A stretch of 64,000 bases of DNA from an uncultured Bacilli bacterium (GTDB taxonomy: Bacteria > Bacillota_I > Bacilli_A > RF39 > UBA660): assembly GCA_934101865.1 (NCBI GenBank), contig CAKOSA010000001.1:22235-86234 (forward strand). The letters are read 5' to 3'. The position numbers were made by a program, and so were the translations under genes. The notes under the pieces were generated by a model. That model was given only the letters and a program-made list of their open reading frames with translations. It did not search any database and was not told where the DNA came from. Below are positions 1 through 64,000 of the stretch, one piece after another. Each line of letters begins with the position of its first letter. Positions within the stretch are counted from its first letter, which is position 1.

Positions 1-210
1 ACATACCCATAACAATAGTGCGTAGCTCCCTTAAATTCCTCTCTAACCTCGCTAATTCTCTTATAAACATCATCCCCATTCCAAACCCGATAACCAAATC
101 CAATAAATTTAGAACCCCTAATACAAATCTCATAAGAACTATCACATTTAATACATTTCATAAATATCACCACTCACATTATATACCAAATCCCCAAAAA
201 ATAAAAGCAT

Positions 211-239
211 TTTACATTTCCTGCAAATTAATGTATAAT
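211..239 (+). promoter_or_regulatory. Putative sigma-A promoter for obg: TTTACA - 17 nt - TATAAT
   Basis: TTTACA at 211-216 and TATAAT at 234-239 with a 17-nt spacer, about 30 nt upstream of the obg ATG. Read directly from the sequence. Confidence 0.4.
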
Positions 240-270
240 ATATGTAGCAATCAAAAACGCGAGAAGAAAG

Positions 271-1548
271 GTGATACAAATGTTTATAGATGAAGTACAA
301 ATCGAAGTCGAAGCCGGCCGTGGTGGCGATGGCTGTATGGCTTTTAGACGAGAAAAATATATATCAATGGGAGGGCCCTACGGGGGTAGCGGAGGTAGAG
401 GAGCCGACATAATCTTCAAAGCCGACGAAGGACTAAAAACCCTCATCGATTTAAGGTATCAAAAAAAGATAAAAGGTGAAGCCGGAGAGGCAGGCCAAGG
501 AAAAAATAAAAATGGAAAATATGCCACAAATAAAGTTATCAAAGTCCCACTCGGAACAACCGTTAAAGATGAAGAAGGGAACGTATTAGCCGACCTTACT
601 CACAACAACGAAGAAGTAACCGTTGCTTATGGCGGACGAGGCGGAAGAGGAAATGTAAGCCTCGCTACCAAAGCCAATCCCTGTCCATCATTTTGTGAAA
701 GAGGCGAACCAGGGGAAACCAGAACCATAAAAGTCGAACTAAGAATGCTCGCTGATGTCGGATTAGTCGGCCTACCAAGCGTTGGCAAAAGCACAATCCT
801 TTCCAAAATAACTAACGCCAATCCCAAAATTGCCTCATATCATTTCACAACCCTCTCTCCAAATTTAGGTGTAGTGAAAGTATATGACGATAGTTTCGTT
901 TTAGCTGACCTCCCAGGTTTAATAGAAGGAGCAAGTAACGGAGCTGGGTTAGGCCACAAATTCCTAAAACACGTCGAAAGAACCAAAATAATAGCTCACG
1001 TTATAGATATAAGTGCATCGGAAGGAAGAGACCCCTATGAAGACTACCAAACAATAAGGAAAGAGCTAGAAAACTTTTCCCCAAAACTAGCCAATAAAAA
1101 AGAAATAATCATAGCCTCAAAAATGGATTTACCAAATTCTAAGGAAAATCTAGATGGCCTCAAAGCCAAACTACCCGATAAAGAAATATTTGCCATCTCA
1201 TCATTAACCGGAGAAAACCTAGATAGACTCATAAAAAAACTAAATGAACTAGTAAAAGAAGTTAAAGATGAACCCCTTTACGAAGAAGAAAAAGTCCTAA
1301 AACACGTACTCTACAAATTCAAAGAAGAAAAACCGTTCACTATTGATAAAGACGGAAATACCTATATAATAAAGGGGGATAAAGTCGAAAAAATATTCAA
1401 AATGATAAACTTCAATACCGAAGAAGCCATACCAAGATTTTCAAAAAGATTAAGAACCCTAGGCATAGAAGATGCCCTCGAAGAAATGGGAATAAAAGAA
1501 GGAGACATCGTAAGAGTTCTAGATTACGAGTTTGAATATACAAAATAA
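271..1548 (+). CDS. obg: GTPase Obg (ObgE/CgtA)
   Basis: Glycine-rich N-terminal Obg fold (GGDGCMAFRREKY...GGPYGGSGGRGADIIF), G1 motif GLVGLPSVGKST, DLPG switch and a C-terminal OCT/TGS-like tail. Confidence 0.95.
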   Translation: MIQMFIDEVQIEVEAGRGGDGCMAFRREKYISMGGPYGGSGGRGADIIFKADEGLKTLIDLRYQKKIKGEAGEAGQGKNKNGKYATNKVIKVPLGTTVKDEEGNVLADLTHNNEEVTVAYGGRGGRGNVSLATKANPCPSFCERGEPGETRTIKVELRMLADVGLVGLPSVGKSTILSKITNANPKIASYHFTTLSPNLGVVKVYDDSFVLADLPGLIEGASNGAGLGHKFLKHVERTKIIAHVIDISASEGRDPYEDYQTIRKELENFSPKLANKKEIIIASKMDLPNSKENLDGLKAKLPDKEIFAISSLTGENLDRLIKKLNELVKEVKDEPLYEEEKVLKHVLYKFKEEKPFTIDKDGNTYIIKGDKVEKIFKMINFNTEEAIPRFSKRLRTLGIEDALEEMGIKEGDIVRVLDYEFEYTK

Positions 1549-2756
1549 TGAAAATAGAAAAATTAAACCATAACGGTTTTGGTATCGGCTATATAGACGG
1601 TAAAGTAACTTTTGTAAAAAATACCCTAATAGGTGATGAAGTAGAAGTATTAATTACCAAAGAACATAAAACATATAATGAAGCAAAAGTAACAAAATAC
1701 TTAACCAAATCCCCATTACATAAAGTACCCATCTGTCCTTATGCAGATAAATGTGGTGGATGTACTTATCAAATGATGTCTTATGAAGAAGAATTATCCC
1801 AAAAACAAAAAGTAGTAGAGGAGCTATTAGGAAAAAAAGCCCAAATCATAAAATGCGATAACTATAATTACCGCAATAAAATAACCCTTAAAGTAAAGAA
1901 TGGTAAAATAGGCTTCTTTGCCGAAGGCACCCATAATCTAGTCAGTATAGATAAATGCTATTTATGTACAGAAAAAATAAATAAAATAATCAACGAGTTA
2001 CTAACTATCGACCTCTCTAACATCTATGAAATAACCATTAGAGAAGGCGAAGAAACCATAGTAATACTATATAATACAGGACCAACAAACGTAGATATAT
2101 CCCATTTAAAAAATGCCGATAATATCCTCTTGAAAGATGAAGATTATCACGTATTAAAAGGCAAATCATCCATAACCACTAACATTGGTAAGTACAAATA
2201 CATAATAGAAAAAGACAGTTTCTTTCAAGTCAACAAATACTTAACTCAAAAGCTCTACGATAAAGCTCTCGAATACCTCCATCCCCGTGATGACGATGTT
2301 CTTCTTGACCTCTATTGTGGAGCCGGAACCATTGGCATATACTTCGCATCCAGTGTAGAAAGAGTAATCGGTATTGAACTAAATGAATATTCCGTTGCCT
2401 CAGCTAATAAAAATAAAAATCTAAACAATATTCCCAATATAAATTTTATAAATGCAGATGTAGCCAAGGCCATAAATAAAGTGAAAATGGCCACCAAAGT
2501 AGTGGTCGACCCCCCACGTAAAGGCCTCGATAAAAACACCATAAACAACATTAAAAGACTGTACCCCGCCCGCATAATTTACATCTCCTGCAACGTGCAT
2601 ACCCTCGCCCGCGATATTAAACTGTTGGAAGATTTTTATACTTTGGAAAGTTACACTATCGTGGATATGTTTAAAGGTACATATCACACTGAGATTGTTT
2701 CTGTATTACAAAGAAAAGAAGAAGCGGAATTAATATGGAAAACAAATACAATCTAA
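1548..2756 (+). CDS. 23S rRNA (uracil-C5)-methyltransferase, RumA/RlmD family, with TRAM domain and a 4-Cys cluster
   Basis: N-terminal TRAM-like domain, Cys cluster (CPYADKCGGCTYQ), and a SAM-dependent methyltransferase fold (DLYCGAGTIG, PPRKG). The start overlaps the obg stop by 1 nt. Confidence 0.85.
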   Translation: MKIEKLNHNGFGIGYIDGKVTFVKNTLIGDEVEVLITKEHKTYNEAKVTKYLTKSPLHKVPICPYADKCGGCTYQMMSYEEELSQKQKVVEELLGKKAQIIKCDNYNYRNKITLKVKNGKIGFFAEGTHNLVSIDKCYLCTEKINKIINELLTIDLSNIYEITIREGEETIVILYNTGPTNVDISHLKNADNILLKDEDYHVLKGKSSITTNIGKYKYIIEKDSFFQVNKYLTQKLYDKALEYLHPRDDDVLLDLYCGAGTIGIYFASSVERVIGIELNEYSVASANKNKNLNNIPNINFINADVAKAINKVKMATKVVVDPPRKGLDKNTINNIKRLYPARIIYISCNVHTLARDIKLLEDFYTLESYTIVDMFKGTYHTEIVSVLQRKEEAELIWKTNTI

Positions 2757-3400
2757 CAAGAGAGCAAAATGTTTTTGTAGCCAAGAGAAACATTGTTGAC
2801 TATATATGGAAAAGTGCAAACCTAGAAGGAATTGCTGTTACCTATCCCGAGACGCAGGCCATTTACGATGGTGGCATAGTAAACGGATTAACAGTAGATA
2901 AAATAATAACCATAAATAATCTAAAATATGCGTGGGAGTTTATTTTAGAAAACAAAGACATAGAATACGATTATAAAGCATTATGTCAAATTCATAAACT
3001 AACCTGTGATAAATTAGTCCTAGACCAAAACTTGGGAAGAATAAGAACTACCCCCGTAAATATAGGTGGAACAACTTGGAAACCCCCATTTCCCATAGAA
3101 AGTCAAATAAAAGAAGAGCTAGAAACATTAATAAATGAAGAAACCAAAACTAAAACCGAAATAGCTCTTGATGTAATGTTGTGGATAATGCGAAGGCAAA
3201 TGTTCAAGGGTGGTAATAAAAGAGTGGCAATGCTCTTTGCTAATAAAATAATGATAGATAATGGCTGTGGCATAATAACCATATCACAAGATAATCAAAG
3301 CACTTTTTTTGAAAAATTAATCAAATACTATGAAACAGGTGACAACCAAGATATAAAAAACTGGCTCTATGAAACCAGTATCGACGGAATGAACCTATAA
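2735..3400 (+). CDS. Fic/Doc-family protein with a degenerate Doc-type motif (QMFKGGNKR) lacking the catalytic His
   Basis: Fic-fold-like sequence with MFKGGNKRVAML where Fic/Doc proteins carry HxFx(D/N)(A/G)NKR. The His position is Gln. Overlaps the end of the methyltransferase gene by 22 nt. Confidence 0.55.
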   Translation: MENKYNLTREQNVFVAKRNIVDYIWKSANLEGIAVTYPETQAIYDGGIVNGLTVDKIITINNLKYAWEFILENKDIEYDYKALCQIHKLTCDKLVLDQNLGRIRTTPVNIGGTTWKPPFPIESQIKEELETLINEETKTKTEIALDVMLWIMRRQMFKGGNKRVAMLFANKIMIDNGCGIITISQDNQSTFFEKLIKYYETGDNQDIKNWLYETSIDGMNL

Positions 3401-3427
3401 CACAAAAGAATAAAAAGGGAGAAAAAT

Positions 3428-3913
3428 ATGGAATTTAAATTAGCAAGCAAAAATATGCTTAACGACATATATAACTTATATGTAAAAAGAATAGAGTGGA
3501 TGGAGCAAACCGGCATTAAAGCGTGGAACGTCCGTAATTACCTAGAAACCTATCCAAGGGAGTACTTCTCAAAACAAATTGACAAAGGAAGACTGTACGT
3601 CCTTACCAATAACAATAAGGTAATCGGCTCTCTCGTCCTCCTCGAAACAGACCCAAGATGGGGCGACAATAAAGGCAAGGAGTACTACGTTCATAATCTG
3701 GTTTCCGATATCAATTATAAAGGCCTCGGTCCCCAGCTTCTGGATGCAGTCCAAAACCTCGCCAAGGAAAATGGCAAGACCAAAGTAAGACTAGACTGTG
3801 CAATCGACAACACCAAACTAAATAAATACTATGAAAAATTAGGTTTTATGTATGTCGGCAAATGCAAAGATGGTCTATATCAAGGAATAAAAAGAGAAAA
3901 AAATATAAATTAG
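3428..3913 (+). CDS. GNAT-family N-acetyltransferase
   Basis: 161 aa with an acetyl-CoA-binding-like segment (NLVSDINYKGLGPQLLD) and the typical GNAT size. Confidence 0.65.
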   Translation: MEFKLASKNMLNDIYNLYVKRIEWMEQTGIKAWNVRNYLETYPREYFSKQIDKGRLYVLTNNNKVIGSLVLLETDPRWGDNKGKEYYVHNLVSDINYKGLGPQLLDAVQNLAKENGKTKVRLDCAIDNTKLNKYYEKLGFMYVGKCKDGLYQGIKREKNIN

Positions 3914-3926
3914 TAAAGGAAATAAT

Positions 3927-4412
3927 ATGACCAAAGAAGAACTATTTAACTATCTAAAAGAACAAAAAATATGGTACGAATTAACCAAACACCAACCTGC
4001 TCATACAATGGAAGATTTATTAGGGGAGCATTTGCCTTACCCTACGGGCTGTGCTAAAAATATCTTCGTTCGTGATGACAAGAAGAAAAACTACTACCTA
4101 ATAACCATTAAAGGCAATAAAAAAGTAAATCTAAAAAAATTCAAGGAAGAAAACAATACCCGTCATCTCAGTTTTTCTTCACCCCAAGACCTATTTACTA
4201 TTCTAAAACTCCATTCTGGAGAAGTAACTCCATTAGGAATTCTTAACGATAAAGACAAAAAAGTAATCTTCTACTTAGATAACGATTTCAAAGAAGAAGA
4301 TATCATCGGAGTACATCCCTTTACAAATACCGAAACGTTGTGGCTAAAAGTAAAAGATTTACTGACTATAATAAAAACGCACGGTAATGAAACCAACCTT
4401 ACCAAAATATAG
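3927..4412 (+). CDS. YbaK/ProX-like aminoacyl-tRNA deacylase domain protein
   Basis: 161 aa with the YbaK/ProX-type conserved GxxKNxF block and a TPLG motif. Confidence 0.65.
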   Translation: MTKEELFNYLKEQKIWYELTKHQPAHTMEDLLGEHLPYPTGCAKNIFVRDDKKKNYYLITIKGNKKVNLKKFKEENNTRHLSFSSPQDLFTILKLHSGEVTPLGILNDKDKKVIFYLDNDFKEEDIIGVHPFTNTETLWLKVKDLLTIIKTHGNETNLTKI

Positions 4413-4426
4413 AAAGGAAGTGTAGT

Positions 4427-5191
4427 ATGAAAATACTCCTCAAAATAATATTAACCCTTTCCCTCATAACCCTAACCATAAGCATAATAACCCAAAACGT
4501 CGTCGTCACAACCCTCTCAAACGATATTGTTGCCAAGAAAATAACAGGCCTTGTCCTTGATAAAACCATAAACGATATCGATACCGATAAATTAGGATTA
4601 TTAGAACAAGCTCTTGTAAAAAGCGGTTATATAGAGAAAATAACCCAAAAATATATAGATAATGAAATAAACAATATCATAAATAATACCAATAATAAAA
4701 TCGATACAACTAACGATATAAATAATATGCTCGACGAGTATCTAACCGGTCTCGTCCCTAGCCAATCCTTAGAAGAAATAAAAGAATATGTAAACGAAAA
4801 AGCACTTACCATTAGAGACAATATTCAGTCGGCAAGTGACAATATGTTTAGTGAAAAGTATAAACCAGTTTTGCAAATTTATCGCACTCTAACTAGCAGT
4901 TTTTTAAAAACTGTAACCATAATATTGTCAATTTTAAGTGCATTTATACTAGTGATTTTAGAGAAAAAGAAAGTCGTAAAAACCTTCGCCCACATAAGTC
5001 TCATAATATCCCTCGTATCCCTAATAATGTACATAACCATATCCCTAGCATCTAACTACATAGACCAAAATATAATGGGAGGCCTCCTAAGCGAAATCAA
5101 CCTCAGCTTGCCCCTAACCCTCTTCATCACCCTCCTAATAGTATCAATAATCCTCATAGTCTTAAACAAAACCGCCCTAAAAGAGAATTAA
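4427..5191 (+). CDS. Hypothetical membrane protein
   Basis: N-terminal hydrophobic helix, Asn-rich linker and two or three C-terminal TM helices. No recognisable domain. Confidence 0.45.
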   Translation: MKILLKIILTLSLITLTISIITQNVVVTTLSNDIVAKKITGLVLDKTINDIDTDKLGLLEQALVKSGYIEKITQKYIDNEINNIINNTNNKIDTTNDINNMLDEYLTGLVPSQSLEEIKEYVNEKALTIRDNIQSASDNMFSEKYKPVLQIYRTLTSSFLKTVTIILSILSAFILVILEKKKVVKTFAHISLIISLVSLIMYITISLASNYIDQNIMGGLLSEINLSLPLTLFITLLIVSIILIVLNKTALKEN

Positions 5192-5252
5192 CTCTCTTTT
5201 TTTCTTCCCAAAATCCCCAAATTATGATAGAATATAGGCTAAGAGGTGAAGT

Positions 5253-6269
5253 ATGGAATTAATAGATTTTACAAATAACATTTCCAAAGCCAAATTACAG
5301 GAAATAAATGACTATCTCCAAGCCGGCCAACTCATAATATTTCCCACTGAAACCGTTTATGGGTTAGGTGCTATCGCAACTGATGACAAAGCCGTAAGTA
5401 ATATATATAAAGCCAAAGGTAGGAAAAGCGATAACCCCCTCATAGTCCATTTATCTAGTGCAGATGAAATAGAAAAATATGCCCATATAGAAAATGAAGT
5501 AGAAAGAAAACTAATAAGTACATTTATGCCAGGACCATTTACAATAATATTAAAAAAGAAAGAAAATATTCCTAGCACCGTATCGGGAGGCCTAGATACA
5601 GTAGGAATAAGAGTACCATCCAATAAAATAGCCCACTCAATCCTATCATATAAAAATATCCCCATCGCTGCCCCCTCGGCAAATATATCCGGTAGACCCT
5701 CCGGAACCAATATCGAAGACATATATAACGAATTTAAAGATAAAGTCTCCTGTATCATAAACGGTGGAAACAGTCAGATAGGACTAGAATCCACCGTCGT
5801 AAGAGTAGTCGATAATATCCCCATCATCCTAAGACCAGGCTATATAACCAAGGAAGATATCCTAAATATTATAGGCAGTGTCAAAGTAGATGACAATATC
5901 TTTAAAAAAGATGTTGGTACCCCCCTCTCCCCAGGTATGAAATATAAACACTATGCCCCAAACAGTCCCAGCACCCTTATATATATAAAAGATAAAGAAG
6001 CCAAAATAAACTATTTCAAGGAAAATACTACGGAAAATACCATTATAATAGGAAGTAAAGATTTAGAGAACATCTCTTGTAAAAAATACCTCAATTATGG
6101 TAACACTCCCCTAGAAATATCCCATAATATCTTTACCCTTTTAAGAAAGGCCGATACCTACTTTCCCGATAAAATTCTCATCGAAGGAGTATCCCAAGAC
6201 GGTTTAGGCCTTGCCATAATGAATAGATTAATAAGAGCTTGTAGTCATAACTACATTGAAAGGAAATAA
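5253..6269 (+). CDS. tsaC: L-threonylcarbamoyladenylate synthase (Sua5/YwlC/TsaC, long form)
   Basis: YrdC-domain motifs (PTETVYGLGA, KGRKSDNPLIVH, RVPS...PSANISGRPS) plus a C-terminal Sua5 domain. 338 aa. Confidence 0.9.
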   Translation: MELIDFTNNISKAKLQEINDYLQAGQLIIFPTETVYGLGAIATDDKAVSNIYKAKGRKSDNPLIVHLSSADEIEKYAHIENEVERKLISTFMPGPFTIILKKKENIPSTVSGGLDTVGIRVPSNKIAHSILSYKNIPIAAPSANISGRPSGTNIEDIYNEFKDKVSCIINGGNSQIGLESTVVRVVDNIPIILRPGYITKEDILNIIGSVKVDDNIFKKDVGTPLSPGMKYKHYAPNSPSTLIYIKDKEAKINYFKENTTENTIIIGSKDLENISCKKYLNYGNTPLEISHNIFTLLRKADTYFPDKILIEGVSQDGLGLAIMNRLIRACSHNYIERK

Positions 6270-6271
6270 TT

Positions 6272-6814
6272 ATGAATAGACAGTACATAAGAATAAATGA
6301 AAAAGAAATATTAGTAACCAATGAAAACGGAAAAATAACCCGAAGAAACTATGAAGAAGGCATAGACAAAAAACTAGATAACGAAAATAAAGAAGAAATC
6401 ATAAATGCCTTTGCCCACGAGCTAACAAACGATAAAGAAAACATTACATCATTTACGGAGGAAATAAAAACCGCCCGTAAAATAGTAATGATAGTTCTAG
6501 CCCTCCTTGCCGGAACCCTCGCTACCCTAAATATAAACGGAGTAATATTAAATCCCATAAGCACGGTAATAGCCCTCCTTGCTATACCACCAGTAACCAC
6601 CATATTTACCAGTATAAATAAAAAATACATAAACAATATCGATAGTGCCTTAGAATGCCTAGAAAACCTAAGACAAGAAATAGATAAGGAAAAAACCATT
6701 ACCAAAAGTGAAAAAGGTATCATAAGTCTTGATATAGAAGAGTATGTCGACAAAGTCGAAGATGCCCTAATGGAAAACAAAAACAAGCCCAAAACCAAGG
6801 TTCGCAAGAAATAA
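6272..6814 (+). CDS. Hypothetical membrane protein (2 TM)
   Basis: ORF with two central hydrophobic helices. No known motif. This is the first gene of a probable accessory stretch. Confidence 0.4.
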   Translation: MNRQYIRINEKEILVTNENGKITRRNYEEGIDKKLDNENKEEIINAFAHELTNDKENITSFTEEIKTARKIVMIVLALLAGTLATLNINGVILNPISTVIALLAIPPVTTIFTSINKKYINNIDSALECLENLRQEIDKEKTITKSEKGIISLDIEEYVDKVEDALMENKNKPKTKVRKK

Positions 6815-6864
6815 ACCTTTACAAACCCCTATATTTTATGTATAATTAGAGTGGAGGAAAAATT

Positions 6865-7377
6865 ATGGGAAGAGAACAAAGACGAAAATATGCTAAAAAA
6901 TACGGTAAACAGCCTGAGCCCGCCGTTGTTACCGACGATAAAAGTTTCAAAAAATATATCAAAATAGTAGTAGTAGTTCTGCTCGTTGTAGGTGTTTTCT
7001 ATTTGCTGTCAGCTACGCTAATCACTAAGGAGCTTGGCACTACAAAGAAAGAGAGCAATACCGAAACCAAGGTTGATAATACAATCCTTGCTAAAAACAG
7101 TCTAAGACAAACCGACGAAACATACTATGTATACTACTATGACTTTAATAACAAACTAACCGATATTGAAAACAATATAAGCAAACTAGAAAATAAAGTA
7201 TATAGAGTAAATACATCTGATGCCCTAAACTCAAACTTCGTAAGCGAGGAAAGCAACCCTAACGCTAAAAATTTAGAAGAAATAAAAGTAAAAGCCCCAA
7301 CCCTAATAAAAGTAGAAAACGGAACTATATTAGAATACTACGAAACCGAAGATAATATACTATTATATCTAAACTAG
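6865..7377 (+). CDS. Hypothetical N-terminally anchored extracytoplasmic protein
   Basis: Basic N-terminus, a single TM helix (IVVVVLLVVGVFYLL) and a hydrophilic remainder. AGGA RBS upstream. Confidence 0.4.
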   Translation: MGREQRRKYAKKYGKQPEPAVVTDDKSFKKYIKIVVVVLLVVGVFYLLSATLITKELGTTKKESNTETKVDNTILAKNSLRQTDETYYVYYYDFNNKLTDIENNISKLENKVYRVNTSDALNSNFVSEESNPNAKNLEEIKVKAPTLIKVENGTILEYYETEDNILLYLN

Positions 7378-7399
7378 TAAAGAAAAGGAGGCACAACGT

Positions 7400-7993
7400 A
7401 TGAATTTATATATAGATTGTGACGGAGTAATACTAAATACCATAATAATATCATATCGCAAATTACGTAAGTTAGGCTACCTAGATGAAAACTATAAACA
7501 AATAAAAGAATATGCTGACGAAATAAGAGGCTACTATGCAACCATCGATTGGAGCGAACTATTAAAAGAAGCTGACGAAATAAATAATAGCATAAGTGCC
7601 ATAAGAAAAATAGTAGATAGCGGTAAATTTCAAAATGTCCAAATACTAACCCATATCAATTCAGCAGGGGAGGGTGTAGTAAAAAAAGAATATTTTGAAA
7701 AACTATTACCCGATGTTCCCGTAAGACTAGTAGCTAAGCACGTCTCTAAGGCTGATGCTGTTGACCCAACCAACTCTATTCTAATTGATGACCACTCTCC
7801 CAACTTAGTAGACTTCGAAGAAAAAGGCGGTCTTGGAATAAAGTTTGACGAAGATAAAACCGAAGATTATAGGTCTCATATTCAAAATGGCAAAACTTAT
7901 GAATTTCTAACTATTAACAATTTAGAAGATATTTTAAACATTAACTTTGAACTAAATAAACCTAGTGTTAAAGTAAAACAGAAAACCTTTTAG
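7400..7993 (+). CDS. HAD-superfamily 5'(3')-deoxyribonucleotidase-like protein (NT5C/YorS family)
   Basis: N-terminal DxDGV motif (LYIDCDGVILNT), about 197 aa, with a downstream Asp-rich motif (ILIDDH). RBS AAGGAGG. Confidence 0.55.
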   Translation: MNLYIDCDGVILNTIIISYRKLRKLGYLDENYKQIKEYADEIRGYYATIDWSELLKEADEINNSISAIRKIVDSGKFQNVQILTHINSAGEGVVKKEYFEKLLPDVPVRLVAKHVSKADAVDPTNSILIDDHSPNLVDFEEKGGLGIKFDEDKTEDYRSHIQNGKTYEFLTINNLEDILNINFELNKPSVKVKQKTF

Positions 7994-8006
7994 GAGGTTT
8001 TTTATT
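7982..8006 (+). terminator. Hairpin plus T-run after the nucleotidase gene; the loop contains the AGGAGG RBS of the downstream fic gene
   Basis: AAAACC-TTTTAGGA-GGTTTT followed by TTATTT. Stem 6 bp. Read directly. Confidence 0.4.
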
Positions 8007-8010
8007 TGAA

Positions 8011-8730
8011 ATGAAGGTGAATATTATTAATGTATACAAAGAATTAATAAAAAAAGAAAATATATACAACTATACAAATATAACTATTTCTTATAATTCC
8101 AGTAAAATAGAAAATAGTTCTCTTTCTCTTGACGAAACCAAAGAAATATATTACACTCCTTTTCTAACCACTACTACTAATAAAGTAATTAACCTAGATG
8201 ACCTTATCGAAATGAAAAATCATTTCAAACTATTTGATTATTGCCTAAGCATAGTAGATGCCCCTCTAACCAAAGAAATAATAATAGAGATGAATAAAAT
8301 ACTAAAAAGAAATACAAGTGATGAAGACAATCCCCGTTACAACGTCGGTGGCTTTAAAACCATTCCCAATGTAATAGGAATAATAAATGTCATTCACACA
8401 TCATCTCCCGAAGACGTTGAAAAAGACCTAGATAACTTACTAAAAAGTTATCATAATAAACAAACAATAACCCTTGAAGACATAATATATTTTCACTACA
8501 ATTTTGAAAAAATACATCCCTTTGGTTATGGAAATGGCCGTGTAGGCCGTATGATAATGTTTAAAGAATGCCTAAAAAACAATATAATGCCCTTTATCGT
8601 CCTAGATAAAGACAAACCTTATTATATGAGAGGACTAAAAAATTATAATGAAGATAAAATGTTCCTCATAGATACCATAAAATATGAACAAGACCTATAC
8701 AAAAAAATAGTAACAGAAATGATAAACTAA
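8011..8730 (+). CDS. Fic-family protein (putative AMPylase/adenylyltransferase)
   Basis: Fic motif HPFGYGNGRVGR matches HPFx[D/E]GNGRxxR except that the acidic position is Tyr. Confidence 0.8.
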   Translation: MKVNIINVYKELIKKENIYNYTNITISYNSSKIENSSLSLDETKEIYYTPFLTTTTNKVINLDDLIEMKNHFKLFDYCLSIVDAPLTKEIIIEMNKILKRNTSDEDNPRYNVGGFKTIPNVIGIINVIHTSSPEDVEKDLDNLLKSYHNKQTITLEDIIYFHYNFEKIHPFGYGNGRVGRMIMFKECLKNNIMPFIVLDKDKPYYMRGLKNYNEDKMFLIDTIKYEQDLYKKIVTEMIN

Positions 8731-8742
8731 ATAAATAACCAT

Positions 8743-8786
8743 AATATTAGTTACTTAGTATCTTCTAAATAACTAATATTTTTTTA
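8743..8786 (+). terminator. Rho-independent terminator after fic
   Basis: 16-bp inverted repeat AATATTAGTTACTTAG / CTAAATAACTAATATT with one mismatch and a 7-nt loop, followed by TTTTTTT. Confidence 0.6.
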
Positions 8787-8843
8787 AATTTTAGGTTTAC
8801 ATTTCTACTTTTATATGCTAAAATATAAACAAAGGAGGAAACT

Positions 8844-9881
8844 ATGGATAAAATAGGAAAAAATTTAAAAAAAATAAGATTACTAAAAAATCTTTCCCTT
8901 AAAGAGGCTGGCCAACTATTAGGAATGAGTGCCACCGCCATAAACAAATACGAAAAAGGATATTTAATACCAAACTCATCAAAAGTAATAGAATTTGCCA
9001 ATGCCTATAACGTAAATTGTATCGATATACTAAGAGTATACGAAGAACCAGAGTTAAAGTTTACATCATTTAAAAAGAATGAAAAATTAACCGAGAAAAA
9101 ATTAGAAGTTTTAAAAATGGTAATACAAGAAGAAGTAGCAAAATATTTAGAAGTCATAGAATTAAACTCAATAACTGCCCAAAATATCTCTCTAAGGAAA
9201 TACAAATGTAGTACACTAGAAGATGCTGAACAAGCCTCTAACAAATTTAGAGAACACATAAAACTATCAAGCAAATATCCCATATCAGATTTAATAAGCA
9301 TCCTTGAAAACCTAGGAATACTCATAATTGAACTAGAAGATAAAAATAACTACTATGAAGGGTTTGAAGGCTTTAGCGAAGTCGTAAACAACATACCCAT
9401 TATAGTTATGAAAGAAAACAGAACTGATGTCTGTAAATACAGATATACCTTAGCTCACGAACTTGCCCATCTAATTCTTAAAATAGAAAATCCCCAAGTT
9501 AACGAAGAAAAACTATGTGATAGGTTTGCTAGCAGTTTACTTATGCCCAAAGAAGCCGTAATAAACGAATTTGGAAATAATAGAAGAAACATAAGCATTT
9601 ATGAACTAGTAGTCTTTAAAATAGAATATAAAGTAAATTATAAAGATATAATAACAAGACTAAAAGAACTAAACATAATAACAGAATACCTATATAAAAA
9701 ATTAAGTACAAGTCATATTATAGATGAAGGAATAACCTTCCAACCCGAAGTATCACATCAGTTTAAAAAACTAGTTCATAAATTAGAAACTGATGATATA
9801 ATAACAATAAATAAAGCCTGTGAACTATTAGGAACTACTCCCAATGAATATAACCGAGAAAATAATAATTACAGATATTAA
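8844..9881 (+). CDS. XRE-family HTH regulator fused to an ImmA/IrrE (COG2856, DUF955) zinc-metallopeptidase domain
   Basis: N-terminal HTH_XRE (LKKIRLLKNLSLKEAGQLLGMSATAINKYEKG). The C-terminal domain carries HEXXH (YTLAHELAHLIL) in the ImmA/IrrE context. Preceded by a TTTACA - 17 - TGcTAAAAT promoter. Confidence 0.8.
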   Translation: MDKIGKNLKKIRLLKNLSLKEAGQLLGMSATAINKYEKGYLIPNSSKVIEFANAYNVNCIDILRVYEEPELKFTSFKKNEKLTEKKLEVLKMVIQEEVAKYLEVIELNSITAQNISLRKYKCSTLEDAEQASNKFREHIKLSSKYPISDLISILENLGILIIELEDKNNYYEGFEGFSEVVNNIPIIVMKENRTDVCKYRYTLAHELAHLILKIENPQVNEEKLCDRFASSLLMPKEAVINEFGNNRRNISIYELVVFKIEYKVNYKDIITRLKELNIITEYLYKKLSTSHIIDEGITFQPEVSHQFKKLVHKLETDDIITINKACELLGTTPNEYNRENNNYRY

Positions 9882-10362
9882 CATAATTACCGATTTAGAC
9901 AACGCAGGCATTTTAGAAGAATTTATAACCATAAAAAACGTATACGTAAGTGATTTAATAAAAACAGATGAACTAAATCAAAAAACTGGTAATATAAATA
10001 CAATCAAAAAGGCCAAAGTAATAAGTGCCACCGACAAGCAAGTTTTAGAAGCAGTAAACTTATCGCTTATAAATAAAAAGTTATCAATGTACGATTTATT
10101 AAATTATGTGTTAGCTAGGGACAATAATTGCATTTTAGCAACGGGTGATAATAGATTAAAACAATATGCAGAATTAAATGATGTCGAAGTAATAAGAACT
10201 CTAAAAATAATAAAATTAATGACAACGCACAGTATAATATCCAAAGAAGTTGCTATTATCTCTTGTCAAAAACTAAAAGAAAATCCAAGGACAAGAATAC
10301 CCATTAACAGCATAGAACAAGTAATCATTTCCTTAACCGAAGAATTAACATCAATTAGCTAA
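9844..10362 (+). CDS. Hypothetical protein, possibly a PIN-like nuclease; candidate toxin/effector partner of the XRE-ImmA gene
   Basis: Overlaps the preceding gene by 38 nt. First strand IIITDINII with Asp, then TDK and GDN acidic motifs spaced as in PIN folds. The assignment is tentative. Confidence 0.4.
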   Translation: MNITEKIIITDINIITDLDNAGILEEFITIKNVYVSDLIKTDELNQKTGNINTIKKAKVISATDKQVLEAVNLSLINKKLSMYDLLNYVLARDNNCILATGDNRLKQYAELNDVEVIRTLKIIKLMTTHSIISKEVAIISCQKLKENPRTRIPINSIEQVIISLTEELTSIS

Positions 10363-10476
10363 CAAAATAACTACCACCCATTTTATCAGTTGACCCTCAA
10401 TCCCAAAAAACTTTCCATTTTTAGTTTACAAAAAAACATAAATATGATATATTAAATATAGACAGTAGGTGAGTTT

Positions 10477-10791
10477 ATGAGAAGTTTTTTTAGTGCCCTA
10501 TGGCGCCTTGGAATATATGTCCTCTTAATAGTAATACTATACATCGTAATCATATACAAAGTAAAATACGAAGGAATAGAAGACCCCACTAAATACCTCT
10601 ATTTCTATAAATGCAGTGGCAATATCTGCACCACCAGTGAAACCATAACAAACTACCTCTCTAAGTACGAATGTGATAAAACATGCCCTATAGTAATAGA
10701 GTTCCAAGAAAACAGTAAAGTAGAACTCCAACACAATAACTCCATATTCACCTATAACTATGAAAAGGGAGAAATAATAAATGAAGAATAA
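10477..10791 (+). CDS. Small Cys-containing membrane-anchored protein
   Basis: 104 aa with an N-terminal TM helix and five Cys (CSGNIC, CDKTC). Overlaps the start of the TasA-like gene by 11 nt. Confidence 0.4.
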   Translation: MRSFFSALWRLGIYVLLIVILYIVIIYKVKYEGIEDPTKYLYFYKCSGNICTTSETITNYLSKYECDKTCPIVIEFQENSKVELQHNNSIFTYNYEKGEIINEE

Positions 10792-12307
10792 AAGAAAAAA
10801 TATAATAATACTATTAATATTAATACTCCTATTAACCCTAGGAATAGGCATAACCTATGCCATCTTTAAATGGACTAGTTCTAACTCTGATATAACCTTT
10901 AATATTGAAGGCTGTTATGTAACCTATGATGCCGGAGGAGATATAACAGGAGCATCCCTAGGTCCAGCCCTATCCAAAGATGATACCAATAATGTACTAT
11001 CCAAAAAAATAACCCTATCCCCAGAATGTAGTGGAGTAACAGCCAATCTTACCCTAAAAGTAAATGAGATAGCACCTGAACTAAAAAACACTTCCTTTAT
11101 ATGGTCCCTATATGAAGGAAATACCAAAGTATCAAATGGTAACTTCGCTGATGCAACTACTAATAAAGTATACACTCTTCTAAGTACTAAAACCCTAACA
11201 GAAAAAACTACTACAACTTATGCCCTCTATATCTATATAGATGGAACTGTCGATAATGATAGTAGTATGGGTGGTAAAAGTTTTAAGTTTACACTTGGAG
11301 CAAGTGGAGAGAATGCACTGCGTAAGGAGCCACCTGCTAACTTTGTAGAGGAGTTAGATGACGGAACTACTGGTGATAGCGGAAGTGGGGTGTACAAAGT
11401 ACAGCATAGCGCTATTGCGAGTGGTGGTAGTGCAACAGGTAGTGAAATACCAGCCGTAACTGATTATAGATATTATGGACCTAATCCTAATAATTATATA
11501 TGTTTAGATATGGAAGGTGGTAGTACTTGTCCTGATAAACATTTATATAGAATAATAGGAAGTATCTATGAAGAATTAGAAAATACTAAGAGAATAAAGG
11601 TAATAAAGGCAACACCTCTTACAGATGGAAATACAACAACCTATTATTGGAATAGTGACGATAATAATATTTGGGCTACTATTACTAGTGGTAATTATAG
11701 TAATAGTTTAACAAGTGGAGCAAGTTTAATGAAACTCTTAAATAGTGGGGCATGGTGGAATGGAACAAGTGCTAGTTATCATACTGAGGAGAATCCGATG
11801 GGAACTACAGTTAATTTTGCTAATTATAAATTAAGTGATAAGGCAAAGAGTTATATAACTACAAGTAGATATTATTTAGGAGGAGATAGAACAGCAAATG
11901 GAGTGATGACTAATGAATTCTACGCTTATGAAAGGGGGACTACTAGGTATGGTACGAATAGACCATTATATTGGGATGGAATGGTAGGACTTATGTATCC
12001 AAGTGATTATGGGTATGCGGCTGGTAATACTTGTGTAACGGAGACTAACTTAAGTTATTTTGCAGGGGGATATGAAAAAGAATGTATGAATAAGGATTGG
12101 CTTTATATTTCAAAGACTGATCAGTGGTTAATGTCACCTGTTTCGGGCGATTCCTACTGTGCTTTTAGCATTACCTCGAGAGGCGACATTGCTAACGGCT
12201 ACTATTCCACAGATGCTACTTCAGTCCGTCCCACCTTCTACCTCAAATCAGACATCTCCATAACTGACGGAGAAGGAACTGAGACTAATCCCTACATCCT
12301 ATCCTAA
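10781..12307 (+). CDS. TasA/camelysin-like protein with a SipW-cognate-type signal anchor, fused to a conserved about 330-aa Cys-containing C-terminal domain (paralog A)
   Basis: N-terminus KNKRK + TM + ITYAIFKW...ITFNIEG resembles SipW-cognate signals (GTFAYFSD...TFxxGTLDL). The C-terminal half shares DDGTTGDSGSGVYKV, DYRYYGxNxNNYICLDMEGxSTCPD, IKVIKATPLTDG, YWDGxVGLMYPSDYGYAAGN and RPTFYLKS blocks with the 26903..28426 protein. Confidence 0.6.
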   Translation: MKNKRKNIIILLILILLLTLGIGITYAIFKWTSSNSDITFNIEGCYVTYDAGGDITGASLGPALSKDDTNNVLSKKITLSPECSGVTANLTLKVNEIAPELKNTSFIWSLYEGNTKVSNGNFADATTNKVYTLLSTKTLTEKTTTTYALYIYIDGTVDNDSSMGGKSFKFTLGASGENALRKEPPANFVEELDDGTTGDSGSGVYKVQHSAIASGGSATGSEIPAVTDYRYYGPNPNNYICLDMEGGSTCPDKHLYRIIGSIYEELENTKRIKVIKATPLTDGNTTTYYWNSDDNNIWATITSGNYSNSLTSGASLMKLLNSGAWWNGTSASYHTEENPMGTTVNFANYKLSDKAKSYITTSRYYLGGDRTANGVMTNEFYAYERGTTRYGTNRPLYWDGMVGLMYPSDYGYAAGNTCVTETNLSYFAGGYEKECMNKDWLYISKTDQWLMSPVSGDSYCAFSITSRGDIANGYYSTDATSVRPTFYLKSDISITDGEGTETNPYILS

Positions 12308-12399
12308 TACATACATATAATACATATACATACAACCCAATATGGTACTAACCCATACCCCCTCTAACATACACTATTAATAAGAAAGAAAGTGATACT

Positions 12400-13014
12400 A
12401 TGCTAAAAAATATCTTCCTTGATGTATTTAGTGATACGTGGCCTACAATCCTAATAGCCGTCGTAATAGCCGTATCACTAAGACTAGCATATCTCCTAAA
12501 AGGACATAAAAAAATAATACTCTATAAAGAACTCCTAATGCTTATATTCATAATCTATGCTCTCTGTCTTTTCCATGTTGTAACCTATCAAGATGTGAAC
12601 TTTGGTACCAATAACTTTATTCCCTTTAAAGAGATATTTCGCTACGATTTAGGTACCCCCAAGTTTATAAAAAACATAATAGGGAATATAATAATGTTTA
12701 TTCCCTTTGGGTTCTTCGCATCCTATTTCCTCAAAAGTAAAAAGATAGGTATCCCCTTAATACTAACCATAATATTAACCACCACTATAGAAACAGTCCA
12801 GTACTATATAGGAAGAGTATTCGATATAGACGATATCATCCTAAATATAGTAGGAGGAATACTAGGCTATCTCCTCTTTATAACAATGGACTTTCTTCAA
12901 AATAAAATACCAGGATTAAAAAATAATCACATCTTAAACTTGCTAATTATCATAATAATTGTTATAATAGTCATATACGGGTTCGATATAAATATATTCG
13001 GACTATACGGATAG
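12400..13014 (+). CDS. VanZ-family membrane protein
   Basis: Four or five TM helices and the VanZ-like conserved segment (FIPFGFF...TTTIETVQYYIGRVFDIDDIILNIVGGILGY). Confidence 0.7.
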   Translation: MLKNIFLDVFSDTWPTILIAVVIAVSLRLAYLLKGHKKIILYKELLMLIFIIYALCLFHVVTYQDVNFGTNNFIPFKEIFRYDLGTPKFIKNIIGNIIMFIPFGFFASYFLKSKKIGIPLILTIILTTTIETVQYYIGRVFDIDDIILNIVGGILGYLLFITMDFLQNKIPGLKNNHILNLLIIIIIVIIVIYGFDINIFGLYG

Positions 13015-13024
13015 GGGGGATAAA

Positions 13025-13468
13025 ATGTACGATGTAATAAACAATTACGGAAAAGAAATAGAAAACTATGAAGAAATAGAAAAATATATAGAATACCTCG
13101 TCAAAGAACTAAACCTAGATAACTGTATGTTTAATATCATCTTTATAACCAATAAAGAAATCCATAAAATAAATAAAGAATATAGAAAAGTAGATAGACC
13201 AACAGATGTCATATCCTTTGCCCTTGAAGACAATAAAGATATCGAATACAAAGACTTTAGACTACTAGGAGATATCTATATATCCGTAGATAGAGCCATA
13301 GAACAAGCAAGAGATTATAACCACTCCCTAAAAAGAGAACTATGCTTCCTATCAACCCACGGTATCCTTCATCTTCTCGGATATGATCACCAAACAAAAA
13401 AAGAAGAAGAAATAATGTTTACTAAACAAAAGGAGCTATTAGAAAAATATGGAATACAAAGGAACTAA
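13025..13468 (+). CDS. ybeY: Endoribonuclease YbeY (rRNA maturation)
   Basis: HxxxHxxxxxH zinc motif (HGILHLLGYDH). 147 aa. Conserved ybeY-dgkA linkage. Confidence 0.9.
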   Translation: MYDVINNYGKEIENYEEIEKYIEYLVKELNLDNCMFNIIFITNKEIHKINKEYRKVDRPTDVISFALEDNKDIEYKDFRLLGDIYISVDRAIEQARDYNHSLKRELCFLSTHGILHLLGYDHQTKKEEEIMFTKQKELLEKYGIQRN

Positions 13469-13829
13469 AAAAAGAACATTTAAAAACAGTGTTAAAGATT
13501 GCCTTGATGGCATAAACTTTGTTCTAAGTAATGAAAGAAATTTTGTAAGAGAAATAATAATGGGAATGATAGCCCTTACGCTATGCGTGTTTTTAGAAGT
13601 ATCCCCTTATGAATACATAACAATCCTATTACTAATCTGTTTTGTCCTCATAATGGAACTAATAAACACTGCCTTAGAGAAAGTAGTAGACCTATATACA
13701 ACCCAGTATAACGAACTAGCCAAGATAATAAAGAATGTCTCCGCTGCCTCTGTCTTAATAATGTGTACATTCTCAGCAATAATAGGAATAATAATCTTTT
13801 TACCAAAAATACTCAATATTATTAGATAA
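13449..13829 (+). CDS. dgkA: Diacylglycerol/undecaprenol kinase DgkA
   Basis: 126 aa, three TM helices, DgkA-type conserved N-terminal block (NFVREIIMG). Overlaps ybeY. Confidence 0.8.
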   Translation: MEYKGTKKRTFKNSVKDCLDGINFVLSNERNFVREIIMGMIALTLCVFLEVSPYEYITILLLICFVLIMELINTALEKVVDLYTTQYNELAKIIKNVSAASVLIMCTFSAIIGIIIFLPKILNIIR

Positions 13830-13891
13830 CCTCTAATAATATTTTATCATAAATAAAACTTGCTTTAATCAATATTTAGTAAGGAGAAAAT

Positions 13892-14476
13892 ATGAAAATA
13901 AAACTAAACAAAAACTATGTAAAACTAGTATTACCCTATATCCTAGTAACAACCACTATCTATTCATCAAGATATCTAATAACAGATAAACTCCCCCTTA
14001 TAAGAAATAAAGAAGAAATAAATACCAAAGATGTACTAATATTAGGAGAAAAACCAAGCCAAGGTTCCTATTATGAAACCCTAGATAATAAACCAAACCA
14101 AGTACGCCTCTATACAAAATGTATCCCCCATAATAATAAATACAAACTACAAGGCTACCTCTATACATTTAATAAATATAATGAAGAAGAACTACAGATA
14201 GCCCTAGAAAACCAAGATGAAGCCCATATAAAAGAAATATTAGGACCACCCAAAAAAATAGAAAGAGAAGTATCAGAAGAAATAAAAACCCCATATATAG
14301 AAGGAATAATATTCAAAGATTCAAATACACCCACCCTAATAAAAGAAAGCCTTCCCGAAACCATTTTAAACAATACCTTTCTAATAGCCACATCCATAGT
14401 AGCATCAAAACTAATAAATGAAGTCGCCTATATAATAAAAGAAAGAAAAGAATACAAAAAAACTCCCAAAAATTAA
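13892..14476 (+). CDS. Hypothetical protein with an N-terminal TM anchor
   Basis: ORF with a GGAGA RBS and an N-terminal hydrophobic helix. No known domain. Confidence 0.4.
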   Translation: MKIKLNKNYVKLVLPYILVTTTIYSSRYLITDKLPLIRNKEEINTKDVLILGEKPSQGSYYETLDNKPNQVRLYTKCIPHNNKYKLQGYLYTFNKYNEEELQIALENQDEAHIKEILGPPKKIEREVSEEIKTPYIEGIIFKDSNTPTLIKESLPETILNNTFLIATSIVASKLINEVAYIIKERKEYKKTPKN

Positions 14477-14546
14477 CTTTACTAAACTTTTTGTTTGCAT
14501 TTACAAAAATATATGCTATAATATATACGTTTGAAAGAGGATTATT

Positions 14547-15572
14547 ATGAGAACTGAAGATTTTGATTACAATTTACCCCCCGAATTAATTGCCCAAACA
14601 CCCCTAGAAAAAAGAGATAACTCAAAACTAATGGTGCTTGACAAAGAAACCGGAGAGGTAAAACACGAAACATTTAAAAACATTATAAACTATTTAGATA
14701 AAGGAGACGTCCTTGTCTTAAACGATACCAAAGTATTACCAGCTCGCCTTATAGGAACCAAAGAAGAAACCGGTGCCACTATTGAACTACTACTATTAAA
14801 TAACGTTCTCGACCATACTTGGAAGGCCCTAGTAAAACCAGGAAAAAGAGTAAAAAAAGGGACCATAGTTACCTTTGGTGAAGGAATGCTAAAAGCAAAA
14901 TGCATCGAAGAATTAGAAGACGGTATAAAAAAATTCCAATTAATATACGAAGGAGTACTACTCGAAATATTAGATAAACTAGGGACAATGCCCCTTCCAC
15001 CATATATTCACGAAAAACTCCAAGATAAAGACCGTTACCAAACCATATACGCCAAAAATACCGGAAGTGTCGCAGCTCCAACCGCTGGATTACACTTTAC
15101 CCAAGAATTACTAGACCAAATAAAAAATAAAGGCATAGAAATATGCTTTGTAACACTCCACGTTGGTATAGGCACATTTAGACCCGTATCCGTAGAAGAC
15201 GTAACCAAACACAAAATGCACAGTGAGTATTATAATATGAATAAAGAAACAGCAAGTATCCTAAATAAAGCTAAGGAAGAAGGAAGAAGAATAATATCCG
15301 TAGGTACCACGACAACTAGAGTACTAGAAACAATAATGACAAAATACAATACATTTAAAGAATGCTATGGTGATACCGATATCTTCATATATCCAGGCTA
15401 TAAATTCAAGGCCATAGACGCTTTAATAACCAATTTTCACTTACCAAAGTCAACCCTAATAATGCTTGTTAGTGCTTTTAGTTCCAAAGAAATAATACTA
15501 AATGCCTATAATGAGGCTGTCAAAAACAATTACCGCTTTTTCTCTTTTGGAGACAGTATGTTCATAAAATAA
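14547..15572 (+). CDS. queA: S-adenosylmethionine:tRNA ribosyltransferase-isomerase QueA
   Basis: Canonical QueA N-terminus ([27 protein letters not shown]) and length of 341 aa. Confidence 0.95.
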
Positions 15573-15593
15573 CTAAAAGAAAGGGGGGACCAA

Positions 15594-17306
15594 ATGATAA
15601 CAAATGAAATAGTTAACGAAATAAGAGCCAAAACCGATATCGTAAGTGTCATATCAGCTTATCTCCCCTTAACAAAAAAAGGCAAAAACTACTTTGGAGT
15701 ATGCCCCTTTCACGATGACCATTCCCCCTCAATGAGTGTCTCCCCCGATAAACAAATATATACCTGTTTTTCGTGTGGAGCCTCAGGAAACGTTTTTAAC
15801 TTCGTATCAAGTTATGAACACATAACATATTACGAAGCCGTAAAACTACTAGGAGAACGCTTAGGATACAATATAAACACATCCCCCAAAGAAAAAAAAG
15901 ACGATATAAGTTATGAAATATATGATAAAGCGTGCAAATTTTATCAAAATAACATAAATACCACTCTTGGAAAAAATGCAATCGAATATTTACACAGTAG
16001 ACAAATAAACGATGAACTAATAAATAAGTTCAAAATAGGCCTATCAATGACCAAAGTATCCCTAACCGAATATCTTCTCGGAAGCGGTTATGAACTAAAC
16101 AAACTAATAAATATAGGCCTTACAAATGAACAAACCAAAGATATCTTTTTAAATAGAATAATGTTTCCCTTATTCGATTTAAAAGGAAATGTTGTGGCCT
16201 TCTCCGGAAGAATATACAATACCAAAGATGGAAGCAAATACGTAAATACCAAAGAAACAAATATCTTTAAAAAAGGAACAATGCTCTATAATTACCATAA
16301 TGCCCGTGAACACCTAAAAGTAAACGATACCATTATCGTAATGGAAGGCTTTATGGATGTCATAAGAGCATACTCAATAGGAGTTGTAAGTTGTGTTGCA
16401 ACTATGGGAACCGCCTTAACTAAACAAAATGCCCTTAACTTAAAGAAAATGGCTACCAATATTATCCTCTGTTTTGACGGTGATAAAGCCGGTGAAGAAG
16501 CAACCACTAAGGCCATTAAAATCTTTGAAGAAATAGATGTAGTACCCAAAGTAGTAAGATTAGAAGATAACTTAGATCCCGATGAATACATTCTAAGCCG
16601 TGGTAAAGAAAGCTTTCTAGCCAAAATAAATAATCCCATTAGCACATTAGAATTCAAAATGAATATCTATAAAGGAAACAAAAACTTTACCGATGTTGAA
16701 GAAATATCCAAATACATAAACGAAGCCTTAAAAGAATTATCAAAATTAGATGATGAACTATTAAAAGAATTAACCATAAAAAAATTAGAAAAAGAATATG
16801 GGGTGGGATACGATGTATTAAAAAAGAAACTACAAAGTTTTGAAGTAATAAAACCAAAAGACTTGCCAAAAGCCGTAATAAAACCCAAAAGTTATGGAAA
16901 ATACGAAACCGCTCAACGAAATCTCTTATACTATATGATTAAAGAAAAAGAAGTCCTAGAATACGTTGAAGAAAAATTATCATACTTTCCCAATGATAAT
17001 TTACGCTTTTTAGCAAATGAAATATTTACATTTTATCATAAATATGGTATTCTAGTAGTCGCCGACTTTATAACAAGTTTAGTAAATGAAGAAGAACTGT
17101 ATAAAATATTCCAAGAAATAATCAGTATGAATTTAAAAGAAAAATATACTAAAGAAGAAATCGACGACTATATATACCTTATAAACGAATACCCCAAGAA
17201 AAATAAAATAAACAAACTCGAAGAAGAACTGCGAAAAGAACCAGACCCAATAAAAAAAGCTCAGATATTAAGTAAGATAATGGAAATAAAAGGAGTGAGA
17301 AAATGA
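15594..17306 (+). CDS. dnaG: DNA primase DnaG
   Basis: Zinc-binding [13 protein letters not shown]...CFSCG motif, a TOPRIM domain (EGFMDV...DGDKAG), 570 aa, and the dnaG-sigA operon arrangement. Confidence 0.95.
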
Positions 17307-18403
17307 TAGAGGAAATAAAAAGCTTTGAGGATAGAAAAGAAGAACTAATAAAACAAGGAAAAGAAAAAGGCTATGTAACTTACGAAGAAATAGCCAAAGG
17401 ATTAAAAGGCCTCGATTTAGATAGCGATTCCCTTGATGACTTATACAATAGTTTTATGGAAAACAATATCCAAGTAGCAACAGATGAAGATATGGTAGGG
17501 GAGACTGAAGACGAAGATGAAGGAGGAGACTTTGAAGACCTCTTAAAAGATAGTACTCTTGCCAAAGAACTAACCATAAATGATCCCGTTAGAATGTATC
17601 TAAAAGAAATAGGTAAAATAAGTTTACTTTCCCTCGAAGAAGAAACCGCTTTATCAGAAAGAATAGTGGCCGGTGATGAAGAAGCCAAAAATATCTTAGC
17701 CGAATCAAACCTCCGTTTAGTAGTATCAATAGCCAAAAGATACGTAGGACGTGGTATGCTATTTTTAGACTTAATTCAAGAAGGAAACATTGGTCTTATG
17801 AAAGCCGTTGAAAAATTTGATGCCGAAAAAGGATACAAATTCTCAACTTATGCCACTTGGTGGATTAGACAAGCCATAACCCGTGCTATTGCTGACCAAG
17901 CCAGAACAATAAGAGTACCCGTACATATGGTTGAAACAATAAATAGATTATCACGTTTCCAAAGACAATTAACACTTGAATTAAATAGAGAACCAACCGA
18001 AGAAGAACTAGCCAAAAAAATGCACCTTTCTGTCGATAAAGTAAGAGAAGTAATAAAAATCGCCCAAGAACCCGTATCATTAGAAACTCCAATAGGTGAA
18101 GAAGACGATTCACACTTAGGTGACTTTGTCAAAGACGAAAGAAGTATGTCTCCGGAAGAATTCACTGTCCACGAAATGCTCAAAGATGAAATCTTTGATG
18201 TCCTTCTTACCCTAACCGAAAGAGAAGAACAAGTTCTAAGACTAAGATTTGGACTAGATGACGGTTCTTGTAAAACCCTTGAAGAAGTAGGGCAAATGTT
18301 TGGTGTAACCCGTGAAAGAATTAGACAAATAGAAGCCAAAGCCCTAAGAAAATTAAGGCACCCATCAAGAAGTAGAAAACTAAAGGACTTCTTAAATGAT
18401 TAA
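17303..18403 (+). CDS. sigA: RNA polymerase primary sigma factor (SigA/RpoD)
   Basis: Acidic region 1, region 2 ([36 protein letters not shown]), regions 3 and 4. Start overlaps dnaG by 4 nt. Confidence 0.95.
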
Positions 18404-19061
18404 AATATCAAAAAGACTAAAAGCAATTGCCGACCTCGTTCCCGATAACAGTACTACTTGTGATGTAGGTTGTGATCACGCCCTACTTGATATATATTTA
18501 TATCAAACAAAAAAAAATATCAAATTAATAGCTTCTGATATCAATAAAAATGCCCTCTCTGGAGCCATTAAAAATATCAAGAAATATAACTTAGAAGATA
18601 AAATACAAACAGTAGTATCCGATGGATTAAAAAATTTACCCCTAAATAATATCGATACCATAATAATATCCGGTCTCGGTTCCGCTACTATAATAAATAT
18701 CCTAAAAAAAGAATACCTATCCAATATAAAAAACATAATAATATCATCTCATAACCACACCGAAGAAGTAAGGGAGTATATGCAAAAATTAAATTACTGT
18801 ATTGAAGAAGAAACAATTATAAAAGAAAACAATATCTATTATATTCTACTAAAATACAAAAACAGTAATCAAAAACTAACAAAATTTGCAAAACAGTATG
18901 GACCCATCATCCTAAAACAACAAAGAAAAATAGATACAGAGTATTTAAATAATATATTAGATACCAAAAAGAAACTATATACAAAATTACCAAAAGGAGA
19001 AAAAAAGTCCCAATTAAAAAAAGAAATAAACTACTTAGAGAAGCAAACTACCTATAAATAA
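18396..19061 (+). CDS. trmK: tRNA (adenine22-N1)-methyltransferase TrmK (YqfN family)
   Basis: N-terminal [10 protein letters not shown]...DVGCDHALL motif of TrmK. Position downstream of sigA as in Bacillus. Confidence 0.8.
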
Positions 19062-19172
19062 CTTAGGTAGTTTTACTTAGTAAAATACTGAAAATTTAAT
19101 GAAAAAAAACAAAAAATAGTTGCATAATTAAAACTATTAATATATAATGAAAAAAGACCAAAAGGAGGAAAT

Positions 19173-20933
19173 ATGATAAAACTATTAAAAAAATTAAAAC
19201 CCAAACAATGGCTATATATACTATTTTGTGTAGCTCTAATCGTTTTACAAGTATATCTAGATCTAAAACTACCCGACTATATGGCTAGTATAACAAAGAT
19301 AGTACAAACCGAAGGAAGTTTAGTCAAAGACGTACTTGGCGAAGGAGCCAAAATGCTCATTTGTGCCTTTGGAAGTTTACTATCCGCTGTTGTTGTTAGC
19401 TATTTTGTAACCAAAGTAGCAGCTACCTTTTCCCGTGATTTAAGAAAAGATATCTTTGAAAAAGTACTATCATTTAGTATGGAAGAAATCAAAAACTTTT
19501 CAACCAGTAGCCTAATCACAAGAACAACTAACGATATAACCCAAGTCCAAATGCTAATAGCAATGGGTATGCAAATGCTTATAAAAGCCCCCATTATGGC
19601 TGTATGGGCAATAATGAAAATATATGGCAAAGGCTTTGAATGGAGTGTCATAACCGCTGGAGCTGTCGGAATACTCCTAATAATGATACTAATACTAGTA
19701 CTAGTAGCCTTACCAAAGTTCAAGATAATACAAAAATTAACCGATAATCTAAACCATACATCAAGAGAAAACCTAACCGGAATAAGAGTAGTAAGAGCCT
19801 TCAATGCCGAGAAATATCAAGAAGGAAAGTTTGCAAGTGCCAATAACGAACTAACCAAAACCAATATGTTTACATCAAGAACAATGGCTCTTCTAACCCC
19901 AGGTATGCAGCTCATAATGTCAGGACTATCCCTTTCCATATATTGGGTTGGAGCCTATATGATAAATGATGCCGGTATGTTAGATAAACTAACCATATTC
20001 AGTAATATGGTCGTATTCTCATCTTATGCAATGCAAGTAGTAATGTCATTTATGATGTTAACAATGATCTTTATATTCTATCCCCGTGCTCAAGTATCCG
20101 CTAAAAGAATACTAGAAATACTAGAAAAAAAACCAAAAATAGTATCTGGAGTATTCAGTGGAAAAACCAAAGAAACAGGAACAATAGAATTTAAAGATGT
20201 AACATTTAGATACCCAGATGCCGAAGAAAATATGCTTGAAAACATATCATTCAAAGTCGAAAAAGGAGAAACAGTAGCCTTTATCGGATCAACAGGTTCC
20301 GGAAAATCAACCCTAGTTAACCTCATACCAAGATTCTATGACGCCACTTATGGTGAAGTATTAGTAGACGGAGTAAACGTAAAAAACTATAAACTAGAAG
20401 AACTAAATAATCGTCTTGGCTATGTATCCCAAAAGCCAATAATATTTTCAGGAACAGTATCATCAAACATATCTTACGGATTAGTAAATAACAAAAAAGT
20501 ATCAAAAAGTAAGATAGAAGAAGCAAGTAAAGTAGCCCAAGCCAGTGAATTTATCGAAAAAATGGAAGACAAATACAATTCCAGTATCTCAAGATCAGGA
20601 ACCAATATATCAGGTGGACAAAAACAAAGACTATCAATAGCCCGTGCTATTGCTAGAGATCCCGAAATATATATCTTTGACGATACCTTCTCAGCACTAG
20701 ATTACAAAACCGATACCACTCTTAGAAAAGAATTAAAAAAACACACCAAAGATGCCACAACCCTAATAGTAGCCCAAAGAATAGGAACTATCAAAAATGC
20801 CGATAAAATAATCGTTCTAAATGAAGGAAAAATAGTAGGACAGGGAACACACAAAGAACTATTAAAAACCTGTGATGTTTATAAAGAAATAGCCCTATCC
20901 CAGTTAAGTAAGGAGGAACTCGAAAATGCATAA
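19173..20933 (+). CDS. ABC exporter permease/ATPase subunit of a heterodimer, with a degenerate ATP site (Walker B ...FDD, H-loop Gln)
   Basis: Six-TM domain plus NBD. Walker A GSTGSGKST. Signature ISGGQKQRLSIARA. Walker B IYIFDDTFSALD has D in place of the catalytic E. H-loop AQR in place of AHR. Confidence 0.85.
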   Translation: MIKLLKKLKPKQWLYILFCVALIVLQVYLDLKLPDYMASITKIVQTEGSLVKDVLGEGAKMLICAFGSLLSAVVVSYFVTKVAATFSRDLRKDIFEKVLSFSMEEIKNFSTSSLITRTTNDITQVQMLIAMGMQMLIKAPIMAVWAIMKIYGKGFEWSVITAGAVGILLIMILILVLVALPKFKIIQKLTDNLNHTSRENLTGIRVVRAFNAEKYQEGKFASANNELTKTNMFTSRTMALLTPGMQLIMSGLSLSIYWVGAYMINDAGMLDKLTIFSNMVVFSSYAMQVVMSFMMLTMIFIFYPRAQVSAKRILEILEKKPKIVSGVFSGKTKETGTIEFKDVTFRYPDAEENMLENISFKVEKGETVAFIGSTGSGKSTLVNLIPRFYDATYGEVLVDGVNVKNYKLEELNNRLGYVSQKPIIFSGTVSSNISYGLVNNKKVSKSKIEEASKVAQASEFIEKMEDKYNSSISRSGTNISGGQKQRLSIARAIARDPEIYIFDDTFSALDYKTDTTLRKELKKHTKDATTLIVAQRIGTIKNADKIIVLNEGKIVGQGTHKELLKTCDVYKEIALSQLSKEELENA

Positions 20934-22707
20934 TCACGAAAATAACGATAATCAAGTAAAAGACTTCAAAAAAGCCATAACAACCCTTCTAAAAAACTGT
21001 AAACCATATAAAACACCCATCATCATAGTAATGATTCTATCAGCCCTAGCAAGTGCCTTAGGAGTATATGGGCCAGGAAGATTAAAAGAAATAACCGATA
21101 CCATTACAGAAGGAATAATGACAGGAATAGACTTAAGTAAAGTAACCAAAATAGCCATTACCCTAACCATAGTATACACACTAAGTTGGCTTTTCAACTG
21201 CTTAGCAGGCTTCATAATGGCTACAGTTACCAATAAATTTTCTCAAAAACTAAGAAAAAACCTTTCCCATAAAATAAATAAACTACCCCTAAAATACTTC
21301 GATAAAAACAGTTATGGAGATGTATTATCAAGAATAACTAATGATGTAGATACAATTGGCCAGTCCCTAAACAATAGTATCAGTGACTTTGTAGGTGCCA
21401 TTACCCTCTTTATAGGTTCAATAATAATGATGTTTGCAACCAACTGGATAATGGCCATAACCGGAATAGTAGCCAGTCTAATCGGCTTTGCTCTAATGAT
21501 TGTAATACTATCCAAAAGCCAAAAATACTTCCTTCTTCAACAACAAGAGTTAGGAGAACTAAACGGTCATATCGAGGAAGTATACTCAGGCCACGATGTC
21601 GTAACTGTTTATAACGCTAATAAAGAAACAACCCAAAAGTTCGATGAGATAAACAATAAACTATACGATAGTGCTCGTAAAAGTAGATTTCTATCCGGAC
21701 TTATGATGCCCCTAATGAGCTTTATCGGATCATTCGGATATGTGGCTGTATGCGTGGTAGGAGCAGCCCTTGTTATAAACGGAAATATAACCTTTGGCGT
21801 AATAGTAGCCTTTATGATATACATAAGACTATTCACAAATCCGCTAAGTACAATCGCCCAAGCAATGACCTATATGCAGTCAACTGCTGCCGCATCAGAA
21901 AGAGTATTCGACTTCCTAGATGAAGAAGAAATGCCAAGCGAAAGAAATATTACCAAAAAATTACTACCCGAAGAAGTAAAAGGAAACGTTATCTTTGACC
22001 ACGTAAAATTTGGCTATGACGAAGACAAAATAATCATAAAAGACTTCTCAGCTAATATCAAAGCCGGTTCTAAGGTTGCTATCGTTGGCCCTACGGGAGC
22101 CGGTAAAACAACGATGGTTAACTTACTTATGAAGTTTTACGATATAAATTCCGGTGATATCAAAATAGATGACATATCCGTAAAGGACCTAACCAGAGAA
22201 AACGTTCACGACCTCTTTGTAATGGTACTTCAAGATACTTGGCTCTTTAAAGGCACAATCAAAGATAACATTAGATTTAATAGAGAAAATATAACAGATG
22301 AAGAGATAAAGAAAGCGTGTAAAACCGTTGGGATGGACCACTACATAAGATCCCTCTCCAAAGGATACGACACAATGCTTGAAGAAGTAGATAACCTTTC
22401 TGCTGGACAAAAACAATTACTAACAATAGCCCGTTGTATGACAAGTTCAGCCCCATTGTTAATATTAGATGAAGCAACATCATCAGTAGATACTAGAACC
22501 GAAGAACTAGTCCAAAAAGCAATGGATAAACTAACTGAGGGCAAAACATCCTTTATAATAGCCCATCGATTATCTACAATCAAAAATGCTGATTTAATTT
22601 TAGTTATGAACGAAGGTAACATCATTGAACAAGGTAATCACGAAGAATTACTAAAACAAGACGGTTTCTATGCTAAATTATATAATTCCCAATTTGAAAA
22701 TGTGTAA
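20926..22707 (+). CDS. ABC exporter permease/ATPase subunit, the partner with a canonical catalytic site
   Basis: Walker A GPTGAGKTT, signature LSAGQKQ, Walker B LLILDEATSSVD, H-loop IAHRLST. Overlaps the upstream subunit gene by 8 nt. Confidence 0.85.
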   Translation: MHNHENNDNQVKDFKKAITTLLKNCKPYKTPIIIVMILSALASALGVYGPGRLKEITDTITEGIMTGIDLSKVTKIAITLTIVYTLSWLFNCLAGFIMATVTNKFSQKLRKNLSHKINKLPLKYFDKNSYGDVLSRITNDVDTIGQSLNNSISDFVGAITLFIGSIIMMFATNWIMAITGIVASLIGFALMIVILSKSQKYFLLQQQELGELNGHIEEVYSGHDVVTVYNANKETTQKFDEINNKLYDSARKSRFLSGLMMPLMSFIGSFGYVAVCVVGAALVINGNITFGVIVAFMIYIRLFTNPLSTIAQAMTYMQSTAAASERVFDFLDEEEMPSERNITKKLLPEEVKGNVIFDHVKFGYDEDKIIIKDFSANIKAGSKVAIVGPTGAGKTTMVNLLMKFYDINSGDIKIDDISVKDLTRENVHDLFVMVLQDTWLFKGTIKDNIRFNRENITDEEIKKACKTVGMDHYIRSLSKGYDTMLEEVDNLSAGQKQLLTIARCMTSSAPLLILDEATSSVDTRTEELVQKAMDKLTEGKTSFIIAHRLSTIKNADLILVMNEGNIIEQGNHEELLKQDGFYAKLYNSQFENV

Positions 22708-22730
22708 AACAGTATTCCTTAGTTGGACTG

Positions 22731-22762
22731 AAAGAACCAAGCCAAAAAGCTTAGTTCTTTTT
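22731..22762 (+). repeat. 32-bp direct repeat copy 1, which is also a terminator hairpin: left boundary of the DpnII-type cassette
   Basis: AAAGAACCAAGCCAAAAAGCTTAGTTCTTTTT, identical to 25398..25429. Stem AAGAACCAAGC/GCTTAGTTCTT with one mismatch, loop CAAAAA, then TTTTT. Confidence 0.8.
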
Positions 22763-22850
22763 AGTATTAAACACAATATTAGTAACAAAAAAGTCAATTA
22801 TTATGATATAATATTATAAACATTATAAATAAAAAATCAGGAGGAAATGT

Positions 22851-23699
22851 ATGATTAAAGGAAAACCATTTGTAAAGTGGGCCGGAGGAAAAAGACAAAT
22901 AATAGATAAATTAAAACAATATGTTCCCGATGAGTTTAATACTTATTATGAACCATTTATAGGTGGAGGAGCATTATTGTTTGAACTTTCGCCTAAAAAA
23001 GCCGTTATTAATGATTGCAATAAAGAACTGATGAATGTATATGAATGTATTAAAGATGAGAAAAAGTTTGAAGCAATGTGCCGAGAACTAAATCATCACG
23101 AAACCGAACATTCAGAAGAATATTATTACGAGATTAGAAACATTGATAGGGATAAAAAGAAATTTAATAAGTTAGCAGACTATAAAAGAGCAGCTCGTAC
23201 TATTTACTTAAACAAAGCTTGTTTTAATGGCTTATATAGAGTTAATAGTAACAATGAATTTAACGTACCATTTGGTAAAAAAACTAAGGTAAATACTTAT
23301 GAAGGACAAAATTTAGGTATTATTTGTGGATACTTAAATTATAATGACATTAAGCTATTATCAGTAGATTTTGAAGAGGCAGTAAAAGATGCAAAAAAAG
23401 GAGATTTTATTTATTTTGATCCACCTTATGATTCTGATACATCAACATTTAATAGTTATACCGAAGATGGTTTTGGCAAGGAAGAACAAAAACGCCTTGC
23501 CAAAGTATTTAAAGAACTATCTGATAGAGGCTGTTATGTGATGCTTTCTAATCATAACACAATATTAGTAAATGAATTATATAAAGATTTCAATATTCAT
23601 ATAATTGAAGCAAAGAGAAATATTAATGCTAATGGAAAGAAGAGAGGTGAAGTAGAAGAATTAATTATTACAAATTTTGAAAATAAAAGAGGATTTTAA
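22851..23699 (+). CDS. dpnM: DNA adenine methyltransferase, DpnM/Dam family (GATC, D12 class N6-adenine MTase)
   Basis: FVKWAGGKRQ SAM motif, DPPY motif (FIYFDPPY), and a C-terminal block YVMLSNHNTILVNELYKDFNIHIIEAKR. 282 aa. Strong similarity, from memory, to S. pneumoniae DpnM. Confidence 0.85.
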   Translation: MIKGKPFVKWAGGKRQIIDKLKQYVPDEFNTYYEPFIGGGALLFELSPKKAVINDCNKELMNVYECIKDEKKFEAMCRELNHHETEHSEEYYYEIRNIDRDKKKFNKLADYKRAARTIYLNKACFNGLYRVNSNNEFNVPFGKKTKVNTYEGQNLGIICGYLNYNDIKLLSVDFEEAVKDAKKGDFIYFDPPYDSDTSTFNSYTEDGFGKEEQKRLAKVFKELSDRGCYVMLSNHNTILVNELYKDFNIHIIEAKRNINANGKKRGEVEELIITNFENKRGF

Positions 23700-23731
23700 T
23701 AGTCAATGATGTATAATAAAGGAGGTAGTAT

Positions 23732-24499
23732 GTGAATAAAAAGTTTTATTATGAAGATAAAGATTTTAAACTCATACAAGGTGATTCTTTTAAAATATTA
23801 AAAGAAATAGAACCAAAAAGCATTGATATGATATTTGCTGACCCCCCTTATTTTTTATCCAGTGATGGTATTTCTTGTAGTGGCGGAAAAATGGTATCAG
23901 TAAATAAAGGTAATTGGGATAAATCTATCAGTATAGAAGAAAAACATAAATTTAATCGAAAGTGGATTAAACTATGCTATCATATATTAAAAGATAATGG
24001 TACTATTTGGATTAGCGGAACTATGCACAATATTTATTCAATAGGTATGGCATTGGAACAAGAAGGATTTAAAATAATAAATAATATAACTTGGAAAAAG
24101 TTAAATCCTCCACCAAATATTAGTTGTAGGGCATTTGTTCATTCCACTGAAACAATTCTATGGGCTAAAAAAAATTTAAAAAATTCCAAACACAAATTTA
24201 ATTATTCATTGATGAGAGAATTAAACGGGGATAAACAAATGAAAGATGTTTGGGAGTCATCACTCACTAAACCTAGTGAGAAAAAATGTGGTAAACATCC
24301 TACTCAAAAACCTATGGAAATATTAGAAAAAATTATATTATCATCAACAGATGAAGGTGATTTAATATTAGATCCATTTAATGGAAGCGGTACTACTGGA
24401 ATTGTTGCTAGTAGATTAAATAGAAAGTATATAGGTATCGAAAAAGAAAAAGAATATTTTGACTTAACAATAAGAAGAAAGGAAAGTGATATAAAATGA
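23732..24499 (+). CDS. dpnA: Second DNA N6-adenine methyltransferase of the DpnII system (DpnA-like, ssDNA-active in the pneumococcal system)
   Basis: MIFADPPYFLSSDG, WISGTMHNIYSIGMALEQEGFKI, KHPTQKP, and a GSGTTG motif. 255 aa, closely resembling pneumococcal DpnA as recalled. Confidence 0.8.
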   Translation: MNKKFYYEDKDFKLIQGDSFKILKEIEPKSIDMIFADPPYFLSSDGISCSGGKMVSVNKGNWDKSISIEEKHKFNRKWIKLCYHILKDNGTIWISGTMHNIYSIGMALEQEGFKIINNITWKKLNPPPNISCRAFVHSTETILWAKKNLKNSKHKFNYSLMRELNGDKQMKDVWESSLTKPSEKKCGKHPTQKPMEILEKIILSSTDEGDLILDPFNGSGTTGIVASRLNRKYIGIEKEKEYFDLTIRRKESDIK

Positions 24500-25389
24500 A
24501 ACGTGAATTTAATGATGTAATAAAAGGTCTAAAAAAGAGTATTACTCCAACTGATTTTTTTGTAGATTATCCTAAGGTATATTTAAATATAAAAGATTAT
24601 GAAAGACATTTAAATTTATTAAATAGTTTAATTGGTAAAGAAAATATTGAAGAAGAATTTATTGATTTAATATCCGAATATCCAGAAATAATGAAATCAA
24701 TTCCAATTCTTTTAGCAACCCACGAAACAAAATTTGATATTGTAAATGTTCCAACAATGACAATACTTGACAATATAAAAAATAGAAATTTTAATATTAT
24801 AGATGAACAATATATATGCTATGATTTTATTCAATTAAATCATCCTATTGAAGATTATGCTGAATTCTTAAAAAAGAGTGGTTTATTAGAATTGCTAAAA
24901 GATAAAAAGATTAAAAGCCTTGTTGATTATGCAATAGGAATAGAAGTAGGTATGGATACTAATGCTAGAAAATCTAGGTCTGGAAAAATAATGGAAACAA
25001 TAGTTGAAGAATATATTAAACTTTTAGATATTCAATATAATTGTCAAATGAAAAGTGCAAATATAGATAAGAAATATGGAACCAATTTATGTTCAATAGG
25101 TAAAGCAACTAAAAAGTTTGATTTTGTTTATAAAAGTAAAACTGATGGAAAAATAATAGTTATGGAAGTTAATTATTATGGAAAGCAAGGATCAAAACCA
25201 AATGAAACTGCAAAAAGCTATATTGAATTAAACAATAAAATAAAAGCAATTGATAATGTGAAATTTGTTTGGATAACTGACGGAAGAGGGTGGTTACCAT
25301 CTAAAACCAATTTAGAAGATGCTTATGATGAAATTGAATATTTATATACGCTTGAGGATTTAGAAAAAGGCATTTTAGAAAAAATATAA
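24496..25389 (+). CDS. dpnB: Type II restriction endonuclease, DpnII/MboI family (GATC-specific, cuts unmethylated DNA)
   Basis: 297 aa with GIEVGMDTN, KFDFV, EVNYYG..GSK.NETAKSY and FVWITDGRGW blocks typical of the DpnII/MboI REase family. Overlaps the dpnA-like gene by 4 nt. Confidence 0.75.
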   Translation: MKREFNDVIKGLKKSITPTDFFVDYPKVYLNIKDYERHLNLLNSLIGKENIEEEFIDLISEYPEIMKSIPILLATHETKFDIVNVPTMTILDNIKNRNFNIIDEQYICYDFIQLNHPIEDYAEFLKKSGLLELLKDKKIKSLVDYAIGIEVGMDTNARKSRSGKIMETIVEEYIKLLDIQYNCQMKSANIDKKYGTNLCSIGKATKKFDFVYKSKTDGKIIVMEVNYYGKQGSKPNETAKSYIELNNKIKAIDNVKFVWITDGRGWLPSKTNLEDAYDEIEYLYTLEDLEKGILEKI

Positions 25390-25397
25390 AACTAACC

Positions 25398-25429
25398 AAA
25401 GAACCAAGCCAAAAAGCTTAGTTCTTTTT
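25398..25429 (+). repeat. 32-bp direct repeat copy 2, which is also a terminator hairpin: right boundary of the DpnII-type cassette
   Basis: Exact copy of 22731..22762, located immediately after the REase stop. Confidence 0.8.
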
Positions 25430-25468
25430 ATTATTCCCAAATCATAAACTTAATCAAGGAGTGATACA

Positions 25469-26659
25469 ATGAAAGTCATAATAGATCCCGCTAGGGGAGG
25501 AAACGATACCGGAGTAAGTGGGGGAGGAATAACCGAAAAAGATTGGAACCTCACCATATCAAAATACATCTACAATATCCTCAAAAATAATGGCATCGAA
25601 GCCTACCTAACTCGAACTGAGGATATCGATATTCCTGAAGCCGAGCGGGCTACTAAAATAAAAAACTACGCCGCCTCATCAAACGATATCATCGTTATAT
25701 CCAATCGCCTAAATGAAGGTAAAGACGATGGAGCCGAAATCATCTATCCATTAAGAAGTACTGATAACCTCGCCAAAGCCCTTGCCACCGCCCTCGAAAA
25801 TACAGGTCAAAACGTAAACAAATACTATCAACGACGCCTCCCATCCGATCTTGCCTCCGACTACGACTACATAATAAGAAACACCTCTCCCTACGAAACC
25901 CTCATCATAAACTACGGCTATGTCGATAGCCCTGAGGACGATGTAACCCAGTTAAAAAACTATCAACGCTTAGGTGACGCCATTGCAAGTGCTATCATAT
26001 CTCGCGTGTCTTCTAGCGGTACTTACACCGTAAAAACCGGCGATACCCTTTACAGTATTGCCAAGAAATATAACGTCTCCGTAAACGCTCTCAAAACCCT
26101 AAACAACCTCTCCACAAATACCCTTAGAGTAGGCCAAAAACTAAAAATCCCCGCCCAAGAAACCACAACCCCTTCTGCTCCTACCACTCCAAGTACAAAT
26201 ACCTATACCGTAAAAAGAGGCGATACTCTCTATGGGATAGCCCGTGATAATAACACCACTGTCGATACCCTCAAAAGCCTCAATAACCTCACCACCACTA
26301 ACCTAAGTATAGGCCAAACTATAAAACTACCAACTTCCTCCTCATCACCTTCCGGCACCCCCAATACCCTAACATACACCATAAAAAAAGGCGACACTCT
26401 CTACGGCATAGCCACCAAATATAATACCACCATCTCCGCCATCAAATCCCTAAACAATCTTGACACCAACACCCTAACCATTGGCAAAACCCTCAAAATC
26501 CCCACCACCACTTCCTACACAACCTATACCGTGAAAAAAGGCGATAACCTCTATACCATAGCCCGTAAATATAACACCACCGTAAACAATCTCGTTAACC
26601 TAAACAACCTCAAAACCACCACCCTCTCTATCGGTCAAACCCTCAAAGTCCCCCTCTAA
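25469..26659 (+). CDS. N-acetylmuramoyl-L-alanine amidase (Amidase_3) with five C-terminal LysM repeats
   Basis: MKVIIDPARGGNDTGVSG amidase_3 N-terminus. Five repeats of the form YTVKxGDTLYxIAxKYNxxxxxLxxLNNL..xxLxxGQxLKIP. Confidence 0.85.
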   Translation: MKVIIDPARGGNDTGVSGGGITEKDWNLTISKYIYNILKNNGIEAYLTRTEDIDIPEAERATKIKNYAASSNDIIVISNRLNEGKDDGAEIIYPLRSTDNLAKALATALENTGQNVNKYYQRRLPSDLASDYDYIIRNTSPYETLIINYGYVDSPEDDVTQLKNYQRLGDAIASAIISRVSSSGTYTVKTGDTLYSIAKKYNVSVNALKTLNNLSTNTLRVGQKLKIPAQETTTPSAPTTPSTNTYTVKRGDTLYGIARDNNTTVDTLKSLNNLTTTNLSIGQTIKLPTSSSSPSGTPNTLTYTIKKGDTLYGIATKYNTTISAIKSLNNLDTNTLTIGKTLKIPTTTSYTTYTVKKGDNLYTIARKYNTTVNNLVNLNNLKTTTLSIGQTLKVPL

Positions 26660-26737
26660 TATCTAAATTTGACAACTTTTGTCGAATGACTTGCACAATA
26701 AAAAAAATATGCTATTATATACTTAGGAGGAATAAAT

Positions 26738-26833
26738 ATGCCAAGATATATCCTAGCCTTAGATATCTTTGATGACATGCTAAACGACTTAAAAGACATC
26801 AAAATAAATACCTATCTAATAAAAGAAAAATAG
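26738..26833 (+). CDS. Possible 31-aa small ORF with a strong RBS upstream of the TasA-like paralog B
   Basis: AGGAGG lies 8 nt before the ATG. It encodes MPRYILALDIFDDMLNDLKDIKINTYLIKEK. Not in the ORF track because it is under 60 aa. Coding status is uncertain. Confidence 0.25.
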   Translation: MPRYILALDIFDDMLNDLKDIKINTYLIKEK

Positions 26834-26902
26834 ACTAAACCCCTTGCAAATACCCCCATTATATGATAAAATTTACTTATATTAAAGTAAGAGGTGAATA
26901 TA

Positions 26903-28426
26903 GTGGACACTACCAATAATAAAAGAAAACTAATCCTATCCCTAGTCCTACTAACATCAGTAGTACTACTAGGAACCTTTGCTTGGTACGTATGGTCAAG
27001 TAAAGAAAATACCAGTATGAACGTAACAATTGGGGAACTAGCCGATGTAACCTTTAAAACCGGAACCGATATAAATATAACCAATCTATCCCCAAGTTTT
27101 AACTATGATGACGGAGCCCTAACCGAGTTCTCCATAAAGAAAAAGAAAGACCTAACTACGGAACTAAATACTAACATATATCTAGATATCACTTCCATAT
27201 CCGATAGCCTAAAATCATCAGCCTTCAAATATGAATTACTAAGTAGTAGTGACGGTAATACATATAATAGTGTAGCTAGTGGTAACTTCCAAGACGCATC
27301 CGTAGGTAAATTAAATATATTAACCGATACCCCCCTAGCTGATAACAGAACCTATTATAAACTATATATCTGGATAGATGGTAATGAAGAAAATGATACA
27401 TCTATGCAATCCAGTAGTATGAAAGGGGTATTAAATGTAAATGTATCTACACCTCCGGTTAATGCCATAACCCTAGTTGAGGGGTTAGACGATGGTACCA
27501 CAGGGGATAGTGGAAGTGGAGTATATAAGGTAGAACACGACGCTATTGCGAGTGGTAATAGTGCTACGGGTAATGAAATAAAAGCTACTACTGATTATAG
27601 ATATTATGGTGCTAATGCTAATAACTATATATGCTTAGATATGGAAGGACAGAGTACTTGTCCAGATAGAGGCTTATTTAGGATAATAGGAAGTATTTAC
27701 GAAGAAAATGCTGGTACTAATTTAATTAAGGTAATAAAGGCCACACCCTTAACAGATGGAACAACTAGTACATTTAGTTGGGATTATACTTCAAGTGGCA
27801 CTTATAAAAATATATGGTCTAGTACCACTAGTGGAACGAGTAGTGGGGCCACACTAATGCAATTATTAAATGGTATATATTTAACCAGAGGCTCAGGTAG
27901 TTACTATAATGGTAGTACAACAGCAACAACAATTGATTTTAGTAATACAGGATTAACAGATGTTGCTCAAAGTTTAATGAATACTGGTAAAAGTAATAAT
28001 GGATTAAGTAAATATTATTTAGGGGGATATTCAGATACAAGCTTAAAAACTGATGCCATATATTTAGCAGAAAGAGGCAAGGCAACTAGTAGTGGTAATG
28101 CCTTATACTGGGATGGAAAAGTAGGCTTAATGTATCCAAGTGATTATGGGTATGCAGCGGGAAATGATTGTGTTACTAATACAGCTCCTTATGATTATAA
28201 TGGTGGATGTCGCGATAAAGATTGGTTATATAGAAGTAATAGTTATGAGTGGACACTTACGCCATACGCCTCTGTCACGTTTGGCGTGTGGCTCGTGTAC
28301 AATGGTCACGCGGGCTACGACCGTTCGAGCGGTCCGATCGGTTCCCGCCCCACCTTCTATCTCAAATCTAACATCTCTGTAACAGGCGGAACAGGCACCT
28401 CTTCTGATCCCTATACAGTGGAATAA
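26903..28426 (+). CDS. TasA/camelysin-like protein with a SipW-cognate-type signal anchor, fused to the conserved Cys-containing C-terminal domain (paralog B)
   Basis: Signal anchor KRKLILSLVLLTSVVLLGTFAWYVWSSKENTSMNVTIGEL. INITNLSPS resembles the TasA/CalY NLSNLKPGD block. The C-terminal half is homologous to the 10781..12307 protein. Start chosen as GTG 26903, 5 nt after AGAGGTGA; the ORF-track start 26894 lies inside the RBS. Confidence 0.6.
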   Translation: MDTTNNKRKLILSLVLLTSVVLLGTFAWYVWSSKENTSMNVTIGELADVTFKTGTDINITNLSPSFNYDDGALTEFSIKKKKDLTTELNTNIYLDITSISDSLKSSAFKYELLSSSDGNTYNSVASGNFQDASVGKLNILTDTPLADNRTYYKLYIWIDGNEENDTSMQSSSMKGVLNVNVSTPPVNAITLVEGLDDGTTGDSGSGVYKVEHDAIASGNSATGNEIKATTDYRYYGANANNYICLDMEGQSTCPDRGLFRIIGSIYEENAGTNLIKVIKATPLTDGTTSTFSWDYTSSGTYKNIWSSTTSGTSSGATLMQLLNGIYLTRGSGSYYNGSTTATTIDFSNTGLTDVAQSLMNTGKSNNGLSKYYLGGYSDTSLKTDAIYLAERGKATSSGNALYWDGKVGLMYPSDYGYAAGNDCVTNTAPYDYNGGCRDKDWLYRSNSYEWTLTPYASVTFGVWLVYNGHAGYDRSSGPIGSRPTFYLKSNISVTGGTGTSSDPYTVE

Positions 28427-28449
28427 AATTAAAACAATAATATATATAT

Positions 28450-28474
28450 CTACCCCCTAGTAGGGTAGTTTTTC
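28450..28474 (+). terminator. Rho-independent terminator after TasA-like paralog B
   Basis: CTACCC-CCTAGTA-GGGTAG hairpin followed by TTTTT. Confidence 0.6.
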
Positions 28475-28579
28475 TTTACAAACTATAAAAAAATATAAAA
28501 AATATTAATTTATATATTGCCAACTTTAAATAACTATTATATAATAACATTTAGTAAGTATAAAGAAAGAGGTAGTATA

Positions 28580-29266
28580 ATGAAGAAAGCAGTAACAATA
28601 ACCCTAGTAATAATAATGGTATTACTAATAAGTGGATGTATAAAGAAAAATGAATTAACCGACGGAGAGAAGTTTAAAGAAGAGTATGAAGTATATAACG
28701 GAAAATCAATTGATAGTGGTACTTATCTAACCCTAGATATAAAAGAAGATAATATCATAAAATACTCAAATCTAAAAGAAGTAAACCAAATCCTAGATAA
28801 CGGAACAGGCGTAATATACTTAGGATTTCCCAAATGCCCTTGGTGTAGGAATGCCGTAAAAGAACTATTAGATGCATCAAGCTCTACTTCCCTAGATAAA
28901 ATATACTACGTAGATATGCAAAATGAAAGAGATACAATGAAGCTAGATGCAAACGGTAATATAGTAACAACTAATAAAGCAAGTAATGAATACTATAAAC
29001 TAGTAGATAAACTAAAAGATATATTAGATGACTATATAATATATGATACAGAAAATAATGAACACAATACCGGAACTAAAAGAGTATATGTTCCCCTTGT
29101 CCTCTTCGTAAGAGACGGTGAACTAGTAGGATACCACCAAAATACCGTGGAAAGCCAAACCGATCCTTACGTAGAACTAAATGAAGAACAATCTAAGGAA
29201 CTATATAATATATATCAAACTAATATACATAAAGTGTTAAAGGATATGTGTGATGATAAATGTTAA
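28580..29266 (+). CDS. Thioredoxin-fold lipoprotein with a CxxC motif (putative extracytoplasmic thiol-disulfide oxidoreductase)
   Basis: Lipoprotein signal with a lipobox (LLISGC). FPKCPWCRNA CxxC motif in a thioredoxin-like context. Start moved to the ATG at 28580, which follows the GAAAGAGG RBS. Confidence 0.65.
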   Translation: MKKAVTITLVIIMVLLISGCIKKNELTDGEKFKEEYEVYNGKSIDSGTYLTLDIKEDNIIKYSNLKEVNQILDNGTGVIYLGFPKCPWCRNAVKELLDASSSTSLDKIYYVDMQNERDTMKLDANGNIVTTNKASNEYYKLVDKLKDILDDYIIYDTENNEHNTGTKRVYVPLVLFVRDGELVGYHQNTVESQTDPYVELNEEQSKELYNIYQTNIHKVLKDMCDDKC

Positions 29267-29481
29267 AGAAACCCCGAAATGAAGATTTAATAAATGTCTT
29301 TGAAAGAAGATGGAAAGCAAACCATAATAACGATTTAAAAGACGCTAAACAAAGACAAGAAGAATTTAATAAGAAGATGTATGGTGAAAGACCCAAGTAT
29401 AAACCCTTAACAAATGAAGAAAAGTTAAGAGAAATGAATAAAAATATTGAAAATCTAAGACGAAATAATCGTCCTTTCTAA
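29260..29481 (+). CDS. Small basic hypothetical protein (73 aa)
   Basis: Its start overlaps the lipoprotein stop (ATGTTAA). Lys/Arg-rich. No known motif. Confidence 0.3.
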   Translation: MLKKPRNEDLINVFERRWKANHNNDLKDAKQRQEEFNKKMYGERPKYKPLTNEEKLREMNKNIENLRRNNRPF

Positions 29482-29496
29482 GGAGGAAGTAACACT

Positions 29497-30117
29497 ATGA
29501 ATATAGATTTATACCAGTATGAAAAAGAATTATGGAATAAGAATATAAACTTAGTAGGAGGTATAGATGAAGTAGGAAGAGGACCCCTAATAGGACCCGT
29601 GGTAGCAGCTTGTGTAATATTACCAAAGGACTTTGTATTAGAAGGACTTACGGATTCAAAAAAATTATCCGAGAAGAAAAGAGAAAAGTTCTATGATGTA
29701 ATTATGGATAAAGCCATAGCGGTAGGAATAGGGCAAGCTAGTGAAAAAGTAATTGATGAAATAAATATCTATGAGGCAACTAAGGTAGCAATGAAAGAAG
29801 CGGTTCAAAACTGTAAAATAAAGCCTGAACATATCCTCGTTGATGCAATGCCCCTCTCCCTAGATGTTCCAACTACTTCGATAATAAAAGGCGATGCCAA
29901 GTCTATAACTATTGCCGCTGCCTCCGTAATTGCCAAAGTAACAAGGGACCGAATGCTCGTTGAACTAGATAAAAAGTACCCAATGTATGACTTGAAGCAC
30001 AACAAAGGGTATGGTACAAAAAAGCATATTGAGGCCCTACGGGAGTATGGAATAACAAAATACCATCGATTAAGCTTTGCCCCCGTTAAAGAGAATAGTT
30101 CTAAAATATTACCTTAA
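29497..30117 (+). CDS. rnhB: Ribonuclease HII
   Basis: GIDEVGRGPLIGPVVAACVILP active-site motif plus DSK and KGD blocks. 206 aa. Confidence 0.9.
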   Translation: MNIDLYQYEKELWNKNINLVGGIDEVGRGPLIGPVVAACVILPKDFVLEGLTDSKKLSEKKREKFYDVIMDKAIAVGIGQASEKVIDEINIYEATKVAMKEAVQNCKIKPEHILVDAMPLSLDVPTTSIIKGDAKSITIAAASVIAKVTRDRMLVELDKKYPMYDLKHNKGYGTKKHIEALREYGITKYHRLSFAPVKENSSKILP

Positions 30118-30236
30118 TACTTATCTATATATAATATAGATACCCCCAAAATGTTACATAACACTTGGTAGTAAATGATTATTTTATGTAACCACCCCTA
30201 ATCTAATTCCAAAGAACGTGAAGCGTATAGTTTTAA

Positions 30237-30280
30237 AAAAAGTTTTGCAAGAAAAAGTAACCTTGCAAAACTTTTTTAAA
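30237..30280. terminator. Bidirectional terminator between rnhB (+) and lexA (-)
   Basis: 13-bp perfect inverted repeat AAAGTTTTGCAAG ... CTTGCAAAACTTT, flanked by A-runs on one side and T-runs on the other. Confidence 0.65.
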
Positions 30281-30902
30281 ACTTTCTATATAATCCCACA
30301 ACCTTACCAACAATAACCGCCTTTTTAACAATAATCGGGTCATATTCAGGGTTATCAGTTTGAAGCCTATCAAAACCTCTCTCATTAAATAATCTTTTAA
30401 TTGTCGGCAAATTGTTCTTATCTAGGGCAACTACCATATCGCCGTCCTTAGCCTTTTCACATTTTTTAACAATAACAATATCACCACTCAGAATGCCACT
30501 ACCAACCATATCATCATTAATTTTCTGCATAGCATATACATCAACATCTTCATCCGCTAAATACGTTGGAATAGAGAAAATCTCATTTGGTGTATCAAGT
30601 TCAAGTAAGTAATTGCCATTACCCTCCTTAATTAAAGGAACATTAACAACCTCATCACTCTTTGTATCATATTCATTAGGAACCAAAAGTTCAATCGCCT
30701 TATTACCATAAGGATTTCTCTTAACATATCCCTTTTCAACAAGCCCCTTCAAATGAACGTGTATTGTCGCCGGAGAGTTTATACCAATAATTTCCCCAAT
30801 CTGTCTTACAGAAGGTGGATATTTGTTCTCCGCATAAAACTTCTTGATAACGGTAAGTACCTCTTTCTGTTTTTTTGTAAGTCCTATCGATTTTGTTCGC
30901 AT
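30276..30902 (-). CDS. lexA: LexA repressor (S24 peptidase family)
   Basis: N-terminal wHTH (LTKKQKEVLTVIKKFYAENKYPPSVRQIGEIIG), a C-terminal S24 domain with SGDIVIV...DGDMVVAL, and a Lys dyad partner. Start set to the second ATG (MRTKS), which has a GGGAGG RBS. Confidence 0.9.
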   Translation of the reverse strand: MRTKSIGLTKKQKEVLTVIKKFYAENKYPPSVRQIGEIIGINSPATIHVHLKGLVEKGYVKRNPYGNKAIELLVPNEYDTKSDEVVNVPLIKEGNGNYLLELDTPNEIFSIPTYLADEDVDVYAMQKINDDMVGSGILSGDIVIVKKCEKAKDGDMVVALDKNNLPTIKRLFNERGFDRLQTDNPEYDPIIVKKAVIVGKVVGLYRKF

Positions 30903-30930
30903 TAAAAATACCTCCCTAATTTTTTTCATT

Positions 30931-30966
30931 TGCTAATATAATAGCACATTTCTTTTGGTTTGTCAA
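30931..30966 (-). promoter_or_regulatory. lexA promoter (TTGACA - 17 - TATTAT, minus strand) with a TGCTA-N6-TAGCA dyad overlapping the -10
   Basis: On the minus strand the -35 is TTGACA (30961-30966) and the -10 is TATTAT (30938-30943). The near-palindrome TGCTAATATAATAGCA spans 30931-30946. No canonical CGAAC-N4-GTTCG Cheo box was seen nearby. Confidence 0.45.
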
Positions 30967-31078
30967 ACAAATGTTAAAGATTTATTAAAAGTTTTTTTCT
31001 TTCTTACTCATATTATCTAAGTATTGCCATACTTTTCCAAAAGTGCCCATAAATTAAGGGTTTTAAAGTCCCAAAAAT

Positions 31079-31199
31079 ATGCTGGAAATATGCTGGAATT
31101 ATGCAGATTTTCAAAAATTGTTGATCTCGCATTGCAGATTTTCAAAAACTGCAAGTCCAAACCAGCAGAAATTCAAAAATTGCACCATCACCCAAAGCA
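31079..31199. repeat. Tandem repeat block: two 11-bp ATGCTGGAAxT units, then three units at an exact 31-bp period starting GAxxTTCAAAAA(T/C)TG and ending GCA
   Basis: ATGCTGGAAAT / ATGCTGGAATT at 31079-31100. TTCAAAAA at 31110, 31141 and 31172. Units GATTTTCAAAAATTGTTGATCTCGCATTGCA, GATTTTCAAAAACTGCAAGTCCAAACCAGCA and GAAATTCAAAAATTGCACC... Confidence 0.7.
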
Positions 31200-31257
31200 A
31201 GGCCAAATAAACGAGCCCGCATCCTATCACAAAAAAAATCAAAAAATTTAGTTACCT

Positions 31258-31458
31258 CTCAAAGTAATGGACACTAATAAAATCAGTAAATATTATTCTC
31301 AAAGTAATGGAAATAGATATTCTCAAAGCAACGGAAACTATTTTTTCAAAGTGTCCATTACACTGATAATTAAGATGTTCCAAATGTTTTTTTATTTAGG
31401 CGTATTCTCAAAGTAATGGAAACTATTTTTTAAAGTGTTCATTACCCTGAGAATTAAG
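31258..31458. repeat. Four copies of ATTCTCAAAG(T/C)AA(T/C)GGAAA: two half-units and two full 55-bp imperfectly palindromic units
   Basis: Half-units at 31258-31274 and 31295-31316. Full units at 31319-31374 and 31404-31458 are about 88 % identical. The second unit has perfect outer arms ATTCTCAG/CTGAGAAT. Confidence 0.7.
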
Positions 31459-31484
31459 AAAATCAAAAAATTATCAAAAAATGG

Positions 31485-31513
31485 TTGACATATAAAAAGT
31501 AATAAGTTATAAT
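31485..31513 (+). promoter_or_regulatory. Consensus sigma-A promoter (TTGACA - 17 - TATAAT) for the 31580 ORF
   Basis: TTGACA at 31485-31490 and TATAAT at 31508-31513, immediately downstream of the palindromic repeat units. The leader contains the palindrome GTTATAAC twice. Confidence 0.55.
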
Positions 31514-31579
31514 GTTAGCAGTCACTGAAAAAGCAGTTATAATTAACGTATTGTTATAACAAAAAAAGGAGGAAAACGT

Positions 31580-32236
31580 ATGAATTATAATGAAATACTA
31601 ATAAAGTATATTGACAATTATCCCACAGATGAACCAATCTTTATCGAGGATATAAAAAGACACTTCGAAAGTGTTATGGAAGAAGAACTATTAAACAATA
31701 TTATTAAGGACATCTATGTCTATATAAATAGACTAGTAAAAGCAAACAAAGTAGAACAGTGTACCAAAGGTGTATACTATAAGGAAACAAAAAATAAAGA
31801 AAAAAGTAGAGAAATAGTTTCCCAAAAGACTATAAACAGAAAATACATTAAAGATGCTAACGGTCAGAAAGGGTACTACACAGGAATACATCTATTTAAC
31901 GAATTAGGCTTAACTAGTCAAACATCCCCAAAAATAATAATAGTAACAAATGAATGCCCCAACAATAACCACTATAAAAATAAAGGCTTAGGAGTAACTA
32001 TTAAAAGACCAAAAATAATTATCGATAACGATAATTGCAGATACCTAAAACTATTTGATGTATTAATAAATCGAGATAATGTCGAAATAGAAGTCTCAAA
32101 GAAACGCGAAAAAGAAATAATCTATAAATACATAAAAGATAACAAAATCGAGATGGAAAGACTATTTGAGTATGCCAACAAATTATACAATTTAAAGCCC
32201 ATTGAAAAATTATATGATATAAGTGGAGAAGAGTAA
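31580..32236 (+). CDS. Hypothetical protein; the N-terminus resembles an AbiEi-like wHTH (type IV TA antitoxin-type regulator), but no AbiEii partner is adjacent
   Basis: N-terminal pattern PIFIEDIKRHF...IYVYINRLVKANKVEQCTKGVYYK is reminiscent of AbiEi_4-type wHTH domains. GGAGG RBS. Downstream gene is convergent. Low-confidence family call. Confidence 0.35.
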   Translation: MNYNEILIKYIDNYPTDEPIFIEDIKRHFESVMEEELLNNIIKDIYVYINRLVKANKVEQCTKGVYYKETKNKEKSREIVSQKTINRKYIKDANGQKGYYTGIHLFNELGLTSQTSPKIIIVTNECPNNNHYKNKGLGVTIKRPKIIIDNDNCRYLKLFDVLINRDNVEIEVSKKREKEIIYKYIKDNKIEMERLFEYANKLYNLKPIEKLYDISGEE

Positions 32237-32246
32237 AACAATACCA

Positions 32247-33209
32247 TTACTTACCAAATAATTTACCTTGATAAGTATCTCTAATTACCATTTCCTTATC
32301 AATATCATTCATTACACTAACCTTTTTAACAATCCACTTTGGAGAAATAAGATTATCAATATCAGCATCAGATATAATGCGATGAATAACTATTCTAGGA
32401 TCAAGAATTTCCAGTTGTCTAATAACAATATCAATATACTCATCCTTAGATAAAATTTTAATATCACCATTATTATATAACTTTTCCAAAGGCGTATCCT
32501 TAAGGACCATCAAAGTATGAAATTTAACACCTTGAATATCAAGAGTATTAAGAAATTTAGCACTCTCTAACATCATATCCAAAGTCTCATTAGGAAGACC
32601 ATTAATAAGGTGAATAACCACATTAATACCCATTTTCCTAAGTCTCTTTACACAAGATGTAAATTCAAACAAAGTATGACCCCGATTAATAAATTTCCCC
32701 GTTTCTTCCCAAATACTTTGTAAACCCAATTCAACTACAATATAATATTTCTTACTAAGAACCTCTAAGTAATCAAGCACCTCATCACTTATACAATCAC
32801 ACCTCGTAGCAATCGCAAGCCCCATAACATCAGGTAAAGAAAGAATAGCCTCATATTTTTCCTTTAATACCGAAAGAGGAGCATAAGTATTACTTCGAGC
32901 CTGAAAATAACCAATATATTTCCCATTAGGCCATTTTCTGTCCATAACCTCTTTAACCTCATAAAACTGTTTTACTAAAGAGTGGGTAACATTACCAGCA
33001 AACTCTCCACTACCACTCTTTGAACAATAAATACAACCCCCATATCCCTTTGTACCATCCATATTAGGACAGCTAAATCCCCCATTAAGACTAATTTTCT
33101 TAATTTTAAAACCAAAATTAGTTTTATAAAAATAGTTAAGAGTATGGTATCTCTTATTATCTAAACTATATTTAAACATAAAAATCACCAAAAATATTCT
33201 ATCATACAA
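32247..33209 (-). CDS. Radical SAM protein, TIGR01212 (YhcC/YtqA-like) family
   Basis: CPNMDGTKGYGGCIYCS cluster near the N-terminus, characteristic of the TIGR01212 radical-SAM family. 320 aa. Confidence 0.75.
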   Translation of the reverse strand: MYDRIFLVIFMFKYSLDNKRYHTLNYFYKTNFGFKIKKISLNGGFSCPNMDGTKGYGGCIYCSKSGSGEFAGNVTHSLVKQFYEVKEVMDRKWPNGKYIGYFQARSNTYAPLSVLKEKYEAILSLPDVMGLAIATRCDCISDEVLDYLEVLSKKYYIVVELGLQSIWEETGKFINRGHTLFEFTSCVKRLRKMGINVVIHLINGLPNETLDMMLESAKFLNTLDIQGVKFHTLMVLKDTPLEKLYNNGDIKILSKDEYIDIVIRQLEILDPRIVIHRIISDADIDNLISPKWIVKKVSVMNDIDKEMVIRDTYQGKLFGK

Positions 33210-33254
33210 CTAAAATTTTCGCAAATGGTAGAACAAGAAACGGAAGTGAAACAA

Positions 33255-34544
33255 ATGAGAGCAGCAATTTACACCCTTGGATGTAAGGTTAATATATATG
33301 AAAGCGAATATGTCACTAGTGAATTAGTCAAAAACGGTTACACTATCGTGGACTGGGAAGAAGAAGCAGACGTATATATAATAAATACTTGTAGTGTTAC
33401 TAATGAAGCCGATAAAAAAGACCGAAAAATAATAAACGGAGCCCTAAAAAGAAATAAAGATGCCATAACAGTAGTAATGGGTTGCCACGTACAAGCCGGC
33501 TTCCCCATTGAAGGAGCAAATATCGTAATAGGCAACAAAGACAAATCAAAAATAGTCAGATTAATAGAAGAATACAAAGAAAAAAAACAAAATATAACTA
33601 GGATATACGATTTAACTAGTGCTGACTTTGAAGATATGCAAATAACAAACTTCAATAAACATACTCGTGCCTTTGTAAAAATTCAAGACGGCTGTAACGC
33701 TTTCTGTACATATTGCATAATACCATATATAAGAGGTTCACTAAGAAGTAAGGAAGAAAATAAAGTAATTGCCGAAGTAACATCCCTTACCCAAAAAGGC
33801 TTTAAAGAAATAGTATTAACCGGAATACATACAGGAAGATATGGAATAGATAAAGAAACAAACCTTTATCATCTCTTAACCCAGTTAGTAAAAATACCCA
33901 ATCTATATAGAATAAGATTATCATCTATCGAAATAAACGAAATAACTCCCGAAATAATAAACTTAATTAAAACAAATCCCATTATGGCCAAACATCTCCA
34001 TATACCTCTCCAATCAGGAAGTAATCACATATTAAAAATGATGAATAGAAAATACAATGTAGACTATTACATAAATAAAATCAATGAAATAAGAAAAGAA
34101 ATACCCAATATATCTATTACAACAGATTTAATACTAGGCTTCCCAAATGAAACAGAAGAAAACTATCAAGAAACCCTAAATACCCTAAATAAAATAAAAT
34201 TCACTAAAATACACACTTTCCCATATTCAAGAAGAAAAGGAACATCAGCTGACAAAATGCCAAATCAAATCAATGGAAAAACAAAAAAAGAAAGAGTAAG
34301 AGAAGTACTAGAACTATCAAATAAATATGAACAAGAATACTACACAAATAATCTAAATAAAGAATACGAAATATTAACCGAGGATCATAAAGATAAAACA
34401 ATAGGCTATACAACAAACTATATTCCCATAGTGCTTCCAACTCATAAACCAAATAACCAAGTAATAAAAGTAACTTTAACTAAATTAAATAAAGATACAA
34501 ATCAAATTCTTGGTGAAATAAAAGAAGAAGTAGTAACTAAGTAA
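33255..34544 (+). CDS. mtaB: tRNA methylthiotransferase, MiaB-like family, most likely MtaB (ms2t6A37)
   Basis: UPF0004 N-terminus (AIYTLGCKVNIYESEY...YIINTCSVT), radical SAM CxxxCxxC (CNAFCTYCIIP) and a C-terminal TRAM domain. Start moved to the second ATG, which has a GGAAGTG RBS. Confidence 0.75.
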   Translation: MRAAIYTLGCKVNIYESEYVTSELVKNGYTIVDWEEEADVYIINTCSVTNEADKKDRKIINGALKRNKDAITVVMGCHVQAGFPIEGANIVIGNKDKSKIVRLIEEYKEKKQNITRIYDLTSADFEDMQITNFNKHTRAFVKIQDGCNAFCTYCIIPYIRGSLRSKEENKVIAEVTSLTQKGFKEIVLTGIHTGRYGIDKETNLYHLLTQLVKIPNLYRIRLSSIEINEITPEIINLIKTNPIMAKHLHIPLQSGSNHILKMMNRKYNVDYYINKINEIRKEIPNISITTDLILGFPNETEENYQETLNTLNKIKFTKIHTFPYSRRKGTSADKMPNQINGKTKKERVREVLELSNKYEQEYYTNNLNKEYEILTEDHKDKTIGYTTNYIPIVLPTHKPNNQVIKVTLTKLNKDTNQILGEIKEEVVTK

Positions 34545-34675
34545 ATTAATAAGTAAAAAAAATATAAATTCTTACCCCCCTTAGGGCCCAAAAAATCCAA
34601 AAAAGTCCTAACTACCATTGATTGCCCCCCAAAATTGTGATAAAATGTATTTTAGAAAGAGTGAGAGTGATATAA

Positions 34676-36583
34676 ATGAATAAAAGTGAATATAACGAAA
34701 GTTCAATCAAAATATTAGAAGGATTAGAGGCCGTAAGAAAAAGACCCGGAATGTATATAGGTTCAACTGATAAAAGAGGCCTACATCACCTTGTTTGGGA
34801 AATAGTAGATAACTGTGTTGACGAAGCCTTAAACGGTTATGGCGATTACATAAAAATAGAAATGCACAAAGACGGATCAATAAGTGTAACTGACCGTGGC
34901 CGTGGAATACCAACAGGAATGCACCCTTCTGGCAAGTCCACTCCCGAAGTAATATACACAGTACTTCACGCTGGCGGTAAATTCTCTGATGGAGGATACA
35001 AAGTATCAGGAGGTCTTCACGGAGTAGGTGCTAGTGTCGTAAATGCCCTAAGCAGTTATATGGAAGTAACTACTCGTCGTAATAAAGAAGAATACTATAT
35101 AAAATTTAGTAATGGTGGAAAAGTAGAAGTACCCCTTACCAAGATAGGTTCAACTACCAAAACAGGAACTACCGTAAAATTTAAGCCCGATAGCAGTATC
35201 TTTTCAGATACCAATTTCAGTTATTCCACAATATGTGAAAGAATGAGAGAATGTGCTTTTCTAATAAACGGTCTCACAATCGAAATAATAAATGAAAATG
35301 ATGGAAGAAGTGAAAAATACCAATACCAAAATGGCTTAGAAGCATTCTGTAAATATTTAAATGAAGATAAGACAACCCTTCACGATATACTATGCTTTGA
35401 AGGCAGTAAAGAAAAGATAAAAGTAAATGTTGCCTTACAATATACAGACAACTATTCAGAAAACATAATATCATTTGTAAATAACGTAAAAACATCTGAT
35501 GGAGGTAGTCACGAAGTAGGATTTAAAACCGCTATTACCAAAGTATTAAATGATTATGCTAAGGAAAATGGCTTTCTTAAAGGAAAAGACAAGAACTTTG
35601 AAGGAACTGATGTAAGAGAGGGACTAACAGCAATAATTGCCGTTCAAATACCTGAGAGTATTCTTCAATTTGAAGGCCAAACAAAGTCCAAACTAGGAAC
35701 ACCAATTGCTCGTAGTGTTGTTGAGGCAATTACTACCGAAAAGTTAAAGTTTTTCTTAGAAGAAAATAATGCTATTGCTACCAATATTGTAACCAAAGCC
35801 CTAAAAGGAAAAGAAGCTCGTGAAGCTGCTCGTAAAGCCAAAGAAGAAACTAGAAAAGGCAAGGACAAAAGTAAATTAGAAAAAATATTAAGTGGTAAAT
35901 TAACACCCGCTTTAAGTAAAAAATGGGAAGAAAAAGAACTATTTATAGTAGAGGGAGACTCTGCCGGCGGATCGGCTAAACAAGGAAGAGACCGTAGAAC
36001 TCAGGCTATATTACCACTTAGAGGAAAAGTAATAAATACCGAAAAAGCCAAAATAGAGGATATCTTTAAAAATGAAGAAATAAATACCCTTATCCATACT
36101 ATTGGAGCCGGTGTTGGAAATGATTTTGAAATAAAAGATGCCCATTATGGAAAAGTAATAATAATGACCGATGCTGATGATGATGGAGCCCATATCCAAT
36201 GTTTACTATTAACATTCTTTTATAGATATATGCGTCCCCTTATTGAAGACGGTAGACTATTTATCGCAATGCCTCCATTATATAGAGTATTTTCAGCTGG
36301 AAAAGAAAAATATCTTTGGAGTAATGAAGAATTAAAAGAATATACAAAAGGGAAATCAAACTATAAAATACAAAGGTACAAAGGATTAGGAGAAATGAAT
36401 GCCGACCAGTTATGCGATACAACAATGGATCCCAAAACAAGAAGTCTAATTAAAGTAAATATTACAGACGCTGCCCTTGCCGAAAAAAGAGTGAGTGTTC
36501 TTATGGGTGATGCTGTTGAGCCAAGAAAAAATTGGATAAACGAAAATGTTGAATTTTCTCTTGAAGACGCTTACAAAATATAA
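34676..36583 (+). CDS. Type IIA topoisomerase ATPase subunit B (GyrB/ParE); no A-subunit gene adjacent
   Basis: GHKL ATPase motifs (VWEIVDNCVDEA, GLHGVGASVVNALS), TOPRIM (EGDSAGGSAKQGRDR, PLRGKVIN) and a C-terminal QRYKGLGEM block. 635 aa. Confidence 0.9.
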   Translation: MNKSEYNESSIKILEGLEAVRKRPGMYIGSTDKRGLHHLVWEIVDNCVDEALNGYGDYIKIEMHKDGSISVTDRGRGIPTGMHPSGKSTPEVIYTVLHAGGKFSDGGYKVSGGLHGVGASVVNALSSYMEVTTRRNKEEYYIKFSNGGKVEVPLTKIGSTTKTGTTVKFKPDSSIFSDTNFSYSTICERMRECAFLINGLTIEIINENDGRSEKYQYQNGLEAFCKYLNEDKTTLHDILCFEGSKEKIKVNVALQYTDNYSENIISFVNNVKTSDGGSHEVGFKTAITKVLNDYAKENGFLKGKDKNFEGTDVREGLTAIIAVQIPESILQFEGQTKSKLGTPIARSVVEAITTEKLKFFLEENNAIATNIVTKALKGKEAREAARKAKEETRKGKDKSKLEKILSGKLTPALSKKWEEKELFIVEGDSAGGSAKQGRDRRTQAILPLRGKVINTEKAKIEDIFKNEEINTLIHTIGAGVGNDFEIKDAHYGKVIIMTDADDDGAHIQCLLLTFFYRYMRPLIEDGRLFIAMPPLYRVFSAGKEKYLWSNEELKEYTKGKSNYKIQRYKGLGEMNADQLCDTTMDPKTRSLIKVNITDAALAEKRVSVLMGDAVEPRKNWINENVEFSLEDAYKI

Positions 36584-36977
36584 AATACGTGAAAATAAGA
36601 TTACTCTTTCCTAGATTATTTTAGTAAAAAAGCCAAGTTACATTTTTAAATATGAAGATGTTATAACATCTAAGTTCCCCGTAATATATATAAATAAAAT
36701 AAGAAGTAAGGTTGTACGAACCTATAACAAATGCTTGCGGAGATAATAATATTATCATATTATTGAACCAAGAATTGATTAGATTTTTAGATATAGGACA
36801 AAGCAGGTTTACATATTACAAAAAAATTATAAAATTTCCAAAAAATACATTTTTCTAGTAATTATGACCATTTTTGCCTGAAATAACACTACTAAAATGT
36901 AAAGTTTGTGTAAAGTATCTAGTCAAACGTATAAATAAATGGTATACTGAACTAGAAATGATACAAAGAGGATAAAC

Positions 36978-39515
36978 GTGTCATTTCATTCAAAAACGAA
37001 AGCGGGGAATAATATGGGAAAAGCGAGTAAATTTATGAAAGTATTTATAGTTATATGTATGATCATTACACAATTATCGCCTACCATTAGTGTGTTTGCA
37101 GATACAACCACTATGCAAGACGTAGACGTAAATGTTGATGTAGCAAACGATAACTATACAATTACAGCCACAGATTTAGTTGTAAATCCAGAAGAAACCT
37201 ATAGTATTGATTTAGTTGCTGAATTTATATACCAAAATGGTGAAGTTATCTATGCAAACGCTAATAAACCATATACTATTCAAAATATATTGGGTAGTGA
37301 GTTATTAGCGGGATATAAAATTAGTAATTTCAGTTCTATAGTAAGTACACTAGGATTTAACAATTGGACAGCTGGTTATGCGTATCAAGAAGAAAATGGT
37401 GAAACCATTTACTATAATGGTACATATAAGTTTACAGTTACAATTAAAAATAACAAAAATGAAGAAATAAGTATAGTCGAAACAACTAATAAAATAGAAA
37501 GTGATATAACTGAAAAAACAGGATATACATACTATGCTTATGAAACAAACGATGGTGTAGTTGGAAATATAACAAATGACCAAGAACCAATCAATTTAGG
37601 TGAAACTACGGAACAAATAACATTATATGGAAATCTTTATGAACCAAATGAAGCTCCCTATACAATCTATAAAGTAAGTGGAGCAGGATATGATGAAAGT
37701 AGAACATATACAAACTATCAGTTATTCAATGAAGACGGGATAATAACTTATAACTTTAAAGATAAACTACCAGGAACATACACATATAATGAAGTAGTAA
37801 CCCTAACAAAAGAGGACGGAACAAGTATTTCCTATCCCAAAGTATTAAAATTTAGGTATGGAACAAATTTAGATAGCATTCTCTCAAATGAAGAATATAC
37901 ATTTAAAGACGGTCTACTAATAACTGAAGGTTCATATAATAGTGTAATAAAAACTCGTAAAGGTTTAGTAGATTATGTAACAAATATAATAAATAATAGT
38001 AACTATAATGTGTCCATAGTTAACCAATCAAATTTAAATGTATATGATGAATCAGCCCTAACAACAGATGATAAATTAATAATAACATCATTAACAGATG
38101 AAAGCTATAATGAAACATATAATGTTATAGTAAAATACGATTATGATAATGATGGACAAGTTACATACTCTGACTTAGAAAACATTATTAATGAAAAACT
38201 AGGAAATAAAGAAGTATCAAAACAAACAAATTTAGGAGATGCATCTCAAAATCCAACTAAAGACACCATAACAAACGTCCAAAAGAAAATAGACAATGTT
38301 ACAAATATTACAGAACCAACTAGTCCACTAGAAATAACAACTTCTAGTGCAAGTGAAGTAATAAACGGAGAAGAACTGCGAGTAACATACAAATTAAACG
38401 GCAAAACAGATACAATTTCAGGGATAAATGGAACCCTAAATTACGATAAAGAAAATCTAACCCTAACAGATATTATCGTAAGTGATACCCTATCGGGAAC
38501 CATTAATACAAATACAGGTGAATTTCAGTACGTTGGTAATATAAATAATGGCGATGTACTAACCCTTGTATTTAAAGCTAAAAACCCAGTTGATAGTACA
38601 AATATAAGTATAAATAACTTAGAAATAAATAAATACGATTATACTTATAATTTAACAAATAATTCAAACTTAACATCAAATATAAAAATAAAGAAATCAA
38701 ATAATGCTTATTTAAAAACCCTAACTATTAAAGAAGCAGAAATAAATTTCCAAAAAGATGTATTTGAATACAATATAACCATACCAACTGATGTAGATAA
38801 ATTAACCATAAATTATGATGCTGAAATTGGTACATCATTAATTACATATAATAGTGATGATAACGGTAACTTTAAAATAAATGAAACCAAAACACTATAT
38901 ATAACTGTTTTAGCCGAAGACGATGTTACTGAACATACTTACAAAATAAACGTAACAAAAAAACAATCAAATGATAATAATATAAATGATATTAAAACAG
39001 ATAAAGGCAATTTAAATTTTGATGGAAATAAACAAAGTTATAATGTAAATGTTGATGCAAATACCGACCATTTAGATTTAAATATAGTACTTAGAAATAA
39101 CAAAGCAACATACACCATACTCGGAAATAGTAACTTTAAAGCCGGATTAAACCTTGTTACTATAAGAGTAGTTGCCGAAGATGGAACAATAAAAGAGTAT
39201 TATATTAGTGTAAATAAAGCATCATCAGGTGTTGAACAAGGAAATACCACAATACCCACTAATAATAATGGTAATCAAAATCCTACCCAAACTCAAAATA
39301 TTGCCGAAGAAGTAGTAGAAACCAAAACCGAAGACATCCAAAAATATACAAACGTTGATGATAAAGACAAAACAAGCAAAAAAGATAAAACAAAAATTAA
39401 AGAAGAGGATGCTGGAATTTCTCATATTATAATAATTATTTTAATACTACTTGTAATTGCTGGATTAATATATCTAATATTTAAAGATGATGAGGACGAA
39501 AAAAAACAAAAATAA
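36978..39515 (+). CDS. Large cell-surface protein: signal peptide, dockerin-like Ca-binding loop, two cadherin-like beta-sandwich domains, C-terminal TM anchor
   Basis: N-terminal signal (KFMKVFIVICMIITQLSPTISVFA). DYDNDGQVTYSD loop. Two modules ending ...ITVLAEDDVTEHTYKINVTK and ...IRVVAEDGTIKEYYISVNK, typical of cadherin-like beta-sandwich domains. C-terminal TM plus charged tail. GTG start with an AAGAGGA RBS. Confidence 0.55.
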   Translation: MSFHSKTKAGNNMGKASKFMKVFIVICMIITQLSPTISVFADTTTMQDVDVNVDVANDNYTITATDLVVNPEETYSIDLVAEFIYQNGEVIYANANKPYTIQNILGSELLAGYKISNFSSIVSTLGFNNWTAGYAYQEENGETIYYNGTYKFTVTIKNNKNEEISIVETTNKIESDITEKTGYTYYAYETNDGVVGNITNDQEPINLGETTEQITLYGNLYEPNEAPYTIYKVSGAGYDESRTYTNYQLFNEDGIITYNFKDKLPGTYTYNEVVTLTKEDGTSISYPKVLKFRYGTNLDSILSNEEYTFKDGLLITEGSYNSVIKTRKGLVDYVTNIINNSNYNVSIVNQSNLNVYDESALTTDDKLIITSLTDESYNETYNVIVKYDYDNDGQVTYSDLENIINEKLGNKEVSKQTNLGDASQNPTKDTITNVQKKIDNVTNITEPTSPLEITTSSASEVINGEELRVTYKLNGKTDTISGINGTLNYDKENLTLTDIIVSDTLSGTINTNTGEFQYVGNINNGDVLTLVFKAKNPVDSTNISINNLEINKYDYTYNLTNNSNLTSNIKIKKSNNAYLKTLTIKEAEINFQKDVFEYNITIPTDVDKLTINYDAEIGTSLITYNSDDNGNFKINETKTLYITVLAEDDVTEHTYKINVTKKQSNDNNINDIKTDKGNLNFDGNKQSYNVNVDANTDHLDLNIVLRNNKATYTILGNSNFKAGLNLVTIRVVAEDGTIKEYYISVNKASSGVEQGNTTIPTNNNGNQNPTQTQNIAEEVVETKTEDIQKYTNVDDKDKTSKKDKTKIKEEDAGISHIIIIILILLVIAGLIYLIFKDDEDEKKQK

Positions 39516-39551
39516 GAAACCATTAACTGATTATAAAAATTTCTATATTTA

Positions 39552-39589
39552 AAGAAACAAATACTCAGTTTAATGAGTTTCTTTTTTTC
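39552..39589 (+). terminator. Terminator after the surface protein gene
   Basis: AGAAAC...ACTCA-GTTTAA-TGAGTTTCT composite hairpin followed by TTTTTTT. Confidence 0.5.
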
Positions 39590-39649
39590 TTGCATTATCT
39601 ATAACAAATGTGTTAAAATATATATAAACACGAAAGGAGTGTATTACAA

Positions 39650-41602
39650 ATGTTTGAATTAGTATCAAAATTTAATCCTAGTGGTGACCAACCCGAAGCC
39701 ATAAAAAAATTAGTAGATGGAATAAAAAATGGGGAAAAAGAACAAGTACTACTAGGAGCAACCGGAACAGGAAAAACCTTTACCATAGCAAATGTCATAA
39801 AGGAAGTAAATAAACCAACTCTAGTTCTTGCCCATAATAAAACCCTTGCAGGACAGTTATACTCCGAATTCAAAGAACTATTTCCGAATAATCACGTATG
39901 CTATTTTGTATCTTATTATGATTACTACCAGCCCGAAGCCTATGTACCAAGTACAGATACATATATAGAAAAAGATAGTAGTATTAATGATGAAATAGAC
40001 GAATTAAGACACTATGCAACATCATCATTAATATCAAATAAAGATGTAATAGTAGTTTCCTCCGTATCTTGCATATATGGAATAGGAGAACCCGAAGAAT
40101 ATAAAAACAAAATGTTAACCCTTGCCATAAATGAAGATATAGAAAGAGATTATGTATTAAAAAAATTAGTAGATATGTTATATGAAAGAAATGATATTGA
40201 TTTAAAAAGAGGCACATTTCGTGCTAAAGGTGATGTCATAGAAATAATACCCGCCTCTGAAAGAAAAAGTGGAATAATGATAGAATTTTTTGGCGATACC
40301 ATAGATAGAATAAGCGAATTTGATACCCTAACCGGAAAAATAATTAGAAACAAAAAATCAGTAAGTATCTTCCCAGCCTCTCACTTTGTAACCAGTGATG
40401 AAAAATTAGAAAAAGCCATTCAAAATATTAAAGAAGAACTAGAAGAACGCTTAAAATATTTTAAAGAAAATAATAAATTAATTGAGGAACAAAGATTAAG
40501 AGAACGAACCAATTACGATATAGAAATGCTTAAAGAAACAGGATTTTGTAGCGGAATAGAAAACTATTCTCGTCATATTGCTCTAAGGAAAGAAGGAGAA
40601 ACACCCACGACTTTGATAGACTTCTTTGGAAAAGATTTTCTACTTGTAATAGACGAATCCCACGTGACTATACCCCAAGTAAAAGCAATGTATAATGGAG
40701 ATAGAGCTAGAAAACAAAATCTTGTAGATTATGGGTTCCGTCTTCCATCAGCTCTTGATAATAGACCCTTGAAATTTACCGAGTTTGAAGAAAAAGTAAA
40801 CGATGTAATATACGTTTCTGCCACACCAGGAGATTATGAAATGGAAAAAGTACATAATAAAGTGGTAGAACAAATAATAAGACCAACAGGATTATTAGAC
40901 CCAACTATTGAAGTAAAACCAACTAAAAATCAAATTGATGATTTAGTTGAAGAAATAAATAAACGCATCGAGCAAAACGAACGCATACTCATAACAACCC
41001 TCACTATAAGAATGGCCGAAGAATTAACTGATTACTTAAAAAATATTGATATCAAAGTAGCATATCTTCATAGTGAAGTAAAAACTCTCCAAAGACTAAA
41101 AATAATTCACGATTTACGTTGTGGAATATATGATGTAGTAGTAGGAATAAATCTTTTACGAGAAGGAATTGATATTCCCGAAGTGTCTCTTATAGCAATA
41201 ATGGATGCCGACAAACAAGGATTTTTAAGAAGTACACGAAGTTTAATTCAAACTATTGGTCGTTGTGCTAGAAATAGTAAAGGACACGTCATAATGTATG
41301 CCGATACCATAACAGATAGTATGAACGAAGCCATAACAGAAACAAAAAGAAGAAGAAACATCCAAGAAGAGTATAACAAAAAGCACGGAATAATACCAAA
41401 AACTATTATGAAAGAGATACGTGATGTCATAAGTAATGATGATGAAACCAAAGAAAAAGAACAAAAAACAGTCCTAACTAAGGCTGAAACACAAAAAATG
41501 ATAGTGAATTTAACTAAGGAAATGAAAGAAGCTGCAAGTCGTCTCGACTTCGAAAAAGCAACTGAATTAAGGGATATTATCTTTGAATTAAAATCCAACT
41601 AA
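39650..41602 (+). CDS. uvrB: Excinuclease ABC subunit B (UvrB); uvrA not adjacent
   Basis: N-terminus [17 protein letters not shown], Walker A GATGTGKT, helicase motifs, a beta-hairpin region and the C-terminal UvrB/UvrC interaction motif ([10 protein letters not shown]). 650 aa. Confidence 0.95.
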
Positions 41603-41744
41603 GATGATATTCTTTTTTTTAAAAAATATCAAAAAATAAAACAAATGTATTGACAAGTAATTAAAATAGTAATACAATATACAAGCAAGTTTAAAAACAG
41701 CCAACCAGTTAGATGAGGGGGCAACAAATAAGGAGGCAATAAGT

Positions 41745-42701
41745 GTGAGAAGAAATAATGAAGAAATAATGCAAAAAGAACAAGAATTAATAAAAAATAT
41801 AAATAACTTAAATAATAGTATCAATCAAAAGAAAATAGATATTGAGGAATTAGAAGTTACTCCGAAAATGAAACATATAAGAGACCAAATAAAAGTATTA
41901 AAAGAAAAAAAGGATTTACTTAAAAAGGATGCAAGAAAAGATCCAACATTTATGTCAACTAATGAAATAATACTATCCTTGGGTGTAGCTCTTATGATTA
42001 CATCATTAATTGTCATTTTTCTAAAAAATCCAGTATTATATGCAGCAATAGTTATTCCAACAGGAATTGGAGCTATTAAGTTTCGAAAAAATATTAATTG
42101 GCTTTTAAAATATTTTATAACGGATGTCAAGATGAATAGATTATCAGTAATTAATAACATTCTTACGAGAACCAGAAAAAACAGGACAAAGAAAATTACA
42201 AAAGAACACTATAATGATTTACACAGATACGAAAAAGATAAAGAATTAAACGTAAATGAGTTAGTAGAACTAAAAGAAGAACAACTTGAAACATACAATG
42301 AAGACAAAGAAAAAAGAGAAGATGTAACTACTCTTGAAAAAACAATAAAGCTTATAGATGCCATAGTCCTTAATAAAAGTTTCAAAAAGAACATTGAAGA
42401 TATTAATAATGTTGTTTTAATGTTAAGAGGATATATTAAAACCTTAGATATACCAGTTCAATTAGAATTGACTGAAAGAATAGCTTTCCACTATGAAAAT
42501 GCTATAAAATTAGCTATAAATAATGGCGATTTAGACAAAATGACACTAAAAACAATTCATCATTCTTATATAACCAACATTTTACTAAATAACGGATTAT
42601 CTGTAAAAGAAATAAAAGAAAATAGAAATATAACAGATACCCTTATTAAAACATTACAAAAAGAACCAGTTAAATTAAAGACGAGAACAAAGCAGAGGTA
42701 A
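41745..42701 (+). CDS. Hypothetical membrane protein with an N-terminal coiled coil and two TM helices
   Basis: AGGAGG RBS. Coiled-coil-like N-terminus, two central TM helices, Lys-rich. No confident domain. Confidence 0.4.
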   Translation: MRRNNEEIMQKEQELIKNINNLNNSINQKKIDIEELEVTPKMKHIRDQIKVLKEKKDLLKKDARKDPTFMSTNEIILSLGVALMITSLIVIFLKNPVLYAAIVIPTGIGAIKFRKNINWLLKYFITDVKMNRLSVINNILTRTRKNRTKKITKEHYNDLHRYEKDKELNVNELVELKEEQLETYNEDKEKREDVTTLEKTIKLIDAIVLNKSFKKNIEDINNVVLMLRGYIKTLDIPVQLELTERIAFHYENAIKLAINNGDLDKMTLKTIHHSYITNILLNNGLSVKEIKENRNITDTLIKTLQKEPVKLKTRTKQR

Positions 42702-42703
42702 AA

Positions 42704-43294
42704 ATGAAGGAAACAAAGATAAAAAAATTACTAAGGAAAATACTTTTTAAACAAAGAATAGTAGTAGAAGACATAACATCTCCAACCTTAGAAGCAAATG
42801 CAATCTTTCAAATTACAGACGACGAGGAAATATTATCATCAGAAAATAGCCAAGTCCATTCGGTAAAATCAAACGTAAATTATGATACTGTTGTCAAAAT
42901 ACGAACCCTAGCAGATAATTTATATTCAGAAGAGCAAGAAAAATTAAAAAATATAATTCTTTTAATGGATACACTCTATCTAGAAGAAACTTTTGCCGAA
43001 AACGTAAAATATTTGGAAGAAATAAATAAACAAATTAGTAAAATAGTAACTAACTTTAATCCTCAAAATAAAGAACAAATAGAAATAAAAATAACTGAGA
43101 AATATCAAGAAGTGATACAGGAAGCCATTTTAAACAAAGATTTTGAAGAAAATATATTAAGGCAAATTCCCGCAAAATATATAATAAATATCTTTATAAA
43201 AAAAGGTTCTCCCGAAATTACTGATCCATATAAAATCGTGGCAAAAAAGGTTGAGGTCGAACATACTAAAATGAAAATACTGGGTCATTTCTAG
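42704..43294 (+). CDS. Hypothetical cytoplasmic protein
   Basis: Immediately follows the previous gene with a 2-nt gap. No TM and no known motif. Confidence 0.35.
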   Translation: MKETKIKKLLRKILFKQRIVVEDITSPTLEANAIFQITDDEEILSSENSQVHSVKSNVNYDTVVKIRTLADNLYSEEQEKLKNIILLMDTLYLEETFAENVKYLEEINKQISKIVTNFNPQNKEQIEIKITEKYQEVIQEAILNKDFEENILRQIPAKYIINIFIKKGSPEITDPYKIVAKKVEVEHTKMKILGHF

Positions 43295-43377
43295 TATTTT
43301 TTTCTTTTTTAAAAGCCTTGCATTTAAATTTAACTTATGATATCATTATATTAGAAAAATAAAGAAGGTGACTAATA

Positions 43378-43938
43378 GTGAAAGATCAAACCGACAAAAA
43401 AAATATGTATTATGTAATAATGCTCGTTATGACATTAATAATAATGCTAATAGGAGTAACATTTGCCCTTTATGGAATACTAAAATCAGCCAAAGAAGAT
43501 TCCACCAAACTATATACCGGTAAAATAGAAATTAATTACAAAGATGGAACCTATATCAAAAATCCAAACTTATGGCCAACTACCGAACCATCCTTTTCAG
43601 TAACATCTGACAAAGTATACAAAAATAACTTTTCAGTAATAAGTAGCAGTACTATTGACCAAACAATTGATGTAAAATTAAATATAAATATTAACGAATT
43701 TTCTTCGGACGCCATAAAATATTCCCTTTATAATTCCAAGGGAGATAAACTAAATACCGGAACTGTTCCAAATAATGGAAGCATTACAATTTTGTCAAAT
43801 AACTATCTAGCCAAAGATGCTGTCGCCGATTACACACTAATAATATGGCTTGATGAAAAAAACTATAATCAAAATAATGAACAAGGGAAAAAATTACAAG
43901 CCACCATTGAAGTAAATGCACAGCAAATCAAATACTAA
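43378..43938 (+). CDS. TasA/camelysin-like protein with a SipW-cognate-type signal anchor (short paralog C, N-terminal domain only)
   Basis: KKNMYYVIMLVMTLIIMLIGVTFALYGILKSAKEDSTKLYTGKIEINY signal. YIKNPNLWPTTEPSFS resembles the TasA NLSNLKPGD block. The domain end YTLIIWLDEKNY parallels YALYIYIDG in paralog A and YKLYIWIDG in paralog B. Confidence 0.55.
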   Translation: MKDQTDKKNMYYVIMLVMTLIIMLIGVTFALYGILKSAKEDSTKLYTGKIEINYKDGTYIKNPNLWPTTEPSFSVTSDKVYKNNFSVISSSTIDQTIDVKLNININEFSSDAIKYSLYNSKGDKLNTGTVPNNGSITILSNNYLAKDAVADYTLIIWLDEKNYNQNNEQGKKLQATIEVNAQQIKY

Positions 43939-43994
43939 GATTTGCTTTTTTCTTTCCTTTATGGTATAATACCTTCCTGCTAAGGAGGAAAAAT

Positions 43995-44693
43995 ATGAAA
44001 ATAGATGTAGCAAAACTAAAACCATTAGAACATGGTGAAGGCAAATTTGGGAAATGCTATATATTAGACGAAGAAACCATCTATAAAGAATTTAAACCAG
44101 TTATAGATGAAGAACTAATAATTTGCAAAGAAAGTTTAGTACCGCTAGTTGGCAAAGAAAACGACACATTCATATTACCTAAATACTTAAATTGTGAAGA
44201 TGAAATACTACTCGGATATACAATGAGATATATAAATGCTCCCTGTCTAAGAAGATTAGGTCATAACATATCCCTATCAAAATTAGCCCTTGCAACTCCA
44301 AAAGTATATCAGGATATAGAAAACTTATCAGATAACAAAATAATCACAGCCGATGTAAATGATAGAAACATATTATTTGGTGAAAATATCCATATAATTG
44401 ACTCAGATTTTTATACCGTAGGAGATGACCGTGCTAAAATATTACTTGAAAATCGAAAAAATTATAACCAAGCCATAATGTCATATATATGTGAAACAAG
44501 TATGACCAAAAATGAAATAGAAAAATTTATTATGAGCGACTTTTATCTAAAATACCTCTATAATCTTCTCGAAAGTGGAGGCTCTAAGGAAGCGATGGTG
44601 GGATTTCTTACAACACTTAAAATGAAGGTAAGTGAGTATGCGGGCAGAGAAGTCGATAACCTAAAAGATGTATATAAAATACTAAAAAAATAA
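43995..44693 (+). CDS. Protein-kinase-like fold protein (CotS/phosphotransferase-like)
   Basis: Gly-rich GEGKFGKCY, a D-x-N-x-x-N catalytic-loop-like DVNDRNILF, and a DFG-like IIDSDFY. Lies next to sporulation genes. Tentative. Confidence 0.4.
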   Translation: MKIDVAKLKPLEHGEGKFGKCYILDEETIYKEFKPVIDEELIICKESLVPLVGKENDTFILPKYLNCEDEILLGYTMRYINAPCLRRLGHNISLSKLALATPKVYQDIENLSDNKIITADVNDRNILFGENIHIIDSDFYTVGDDRAKILLENRKNYNQAIMSYICETSMTKNEIEKFIMSDFYLKYLYNLLESGGSKEAMVGFLTTLKMKVSEYAGREVDNLKDVYKILKK

Positions 44694-44708
44694 TTTAGTA
44701 TTTTTTTC
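44677..44708 (+). terminator. AT-rich terminator hairpin overlapping the stop of the kinase-like gene
   Basis: AAATACTAAA-AAAATAA-TTTAGTATTT 10-bp stem followed by TTTTTT. Confidence 0.5.
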
Positions 44709-44746
44709 TTCTCTATACATATATTTAACTAGAAAGGAATGATAAA

Positions 44747-45007
44747 ATGGAAACACTAAAAGTATCATCAAAGTCAAATCCAAGTTCAGTAGCTGGAGCA
44801 TTAGCCAATGTTTTTAGAGAGAAAGACAGCGTAGAAGTGCAAGCCGTAGGAGCAGGAGCCCTTAATCAGGCCATAAAAGCTATAGCTATTGCTAGAGGTT
44901 TTGTTGCACCTACCGGAAAAAATCTCGTTTGCATTCCAGCATTTACCGATATAACCATCGACGGAGACGAACGAACCGCTATAAAACTAATCGTAGAGGC
45001 AAAATAA
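44747..45007 (+). CDS. spoVS: Stage V sporulation protein S
   Basis: 86 aa, near-identical in pattern to Bacillus SpoVS as recalled (LKVSSKSNPSSVAGALA...GAGALNQAIKAIAIARGFVAP...CIPAFTDI..DG.ERTAIKLIVE). Confidence 0.9.
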   Translation: METLKVSSKSNPSSVAGALANVFREKDSVEVQAVGAGALNQAIKAIAIARGFVAPTGKNLVCIPAFTDITIDGDERTAIKLIVEAK

Positions 45008-45077
45008 CCTCTTTTTTTCATATAATTGCCCATTCTCAAATCTAGGAAAAACATACTATATAGGGAAGGGAGAAAAA

Positions 45078-45575
45078 ATGAATAATTTTGAAAATTTTTT
45101 TAATATGTCGCCAGCTGGTGATATGAATTATGTAACCGATATAAATAAAATGATGACAGATATGAACTACCAAAATATGCCAACTCAAATGCCTTATAAG
45201 TCCACTAGTTCAAGTACTGCTTCATCTTTAACCAATCCTGATATTGGTTTCAAACGAGGAAATATGTTTAACAATCAATATGAAGAGTATAAAGGATATA
45301 TGCCCGCTTCGCTAAACCCTACGGGAGCCCAAGAAAAAGAATTAAACACCCTAAGGGAACTAAAATTCGCTCTAGTTGATTTAGACCTCTATTTAGATAC
45401 ACATCCCAATGATACTGAAACAATCAATATCTATAATACATATCTAAATGAAGAAAAAAGACTATGCAGTGAATACGAAAGAAAATATGGCCCCCTCACC
45501 CTAGATAGTCCCTATCTATTAAATAGAACGTGGCTTTGGAGTGAAGGAAAATGGCCTTGGGAGGCGAGAATATAA
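45078..45575 (+). CDS. cotJB: Spore coat protein CotJB with an N-terminal extension of about 85 aa (possible CotJA-CotJB fusion)
   Basis: The C-terminal half carries the CotJB signature (LDLYLDTHPND...YGPLT...W.W.EG.WPWE). The N-terminal half is Met/Asn/Tyr-rich low-complexity sequence. 165 aa, against roughly 87 aa for B. subtilis CotJB. Confidence 0.7.
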   Translation: MNNFENFFNMSPAGDMNYVTDINKMMTDMNYQNMPTQMPYKSTSSSTASSLTNPDIGFKRGNMFNNQYEEYKGYMPASLNPTGAQEKELNTLRELKFALVDLDLYLDTHPNDTETINIYNTYLNEEKRLCSEYERKYGPLTLDSPYLLNRTWLWSEGKWPWEARI

Positions 45576-46132
45576 TGTGGAAATATGAAAAAATGTTACA
45601 ATATCCCGTAAATATAAAAAAGAAAAATTTAAAATTTGCCAAATATCTAATAACACAATACGGAGGCAGTAACGGCGAGCTAGGAGCGGCCCTAAGATAC
45701 CTAAATCAAAGATATACGATGCCAGATAGTAGGGGAAAAGCACTACTAACAGATATAGGAACCGAAGAACTAGGTCACGTAGAAATGATATCAGCAATGG
45801 AATACCAATTATTACAAGGAGCAACCCCCAAAGAATTAGAAGAAGCTGGACTAGGAGGTAACTATGCTGAACACCGAACATCCCTATACCCAACCGATGC
45901 AAGTGGCGTACCATTCACCGTATCATATTTTGCAACTACCGGTGACCCCATTGCTGACCTATCCGAAGATATGGCTGCTGAACAAAAAGCCCGAGCCGTA
46001 TACGAAAGCCTAATAAACTTAACCAACGACCCCGATATCGTCGGACCACTCCTATTTCTAAGACAAAGAGAAGTAATACACTTTAATAGATTTAAAGAAT
46101 TATACGATTATTACAAGAAAACAAACAAATAA
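45551..46132 (+). CDS. cotJC: Spore coat protein CotJC (manganese catalase family)
   Basis: MWKYEKMLQYPVN...YGGSNGELGAALRYLNQRYTMPD...TDIGTEELGHVEMI... closely matches CotJC/Mn-catalase as recalled. Overlaps cotJB by 25 nt. Confidence 0.85.
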   Translation: MALGGENIMWKYEKMLQYPVNIKKKNLKFAKYLITQYGGSNGELGAALRYLNQRYTMPDSRGKALLTDIGTEELGHVEMISAMEYQLLQGATPKELEEAGLGGNYAEHRTSLYPTDASGVPFTVSYFATTGDPIADLSEDMAAEQKARAVYESLINLTNDPDIVGPLLFLRQREVIHFNRFKELYDYYKKTNK

Positions 46133-46255
46133 CAAAGAATTTTCTCAATACGGGAAAATTTTTTAATTGCCACTTCCCATAGGGCCCCAAAAAAACTATT
46201 GAAAATATCACCATACTATGATAAAATGATATTAAAGTAAGGATAGGTGATACGT

Positions 46256-48574
46256 ATGAATAATACCAATAATCAAAATCAGTTGGAGGAGCAAAGAGGA
46301 CTTTCTCCCAGCCAAAACATAGTAAAAGGGGACAAATACCGCTTTACCATATTAACTCCCAGACTAGTAAGGCTAGAATATAACAAGGACGGGCACTTTG
46401 TCGATAACCCATCCAGCCTTGCTATAAATAGAAATCTAGGCGTAAATAACTATAACGTTACCGAAAGCAATATACTTCTCGAAATAAAAACCCAGTATTT
46501 TACACTAACTTATGTAAAAAATAAACCATTCAAAGTAGGAAAAATAGCTGGTTCTTCAACCCTAAAAGTAGTTCTAAACGATACCGATAGAGAGTGGTAC
46601 TATGATCATCCCGAGGCCCGAAACTTCGGATCTTGCACTTATGCCCTTGAAAAAGACGGCCCCCTAAAACTAGATAAAGGCCTATATTCCCTCGACGGTT
46701 TTGCCAGTATTGACGACTCTAACACCCTAATTTTAGAAAACGGTTCCTATATCAAAAGACCCGAAGGAGGTACCGATATCTACCTCTTTATGTATAAACG
46801 CGATTTCGGATTATGCCTCGATGACTATTACCGTCTAACCGGCTATCCAGCCAATATTCCAAGATATGCACTCGGACCTTGGTGGTATAAAAACGATCGA
46901 TATACCGCCCCCAATATTGCTGATGTTGTCAAAAAATTCGGCGATGAAAAGCTCCCCGTTTCTGTATTTCTGTTAGGTGATAAGTGGCATACCACTCCAA
47001 ATAACTACCAAATAGATCCATCTATTTTAGGTAGTGGTATTGAGGTTGCAAAATATTTGAAACAAAACAATATAGCCCTCGGCCTTACCATAGATCCATC
47101 ACTTCCTATAACTCCCGAAGACCCAAATTACACTGAAATAAATAAATACATCCAATCATCCGGTCCAATCAACTTAACCCCAATGGATATGACCAAACTA
47201 ACCCTATACATAAACAATATCGTCTCTCCTCTCCAAAAAATAGGCACCAGTTTCTTCAATATCGATTACAATAATGAGAAAGATAAGAACACCCTTTGGC
47301 TCCTCGATCATTACCATTATCAAAAATCCGGCCTCATTCTAACCCGTAACGCCGGCATCGCTCCGCACCGCTATCCCATTACATACACAGGAAAAACCAA
47401 AATCAGCTGGAATACCCTAAGCATCCTCCCATATTACAATCTATCCTGTGCAAATATTGGACTTTCTTGGGTTGCTCACGCCATTGGCGGGTTTCATAAC
47501 GGGATTGAAAATCCCGAATTATACATAAGATATATTCAGTTCGGTGTATTCAGTCCCATCTTCCTTTTAGCAAGTGAAACTGGTAAGTACTACAAAAGAG
47601 AACCTTGGAAATGGAACAGCCTCATCCAAAGTGTTATAAAAAAATATATGATTCTAAGAAATAGCCTCGTTCCATATCTCTTTTCCGAAGGTCATAAATA
47701 CGTAACCAAAGGCATAACCCTAATTAAACCCCTTTACTATGAAAATCCCAAAATTTATGACGAGCCCAATTACAAATCCCAGTACTATTTCACCGACCAA
47801 ATCCTCGTCTCTCCCATAACTAAAAAGAAAAATCCCATTATGAATAGGGTAGTGCAAAAACTATATATACCAAATGGACTATGGTACGACTTTTTTACCG
47901 GTAAAAAATACCACGGCGACAAATATTATAGCAGTTTCTATAAAGATGAAGATTATCCCGTTTTCTGCAAGGCCGGTACCATTCTGCCCCTGTCCCTAGA
48001 TAACACCACCGACCTTCCCCAAAATATGGAAATAACCATTTTCCCAGGAGCCTCAAACACTTACGAACTATACGAAGAAGTAGAAGGCCGCCATCTCATC
48101 ACTCTCATCGCCTATACCTACGAAAAAGACAAATACACCCTTACTCTAAGTCCCAAAGAAGGAATGCCCGCCATCATCGGCAAAAGAAATTATACCCTTC
48201 GTTTCAAAAACGTAAAACTAACCACTGGCATCACCGTAACATCCTCAGGTGCATCCATAGAATTTACTCCCGAAGCCGACCACAACGACTTACTCATAAA
48301 AGTAAAGGAAATTGCCGGAACATCCATATTAAATGTCGCTATCGCGGGTGAAAACATCGAAATAACAACCGAAAGAGTAATAAATGAAGAAATCGAAAGC
48401 ATTCTCGAAGATTTGGAAATAGAAACAAGCCTTAAAGAAGAAATAGACAGCATCATATTTAGCAACCTTTCCATAAAAAAGAAACGAATAGCCATCCGCA
48501 AACTAAAAAGAAAAGGCCTTGAAAGCAAGTTCATAACAATGTTTATAAGCCTTCTTGAATATATCGAAGAATAG
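46256..48574 (+). CDS. Glycoside hydrolase family 31-like protein; catalytic motifs appear non-canonical
   Basis: N-terminal GH31-type domain (KYRFTILTPRLVRLEY). A central (beta/alpha)8-like region with FFNIDYNNE where GH31 has (W)xDMNE. The acid/base region reads YTGKT where WxGDN is expected. Start chosen as the ATG at 46256, which follows AGGTGA. Confidence 0.5.
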   Translation: MNNTNNQNQLEEQRGLSPSQNIVKGDKYRFTILTPRLVRLEYNKDGHFVDNPSSLAINRNLGVNNYNVTESNILLEIKTQYFTLTYVKNKPFKVGKIAGSSTLKVVLNDTDREWYYDHPEARNFGSCTYALEKDGPLKLDKGLYSLDGFASIDDSNTLILENGSYIKRPEGGTDIYLFMYKRDFGLCLDDYYRLTGYPANIPRYALGPWWYKNDRYTAPNIADVVKKFGDEKLPVSVFLLGDKWHTTPNNYQIDPSILGSGIEVAKYLKQNNIALGLTIDPSLPITPEDPNYTEINKYIQSSGPINLTPMDMTKLTLYINNIVSPLQKIGTSFFNIDYNNEKDKNTLWLLDHYHYQKSGLILTRNAGIAPHRYPITYTGKTKISWNTLSILPYYNLSCANIGLSWVAHAIGGFHNGIENPELYIRYIQFGVFSPIFLLASETGKYYKREPWKWNSLIQSVIKKYMILRNSLVPYLFSEGHKYVTKGITLIKPLYYENPKIYDEPNYKSQYYFTDQILVSPITKKKNPIMNRVVQKLYIPNGLWYDFFTGKKYHGDKYYSSFYKDEDYPVFCKAGTILPLSLDNTTDLPQNMEITIFPGASNTYELYEEVEGRHLITLIAYTYEKDKYTLTLSPKEGMPAIIGKRNYTLRFKNVKLTTGITVTSSGASIEFTPEADHNDLLIKVKEIAGTSILNVAIAGENIEITTERVINEEIESILEDLEIETSLKEEIDSIIFSNLSIKKKRIAIRKLKRKGLESKFITMFISLLEYIEE

Positions 48575-48638
48575 CCCTTGCCATTAAGGCTTTTTTCCTC
48601 TATAATAATATAGAAAGCAAAAATGAGGAAGTGATACA

Positions 48639-49268
48639 ATGAATTTTACCTACAATAACAGTACCTACCCCGTTAAGGTAACCAAAAAAAACAACAAAAA
48701 CACCTACCTAAGATACACAAATGGCACCATAAACGTCACTTGTCCCCCTTATGTAACCACCCGAGAAATAGAAAAAATAATCAAAAATAACGAAAAAACG
48801 ATAATAAAGTGGATCGAAAAAGAGGCCCAAACCACTCCCGAGGATGGCACCATAACCATTTTCGGTAAAAAATATGAAGTCGTAATCGAAAAGTTTCACA
48901 AGTTCTCTATCGAGAGCCATAAAATATACACATCAAGTGAAAAAGAACTTACCAAATACCTAGATAATTACCTCAAAATCACTTTCCAAAATCACCTAGA
49001 TTACTGGTATAATAAATATGAGGAAAAAATACCCATTCCCAATTTAAAAATAAGGAAAATGAAATCAAGATGGGGAGTGTGCAATATAAAAAACAATAAC
49101 GTGACCCTAAATAGTGAGCTAATAAAATACGATATAGAGTGTTTAGACTATGTCATAATTCACGAATTAAGCCACTTCATACACTTCAATCATTCCAAAG
49201 AATTCTGGGCTCAGGTAGCAAAATATTGCTCAAACTATAAGAAAATCCGCCAAAATTTACGAAATTAG
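48639..49268 (+). CDS. YgjP-like (DUF45/M48-like, WLM-type) zinc metallopeptidase
   Basis: C-terminal SRWGVCN...YVIIHELSHFIHFNHSKEFW HExxH motif, characteristic of the YgjP/DUF45 family. Confidence 0.75.
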   Translation: MNFTYNNSTYPVKVTKKNNKNTYLRYTNGTINVTCPPYVTTREIEKIIKNNEKTIIKWIEKEAQTTPEDGTITIFGKKYEVVIEKFHKFSIESHKIYTSSEKELTKYLDNYLKITFQNHLDYWYNKYEEKIPIPNLKIRKMKSRWGVCNIKNNNVTLNSELIKYDIECLDYVIIHELSHFIHFNHSKEFWAQVAKYCSNYKKIRQNLRN

Positions 49269-49349
49269 CGAAAAAAGTAAAAAAATGTTTGCTTTTTCTC
49301 TTTTTTTGTGCTATTATAGAAATCGTTAAACTTTTAAGGGGGAATTATT

Positions 49350-50645
49350 ATGAAAAAAACATTAATGAAATTATTCACAATGTGTCTTGCATTCTTAACA
49401 GTTGCACCAAGCATAAGTGCAGCCACAAACGTGCCAAGCACAATCACCGTACAGGAACAACAAAGAACCAGTGCCTATTTAACAGGTGGACAAGGAACAG
49501 GCGTATTATATAGGAAAGCAACTAACGGAAATATCATTTACTGTATGACTTATGAAAGAACATCACCAGAAAACGGTATGAGCTTTAAATTAGGAAGTGA
49601 GTTAGATGCAGGTCTAACATACTTACTAGCAAACGGATATCCAAACAAATCATTTACAGGCGATAATATGAAAGATTACTATATTACCCAAATGGCAATT
49701 TGGATATACCAAAGTGATAGCGGTCATCAAATATCAAATCTAGCAACCAAAGTAAAAAACGGAACCTATACAGGAGATGCAACCGGAACAGCAATGGCCA
49801 AACAAATTATGAACTTATATAATGCCGCTGTCAAAGCCAAAAGTGATGGATATGTAAAACCAAGTTTTAGTGCTAATACAAAGAATTTAACCCTAACACT
49901 TGACGGAGATTACTATGTATCTGAATTAGTGAAAGTAACAAGTTCAAATACAACAAGTACATTTACAGTAACTACAAATGATGCTCCCGACGGAACAATA
50001 ATAACAAGTTCTAACGGAACAAAAACCAATAGCATTGCCGTAACAGATGGCTTCTATGTAAAAGTACCAGCATCAAGTGTAAAAGGAAAAACCATAAGCT
50101 TCGGTTTATCATTAGCTACAACAGGTGTAGTAAACAAAGCATATCTATACCTATCAGGAAACTCATATCAAGATATGTCTGAGGCAGCAATATATCCAGA
50201 GAATACACCACTTTCAGATAGCATTACTGCAACAGCATCATCAAACGTAATCAAAATATCAAAACAAGATATAACAAGCAAAGAAGAACTAGCGGGGGCA
50301 ACACTAATCGTAAAAGATGAAAACGGAAATGAAATAGACAAATGGGTAAGTGGAAATGAACCACATTACATCTATAACTTAAAAGATGGAACATATACCC
50401 TAACAGAAATTCAGGCTCCCGAGGGATATAAACTATCAACGGAAACAATAACCTTTGAAGTAAAAGACGGAAAAGTAACCGAAAACATAGTAATGTTCAA
50501 TGAAAAGAAACCAGTAGAAACACCAGAAGAAGTAATTGAAGTAAAGAAAACAGATTCAAGTGCCACTTTATTCTATACAGTATGCTCTTTAGTAGTTTTA
50601 GCGGGAATAGCACTAGTATACAGATATAAAAATGCACAAAGATAA
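49350..50645 (+). CDS. Surface adhesin with an N-terminal thioester (TQxA) domain and a CnaB-type isopeptide domain; C-terminal hydrophobic anchor with a non-LPXTG motif
   Basis: Signal peptide. Cys in IIYCMTYE and TQMAIW (a TQxA(I/V)W thioester-domain signature). CnaB-like ATLIVKDENGNEI...DGTYTLTEIQAPEGYKL. C-terminus ...EVKKTDSSA + TLFYTVCSLVVLAGIALV + YRYKNAQR. Confidence 0.75.
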   Translation: MKKTLMKLFTMCLAFLTVAPSISAATNVPSTITVQEQQRTSAYLTGGQGTGVLYRKATNGNIIYCMTYERTSPENGMSFKLGSELDAGLTYLLANGYPNKSFTGDNMKDYYITQMAIWIYQSDSGHQISNLATKVKNGTYTGDATGTAMAKQIMNLYNAAVKAKSDGYVKPSFSANTKNLTLTLDGDYYVSELVKVTSSNTTSTFTVTTNDAPDGTIITSSNGTKTNSIAVTDGFYVKVPASSVKGKTISFGLSLATTGVVNKAYLYLSGNSYQDMSEAAIYPENTPLSDSITATASSNVIKISKQDITSKEELAGATLIVKDENGNEIDKWVSGNEPHYIYNLKDGTYTLTEIQAPEGYKLSTETITFEVKDGKVTENIVMFNEKKPVETPEEVIEVKKTDSSATLFYTVCSLVVLAGIALVYRYKNAQR

Positions 50646-51267
50646 AATAATAGCACTACTAGGAGTTCTCCTTACTGTTGGAGGACTCTTCCTCATATCA
50701 AACCACTATTTAAACGAAAAAATAGATATTGCGTATGATATGAAAAACCAAAAATTATTTCAAAACGGTGAAACTACCGAAGAAAACCAAGAAGAAGAAA
50801 AAGTGGAAAGAGATGCAGGAGCAGGTATTGCAACTGCCAAAAAAGAAGAACCAAAATATTACTATATAGGTTACTTAGAAATACCAAGAATATCATTCTA
50901 TCGTGGGTTTGTAGACCCAAATACTAAGGGAAATGATATAAGTGTTAACATTGAAATAAATAAAGCCTCATCATTTCCAGATGTTAGTGGCGGAAACTTC
51001 ATAATATCCGCTCACTCAGGAACAAGCTATAATGCTTACTTCCGTAATTTATATAAACTAGAAGAAGGCGACACAACCTATGTCTATTATAATAATATAA
51101 AATATACATATATAATAGACAATATATATAACGTACCAAAAGTAGGGAAAGCAACTATATACAGAGATACTAGTAAAAATACCCTAACGCTTATAACCTG
51201 TACTTATGGTGATGAAACATCACAAACAATATATATTGCTTACTTAGATAAAACAGAATCATATTAG
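50632..51267 (+). CDS. Sortase (class B-like transpeptidase)
   Basis: N-terminal TM anchor, catalytic His in IISAHSG, TLITC Cys motif, and a downstream Arg (TIYRD). Overlaps the adhesin gene by 14 nt. Confidence 0.8.
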   Translation: MHKDKIIALLGVLLTVGGLFLISNHYLNEKIDIAYDMKNQKLFQNGETTEENQEEEKVERDAGAGIATAKKEEPKYYYIGYLEIPRISFYRGFVDPNTKGNDISVNIEINKASSFPDVSGGNFIISAHSGTSYNAYFRNLYKLEEGDTTYVYYNNIKYTYIIDNIYNVPKVGKATIYRDTSKNTLTLITCTYGDETSQTIYIAYLDKTESY

Positions 51268-51283
51268 AAAAGGGGGGAGAAAT

Positions 51284-52180
51284 ATGACAAGAACAAGCAT
51301 AATAGAAAAATTAAATTTAGTTAAAGATATGATAGCAGGACAAAAAGAGTTAATATTAGTATTTGCATTTTTTATGATATTAGGTATTCTATTATTTGCC
51401 TTTTCCAAAAAAAACAAATCCAAATACCTAAAAACATTCATTATTTCTTATATCCTCATACTAATAGCTCTTATAGCAGGCTATAATGTAAGTCTTTATA
51501 AATTAGTAGACTACTTTATAAATAACGTATTTTATCTACTAGTATTTCCAAACATTGCCGTATATGCTGGTATGATAATAACAAGTAATATTCTCCTTTT
51601 AACAGGATTATTAAAAGAAAAAACACCTAAATTAGTAAAAATAATTAATGTAATATTTTATAGTGTAATAGGATATATGACCTTCTTAACCCTAGATGTA
51701 ATAACAAAAGACAAAATAGATGTATATTCAGAATTAGATGTATATTCAAATGAAACCCTTTTTGCTCTATTACAAATAAGTATGATAATATTCATAACTT
51801 GGATAGTAGTAAGAATAATAATAAAAGCCGTAACTAAGTTTGGTAAAAAAGAAGTAGTGGAAAGTACTGTTCCTGTAATAGAAAATACTTCTCTCGTAGA
51901 AAAATTTGTAAATAACGCCGAAGAAGTACCAACTCCAGTTATGAATTTAGAAACTAGTAATTCCGAAAACACAGTGTATAATAATATTACTAATAATACA
52001 AATAATATAGCACCTCATAGTTCTAATCTAATAAACGAATTACCAACATACAAATATGAAGCTGTCCCAAACAATTCTTTACATAAAAGTAACAATATAG
52101 AGATATCATTCACTAAGGAAGAGTGGATGGGACTAAATGATATATTAAAGAGAGAACAAAACCGTAGTAACAATGGTTAG
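51284..52180 (+). CDS. Hypothetical polytopic membrane protein with an Asn-rich C-terminal tail
   Basis: Five or six TM helices and no known motif. Immediately downstream of the sortase gene. Confidence 0.4.
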   Translation: MTRTSIIEKLNLVKDMIAGQKELILVFAFFMILGILLFAFSKKNKSKYLKTFIISYILILIALIAGYNVSLYKLVDYFINNVFYLLVFPNIAVYAGMIITSNILLLTGLLKEKTPKLVKIINVIFYSVIGYMTFLTLDVITKDKIDVYSELDVYSNETLFALLQISMIIFITWIVVRIIIKAVTKFGKKEVVESTVPVIENTSLVEKFVNNAEEVPTPVMNLETSNSENTVYNNITNNTNNIAPHSSNLINELPTYKYEAVPNNSLHKSNNIEISFTKEEWMGLNDILKREQNRSNNG

Positions 52181-52284
52181 TTCTTTTTTTGTCCCCGTAG
52201 GATAAAATTTTTCTTTCCTTAACTCTTTATTTTTAAGTCAATATCTGCTATAATATATGAAAAAGAAAGGAAGAAAAATGCCCA

Positions 52285-54822
52285 ATGAAATTAAGTGAAG
52301 TAGACATAAATAAAGTCTCCCCAATGATGAGACACTATATAGAATTAAAACAAGAATACAAAGATGAAGTACTTTTTTATAGATTAGGAGATTTCTATGA
52401 GATGTTTTTTGAAGATGCCGAGGAAGTGTCTCACGCTCTTGAATTAACCCTAACTGGAAGAAATGCTGGATTAGATGAAAGAGTACCAATGTGTGGCATT
52501 CCTTATCACGCCAAAGATATATACATAGATAGATTAGTAAAACTAGGATATAAAATAGCAATCTGTGAGCAAGTAGAGGACCCTAAAAGTGCCAAAGGAA
52601 TAGTAAAAAGAGAAGTAACCGAAGTAATAAGTAGGGGAACTATAACAGACTCATCTAGTTTAAATGAAAAAGAGAACAATTATATAGGAAGTATTATAAC
52701 CACCAATAATAACTATATTTTAACATATAGCGATATAACAACAGGAGAACTCTATACTAAAACCATTTTAAAAGATAGCGAGAAACTATTAAGTGAAGTT
52801 CAATTTTTAGACCTCGAAGAAATAATATTAGATACCAAAGTAGAAAGCACTGTGAAAGCCAATCTAAAAGAAGTTCAAAAGTTAACCGTAACTGTTTTAG
52901 ATAACATTTATGAAAAAGAAGACTATAATTATCTATTTCAAAATATAGAAAATAAAGAAATAATTACCTCCATAAAACATCTATTATATTACTTAGTTGT
53001 AGTAGGAAAACGAAACCTAGCCCATCTAAGACTACCCAAAATAATAGAGGCATCTTCTAGTCTAAAAATGGATATTCATACTAAGAGAAATCTTGAACTA
53101 ACCGAAAATCTTAGATTAAAAGAAAAAACCTACTCATTACTTTGGCTCTTAGATAATACCAAAACCGCAATGGGAAGTAGAATGCTAAAAAAATATATTG
53201 AAGCCCCCCTTGTAGATATAGATAAAATAAATGAAAGATATAATGTTGTAAGTACTCTAATGACGGAGTTTTTAATAAGTGAAGAATTAAGAGAATACCT
53301 ATATAAAGTATATGACTTAGAACGCTTATCAGGAAAAATAGCCCTTGAAACTGCCAACGGAAAAGACCTAATTCAATTAAGAAATTCCCTAAGTATTCTT
53401 CCCCAAATAAATAGTCTTTTAAAAGAATTAAATTATCAAACCCTTCCCGATTTAGAAGAATTATACAATCTATTAAATACTTCCATATATGAAGAACCAC
53501 CAACCACAATAAAAGAAGGATACCTAATAAAAGAAGGCTATAATCAAGAACTAGATGAATTAAAAAGCCTTCGCAATGGTGGAAAAGATTTCATTGCCTC
53601 TTTTGAAACCTCTGAAAGAGAAAAAACAGGCATAAAAAATCTCAAAGTAGGTTATAATAAAGTTTTTGGCTATTACATAGAAGTATCCAAAGCAAATACA
53701 TCCCTAGTAAAAGAAGAATATGGCTATGTAAGAAAACAAACTTTGGCTAACTGCGAAAGATACATAAACAATACTCTCAAAGAAAAAGAAGCCCTTGTCC
53801 TTTCCGCGGAAGAAAAAATAATAACCCTAGAATATGAACTATTCACCAAAATAAGAAAACAATGTGCAAGTTACATAAAATCTCTCCAAGAAGCATCACA
53901 AATAATAAGTGAAATAGACGTTTTACAAAGCTTCGCCAAAGTAAGTGAAAAGTACGGTTATGTAAGACCAACTCTAACCAAGGACCACATAATAAATATA
54001 AAATCATCCCGTCATCCCGTTGTTGAACGCGTAATCAAAGACCAGTACGTAGATAACGATATCCTAATGAATAAAGACACAAATATAATACTAATAACAG
54101 GACCAAATATGGCTGGAAAAAGTACCTATATGAGACAATTAGGAATAATAGTCATAATGGCCCAAATAGGATGTTTCATTCCAGCCAAAGAAGCAACACT
54201 ACCTATCTTTGACCAAATATTTACTCGCATAGGAGCTTCTGATGACTTAGTAAGTGGCCAGTCAACCTTTATGGTCGAAATGCTAGAATCTGCCAATGCT
54301 ATCACCAATGCTACTCAAAACAGCCTTATACTATTCGATGAATTAGGTCGTGGAACAGCAACCTTTGACGGAATGAGCCTTGCCCAATCAATTCTCGAAT
54401 ACATTTCCAAAAAAGTAAGATGCAAGACAATGTTCTCAACCCATTATCACGAATTAACAGACCTCGAAGAGAATCTACCCGATTTAAAAAACTATCACGT
54501 ATCTTGCAGTGAAAAAGACGGCAATCTAACCTTTCTCCATAAAGTCAAAAAAGGCTGTGTCGATAAAAGTTACGGTATAAACGTTGCCCGTCTCGCCGGA
54601 TTGCCTCCCGAAGTAATAGAACGTGCTGACGAAATACTAAAAATCTATGAAACCAAAGAAGAAGGCCGTGATGTAATCATTCAAACAACCCTTCCCCTTG
54701 ATTTCAAAGAAGAAAAAAATGATATTGAAGAAAAAATCAAGACCCTAAACATTCTCGATATGACCCCAATGCAGGCCCTAAATACCCTCTACGAACTACG
54801 CGAGGAGGTCATTAAAAAATGA
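52285..54822 (+). CDS. mutS: DNA mismatch repair protein MutS; mutL not adjacent
   Basis: N-terminal mismatch-binding domain (TPMMRHYIELK, GDFYEMF), Walker A GPNMAGKSTYMRQ, TFMVEM, DELGRGT and the C-terminal dimerisation region. 845 aa. Confidence 0.95.
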   Translation: MKLSEVDINKVSPMMRHYIELKQEYKDEVLFYRLGDFYEMFFEDAEEVSHALELTLTGRNAGLDERVPMCGIPYHAKDIYIDRLVKLGYKIAICEQVEDPKSAKGIVKREVTEVISRGTITDSSSLNEKENNYIGSIITTNNNYILTYSDITTGELYTKTILKDSEKLLSEVQFLDLEEIILDTKVESTVKANLKEVQKLTVTVLDNIYEKEDYNYLFQNIENKEIITSIKHLLYYLVVVGKRNLAHLRLPKIIEASSSLKMDIHTKRNLELTENLRLKEKTYSLLWLLDNTKTAMGSRMLKKYIEAPLVDIDKINERYNVVSTLMTEFLISEELREYLYKVYDLERLSGKIALETANGKDLIQLRNSLSILPQINSLLKELNYQTLPDLEELYNLLNTSIYEEPPTTIKEGYLIKEGYNQELDELKSLRNGGKDFIASFETSEREKTGIKNLKVGYNKVFGYYIEVSKANTSLVKEEYGYVRKQTLANCERYINNTLKEKEALVLSAEEKIITLEYELFTKIRKQCASYIKSLQEASQIISEIDVLQSFAKVSEKYGYVRPTLTKDHIINIKSSRHPVVERVIKDQYVDNDILMNKDTNIILITGPNMAGKSTYMRQLGIIVIMAQIGCFIPAKEATLPIFDQIFTRIGASDDLVSGQSTFMVEMLESANAITNATQNSLILFDELGRGTATFDGMSLAQSILEYISKKVRCKTMFSTHYHELTDLEENLPDLKNYHVSCSEKDGNLTFLHKVKKGCVDKSYGINVARLAGLPPEVIERADEILKIYETKEEGRDVIIQTTLPLDFKEEKNDIEEKIKTLNILDMTPMQALNTLYELREEVIKK

Positions 54823-55529
54823 AAGCCCTAATAACCGGAATAACATCTGACCTTGGCCTTGCCTTTGCCAGAAAACTAGTCGGGGAAGGTTACACTATCG
54901 TGGGCACGTACCATAGTAACCAAAACAAAGCCCTTACTATAAAAGAAGAATTAAAAGATAAAGTAGAAATATATAAAGTAGATTTAACCAACGAAGAAGA
55001 AATTAAAAATTTATGTGCGACCATAGATACCATAGATGTACTAATAAATAATGCCTGTACATATCACGACTGCTGTCTAGAAGAAAAAACCAAAGCCGAT
55101 TTTATAGATACACTAGATGTAAATCTCATAGCCCCCTTCCTATTAATAAAATACCTTTCCCCAAATATGAAAAAAGGCCATATCATAAACATATCATCAA
55201 CCGATGCCATAAATACATATAACGAAATAAATTTCGATTATGCCTGTTCCAAGGCCGGACTAATAACCCTAACCAAAGCCCTTAGTCAAAGTTTGCCTAA
55301 TATAAAATTATATACTATAACGCCCAATTGGATAAATACCCAAACAACCAAAGAATTATCACCATTATACCTTGAAGAAGAACTAAAAAAATCCGGTCAA
55401 ACCAGACTAATAGAACCCGAAGAACTATCACAAATCCTATATAACCTAATAAAAGAAAATAACATAAAATCAGGAACCAATATAATAGTAGATATAAAAA
55501 ATAATAAATTGGAGGTCAAATATGAATAA
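54819..55529 (+). CDS. Short-chain dehydrogenase/reductase (SDR) family oxidoreductase
   Basis: N-terminal TGITSDLG Rossmann motif, NNA, and YxxxK (YACSK). 236 aa. Confidence 0.7.
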   Translation: MKALITGITSDLGLAFARKLVGEGYTIVGTYHSNQNKALTIKEELKDKVEIYKVDLTNEEEIKNLCATIDTIDVLINNACTYHDCCLEEKTKADFIDTLDVNLIAPFLLIKYLSPNMKKGHIINISSTDAINTYNEINFDYACSKAGLITLTKALSQSLPNIKLYTITPNWINTQTTKELSPLYLEEELKKSGQTRLIEPEELSQILYNLIKENNIKSGTNIIVDIKNNKLEVKYE

Positions 55530-56763
55530 AAATACCCTAGAATACATCCAAAAATGCGAAGCAAAATTACAAAAAAAATATCAAGAAATAGATAATATAA
55601 GCCTATATAATAGCAATAAAGTATTATCAGCTTTTCAAAAAAATAAAGTCTCAGAGTCCCATTTTAACGGAACAACCGGTTACGGTTATAACGATGAGGG
55701 AAGAGATACCATTGAAAAAGTATATAAAGACATATTCGGAGCTGAGGATGCCCTTGTTAGAACTCAGTTCATCTCCGGAACTCACGCCATTTCCACAACC
55801 CTTTTTGCACTATTAAGACCAAATGATATAATGTTATCAATTTCCGGAAAGCCCTATGATACTCTCGACGAAATAATCGGCTTAAAAGAAAACTCCTCAT
55901 CCCTTAAAAGTTACGGCATAAATTATATGGAAATAGACTTAGTAGAAAACGATTTCGATTATGAAGAAATAAAAAAAGTCCTTACCCATAATAAAATAAA
56001 ACTAATAGAAATCCAAAGAAGTAAAGGCTATTCCACAAGAGAAAGCCTAAGTATTGAGAAACTAGAAAAAGTCATAAAATACATAAAAAATATCGATAAA
56101 GATGTAATAATTATGGTCGATAATTGCTATTGTGAGTTCGTAACAATCAAAGAACCAATTGAGGTAGGTGCCGATATAGCCGTTGGCTCTCTAATAAAAA
56201 ATCTAGGTGGTGCCCTTGCCTCAAACGGAGGATATGTCGTGGGACGAGAAGACCTTGTAAATCTCGTTTCAGAAAGATTAAATCCCCCCGGACAAGGAAA
56301 AGAAGTAGGACCATCACTAGGTGCCAACAAAGGAATATTAGAAGGACTATTCCTTTCTCCAAGTGTCGTAGCATCGGCCCTAAAAACCGCTCTCTTAACA
56401 TCTCTAGTGATGGAAGAAAAAGGCTATAAAACATCTCCCAAAAGTACAGATACGAGAGTAGATATAGTCCAAAATATAATCTTTGAAGACGCTAGTAAAC
56501 TAATAAAATATTGCAAGTTAGTGCAAGCATCAAGCCCCATAGACTCCTTTGTTACCCCTGAACCATCTCCAATGCCAGGCTATACAGATAAAGTAATAAT
56601 GGCTAGCGGTTCCTTTACACAAGGATCATCCATAGAACTTTCTGCCGACGGACCCCTAAGGCCACCATACATAGCGTACCAGCAAGGAAGTATAACTTAT
56701 GATTACGGAAAACTAATGGTTATGAAATTATATGAAAATATTGAAAAAAATATTGGCAATTAA
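55522..56763 (+). CDS. YnbB / aluminium-resistance-family PLP-dependent protein (Cys/Met metabolism PLP fold)
   Basis: FNGTTGYGYNDEGRDTIEKVY...ALVRTQFISGTHAI N-terminal pattern typical of the YnbB family. 413 aa. Confidence 0.75.
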   Translation: MNKNTLEYIQKCEAKLQKKYQEIDNISLYNSNKVLSAFQKNKVSESHFNGTTGYGYNDEGRDTIEKVYKDIFGAEDALVRTQFISGTHAISTTLFALLRPNDIMLSISGKPYDTLDEIIGLKENSSSLKSYGINYMEIDLVENDFDYEEIKKVLTHNKIKLIEIQRSKGYSTRESLSIEKLEKVIKYIKNIDKDVIIMVDNCYCEFVTIKEPIEVGADIAVGSLIKNLGGALASNGGYVVGREDLVNLVSERLNPPGQGKEVGPSLGANKGILEGLFLSPSVVASALKTALLTSLVMEEKGYKTSPKSTDTRVDIVQNIIFEDASKLIKYCKLVQASSPIDSFVTPEPSPMPGYTDKVIMASGSFTQGSSIELSADGPLRPPYIAYQQGSITYDYGKLMVMKLYENIEKNIGN

Positions 56764-56792
56764 AAAAAAATATGATATAATTAACTTGTAGT

Positions 56793-56878
56793 GCCAGCCT
56801 GGCGGAATTGGTAGACGCGATAGACTCAAAATCTATTATCAATTTGATGTGAGGGTTCGAGTCCCTTGGCTGGTACCA
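56793..56878 (+). tRNA. tRNA-Leu (anticodon CAA), CCA encoded
   Basis: Acceptor stem GCCAGCC/GGCTGGT, anticodon stem ATAGA/TCTAT with loop CTCAAAA, long variable arm, T-arm GGTTCGAGTCC, and a 3' ACCA. Confidence 0.85.
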
Positions 56879-56890
56879 ATTAAGAGTTAT

Positions 56891-56916
56891 AAAGCCCCAT
56901 AAAACGGGGCTTTTTA
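56891..56916 (+). terminator. Terminator after tRNA-Leu
   Basis: AAAGCCCC-ATAAAAC-GGGGCTTT followed by TTATT. Confidence 0.7.
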
Positions 56917-56981
56917 TTGCAGTTTACAAACCAAAAAAATTGTGGTATCATTATAACTACACAAAAGAAAGGAAGATAACA

Positions 56982-58394
56982 ATGAAAAAAACCAAAATAA
57001 TATGTAGCATTGGCCCATCAAGCACTAACTGGGAAACATTCAAATCCCTAGTCTTTGCCGGAATGAATGTTGCACGTATAAATTTCTCTCACGCTAGCCT
57101 AGAAGAAAGAGAAACCGTAGAAAAACTAATAAAAAGAGCAAGGGAAGAACTAAACATACCCATTGCTACCCTATATGATACTAAAGGACCTGATCTAAGA
57201 ACAGGAGCTTTTGAAGGCGGAAAAATCGATCTCGTAAAAGGAAATACCATAAAAATATATGAAAAACCCGACGAAGAAAAATTAGGAACCAATAAAGAAA
57301 TATACTTAAACTATAAAAATGTCCTAAAAGATATAAAATTAGGCCAAACAATACTTCTTGATGATGGCTTCTATAAACTAATAGTAACAGGAATAGAAGA
57401 AAGTGGAGTAGAGTGCCTTATCCAAAATTCCGGTACCATAAAATCCCGAAGAGGTGTATGTATGCCAGGAATGCACTTAAATATTCCCTTTATATCCAAA
57501 GAAGACGAAGAAGACATCAAGTATGCTTGTGAAAAAGACGGTGACTTCTTAGCCGTATCCTTCGTAAATACAGCTGCCGAATTAAGAGAAGTAAAAGAAC
57601 TATGCAAAAAGTACGGTCGTGAAGATATGCAAATAATAGCCAAAGTCGAAACCCAATTTGGTGTAGACAATCTCGAAGAAATCGTTCAAGAAAGCGATTA
57701 CATAATGGTAGCTCGTGGAGATTTATCAATCGAAACCGGTGTCGAAAACCTCCCTCTCTATCAAGCACGAATGATAGATATGTGTCACGACTACGGCAAA
57801 GGCGTAATCGTAGCAACCCAAATGATGTACTCAATGAAGACCAATATCAGACCAACAAACGCCGAAGTAACCGATGTAGCCGGAGCCGTAATGGCTGGAT
57901 GTGATGCCATTATGACCAGTGACGAAACAACAATCGGTTCATACCCCGTAGAAACCGTCAAAACAATGACTTCCATCTGTGAAAACGTTGAAGAAATAAC
58001 CAAATACAATCTCGAAGATTACAAATTAAGAGGAACAGATATCCATAATACCATTGCCAAATGTGCAACTAAGGCCACTACCGAACTAAATATCAAGGCC
58101 ATTGTTGCCAATACCCTAACCGGCAAAACCGCTCTCGATATCTCATCCCTTCGTCCATCATCATTTATCGTTGCTACCGTAACTAGCGAAAAAGTAGCTC
58201 GCATTCTTTCCCTAAAATGGGGCATATACTCATATATCGTTCCCCTCGCTAGCACTACTGATAACATAGTAAAACAAGGAGTGGACGCTGCCAAAAAACT
58301 CCTCGATTTAGACCCCAAAGACCTTGTTGTTGTAGTAGGCGGTTTCCCAAAAGAAGCCCACACCAACTTTCTGAAAATCCAAGAAATAAATTAA
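56982..58394 (+). CDS. pyk: Pyruvate kinase (no PEP-utilizer C-terminal domain)
   Basis: KTKIICSIGPSS, MNVARINFSHAS, and MVARGDL blocks. Start set to the ATG at 56982, which follows AAAGGAAG. 470 aa. Confidence 0.9.
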   Translation: MKKTKIICSIGPSSTNWETFKSLVFAGMNVARINFSHASLEERETVEKLIKRAREELNIPIATLYDTKGPDLRTGAFEGGKIDLVKGNTIKIYEKPDEEKLGTNKEIYLNYKNVLKDIKLGQTILLDDGFYKLIVTGIEESGVECLIQNSGTIKSRRGVCMPGMHLNIPFISKEDEEDIKYACEKDGDFLAVSFVNTAAELREVKELCKKYGREDMQIIAKVETQFGVDNLEEIVQESDYIMVARGDLSIETGVENLPLYQARMIDMCHDYGKGVIVATQMMYSMKTNIRPTNAEVTDVAGAVMAGCDAIMTSDETTIGSYPVETVKTMTSICENVEEITKYNLEDYKLRGTDIHNTIAKCATKATTELNIKAIVANTLTGKTALDISSLRPSSFIVATVTSEKVARILSLKWGIYSYIVPLASTTDNIVKQGVDAAKKLLDLDPKDLVVVVGGFPKEAHTNFLKIQEIN

Positions 58395-58427
58395 AATAAA
58401 TTAAGACACCCCCAGCGAGGTGCCTTT

Positions 58428-59258
58428 TTATCTACCATCCATAAAAATCCCAATCAGTTCCACGCAAATGTCTCGCGTCCTGTCATTCATATCCAAAAGC
58501 GGATTAAATTCGACCACATCCAGCGACACAACTTCCTTTTTCGCCCTTATTATGTCCATTACCCTACGGGCACTCTCTAAATCAATCCCCATCTCCTCTG
58601 GAATTGACACACCCATAGCAATATCCGGATCAATAACATCCATATCAAAACTAATATGAATAAATTTACATTTAAGATATCCAAAAGCCTTATCCATAGC
58701 CCTTTCAATCCCCATCTCTCTAATCTCCTCATCACTAATAACCATTATCCCCGCATCCCTAATATTAACAAGCTCTTTCTCATCAATGCTCCTTGTTCCA
58801 ATCATCACCACATTCTCTCTCTTAATAAAATTATCACTAATCCCATTTCTAAGAACACCATTTCCATATCCACAAAGCGTAGCCAGAGGCATCCCGTGAA
58901 TGTTCCCCGTTTCACTACTCTCAAAAGTATTAAAATCAGCGTGAGCATCTATCCATATAACCCCAACATCCCCATAATTATCCCGAGCAGCAAGCCCCGA
59001 CCCAATCCCTAAACTATGGTCTCCACCCAGAATAATCGGAAAATTCCCATCTTGAAAAGCCTCCGTAACATTCCTATATAAATCCCCATTAACCCCATTA
59101 ATTCCTGCAATATCATTCTTAGAACCCACAGAGTTAATATCACAAATCCTCGCAAACCTCTCCAAATCCAGCCTCTCCCTAATCACTCTCGGACCCATCT
59201 CTGTTCCCATAACACTAACGCCCAAACTACTGTTCACACAAATTAAACTATATCTCAT
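58428..59258 (-). CDS. Arginase/agmatinase/formiminoglutamase (ureohydrolase) family protein
   Basis: Mn-binding motifs GGDHS, DAHADFNT and SFDMDVIDP. 276 aa. Confidence 0.8.
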   Translation of the reverse strand: MRYSLICVNSSLGVSVMGTEMGPRVIRERLDLERFARICDINSVGSKNDIAGINGVNGDLYRNVTEAFQDGNFPIILGGDHSLGIGSGLAARDNYGDVGVIWIDAHADFNTFESSETGNIHGMPLATLCGYGNGVLRNGISDNFIKRENVVMIGTRSIDEKELVNIRDAGIMVISDEEIREMGIERAMDKAFGYLKCKFIHISFDMDVIDPDIAMGVSIPEEMGIDLESARRVMDIIRAKKEVVSLDVVEFNPLLDMNDRTRDICVELIGIFMDGR

Positions 59259-59295
59259 AATCCTCCTAAAAAAAAATCCACAACGGATTTAAAAA

Positions 59296-59372
59296 TGGCG
59301 TCCTTGGGCAGATTCGAACTGCCGACTTTCCGCTTAGGAGGCGGATACTCTATCCTACTGAGTTACAAGGAC
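59296..59372 (-). tRNA. tRNA-Arg (anticodon CCT), CCA encoded
   Basis: Reverse complement reads GTCCTTGTAACTCAGTAGGATAGAGTATCCGCCTCCTAAGCGGAAAGTCGGCAGTTCGAATCTGCCCAAGGACGCCA. Anticodon stem CCGCC/GGCGG... with loop CTCCTAA. T-arm GGCAGTTCGAATCTGCC. Confidence 0.85.
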
Positions 59373-59574
59373 CCGACTAATCACATTATAGCACACATTC
59401 CCCTCAAAATACAAGAGAAAATTCAAAAGTTTACAAAAAATTTACACTTTACCACTGGCCCTATCGGGGGCAAATACACAAGATTTCCAAATCCAACAAA
59501 TTTCATTAACAAATAGTAAATAATAAAACAAATAAAGAAAATATATGATATAATGAAGTAAAGGAGTGTGAAAA

Positions 59575-60231
59575 ATGCAAAAAAGCAATCTAGTATGGGG
59601 CCTAGCCCTTGTCCTAATAGGAATAATCATTATGCTCAATGCCTTAAACATCATAAACATTAATCTCCTATTTACAGGTTGGTGGACCCTCTTTATCATT
59701 GTCCCAAGCCTTATCGGCCTCATAAATGATAAAGATAAAACCGGAAGTATCATCGGTCTATTAGTAGGAATAGCCCTATTACTATCCGTAAGAGGAATAG
59801 TAAGTATTGACCTAATCCTAAAACTAATATTACCAAGCTTGCTAATAATAATAGGCCTATCAATAATGCTAAAAGGAGTATTTACAACTAAAACCAAACC
59901 AAATACTACCACAAATAACCATTACTGTGCTACCTTTTCTGGACAAAAAGTCTCTCTTCCCAAAGAAAAATTTACCGGCTGTAAAGTAGACGCCATTTTC
60001 GGAGGTGTAACCCTTGATTTAAGAGACGCCATTATTAAGGAAGACGCCATCATAGAAGCAAGTGCTATCTTTGGAGGAATAGATATCCTTGCTCCCGAAA
60101 ATGTAAATATTGTCTCCAAAGGAACCTCAATTTTTGGTGGAACCAATATGAAAAGAGAAAACGACGATACCAATAAACACACCATAACCATAAATGCAAC
60201 CTGTCTATTTGGAGGAATTGACGTAAAATGA
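59575..60231 (+). CDS. LiaF-like membrane protein (cell-wall-active antibiotic response domain, FGG repeats)
   Basis: Four N-terminal TM helices. The C-terminal domain carries repeated FGG motifs (IFGGVTLDL, IFGGIDIL, IFGGTNM, LFGGIDV). TGaTATAAT promoter and AAAGGAG RBS upstream. Confidence 0.5.
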   Translation: MQKSNLVWGLALVLIGIIIMLNALNIININLLFTGWWTLFIIVPSLIGLINDKDKTGSIIGLLVGIALLLSVRGIVSIDLILKLILPSLLIIIGLSIMLKGVFTTKTKPNTTTNNHYCATFSGQKVSLPKEKFTGCKVDAIFGGVTLDLRDAIIKEDAIIEASAIFGGIDILAPENVNIVSKGTSIFGGTNMKRENDDTNKHTITINATCLFGGIDVK

Positions 60232-61028
60232 CAACCACTCAAAAAATAATCAAAGCCTTTGCCATCATCCTTGCCATAACCATAATTGCCGGTATCATAT
60301 CAAGTATCGTCAATATCGTAAGTTTCTTTCTTCCTGAAAAAGAAACCAGAATAGCCCCCTCCGATACCCAAGAATTAATTCAGTTATCAAATATAAATAG
60401 TATTGAAATAGAATTAAATAGGGGCAAATTAAATATAGAAACAATACCAACTTCCCACCCCCAAATAAGTACGGGAAATAATAATATCAAATTTACTGAA
60501 AAGGGTGGAGTACTAAAAATAACCGAAAAAGGCTTAAACATTTCCAAAGAAAATACTGTCCTTTTACAACTCCCCCAAAACACTACTCTAAATACCATAA
60601 AAATAAATTCCAAAGCCGGAGCTATTTCCCTAAATAATATAACATCCCAGTATCTAGACTTAGATTTAGGGGCCGGTAGGGTAAACATAAATAACATAAA
60701 AGTAACAAATGAAGCTGACATCGATGCCGGAGACGGTAACCTCAGTATGACCAATTACTACATAAATAAACTAGATTTAGACTTAGGCGCAGGAAACACA
60801 ACCTTAGAAGGACTTTTAGGATCCAAATCCAAAATAGATTGCGGTGTCGGATCACTTAACCTTACCATACCCGCATCATTAACAAAATATGCCCTTGATA
60901 TTGAAAAAGGAATTGGTGAAATAACCATAAATAACGACAAAATAACAGAGGAAGAATACCAAACAAATGGCGAAATACCCCTCGAAATAGAAGGAGGAGT
61001 AGGAAGTATAACCATTAAAACAAATTAG
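60228..61028 (+). CDS. DUF4097-family beta-strand-repeat protein (YvlB/LiaG-like putative adhesin fold), N-terminal TM anchor
   Basis: N-terminal TM followed by repeated LDLDLGAG.. beta-helix-like units. Overlaps the upstream gene by 4 nt. Confidence 0.55.
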   Translation: MTTTQKIIKAFAIILAITIIAGIISSIVNIVSFFLPEKETRIAPSDTQELIQLSNINSIEIELNRGKLNIETIPTSHPQISTGNNNIKFTEKGGVLKITEKGLNISKENTVLLQLPQNTTLNTIKINSKAGAISLNNITSQYLDLDLGAGRVNINNIKVTNEADIDAGDGNLSMTNYYINKLDLDLGAGNTTLEGLLGSKSKIDCGVGSLNLTIPASLTKYALDIEKGIGEITINNDKITEEEYQTNGEIPLEIEGGVGSITIKTN

Positions 61029-61043
61029 AAAGAAGGAATAATA

Positions 61044-62267
61044 ATGGATAAAGAATTACAAAAAGCATTAGAATTAGAAAGGGAAAGACAAGAACAAAAT
61101 ATCGAATTAATCGCATCCGAAAACTACGTTTCCAAAGAAATATTAACCCTTCAAGGAAGTATTTTAACCAATAAATACGCCGAAGGATATCCCGATAAAA
61201 GATACTACGGTGGATGTCAGTACATTGATATCTTTGAAAAAAAAGCCATAGAATACGCTTGCAAATTATTTAACTCTAAGTATGCTAACGTCCAACCCCA
61301 TAGCGGTTCATCGGCTAATATGGCTGTCTACAAAGCCCTTTTAAATCACGGTGATAAAGTAATGGGAATGAATCTAAATCACGGTGGCCACTTAACCCAC
61401 GGTTATAAACTAAATTTCTCAGGTAAAGACTATGAAATCATAAGTTACGACCTCGATAATAAAACCGAAGAAATAAACTATGACGAACTAAAAAAACTTG
61501 CCCTTAAAGAAAAACCTAAGATGATAATTGCTGGTGCCAGTGCCTATTCAAGGACTATTGATTTCCAAAAATTTAGAGAAATAGCTGACGCTGTTGGAGC
61601 TTATCTAATGGTTGATATGGCCCATATTGCTGGCCTTGTTGGAGCCGGATACCACCCATCTCCATTATCTTTTGCCGATGTCGTTACAACCACTACCCAT
61701 AAAACATTACGAGGACCAAGAGGTGGATTAATCCTAACCAATAATGAAGAAATAGCTAAGAAAATAGATAAAACCATTTTCCCAGGTATTCAAGGTGGAC
61801 CCCTTATGCACGTCATAGCCGCTAAGGCTCAGTGTTTCTATGAAGCCCTAAAACCAGAATTTACTACCTATATAGAAAATGTCCTCAAAAATATCAAAGC
61901 AATGAGTGAAGAATTCCAAAATTTAGGTTATAAAGTAGTAAGTAACGGCACTGATAATCACTTAATACTCCTTGATGTCAAAACCAGTCGTGACATTACC
62001 GGAAAAGAAGCCGAGGAACTATTAGACAAAGTCCATATCACTGTAAACAAAAATACAATCCCAAATGAAACCGAGAAAGCAACCATAGCTAGTGGTATCC
62101 GTATCGGGTCTCCGGCAATGACAACCCGTGGTCTAAACGAAGACGATTTTAGACAAATAGCTAGACTAATAGATAAAGCCCTAACAAATAAAGATAATGA
62201 AGAAAAATTAAAAGAAGTAGAGAACGAGGTACTAACCCTAACCAAAAAGTACCCTCTCCCATACTAA
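61044..62267 (+). CDS. glyA: Serine hydroxymethyltransferase
   Basis: [20 protein letters not shown], and the PLP-Lys region [14 protein letters not shown]. 407 aa. Confidence 0.95.
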
Positions 62268-62276
62268 GGAGGAATA

Positions 62277-63260
62277 ATGGCCAAATTCGATAAAGACTAT
62301 ATAGAATTATGTAAAAAAATAATAAATGAAGGTACTTGGGCTCATAACCGTACCGGAAATGATACCATAATGATACCAAGTTATAACCTAGAATTCAATT
62401 TAGAAGAAGAATTTCCTATCTTAACCACTAAACAAGTATACATAAGACAAGCCGTATTAGAAATGCTCTGGATATGGCAAGTCCAATCCAATGACGTAAG
62501 ATGGCTCCAAGAAAGAAATGTCAATATCTGGAACGAATGGATGGTTGATAAAGACGGCATATACCGTACCTATACCAAAGACGAAAAATACGATAAAGAT
62601 AAAGAAGTACCCGTATTAAATCTAAATAATGTCCACGGTATAAAGAGAGGGGTCCTCCATTACACTAAGGGCCTAATTGAGGGCCAAAATATAAAAACAG
62701 CCAAATACTTTGGCCGAAAATACGCCTATACAATTGGGGCTGCTTACGGATATATCGTAAAAAAATACAAACTAATGGATACCCTTTTAGATACCATAAA
62801 AAACAATCCTACCGATAGAAGAATGGTAAAAAGCCTTTGGCAAGATGCCGATTTAAAAGAAGCCGTTCTCCCATCTTGTGTATGGAGTACCGAATGGGAT
62901 GTAACTGACGGTAAACTAAATCTAATGGTTCACCAAAGAAGTTGTGATGTCCCTCTCGGCCTTCCCTTTAACGTAACCCAGTATGCTTGCCTTCTTGCAA
63001 TGATTGCCAAGACTAATAACCTAAAAGCCGGTACCATAAATTGGAGTATAAAGAACGCTCATATCTATAAAGACCAACTAGACCAAATCAAAGAACAAAT
63101 AAAAAGATATGAAACTCTTGAAGATTTACCCGCCCCTAAACTATGGTTAAATCCCGAAGTAAAACACTTTTATGATTATGACAATTCCCAAGACCTAAAA
63201 GACGTCAAACTAATAAACTATAAACATCACGGAAAACTAAGTTTTAACATAACCCAGTGA
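62277..63260 (+). CDS. thyA: Thymidylate synthase (ThyA, long form with insert)
   Basis: Folate-binding region and active site (LPSCVWSTEW with catalytic Cys, HQRSCDVPLGLPFN). 327 aa with an internal insertion like the Lactobacillus-type enzyme. Confidence 0.9.
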   Translation: MAKFDKDYIELCKKIINEGTWAHNRTGNDTIMIPSYNLEFNLEEEFPILTTKQVYIRQAVLEMLWIWQVQSNDVRWLQERNVNIWNEWMVDKDGIYRTYTKDEKYDKDKEVPVLNLNNVHGIKRGVLHYTKGLIEGQNIKTAKYFGRKYAYTIGAAYGYIVKKYKLMDTLLDTIKNNPTDRRMVKSLWQDADLKEAVLPSCVWSTEWDVTDGKLNLMVHQRSCDVPLGLPFNVTQYACLLAMIAKTNNLKAGTINWSIKNAHIYKDQLDQIKEQIKRYETLEDLPAPKLWLNPEVKHFYDYDNSQDLKDVKLINYKHHGKLSFNITQ

Positions 63261-63739
63261 TAACAATTATTGCCGCTATCGGTAAAAATAACGAACTAGG
63301 AATTAATAATCATTTACTGTGGAACCTAAAAGAAGATATGAAGTTCTTTAAAGAAAAAACAATAAACCATAAAGTAGTAATGGGACTAAATACCTATAAC
63401 TCTATTAAACGTCCCCTTATTAGTAGAGAAAATATAGTCCTATCAAATAAAGAAGTAAATCTACCTAAGGAAGTAAAACTATATACAAATATAAATAAAC
63501 TAACTAACGATTTACAAAATATCCAAGAAGAAGTCTTTATAATCGGGGGAGCCAGTCTATATAACCATTACATACCCCTAGCAGACAAAATGTATCTAAC
63601 CCTAATCGAAGATACCAAACCCGCTGATACATACTTTCCCAAAATAAACAAAGAAGACTGGAACATTACCATAATAAAAGAATTAGAGGAGGAAGTAAAG
63701 TACAAATTCGTACTTTTTGAAAGGAGAACCAATGAATAA
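63257..63739 (+). CDS. folA: Dihydrofolate reductase
   Basis: IIAAIGKNNELG, MGLNTY, and IIGGASLY motifs. 160 aa. Overlaps thyA by 4 nt (ATGA). Confidence 0.85.
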   Translation: MITIIAAIGKNNELGINNHLLWNLKEDMKFFKEKTINHKVVMGLNTYNSIKRPLISRENIVLSNKEVNLPKEVKLYTNINKLTNDLQNIQEEVFIIGGASLYNHYIPLADKMYLTLIEDTKPADTYFPKINKEDWNITIIKELEEEVKYKFVLFERRTNE

Positions 63740-64000
63740 AGTCGTATTAAAAATAAGTGGAGAATTCCTAAAAGAAAATGAAGAGAACGTAGCAGAGAAC
63801 AAAATAAACTATGTGGCATCCCTCATCAAAGACTTAAAAGACCAAGACATCCATATATCCGTTGTAATAGGAGGAGGAAACTATTTCCGTGGTCGCCAAA
63901 ACAATAAACTAGACGCCGTAACCGGAGACACAATCGGTATGCTTGGAACCATTATGAATAGCCTTTATCTAAAAGATGCCCTCAGAAGAATTAACATTCC
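63732..64000 (+). CDS. pyrH: UMP kinase (PyrH), 5' part; truncated by the window end
   Basis: LKISGEFL...VVIGGGNYFRG...GDTIGMLGTIMNSL amino-acid-kinase motifs. The ORF runs off the window. Confidence 0.85.
   Translation, partial: MNKVVLKISGEFLKENEENVAENKINYVASLIKDLKDQDIHISVVIGGGNYFRGRQNNKLDAVTGDTIGMLGTIMNSLYLKDALRRINI

Follow-up and report, generated by a model that had tools for sequence, protein, structure and literature searches.

A 211-bp repeat block between lexA and an orphan AbiEi-like gene is very probably a transposase-less derivative of an IS30-family element

The repeat block that separates lexA from an orphan AbiEi-like gene in the 64-kb stretch of DNA analysed here (the window) is, with high confidence, a 211-bp non-autonomous derivative, i.e., a MITE, of an IS30-family insertion sequence (IS) from uncultured gut and rumen Bacilli. 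It is short and contains no transposase gene, both of its ends are homologous to those of an autonomous element, and it is flanked by a target-site duplication, for which the corresponding empty site exists in a close relative. The initial annotation had described the block as a candidate operator of the AbiEi-like protein and, alternatively, as a MITE-like insertion between lexA and the downstream gene. The latter proposal agrees with the match of the ends to a full IS on contig L118, with the target-site duplication and with the empty-site allele L134, whereas the operator proposal is not supported. The coordinates of all features are given in Table 1.

The insertion became apparent from the comparison with L134, a near-identical relative in which a 100% identical AbiEi-like protein is encoded behind the same promoter, without the block. 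Positions 30226-31248 of the window align to L134 2-1001 (88.8% identity) and positions 31456-32429 to L134 985-1962 (97.8% identity). These two alignments overlap by 17 nt in L134, which therefore has the target only once and lacks the block. This single copy is AAAACAAAAAATT, read as AAA(A/T)CAAAAAATT, in the wider context ...CAAAAAAAACAAAAAATTATCAAAAAACGGTTGACA..., whereas AAATCAAAAAATT is found on both sides of the block in the window. Since one target copy in L134 corresponds to two copies flanking the block, the sequence between them is an insertion with a target-site duplication of 13-14 bp (14 bp if the ambiguous A is counted). L001 and L002, in which lexA and an ortholog with 78% identity are arranged in the same way, also lack the block, as do four more distant loci. 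The blastn homology of L001 and L002 to the window extends up to 30996 and resumes at 31467, and their promoter is conserved base for base. As a separate observation, the lexA side is 88.8% and the AbiEi-like side 97.8% identical to L134, with the change at the insertion site; this points to separate histories of the two flanks or to a recombination breakpoint.

Table 1. The inserted element and its neighbourhood (positions in the window)
Feature	Position	Strand	Evidence
Target-site duplication, left copy AAATCAAAAAATT	31236..31248	.	Same 13-mer at 31460-31472; single copy in L134
Whole non-autonomous element, 211 bp, TAGTTACC...GAGAATTAAGA	31249..31459	+	Absent from L134, L001 and L002; ends match the L118 IS
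Left end (downstream of the transposase gene in full copies)	31249..31314	+	Alignment with the L118 IS
Right end (upstream of the transposase gene in full copies); first palindromic unit of the initial annotation	31291..31375	+	Alignment with the L118 IS
23-nt spacer between the first right end and the second unit	31376..31398	.	No informative match
Second, minimal unit; second palindromic unit of the initial annotation	31399..31459	+	Alignment with the L118 IS; ~90% identical to the solo element in L121
Target-site duplication, right copy AAATCAAAAAATT	31460..31472	.	Repeat of the left copy
Sigma-70-type promoter TTGACA-17-TATAAT of the AbiEi-like gene, outside the element	31485..31513	+	Scores 12/12; identical in L134, L001 and L002
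Orphan AbiEi-like (DUF6088) gene, neighbour of the insertion	31580..32236	+	Weak Pfam DUF6088 match

The block consists of repeated sites of about 20 bp. Four matches to TCTCAAAGTAATGGAAAC (≤3 mismatches) were detected in the window, at 31257, 31297, 31321 and 31406, all of them on the + strand, in direct orientation and between 31257 and 31423. By chance, 0.14 matches are expected; four were reached in 0 of 100 shuffles, and no second copy of the element was found elsewhere in the 64 kb. These are the four direct copies counted before, the first of which (CCTCTCAAAGTAATGGACAC) deviates from the consensus proposed at the time. Repeat finding and a mismatch scan identified two reverse-oriented copies in addition (31351-31370 and 31435-31454); together with the four forward copies, there are thus six ~20-bp sites in the GTAATGGA block. 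Two of the six pair with their forward neighbours, forming imperfect palindromic units at 31319-31370 (unit 3) and 31404-31454 (unit 4), as had been noticed initially. The arms of unit 3 are 71-81% complementary, and this unit folds weakly as single-stranded DNA, no better than chance. Unit 4 has 21-nt arms with 81% complementarity, a 9-nt loop and perfect pairing of its outer 7 bp (ATTCTCA/TGAGAAT), with a folding energy as single-stranded DNA of -8.5 to -8.6 kcal/mol (z -3.2 to -3.9 compared with shuffled sequences). The downstream promoter, previously called a perfect TTGACA-17-TATAAT, indeed matches at all 12 positions. The gap of 27 bp given for it needs correction, as 30 bp separate the end of unit 4 (31454) from the -35 hexamer, which starts at 31485, 25 bp beyond the end of the element (31459).

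Searching for sequences related to the block, we found its ends in the IS of the metagenome contig L118. In blastn comparisons, positions 2-61 of this IS matched window 31251-31311 (86.9% identity, E 5.9e-13), an alignment that includes non-site spacer (TAATAAAATCAGTAAATAT in the window, TGATAAAGCCAGTAAATAT in the IS). Positions 1980-2065 matched window 31291-31376 (81.4% identity, E 4.5e-14), and positions 2008-2064 matched window 31404-31459 (86% identity, E 1e-10). The left end of the element opens with the hexamer-like terminal sequence AGTTAC, followed by site 1 (31255-31274) and, after a spacer of 20 nt, by site 2 (31295-31314). The right end runs from site 2 across 4 nt to site 3 (31319-31338) and, beyond another spacer, to the reverse terminal site (31351-31370), with TTAAGA (31370-31375) as its terminus. 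For the 23-nt spacer that follows, only low-complexity noise and no informative match was obtained in any fetched locus. The second unit then continues with GGCGTA, a forward site (31404-31423), an 11-nt spacer, a reverse site (31435-31454) and again TTAAGA (31454-31459), and no inner duplication was seen between it and the first right end. A tblastn search with the L118 transposase over the whole window returned noise only (E > 1), and the ORFs overlapping the element encode at most 49 aa. The lost transposase gene would have read leftward in the orientation of the window.

The L118 element has a length of 2.07 kb (3460-5524), with motif sites clustered at both ends around a gene. It starts with GGTGAC followed by TTCTCAAAGTAATGGAAAC (3460), ends with ...GTCCATTACTTTGAGAAT followed by TAAGA (5524) and is bracketed by the 15-bp direct repeat TTATCATAATTTTTA. 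Its terminal inverted repeats are GGTGACTTCTCAAAGTAATGGAAAC and TCTTAATTCTCAAAGTAATGGACAT, and equivalents exist in L129 and L136. The 437-aa ORF between them matches the NCBIfam model NF033563 (IS30 family transposase) with 104.9 bits (cutoff 80, E 5.7e-30). A Pfam scan of this transposase and of the small ORF described below gave no match, and HTH_38 matches in homologs of the transposase were faint; the assignment to the IS30 family is based on the NCBIfam match and on these faint HTH_38 matches. A further ORF, of 97 aa in L118, overlaps the transposase start. Encoding 89-97 aa and overlapping by 8 nt, this small accessory ORF is conserved in all full-length IS copies (L118, L129, L132, L135 and L136-L143), which is unusual for a family that normally has one ORF, and it belongs to no Pfam or NCBIfam family. 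Its coordinates are 4905-5198 (- strand) in L118, 2739-3008 in L129, 2736-3008 in L132, 1323-1595 in L135 and 814-1092 in L136. Beside the IS, L118 827-3421 encodes an 864-aa protein composed almost wholly of DxDGDG(K/V)PD/CD repeats, which by eye appears to be calcium-binding and thrombospondin-type-3-like.

Full copies of the parent element measure ~2.07-2.23 kb. Their ~26-bp terminal inverted repeats are composed of a tip of 5-6 nt (GGTGA./T.TTAA or TGTGA.) and the 20-bp site ATTCTCAAAGTAATGGAAAC, and each end holds three or four further 20-bp sites internally. The palindromic unit is formed at the end upstream of the transposase gene, where ~13 nt separate the terminal site from an internal site in inverted orientation; the same palindrome and the same 24-bp site-to-site spacing are present in L118, L068 and L129. 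The transposase in L129 is 70% identical and its sites have co-diverged (ATTCTAAAAGTAAATACAAC) within the same layout: terminal site, 13 nt, inverted site, 4 nt, site, ~38 nt and site, with three more sites beyond the transposase gene and a 14-bp duplication (TTTTCATTTTTTCT). The same layout was found in the 2230-bp element (TGTGAG...CTTCACC) of transposase P0167, which occurs in identical form on at least 19 contigs with different flanks. Therefore, the palindromic unit is the normal transposase-proximal end of these IS and not a peculiarity of the AbiEi promoter. Duplications of 13-15 bp were identified in the window, L118, L121, L129 and L138. One insertion of the P0167 element carried a 14-bp duplication and two further ones had none; the full copies L136 and L143, as well as L131, lacked a duplication. 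In uncultured gut Bacilli, these IS30-type parents are abundant: 908 transposase homologs were obtained at E ≤ 1e-10, most of them on ~2-kb contigs, and the elements fragment MAG assemblies.

To characterise the distribution of the motif, we scanned 185,579 species-representative genomes with ATTCTCAAAGYAAYGGAAA, which yielded mostly single chance matches together with a coherent set in uncultured Bacilli and Mycoplasmatota MAGs. In the Bacilli MAG Lapin-026__bin117, four contigs whose flanks are unique and differ from one another break off 74-77 nt beyond TGTGA followed by ATTCTCAAAGTAACGGAAA..., and one contig of Lapin-028__bin71 likewise ends 74-77 nt into the element. This position of the motif relative to contig ends is the usual sign of a multi-copy repeat breaking short-read assembly. 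Related metagenome copies (L121, L128 and L118) were recovered by a gapped-pattern scan. Among the transposase-less ones, L121 contains a solo 62-bp unit between other genes with AACCCAAAATTAT on both sides (13-14-bp duplication), L128 a unit of the same kind and L064 a further copy of the motif block. Another copy, in L068, is located upstream of rarA. A scan of viral contigs with the 17-mer TCTCAAAGYAAYGGAMA resulted in 39 single, unextended chance matches and no phage link.

Two of these loci show additional features. In L064, the region 2573-3086 comprises two forward sites and one reverse site, a promoter TTGACA-16-TATAAT and a truncated 35-aa ORF (Abi-like N-terminus). Block, promoter and ORF together are flanked by a 41-bp direct repeat containing a terminator hairpin (AAATGGTAgaaaaaTACCATTT), the right-hand copy of which does not abut the element end. 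In L081 (Lapin-026__bin117), a solitary site with a TGTGA tip (gtgtgaATTCTCAAAGTAACGGAAAttataagatac) is located at 195-235, upstream of the start of a gene read as encoding ribosomal protein L13 (rplM-like). The rest of the element is absent there, and the site is probably a truncated element end.

From these comparisons, the following origin of the MITE can be proposed. The 20-bp sites would serve as putative transposase-binding sites. The window copy has lost the transposase gene and the small accessory ORF, presumably when the DNA between two directly repeated sites was deleted. Both IS ends align with site 2 (31295-31314), and the simplest history is therefore a site-to-site deletion that removed both ORFs. 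A second copy of the right end lies 23 nt after the first. A single duplication flanks the entire composite, which was therefore inserted in one piece. The target was AAATCAAAAAATT, of which 13-14 bp were duplicated, 25 bp upstream of the -35 hexamer of a pre-existing promoter. The 211-bp element was presumably mobilised in trans, and its effect on the neighbouring promoters may be neutral or merely incidental.

The lexA side of the intergenic region contains repeats of a different kind. At 31075-31182, two tandem 11-mers (AAATATGCTGG) are followed by three copies of TGCAGATTTTCAAAAAYTG at 31-bp spacing, and TGCAGATTTTCAAAAAYTG has 6 matches, including partial ones, vs 0.08 expected. The empty-site allele L134 has these 31-bp repeats too, and part of them is found in L001 and L002. 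They are older than the insertion and conserved, and may form an array of regulator-binding sites for lexA or the AbiEi-like gene. On the - strand, the longest lexA ORF starts at 30929. With orthologs of 208 aa and a GGGAGG ribosome binding site (RBS) in front of it, the ATG at 30902 is more likely to be the start codon. A sequence similar to a Firmicute SOS (Cheo) box, AACATTTGTT, overlaps the lexA promoter, a TG-extended TTGACA-17-TATTAT at 30966-30938.

We considered several other explanations for the block. If the palindromic units were operators, they would be bound by the AbiEi-like protein encoded at 31580, which would in this way autoregulate its own promoter. The gene call underlying this idea was sound: besides its weak DUF6088 match, the 31580 protein has homologs (55-63% identity) with PF19570, whose genes precede one for an AbiEii toxin, and in the window a convergent radical-SAM gene follows the ORF in place of AbiEii, so that "orphan AbiEi-like" is a fair description. 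[quoted passage not shown] The block moreover adjoins the promoter. However, it is located wholly upstream of the -35 hexamer, whereas the operators characterised for AbiEi and Rv2827c are situated inside the promoter or overlap it (PMC7319586). Furthermore, the identical protein and promoter exist in L134 without the block, as do the 78% identical orthologs in L001 and L002, and the same sites form the ends of IS30-family elements in unrelated contexts (upstream of rarA in L068, adjacent to rplM in L081, and in L121). The alignment of seven AbiEi-homolog promoters from different contexts revealed the common arrangement TTGACA-17-TATAATGTTA...(~40 nt)...ATAAC-RBS, i.e., a different conserved motif downstream of the -10 hexamer, and no such repeats. 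An operator function of the palindromic units is thus very improbable in our judgement. Turning to that other motif, in the promoters in L003, L004, L006 and L008 the -10 hexamer is immediately followed by TATAATGTTA(T/G), with an inverted (A)ATAAC(A) ~40 nt further downstream, beside the RBS, and three GTTATAA repeats (31506, 31536 and 31553) are found at 31505-31565 of the window. Should the 31580 protein autoregulate, the conserved GTTA/TAAC inverted motif would be a better operator candidate than the GTAATGGA block.

A MITE may also have been co-opted after its insertion. It might alter the expression of the AbiEi-like gene or of the divergent lexA, be it by having moved the 31-bp repeats 211 bp further from the promoter, by an outward promoter or by bent DNA. 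IS and MITE insertions commonly change the expression of neighbouring genes. Here, the insertion occurred 25 bp from the -35 hexamer, a promoter-like site matching at 10 of 12 positions (TGGACA-17-TATTAT, 31268-31296, + strand) is contained in the element, and the related blocks in L064 and L068 are also positioned just upstream of promoters. Yet, the native promoter is intact and does not differ from the one in the empty allele, an intergenic position is the default for tolerated insertions, and the polymorphism of the element between near-identical relatives fits a recent neutral insertion, which makes co-option rather unlikely. The chances are smaller by far that the repeats are the res or att site of a serine or tyrosine recombinase, or plasmid iterons from an integrated replicon. 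With its mixture of inverted and direct ~20-bp half-sites the block does recall the organisation of res sites, such as Sin resH, or of att arm and core sites, and a related block plus gene fragment is flanked by the 41-bp direct repeat in L064. Against this, an IS30-family DDE transposase is the sole enzyme found to be encoded between two of these ends, genes for a recombinase or Rep protein were not seen beside any copy, and the 13-15-bp flanking duplications differ in sequence, pointing to transposition and not to a fixed att core. We regard it as just as implausible that the palindromic units represent a structured hairpin RNA (sRNA or attenuator) or REP/REPIN-like hairpins moved by a Y1 HUH transposase. 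The better-than-shuffled folding of unit 4 speaks for hairpins, as do the mismatches, which read from the sequence become G-T wobble pairs on the minus strand, and the TTAC preceding the left terminus, as at IS608 targets. Unit 3, by contrast, folds no better than chance, and the block is missing from close relatives. Searches against Rfam detected only two tRNAs elsewhere in the window at gathering thresholds and nothing at E ≤ 1 over 30900-31600. In addition, the associated transposase is an IS30-type DDE enzyme, and the target site is duplicated, which does not happen with IS200/IS605 and REP elements.

For annotation, the assignment to a MITE means that the GTAATGGA block should be labelled as the remnant of a mobile element rather than as regulatory DNA, which avoids a mistaken AbiEi operator. 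The filled allele in the window and the empty allele in L134 constitute a natural pair for the effect of a MITE on nearby promoters. The long duplications and multi-site ends are unlike textbook IS30 and reminiscent of IS1630, and would therefore provide a useful case for how DDE transposases set target-cleavage spacing. The parent IS clade may deserve its own description. More speculatively, and with doubts on our side, the parents could form a distinct, uncatalogued IS30 subgroup that is widespread in uncultured gut Bacilli and Mycoplasmatota. Such a subgroup would be defined by 13-15-bp staggered cleavage, three or four putative transposase-binding sites per end including a terminal palindromic unit, the small accessory ORF and a ready decay to 60-210-bp MITEs by site-to-site deletion, and its MITE in the window could rewire the expression of lexA or of the orphan antitoxin-like regulator.

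With MITEs and other non-autonomous IS derivatives the element shares its short length (211 bp), the lack of a transposase, terminal inverted repeats matching those of an autonomous IS, the duplication, the empty allele in a close relative, the intergenic location and a moderate hairpin potential. It differs from them in that its ends are not simple inverted repeats, with several 20-bp sites per end and two tandem right ends, and in its long duplication of 13-14 bp. The AbiEi and Rv2827c operators are similar to the block in their paired inverted repeats of ~20-23 bp with short gaps near the promoter of an AbiEi-type gene; however, the known operators travel with the gene, whereas the block is missing from an allele with the identical gene and forms transposon ends elsewhere. 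Two further types of mobile elements were considered and rejected. Tn7- or Mu-like transposon ends were suggested by the TGTGA tips and the multiple sites, but the enzyme is of the IS30 type and not of the TnsB/MuA type, the elements are ~2 kb long, and the duplications have 13-15 bp instead of 5 bp. REP/REPIN or IS200/IS605 elements came to mind because of the TTAC at the left tip and the hairpins; here, the transposase is a DDE and not a Y1 HUH enzyme, and the target is duplicated.

Members of the IS30 family, with IS30 of E. coli as the type element, encode a DDE transposase and move by a copy-out-paste-in mechanism. The 437-aa protein of the parent passes the NCBIfam model of this family, its inverted repeats of ~26 bp are within the family range of 20-30 bp, and the element is multi-copy in its behaviour and inserts into intergenic DNA that is rich in AT. 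The target duplication made by IS30 has 2 bp (PMC9333248); those in the parent clade comprise 13-15 bp and thereby exceed the 2-3 bp expected in the family. The parent elements are furthermore longer (2.07-2.23 kb), they possess the extra conserved ORF of 89-97 aa instead of a single ORF only, and each of their ends has 3-4 subterminal copies of the site. IS1630, going by the title of a 1999 study by Calcutt et al., reportedly targets inverted repeats, and the duplicated 41 bp with a terminator hairpin in L064 recall the reported duplication of such targets. In this IS30-type element of Mycoplasma fermentans, the inverted repeats measure 27 bp and the duplications 16-26 bp (PMC3317919). It resembles the parent clade in its IS30-family transposase, its occurrence in the low-GC Mollicutes/Bacilli lineage and its unusually long duplications, and differs by its shorter length (1.18-1.38 kb), its single ORF and its longer and more variable duplications. 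By its published description, IS1630 appears to be the closest described precedent for long duplications in the IS30 family.

Follow-up and report, generated by a model that had tools for sequence, protein, structure and literature searches.

How is a surface protein anchored when its C-terminus departs from the LPXTG pentapeptide and its gene runs directly into that of a sortase? The question is raised by the 64,000-nt stretch of DNA analyzed here (the window), in which the original prediction placed an adhesin and a dedicated sortase in two overlapping genes. Both genes are real: the adhesin open reading frame (49350..50645, 431 aa) and the sortase open reading frame (50632..51267, 211 aa) share 14 nt on the + strand, as given in the ORF list, and all features described below lie on that strand. 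The prediction was right about the pair and left out a third conserved gene, MEM (51284..52180), which completes a chromosomal three-gene cassette, adhesin-sortase-MEM, in an uncultured human-gut bacterium of the Bacilli. The pairing is more than chance because all of its features recur in hundreds of homologues with identical gene order. In 58 of 67 related loci, the substrate gene abuts the sortase gene or runs into it, which upholds the tight pairing and the notion of a dedicated sortase, and the MEM gene lies directly 3' of the sortase gene in 55 of 65 loci. The full order is also found in all three loci reached from MEM homologues, where the chromosomal neighborhood differs; one sub-clade of the sortase family is without MEM altogether. 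A single substrate gene is present in the window and in most related loci, and two substrates are encoded at some (L002, L004). In a promoter/terminator scan, both gene junctions and their surroundings were free of terminator-like sites; the only two matches of this kind fall inside the adhesin gene, and the counts of the scan as a whole were on a par with shuffled sequence. An Rfam scan of the window returned no RNA element at the cassette and only two tRNAs, elsewhere in the window. The host contains peptidoglycan, as it encodes an Amidase_3 protein with four LysM repeats. The cassette most likely serves dedicated surface anchoring of the adhesin, with a chemistry, an acceptor and a role for MEM that we infer below.

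The adhesin has the expected layout of signal peptide, thioester domain, CnaB-type domain and C-terminal sorting signal. Its N-terminus is signal-peptide-like (MKKTLMKLFTMCLAFLTVAPSISAA), in line with the prediction, and the basic n-region, hydrophobic core and small-x-small cleavage site point to a Sec signal peptide of about 25 residues ending in SISAA (49350..49424). The Pfam TED model scores 43.1 bits (cut-off 22) and the CnaB-like SpaA model (PF17802) 62.5 bits (cut-off 23.1), so a thioester-domain/CnaB adhesin is well supported. A match to the solved structure of BaTIE (PDB 6fwv, E 2.7e-25) aligns adhesin residues 56-376 contiguously with BaTIE 31-335, which shows homology to a class II thioester domain, including its β-sandwich insertion. 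On this alignment, with limits set after published descriptions (PMC8092201, PMC6194298), the thioester domain covers about residues 56-295 (49515..50234); the CnaB/SpaA stalk domain follows (50235..50513), with the SpaA match over residues 301-385. Class II thioester domains bond Cys to a distant Gln, as in Cys71-Gln266 of BaTIE (PMC6194298). Cys65 (49542..49544), within IIYCMTYE, aligns to BaTIE Cys71 (6fwv residue 40) and is nearly invariant in the adhesin alignment A2; Gln274 (50169..50171) aligns to BaTIE Gln266 (6fwv residue 235) and is invariant. The predicted bond-forming pair is Cys65-Gln274. This revises the proposal of a thioester built on a TQxA motif: TQMAIW is indeed found at residues 113-118 (49686..49703) and Cys65 keeps its assigned part, but the Gln of TQMAIW is ruled out as the bond partner by the BaTIE residue mapping and by the finding that the Gln and Trp of the TQxx(hydrophobic)W motif are not essential for thioester formation (PMC6194298). 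It belongs to an accessory motif, and in homologues it is often Gly or Ala, whereas Gln274 does not vary. The isopeptide triad Lys305/Glu353/Asn384 (50262-50264, 50406-50408 and 50499-50501) aligns to BaTIE Lys297/Glu343/Asn373 and is likewise invariant in A2. As judged from these alignments, the adhesin is a minimal class II thioester (TIE) protein.

The sorting signal retains the tripartite layout of LPXTG-type signals, in which a motif, EVKKTD, is followed by a hydrophobic helix (aa 406-424) and a basic tail, RYKNAQR, before the stop codon (50565..50645); this layout is common to all homologues. The motif is, as the prediction had it, none of LPXTG, NPQTN, QVPTGV or (S/P)PXTG. From the L-P-x-T-G pentapeptide, with Pro at P3 and Gly at P1', V-K-K-T-D keeps only the Thr, plus a Val that is typical of the family, and there is no LPXTG-anchor model among the NCBIfam matches of the adhesin. 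When aligned with 141 non-redundant relatives, E-V-K-K-T-D (P5-P1', aa 397-402, 50538..50555) corresponds to a family motif, (E/D)-V-P-x-T-[D/G/S/A], in which the Thr is invariant, the Val is present in 89% and the Pro in 91% of C-termini. Cleavage is predicted after Thr401, by analogy with other sortases. The P1' residue is highly variable in the family (D, G, S, A, L, M), and at P3 the Pro is replaced by Lys in the adhesin described here. The IEVKKTDSSATLFY stretch is identical in P0002, an orthologue that is 60% identical overall, and ETK[KR]TSSS is kept in orthologues at 45% and 42% identity; the Lys variant is thus conserved in orthologues of 94, 60, 45 and 42% identity, and wherever the contig extends far enough, the overlapping sortase gene of each is intact. 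The cognate sortases P0121 and P0123 overlap their Lys-variant adhesin genes in the same manner. Within the adhesin C-terminus, conservation across the clade is highest in the motif region, and Glu or Lys at P3 also occurs elsewhere in the family (VENTA, VESTG, VKNTA, VEDTF) in intact cassettes. Because EVKKTD is conserved exactly in an orthologue only 60% identical, it is, on these alignments, a selected Pro-to-Lys variant of the family VPxT[D/G/S/A] signal and not a decayed LPXTG. A standard motif carried by orthologues and lost here had been considered at the outset; a motif with Pro is indeed found in relatives, but orthologues with intact sortase genes keep the Lys variant, and pseudogenization of the signal is therefore not supported and was rejected on this conservation. 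The motif change is accompanied by sortase substitutions specific to the Lys-motif clade: close to the active site, Lys192 has become Tyr, Ala126 Ser, and Ile/Val174 Ala. The link between motif and substitutions is confounded by phylogeny. Peptides of the EVIEVKKTDSSA type, together with EVIEVKKTDSSAT and EVVVPITDSSST, are candidate substrates of the sortase.

The product of the second gene consists of a transmembrane (TM) anchor (aa 6-24), a disordered linker and a catalytic barrel (aa 78-211). It scores 57.4 bits against Pfam Sortase (PF04203/MEROPS C60; cut-off 26.6) and 49.4 against TIGR01076 sortase_fam (cut-off 39.35). The AF2 model has a pLDDT above 93 over residues 78-211, and Foldseek matches it to solved sortases of classes A, C, D and E with a probability of 1.00 and a target-normalized TM-score of up to 0.80. 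The label "class B-like" does not survive this comparison: there is no class B model at E ≤0.1 in NCBIfam and no SrtB structure among the sequence or fold matches, which together rule out that assignment, and the signal is VKKTD rather than the NPxTx type of class B. The NCBIfam scores for class C (56.1 bits, cut-off 160), class D (36.9, cut-off 165) and SrtD (49.5, cut-off 140) are far lower than their cut-offs, and in place of the LPxTA signal of class D there is one with Val (P4), Lys (P3) and Asp (P1'). The sortase is not of class B and reaches no class cut-off.

The active site was expected to hold a His, a TLITC motif and an Arg. His128 (51013..51015, in AHSG) and the nucleophile Cys190 of TLITC (51187..51201) are both present and invariant in the 54 sequences of alignment A1, TLITC being invariant in the family; the Arg is not there. 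At its position is Gln198, which with Thr199 opens the last strand (51223..51228), is invariant in A1, and aligns without gaps to the Arg of Streptococcus agalactiae SrtA (3rcc; ...TLITCTYGDETSQTIYIA vs ...TLVTCTDPEATERIIVHA). Two further alignments of the sortase give an identical register. Of 148 family representatives, 146 have Gln at this position. The family, which forms no fewer than 509 clusters at 50% identity, occurs widely in gut metagenomes of humans and animals. No Arg follows Cys190, and the only basic residue beyond it is Lys207. The one conserved Arg, Arg178 (51163..51165; at least 90% conserved in A1), lies 12 residues before Cys190 in the predicted β6/β7 loop. By alignment and secondary-structure position, Gln198 would be the spatial equivalent of the catalytic Arg, and Arg178 is a candidate substrate-contact or relocated Arg. 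The His-Cys-Arg triad is stated for all sortases (PMC8225981), and in the literature searched we found no sortase that lacks the catalytic Arg, an absence from that literature rather than proof of novelty. The loss could mean an altered chemistry, such as hydrolysis or the use of another acceptor, or a much lower activity.

The third gene starts 16 nt past the sortase stop codon, behind a strong GGGGGAG ribosome-binding site. In the 298-aa MEM protein, alignments A3 and A4 and an AF2 model delineate five predicted TM helices (aa 23-180) and, beyond a disordered linker, a C-terminal helix that is conserved (aa 278-297). The residues F88-P89, Y94, Y154 and W173 are invariant and lie on the predicted outer face. 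A conserved nucleophilic Lys was not found in MEM, and Lys9 is not conserved in A3. No Pfam or NCBIfam family matches it above cut-off; the only weak match, to DUF6057 in 4 of 29 members, scores 22 bits (cut-off 29.8). Of the 242 homologues, the few with a source name are annotated as "hypothetical protein," and the AF2 model (pLDDT 71) has no Foldseek match in the PDB at E <3. Any role of MEM alongside the sortase is speculative, since MEM has no homology to anything characterized.

On balance, we think it probable that these genes form a self-contained surface-display cassette of a peptidoglycan-containing, spore-forming gut member of the Bacilli, in which the sortase anchors the adhesin. 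The pre-adhesin would be exported by Sec and then retained in the membrane through its C-terminal helix and basic tail. Outside the cell, the class II domain would close its Cys65-Gln274 thioester above a stalk of one CnaB domain, itself locked by an isopeptide bond between Lys305 and Asn384, as suggested by the alignment to BaTIE. The thioester could then attach the cell covalently by reacting with an amine of a ligand from the host, the diet or microbes. The N-terminally anchored sortase would recognize E-V-K-K-T-D and cleave after Thr401 with Cys190 and His128, a proposal based on synteny, motif conservation and analogy, while Gln198 may lend the hydrogen-bond or oxyanion support that Arg gives in all characterized sortases. 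The resulting thioacyl intermediate would be resolved by an amine, most likely that of a peptidoglycan precursor, to leave a wall-linked adhesin. MEM might act with the sortase on the outer membrane face, where it could stabilize the enzyme, as SafA does, or organize the hand-over between substrate and acceptor; both of these roles are speculative.

The same observations can be read in other ways. The Arg-to-Gln exchange and an obligatory membrane partner might reflect a different chemistry, in which the acyl intermediate is resolved on something other than peptidoglycan: water, with release of the adhesin, a lipid, or an amine on MEM. The family-wide absence of the catalytic Arg, the conserved five-TM partner with invariant residues on its predicted outer face and the variability of P1', unlike that of wall-anchoring classes, all fit this reading, which we nevertheless regard as unlikely: the organism has peptidoglycan, the tripartite signal is typical of wall-sorted proteins, MEM offers no conserved nucleophilic Lys, and one sub-clade of the family does without MEM. 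Still less probable is a pilus-like polymer of the kind built by class C sortases, with the adhesin as tip or repeating subunit and the two motif Lys residues of the clade as acceptors that might form intermolecular bonds. Class C is the best NCBIfam match and an Ebp class C sortase the best PDB profile match of the enzyme; V/I-PxTG-type motifs and SpaA domains are usual in pilins, some related loci encode two substrates, and NCBIfam returns a weak match to pilus ancillary protein 1. The class C score nevertheless stays at about a third of its cut-off, most related loci, like the window, have one substrate gene, and the sortase sequence has neither the conserved DP[FWY] lid nor a C-terminal TM helix. 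The YPK pilin motif ([VILFY]YP[KR]) occurs in 0 of 120 adhesin homologues, a ground for rejecting canonical pilin polymerization.

Two further readings take processing away from the pair. The Pro-free motif might no longer be cut, so that the C-terminal helix keeps the adhesin in the membrane and the sortase is idle or serves substrates encoded elsewhere; the Pro at P3, present in 91% of relatives, is missing here, and TIE adhesins without sortase anchoring exist, such as TIEpLS20 (PMC8092201). We consider this improbable in view of a motif region that is the best-conserved part of the C-terminus and is identical at 60% overall identity, sortase and MEM genes that stay intact and overlapping in the genomes of the clade, and other members with Glu or Lys at P3 that keep intact cassettes. 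It is very improbable that the sortase homologue has lost catalysis and, as a pseudo-enzyme, does no more than bind or chaperone the adhesin, even though it lacks an Arg that reviews report for all sortases (PMC8225981). Across the 509 or more clusters at 50% identity, His128, the Cys of TLxTC and Gln198 vary hardly or not at all, which points to selection on catalysis. Moreover, Staphylococcus aureus SrtA reportedly kept its activity when Arg197 was replaced by neutral citrulline (work of the McCafferty laboratory, 2007-2008), and a hydrogen-bond-donating Gln would therefore be a plausible substitute for Arg.

The textbook sortase is a His-Cys-Arg transpeptidase, and the enzymes serve both as targets for antivirulence drugs and as common tools of protein ligation. 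A large family in nature that keeps His and Cys and exchanges Arg for Gln is a direct natural test of the role of the Arg. The tolerance of its substrates for D, G, S and A at P1' and for Lys or Glu in place of Pro could yield ligation enzymes with new specificities. Among low-GC Gram-positive bacteria, MEM would be the first candidate for a membrane factor that assists a sortase; reports of SafA are confined to Actinobacteria. With the adhesin, an uncultured gut commensal would have a very compact module for covalent binding, which bears on attachment in the gut. Beyond the surface-display cassette that we favor, we put forward, tentatively and with some doubt, that the cassette represents a seventh kind of sortase system, with a His-Cys-Gln center, recognition of Val (P4) and Thr (P1) without Pro or Gly, dependence on a five-TM partner that stabilizes the enzyme or presents the acceptor, and a product that is perhaps not an ordinary peptidoglycan-linked protein.

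Among known systems, SrtB of Clostridioides difficile acts on (S/P)PxTG and NVQTG signals, which also have no Leu at P4 and, in NVQTG, no Pro at P3; it is a class B enzyme with a full His-Cys-Arg triad, however, and its signals retain Gly at P1'. Class C sortases share with the cassette the highest NCBIfam and PDB profile similarity. The thioester tip adhesin Cpa of the Streptococcus pyogenes class C pilus carries a VPPTG signal, and V-P-x-T-G-type signals combined with a thioester domain and SpaA/CnaB domains are common to both systems. Unlike class C and Cpa, the cassette has no lid motif, no pilin-motif Lys in its substrates and no backbone pilin gene; its sortase reaches no class cut-off and has no catalytic Arg. 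In the class D pairs, Bacillus subtilis YhcR-YhcS (LPDTS) and Bacillus anthracis SrtD (LPNTA), the substrate gene likewise adjoins its own sortase gene, P1' is not Gly and the host belongs to the spore-forming Firmicutes; the best NCBIfam matches of the sortase include SrtD. The differences from class D are the scores far below its cut-offs, Val instead of Leu at P4, Lys at P3, Gln for the catalytic Arg and the conserved five-TM partner gene.

For that partner, the nearest counterpart is SafA, a sortase-associated factor of Actinobacteria with 52 aa and one TM helix, reported to be absent from Firmicutes, which stabilizes its sortase and whose exoplasmic FPW motif binds the sortase TM helix (PMC9282373). 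As with SafA, the MEM gene stands immediately downstream of the sortase gene (16-nt gap here; 55 of 65 loci), and a conserved F-P-x sequence lies where a TM helix is predicted to end on the outer side: FPW in SafA and the invariant F88-P89-(N) in MEM. Unlike SafA, MEM is not a small single-TM protein: it has about 200-500 aa (298 here), five TM helices and a cytoplasmic tail, and FPN in place of FPW. With no detectable similarity in sequence or fold, the likeness is one of functional analogy only. The closest relatives of the adhesin itself are BaTIE of B. anthracis (PDB 6FWV) and other class II TIE adhesins, with which it shares the order of signal peptide, class II thioester domain, CnaB and sorting signal, and with which its thioester Cys and Gln and its Lys/Glu/Asn isopeptide triad align. 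BaTIE has three CnaB domains and an LPATG motif, whereas the adhesin has a single CnaB domain, which places it among the smallest architectures in its family, ends in EVKKTD, and is encoded with a sortase and a membrane partner of its own in place of reliance on a housekeeping sortase.

The original prediction of a thioester adhesin paired with its own sortase proves to be real and more interesting than was stated, for reasons that are partly different. As a class II TIE protein the adhesin is ordinary, although unusually compact. What is unconventional is the sortase system, which, as judged from sequence, synteny and predicted fold, appears to combine a large unclassified enzyme family with Gln in place of Arg, a relaxed V-P/K/E-x-T-x signal and a conserved, uncharacterised membrane partner.

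The adhesin is listed as a 431-aa ORF on the + strand (window 49350-50645) that overlaps the sortase ORF by 14 nt. All of the residues originally quoted are present: the Cys within IIYCMTYE (Cys65), TQMAIW (residues 113-118), EVKKTD (397-402), the hydrophobic stretch (406-424) and the tail RYKNAQR. The assigned fold, a thioester domain with a CnaB domain, also holds, with Pfam matches to TED (residues 63-157, 43.1 bits against a cut-off of 22) and to the CnaB-like SpaA (residues 301-385, 62.5 bits against 23.1) and an unbroken alignment over residues 56-376 with the closest solved protein, BaTIE of Bacillus anthracis (6fwv, E 2.7e-25). In BaTIE the thioester is formed by Cys71 and Gln266; the TQxx(hydrophobic)W motif lies nearby, and neither its Gln nor its Trp is essential for forming the bond (Miller et al., PMC6194298). 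Counting through the alignment places Cys65 on BaTIE Cys71 (6fwv residue 40), Gln274 on Gln266 (6fwv residue 235), and Lys305, Glu353 and Asn384 on the isopeptide triad Lys297/Glu343/Asn373. By this mapping the predicted thioester partners are Cys65 and Gln274, and the pairing first proposed with the TQMAIW Gln is incorrect. Gln274, Lys305, Glu353 and Asn384 show no variation among 25 aligned family members, and Cys65 shows almost none. In the same alignment TQ is replaced by TG or TA in many homologues (P0069, P0074, P0079, P0083 and others) and the Gln274 equivalent is invariant there, which fits the reported dispensability of the TQ Gln for the thioester (PMC6194298). The residue equivalences and family conservation together identify the adhesin as a minimal class II TIE protein, in which a thioester domain with a beta-sandwich insertion is followed by a single CnaB stalk.

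The C-terminus of each of the 120 adhesin homologues listed is made up of a short motif, then a hydrophobic helix and a basic tail. Together with substrates from related loci, these homologues yield 141 non-redundant C-termini, aligned by anchoring on the P1 Thr present in all 141; P4 is Val in 125, P3 is Pro in 128, and P1' is Asp in 39, Gly in 36, Ser in 25 and Ala in 25. The signal of the family is thus (E/D)-V-P-x-T-[D/G/S/A], not LPXTG. The P3 Pro is missing in about 9% of members, comprising the clade of the present adhesin (EVKKTD, ETKRTS, ETKKTS) and scattered cases (VENTA, VESTG, VKNTA, VEDTF). The homologue P0002 is 60% identical overall and identical over the stretch IEVKKTDSSATLFY, and ETK[KR]TSSS is kept in relatives at 45% and 42% identity; P0024, 42% identical, reads VVVPITDSSSTLIY, so that the change from Pro-Ile to Lys-Lys is seen in an otherwise similar context. 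Such strong conservation within the clade indicates that selection maintains the Lys variant, which is thus no signal in decay.

The sortase (211 aa, window 50632-51267, + strand in the ORF list) matches Pfam Sortase at 57.4 bits (cut-off 26.6). An AF2 model built on 54 homologues has pLDDT >93 over the catalytic domain (residues 78-211), which is preceded by an N-terminal helix/membrane anchor and then a disordered linker. Foldseek searches with this model matched sortases of classes A, C, D and E to about the same degree, with identities of 17-27%, and the NCBIfam models for class C (56 bits, cut-off 160), SrtD (49.5, 140), class D (36.9, 165), class E (33.8, 160) and class F (22.9, 166) all scored below threshold. 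There was no class B match among the NCBIfam models, so the earlier "class B-like" label is not borne out; the enzyme is a superfamily member outside every curated class.

His128, Cys190 (TLITC), Gln198 and Thr199 are invariant in the sortase family. The catalytic Arg originally placed after the Cys is absent from the sequence, as no Arg of any kind follows Cys190. Known sortases have their catalytic Arg where the last strand begins, and the AF2 model has Gln198 there. A gapless alignment with S. agalactiae SrtA, in which TLITCTYGDETSQTIYIA is paired with TLVTCTDPEATERIIVHA, sets Gln198 on the sole Arg after the Cys of that enzyme, and full-length and profile alignments give the same register. 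A full HMMER scan of 1.84 billion representatives returned 509 clusters with E values no higher than 1e-30; Gln occupies the catalytic-Arg position in 146 of the best 148 of these, and Arg in none of the 148. The His-Cys-Arg triad is described for all sortases (PMC8225981), and no description of an Arg-less sortase class was found in the literature searched. S. aureus SrtA reportedly stays active when Arg197 is replaced by neutral citrulline, and if this result holds, a hydrogen-bond-donating Gln would be a believable substitute for Arg. The nearly invariant Arg178, 12 residues N-terminal of Cys190, should be located in the beta6/beta7 loop. Residues 174-189 (window 51151-51198), GKATIYRDTSKNTLTL, show a chance resemblance to antibody VH framework 3, GRFTISRDNSKNTLYL, which flooded a short-query PDB search with antibody chains.

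The third gene, MEM (window 51284-52180), begins 16 nt past the sortase stop with a strong ribosome-binding site in front. Neither gene junction has a terminator-like site at or close to it; there were just two matches, both inside the adhesin gene. In the window and 85 related loci (86 sequences), substrate-sortase-MEM is the usual order: a sorting-signal gene abuts or overlaps the sortase gene in 58 of the 67 loci with enough upstream sequence, and a MEM homologue is adjacent in 55 of 65 with enough downstream sequence. The layout of the window recurs in the two closest Lys-motif relatives. Outward from three MEM homologues, the TED/SpaA adhesin, sortase and MEM recur each time beside pcrA and ligA, not mutS; the unit thus moves as a cassette. 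A sub-clade (L017, L023, L029, L033, L042, L073) whose sortases read TCSQTDKTKQIVY and whose substrates, about 860 aa long, end in EVPNT[M/I]A has no downstream MEM gene; the membrane partner is therefore not universal. Some cassettes hold two substrate genes (L002, with signals TPITG and APSTG; L004, with two ~520-aa paralogues, both VPNTL), and in L002 and L020 the MEM gene precedes that of the sortase.

At 99-100% identity, the sortase gene matches contigs of the human-gut MAG "Bacilli bacterium HGM10819" as well as gut metagenome contigs, some of them from Hadza samples. Here the cassette is flanked by a YgjP-like metallopeptidase gene and mutS, with housekeeping genes around. SpoVS, CotJB and a CotJC-type Mn-catalase (PF05067) are encoded a few kb upstream (window 44747-46132); these genes showed no functional link to the cassette, which in other genomes adjoins pcrA/ligA. 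The organism has peptidoglycan, as is shown by an N-acetylmuramoyl-L-alanine amidase (Amidase_3) with four LysM repeats encoded at 25469-26659. An 845-aa surface protein (36978-39515) has Cadherin-like beta-sandwich domains plus a C-terminal TM helix; as it lacks a V-x-x-T sorting motif, the cassette sortase probably does not act on it. Elsewhere in the window, Pfam identifies a DpnII-type restriction-modification series (22851-25389: D12-class N6-adenine methyltransferase, N6_N4 methyltransferase, DpnII endonuclease). Two ~510-aa paralogues (10781-12307 and 26894-28426), neither with a Pfam match, each have an N-terminal TM/signal segment and share a Cys-containing C-terminal region (…YRYYG.N.NNYICLDMEG.STCPD…YPSDYGYAAGN…); a shorter third ORF (43378-43938) is similar at its N-terminus.

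The likeliest mechanism is display of a covalent-binding adhesin by its dedicated sortase, which would cleave after Thr401 and transfer the adhesin to a wall precursor. Lys-motif-clade sortases share changes that are rare elsewhere in the family: Tyr replaces Lys192, two positions past the Cys; Ser replaces Ala126, two positions ahead of the His; Ala replaces Ile/Val174; and Phe replaces Tyr115. These changes may reflect adaptation to Lys-Lys at P3/P2, a link that phylogeny confounds. The sortase might instead use an acceptor other than peptidoglycan or release the adhesin by hydrolysis, and pilus-like polymerisation of the adhesin is a further rival, although no pilin motif supports it. Conservation of the motif disfavours an adhesin that stays an unprocessed membrane anchor, just as the invariant His, Cys and Gln disfavour a dead enzyme.

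MEM has five predicted TM helices, after which come a variable low-complexity linker and a conserved C-terminal helix. Pfam and NCBIfam have no family for it, no source gives it an informative name, and no matching fold was found in the PDB. Phe88-Pro89, Tyr94, Tyr154 and Trp173 are fully or almost invariant, and on our own reading of the positive-inside rule the conserved residues face outward, on the sortase's working side. In Actinobacteria, the 52-aa SafA, encoded just downstream of srtA, binds the sortase via an exoplasmic FPW motif and shields it against signal peptidase; Firmicutes are reported to lack SafA (PMC9282373). SafA is the only known parallel to MEM, and the likeness is one of analogy, not homology.
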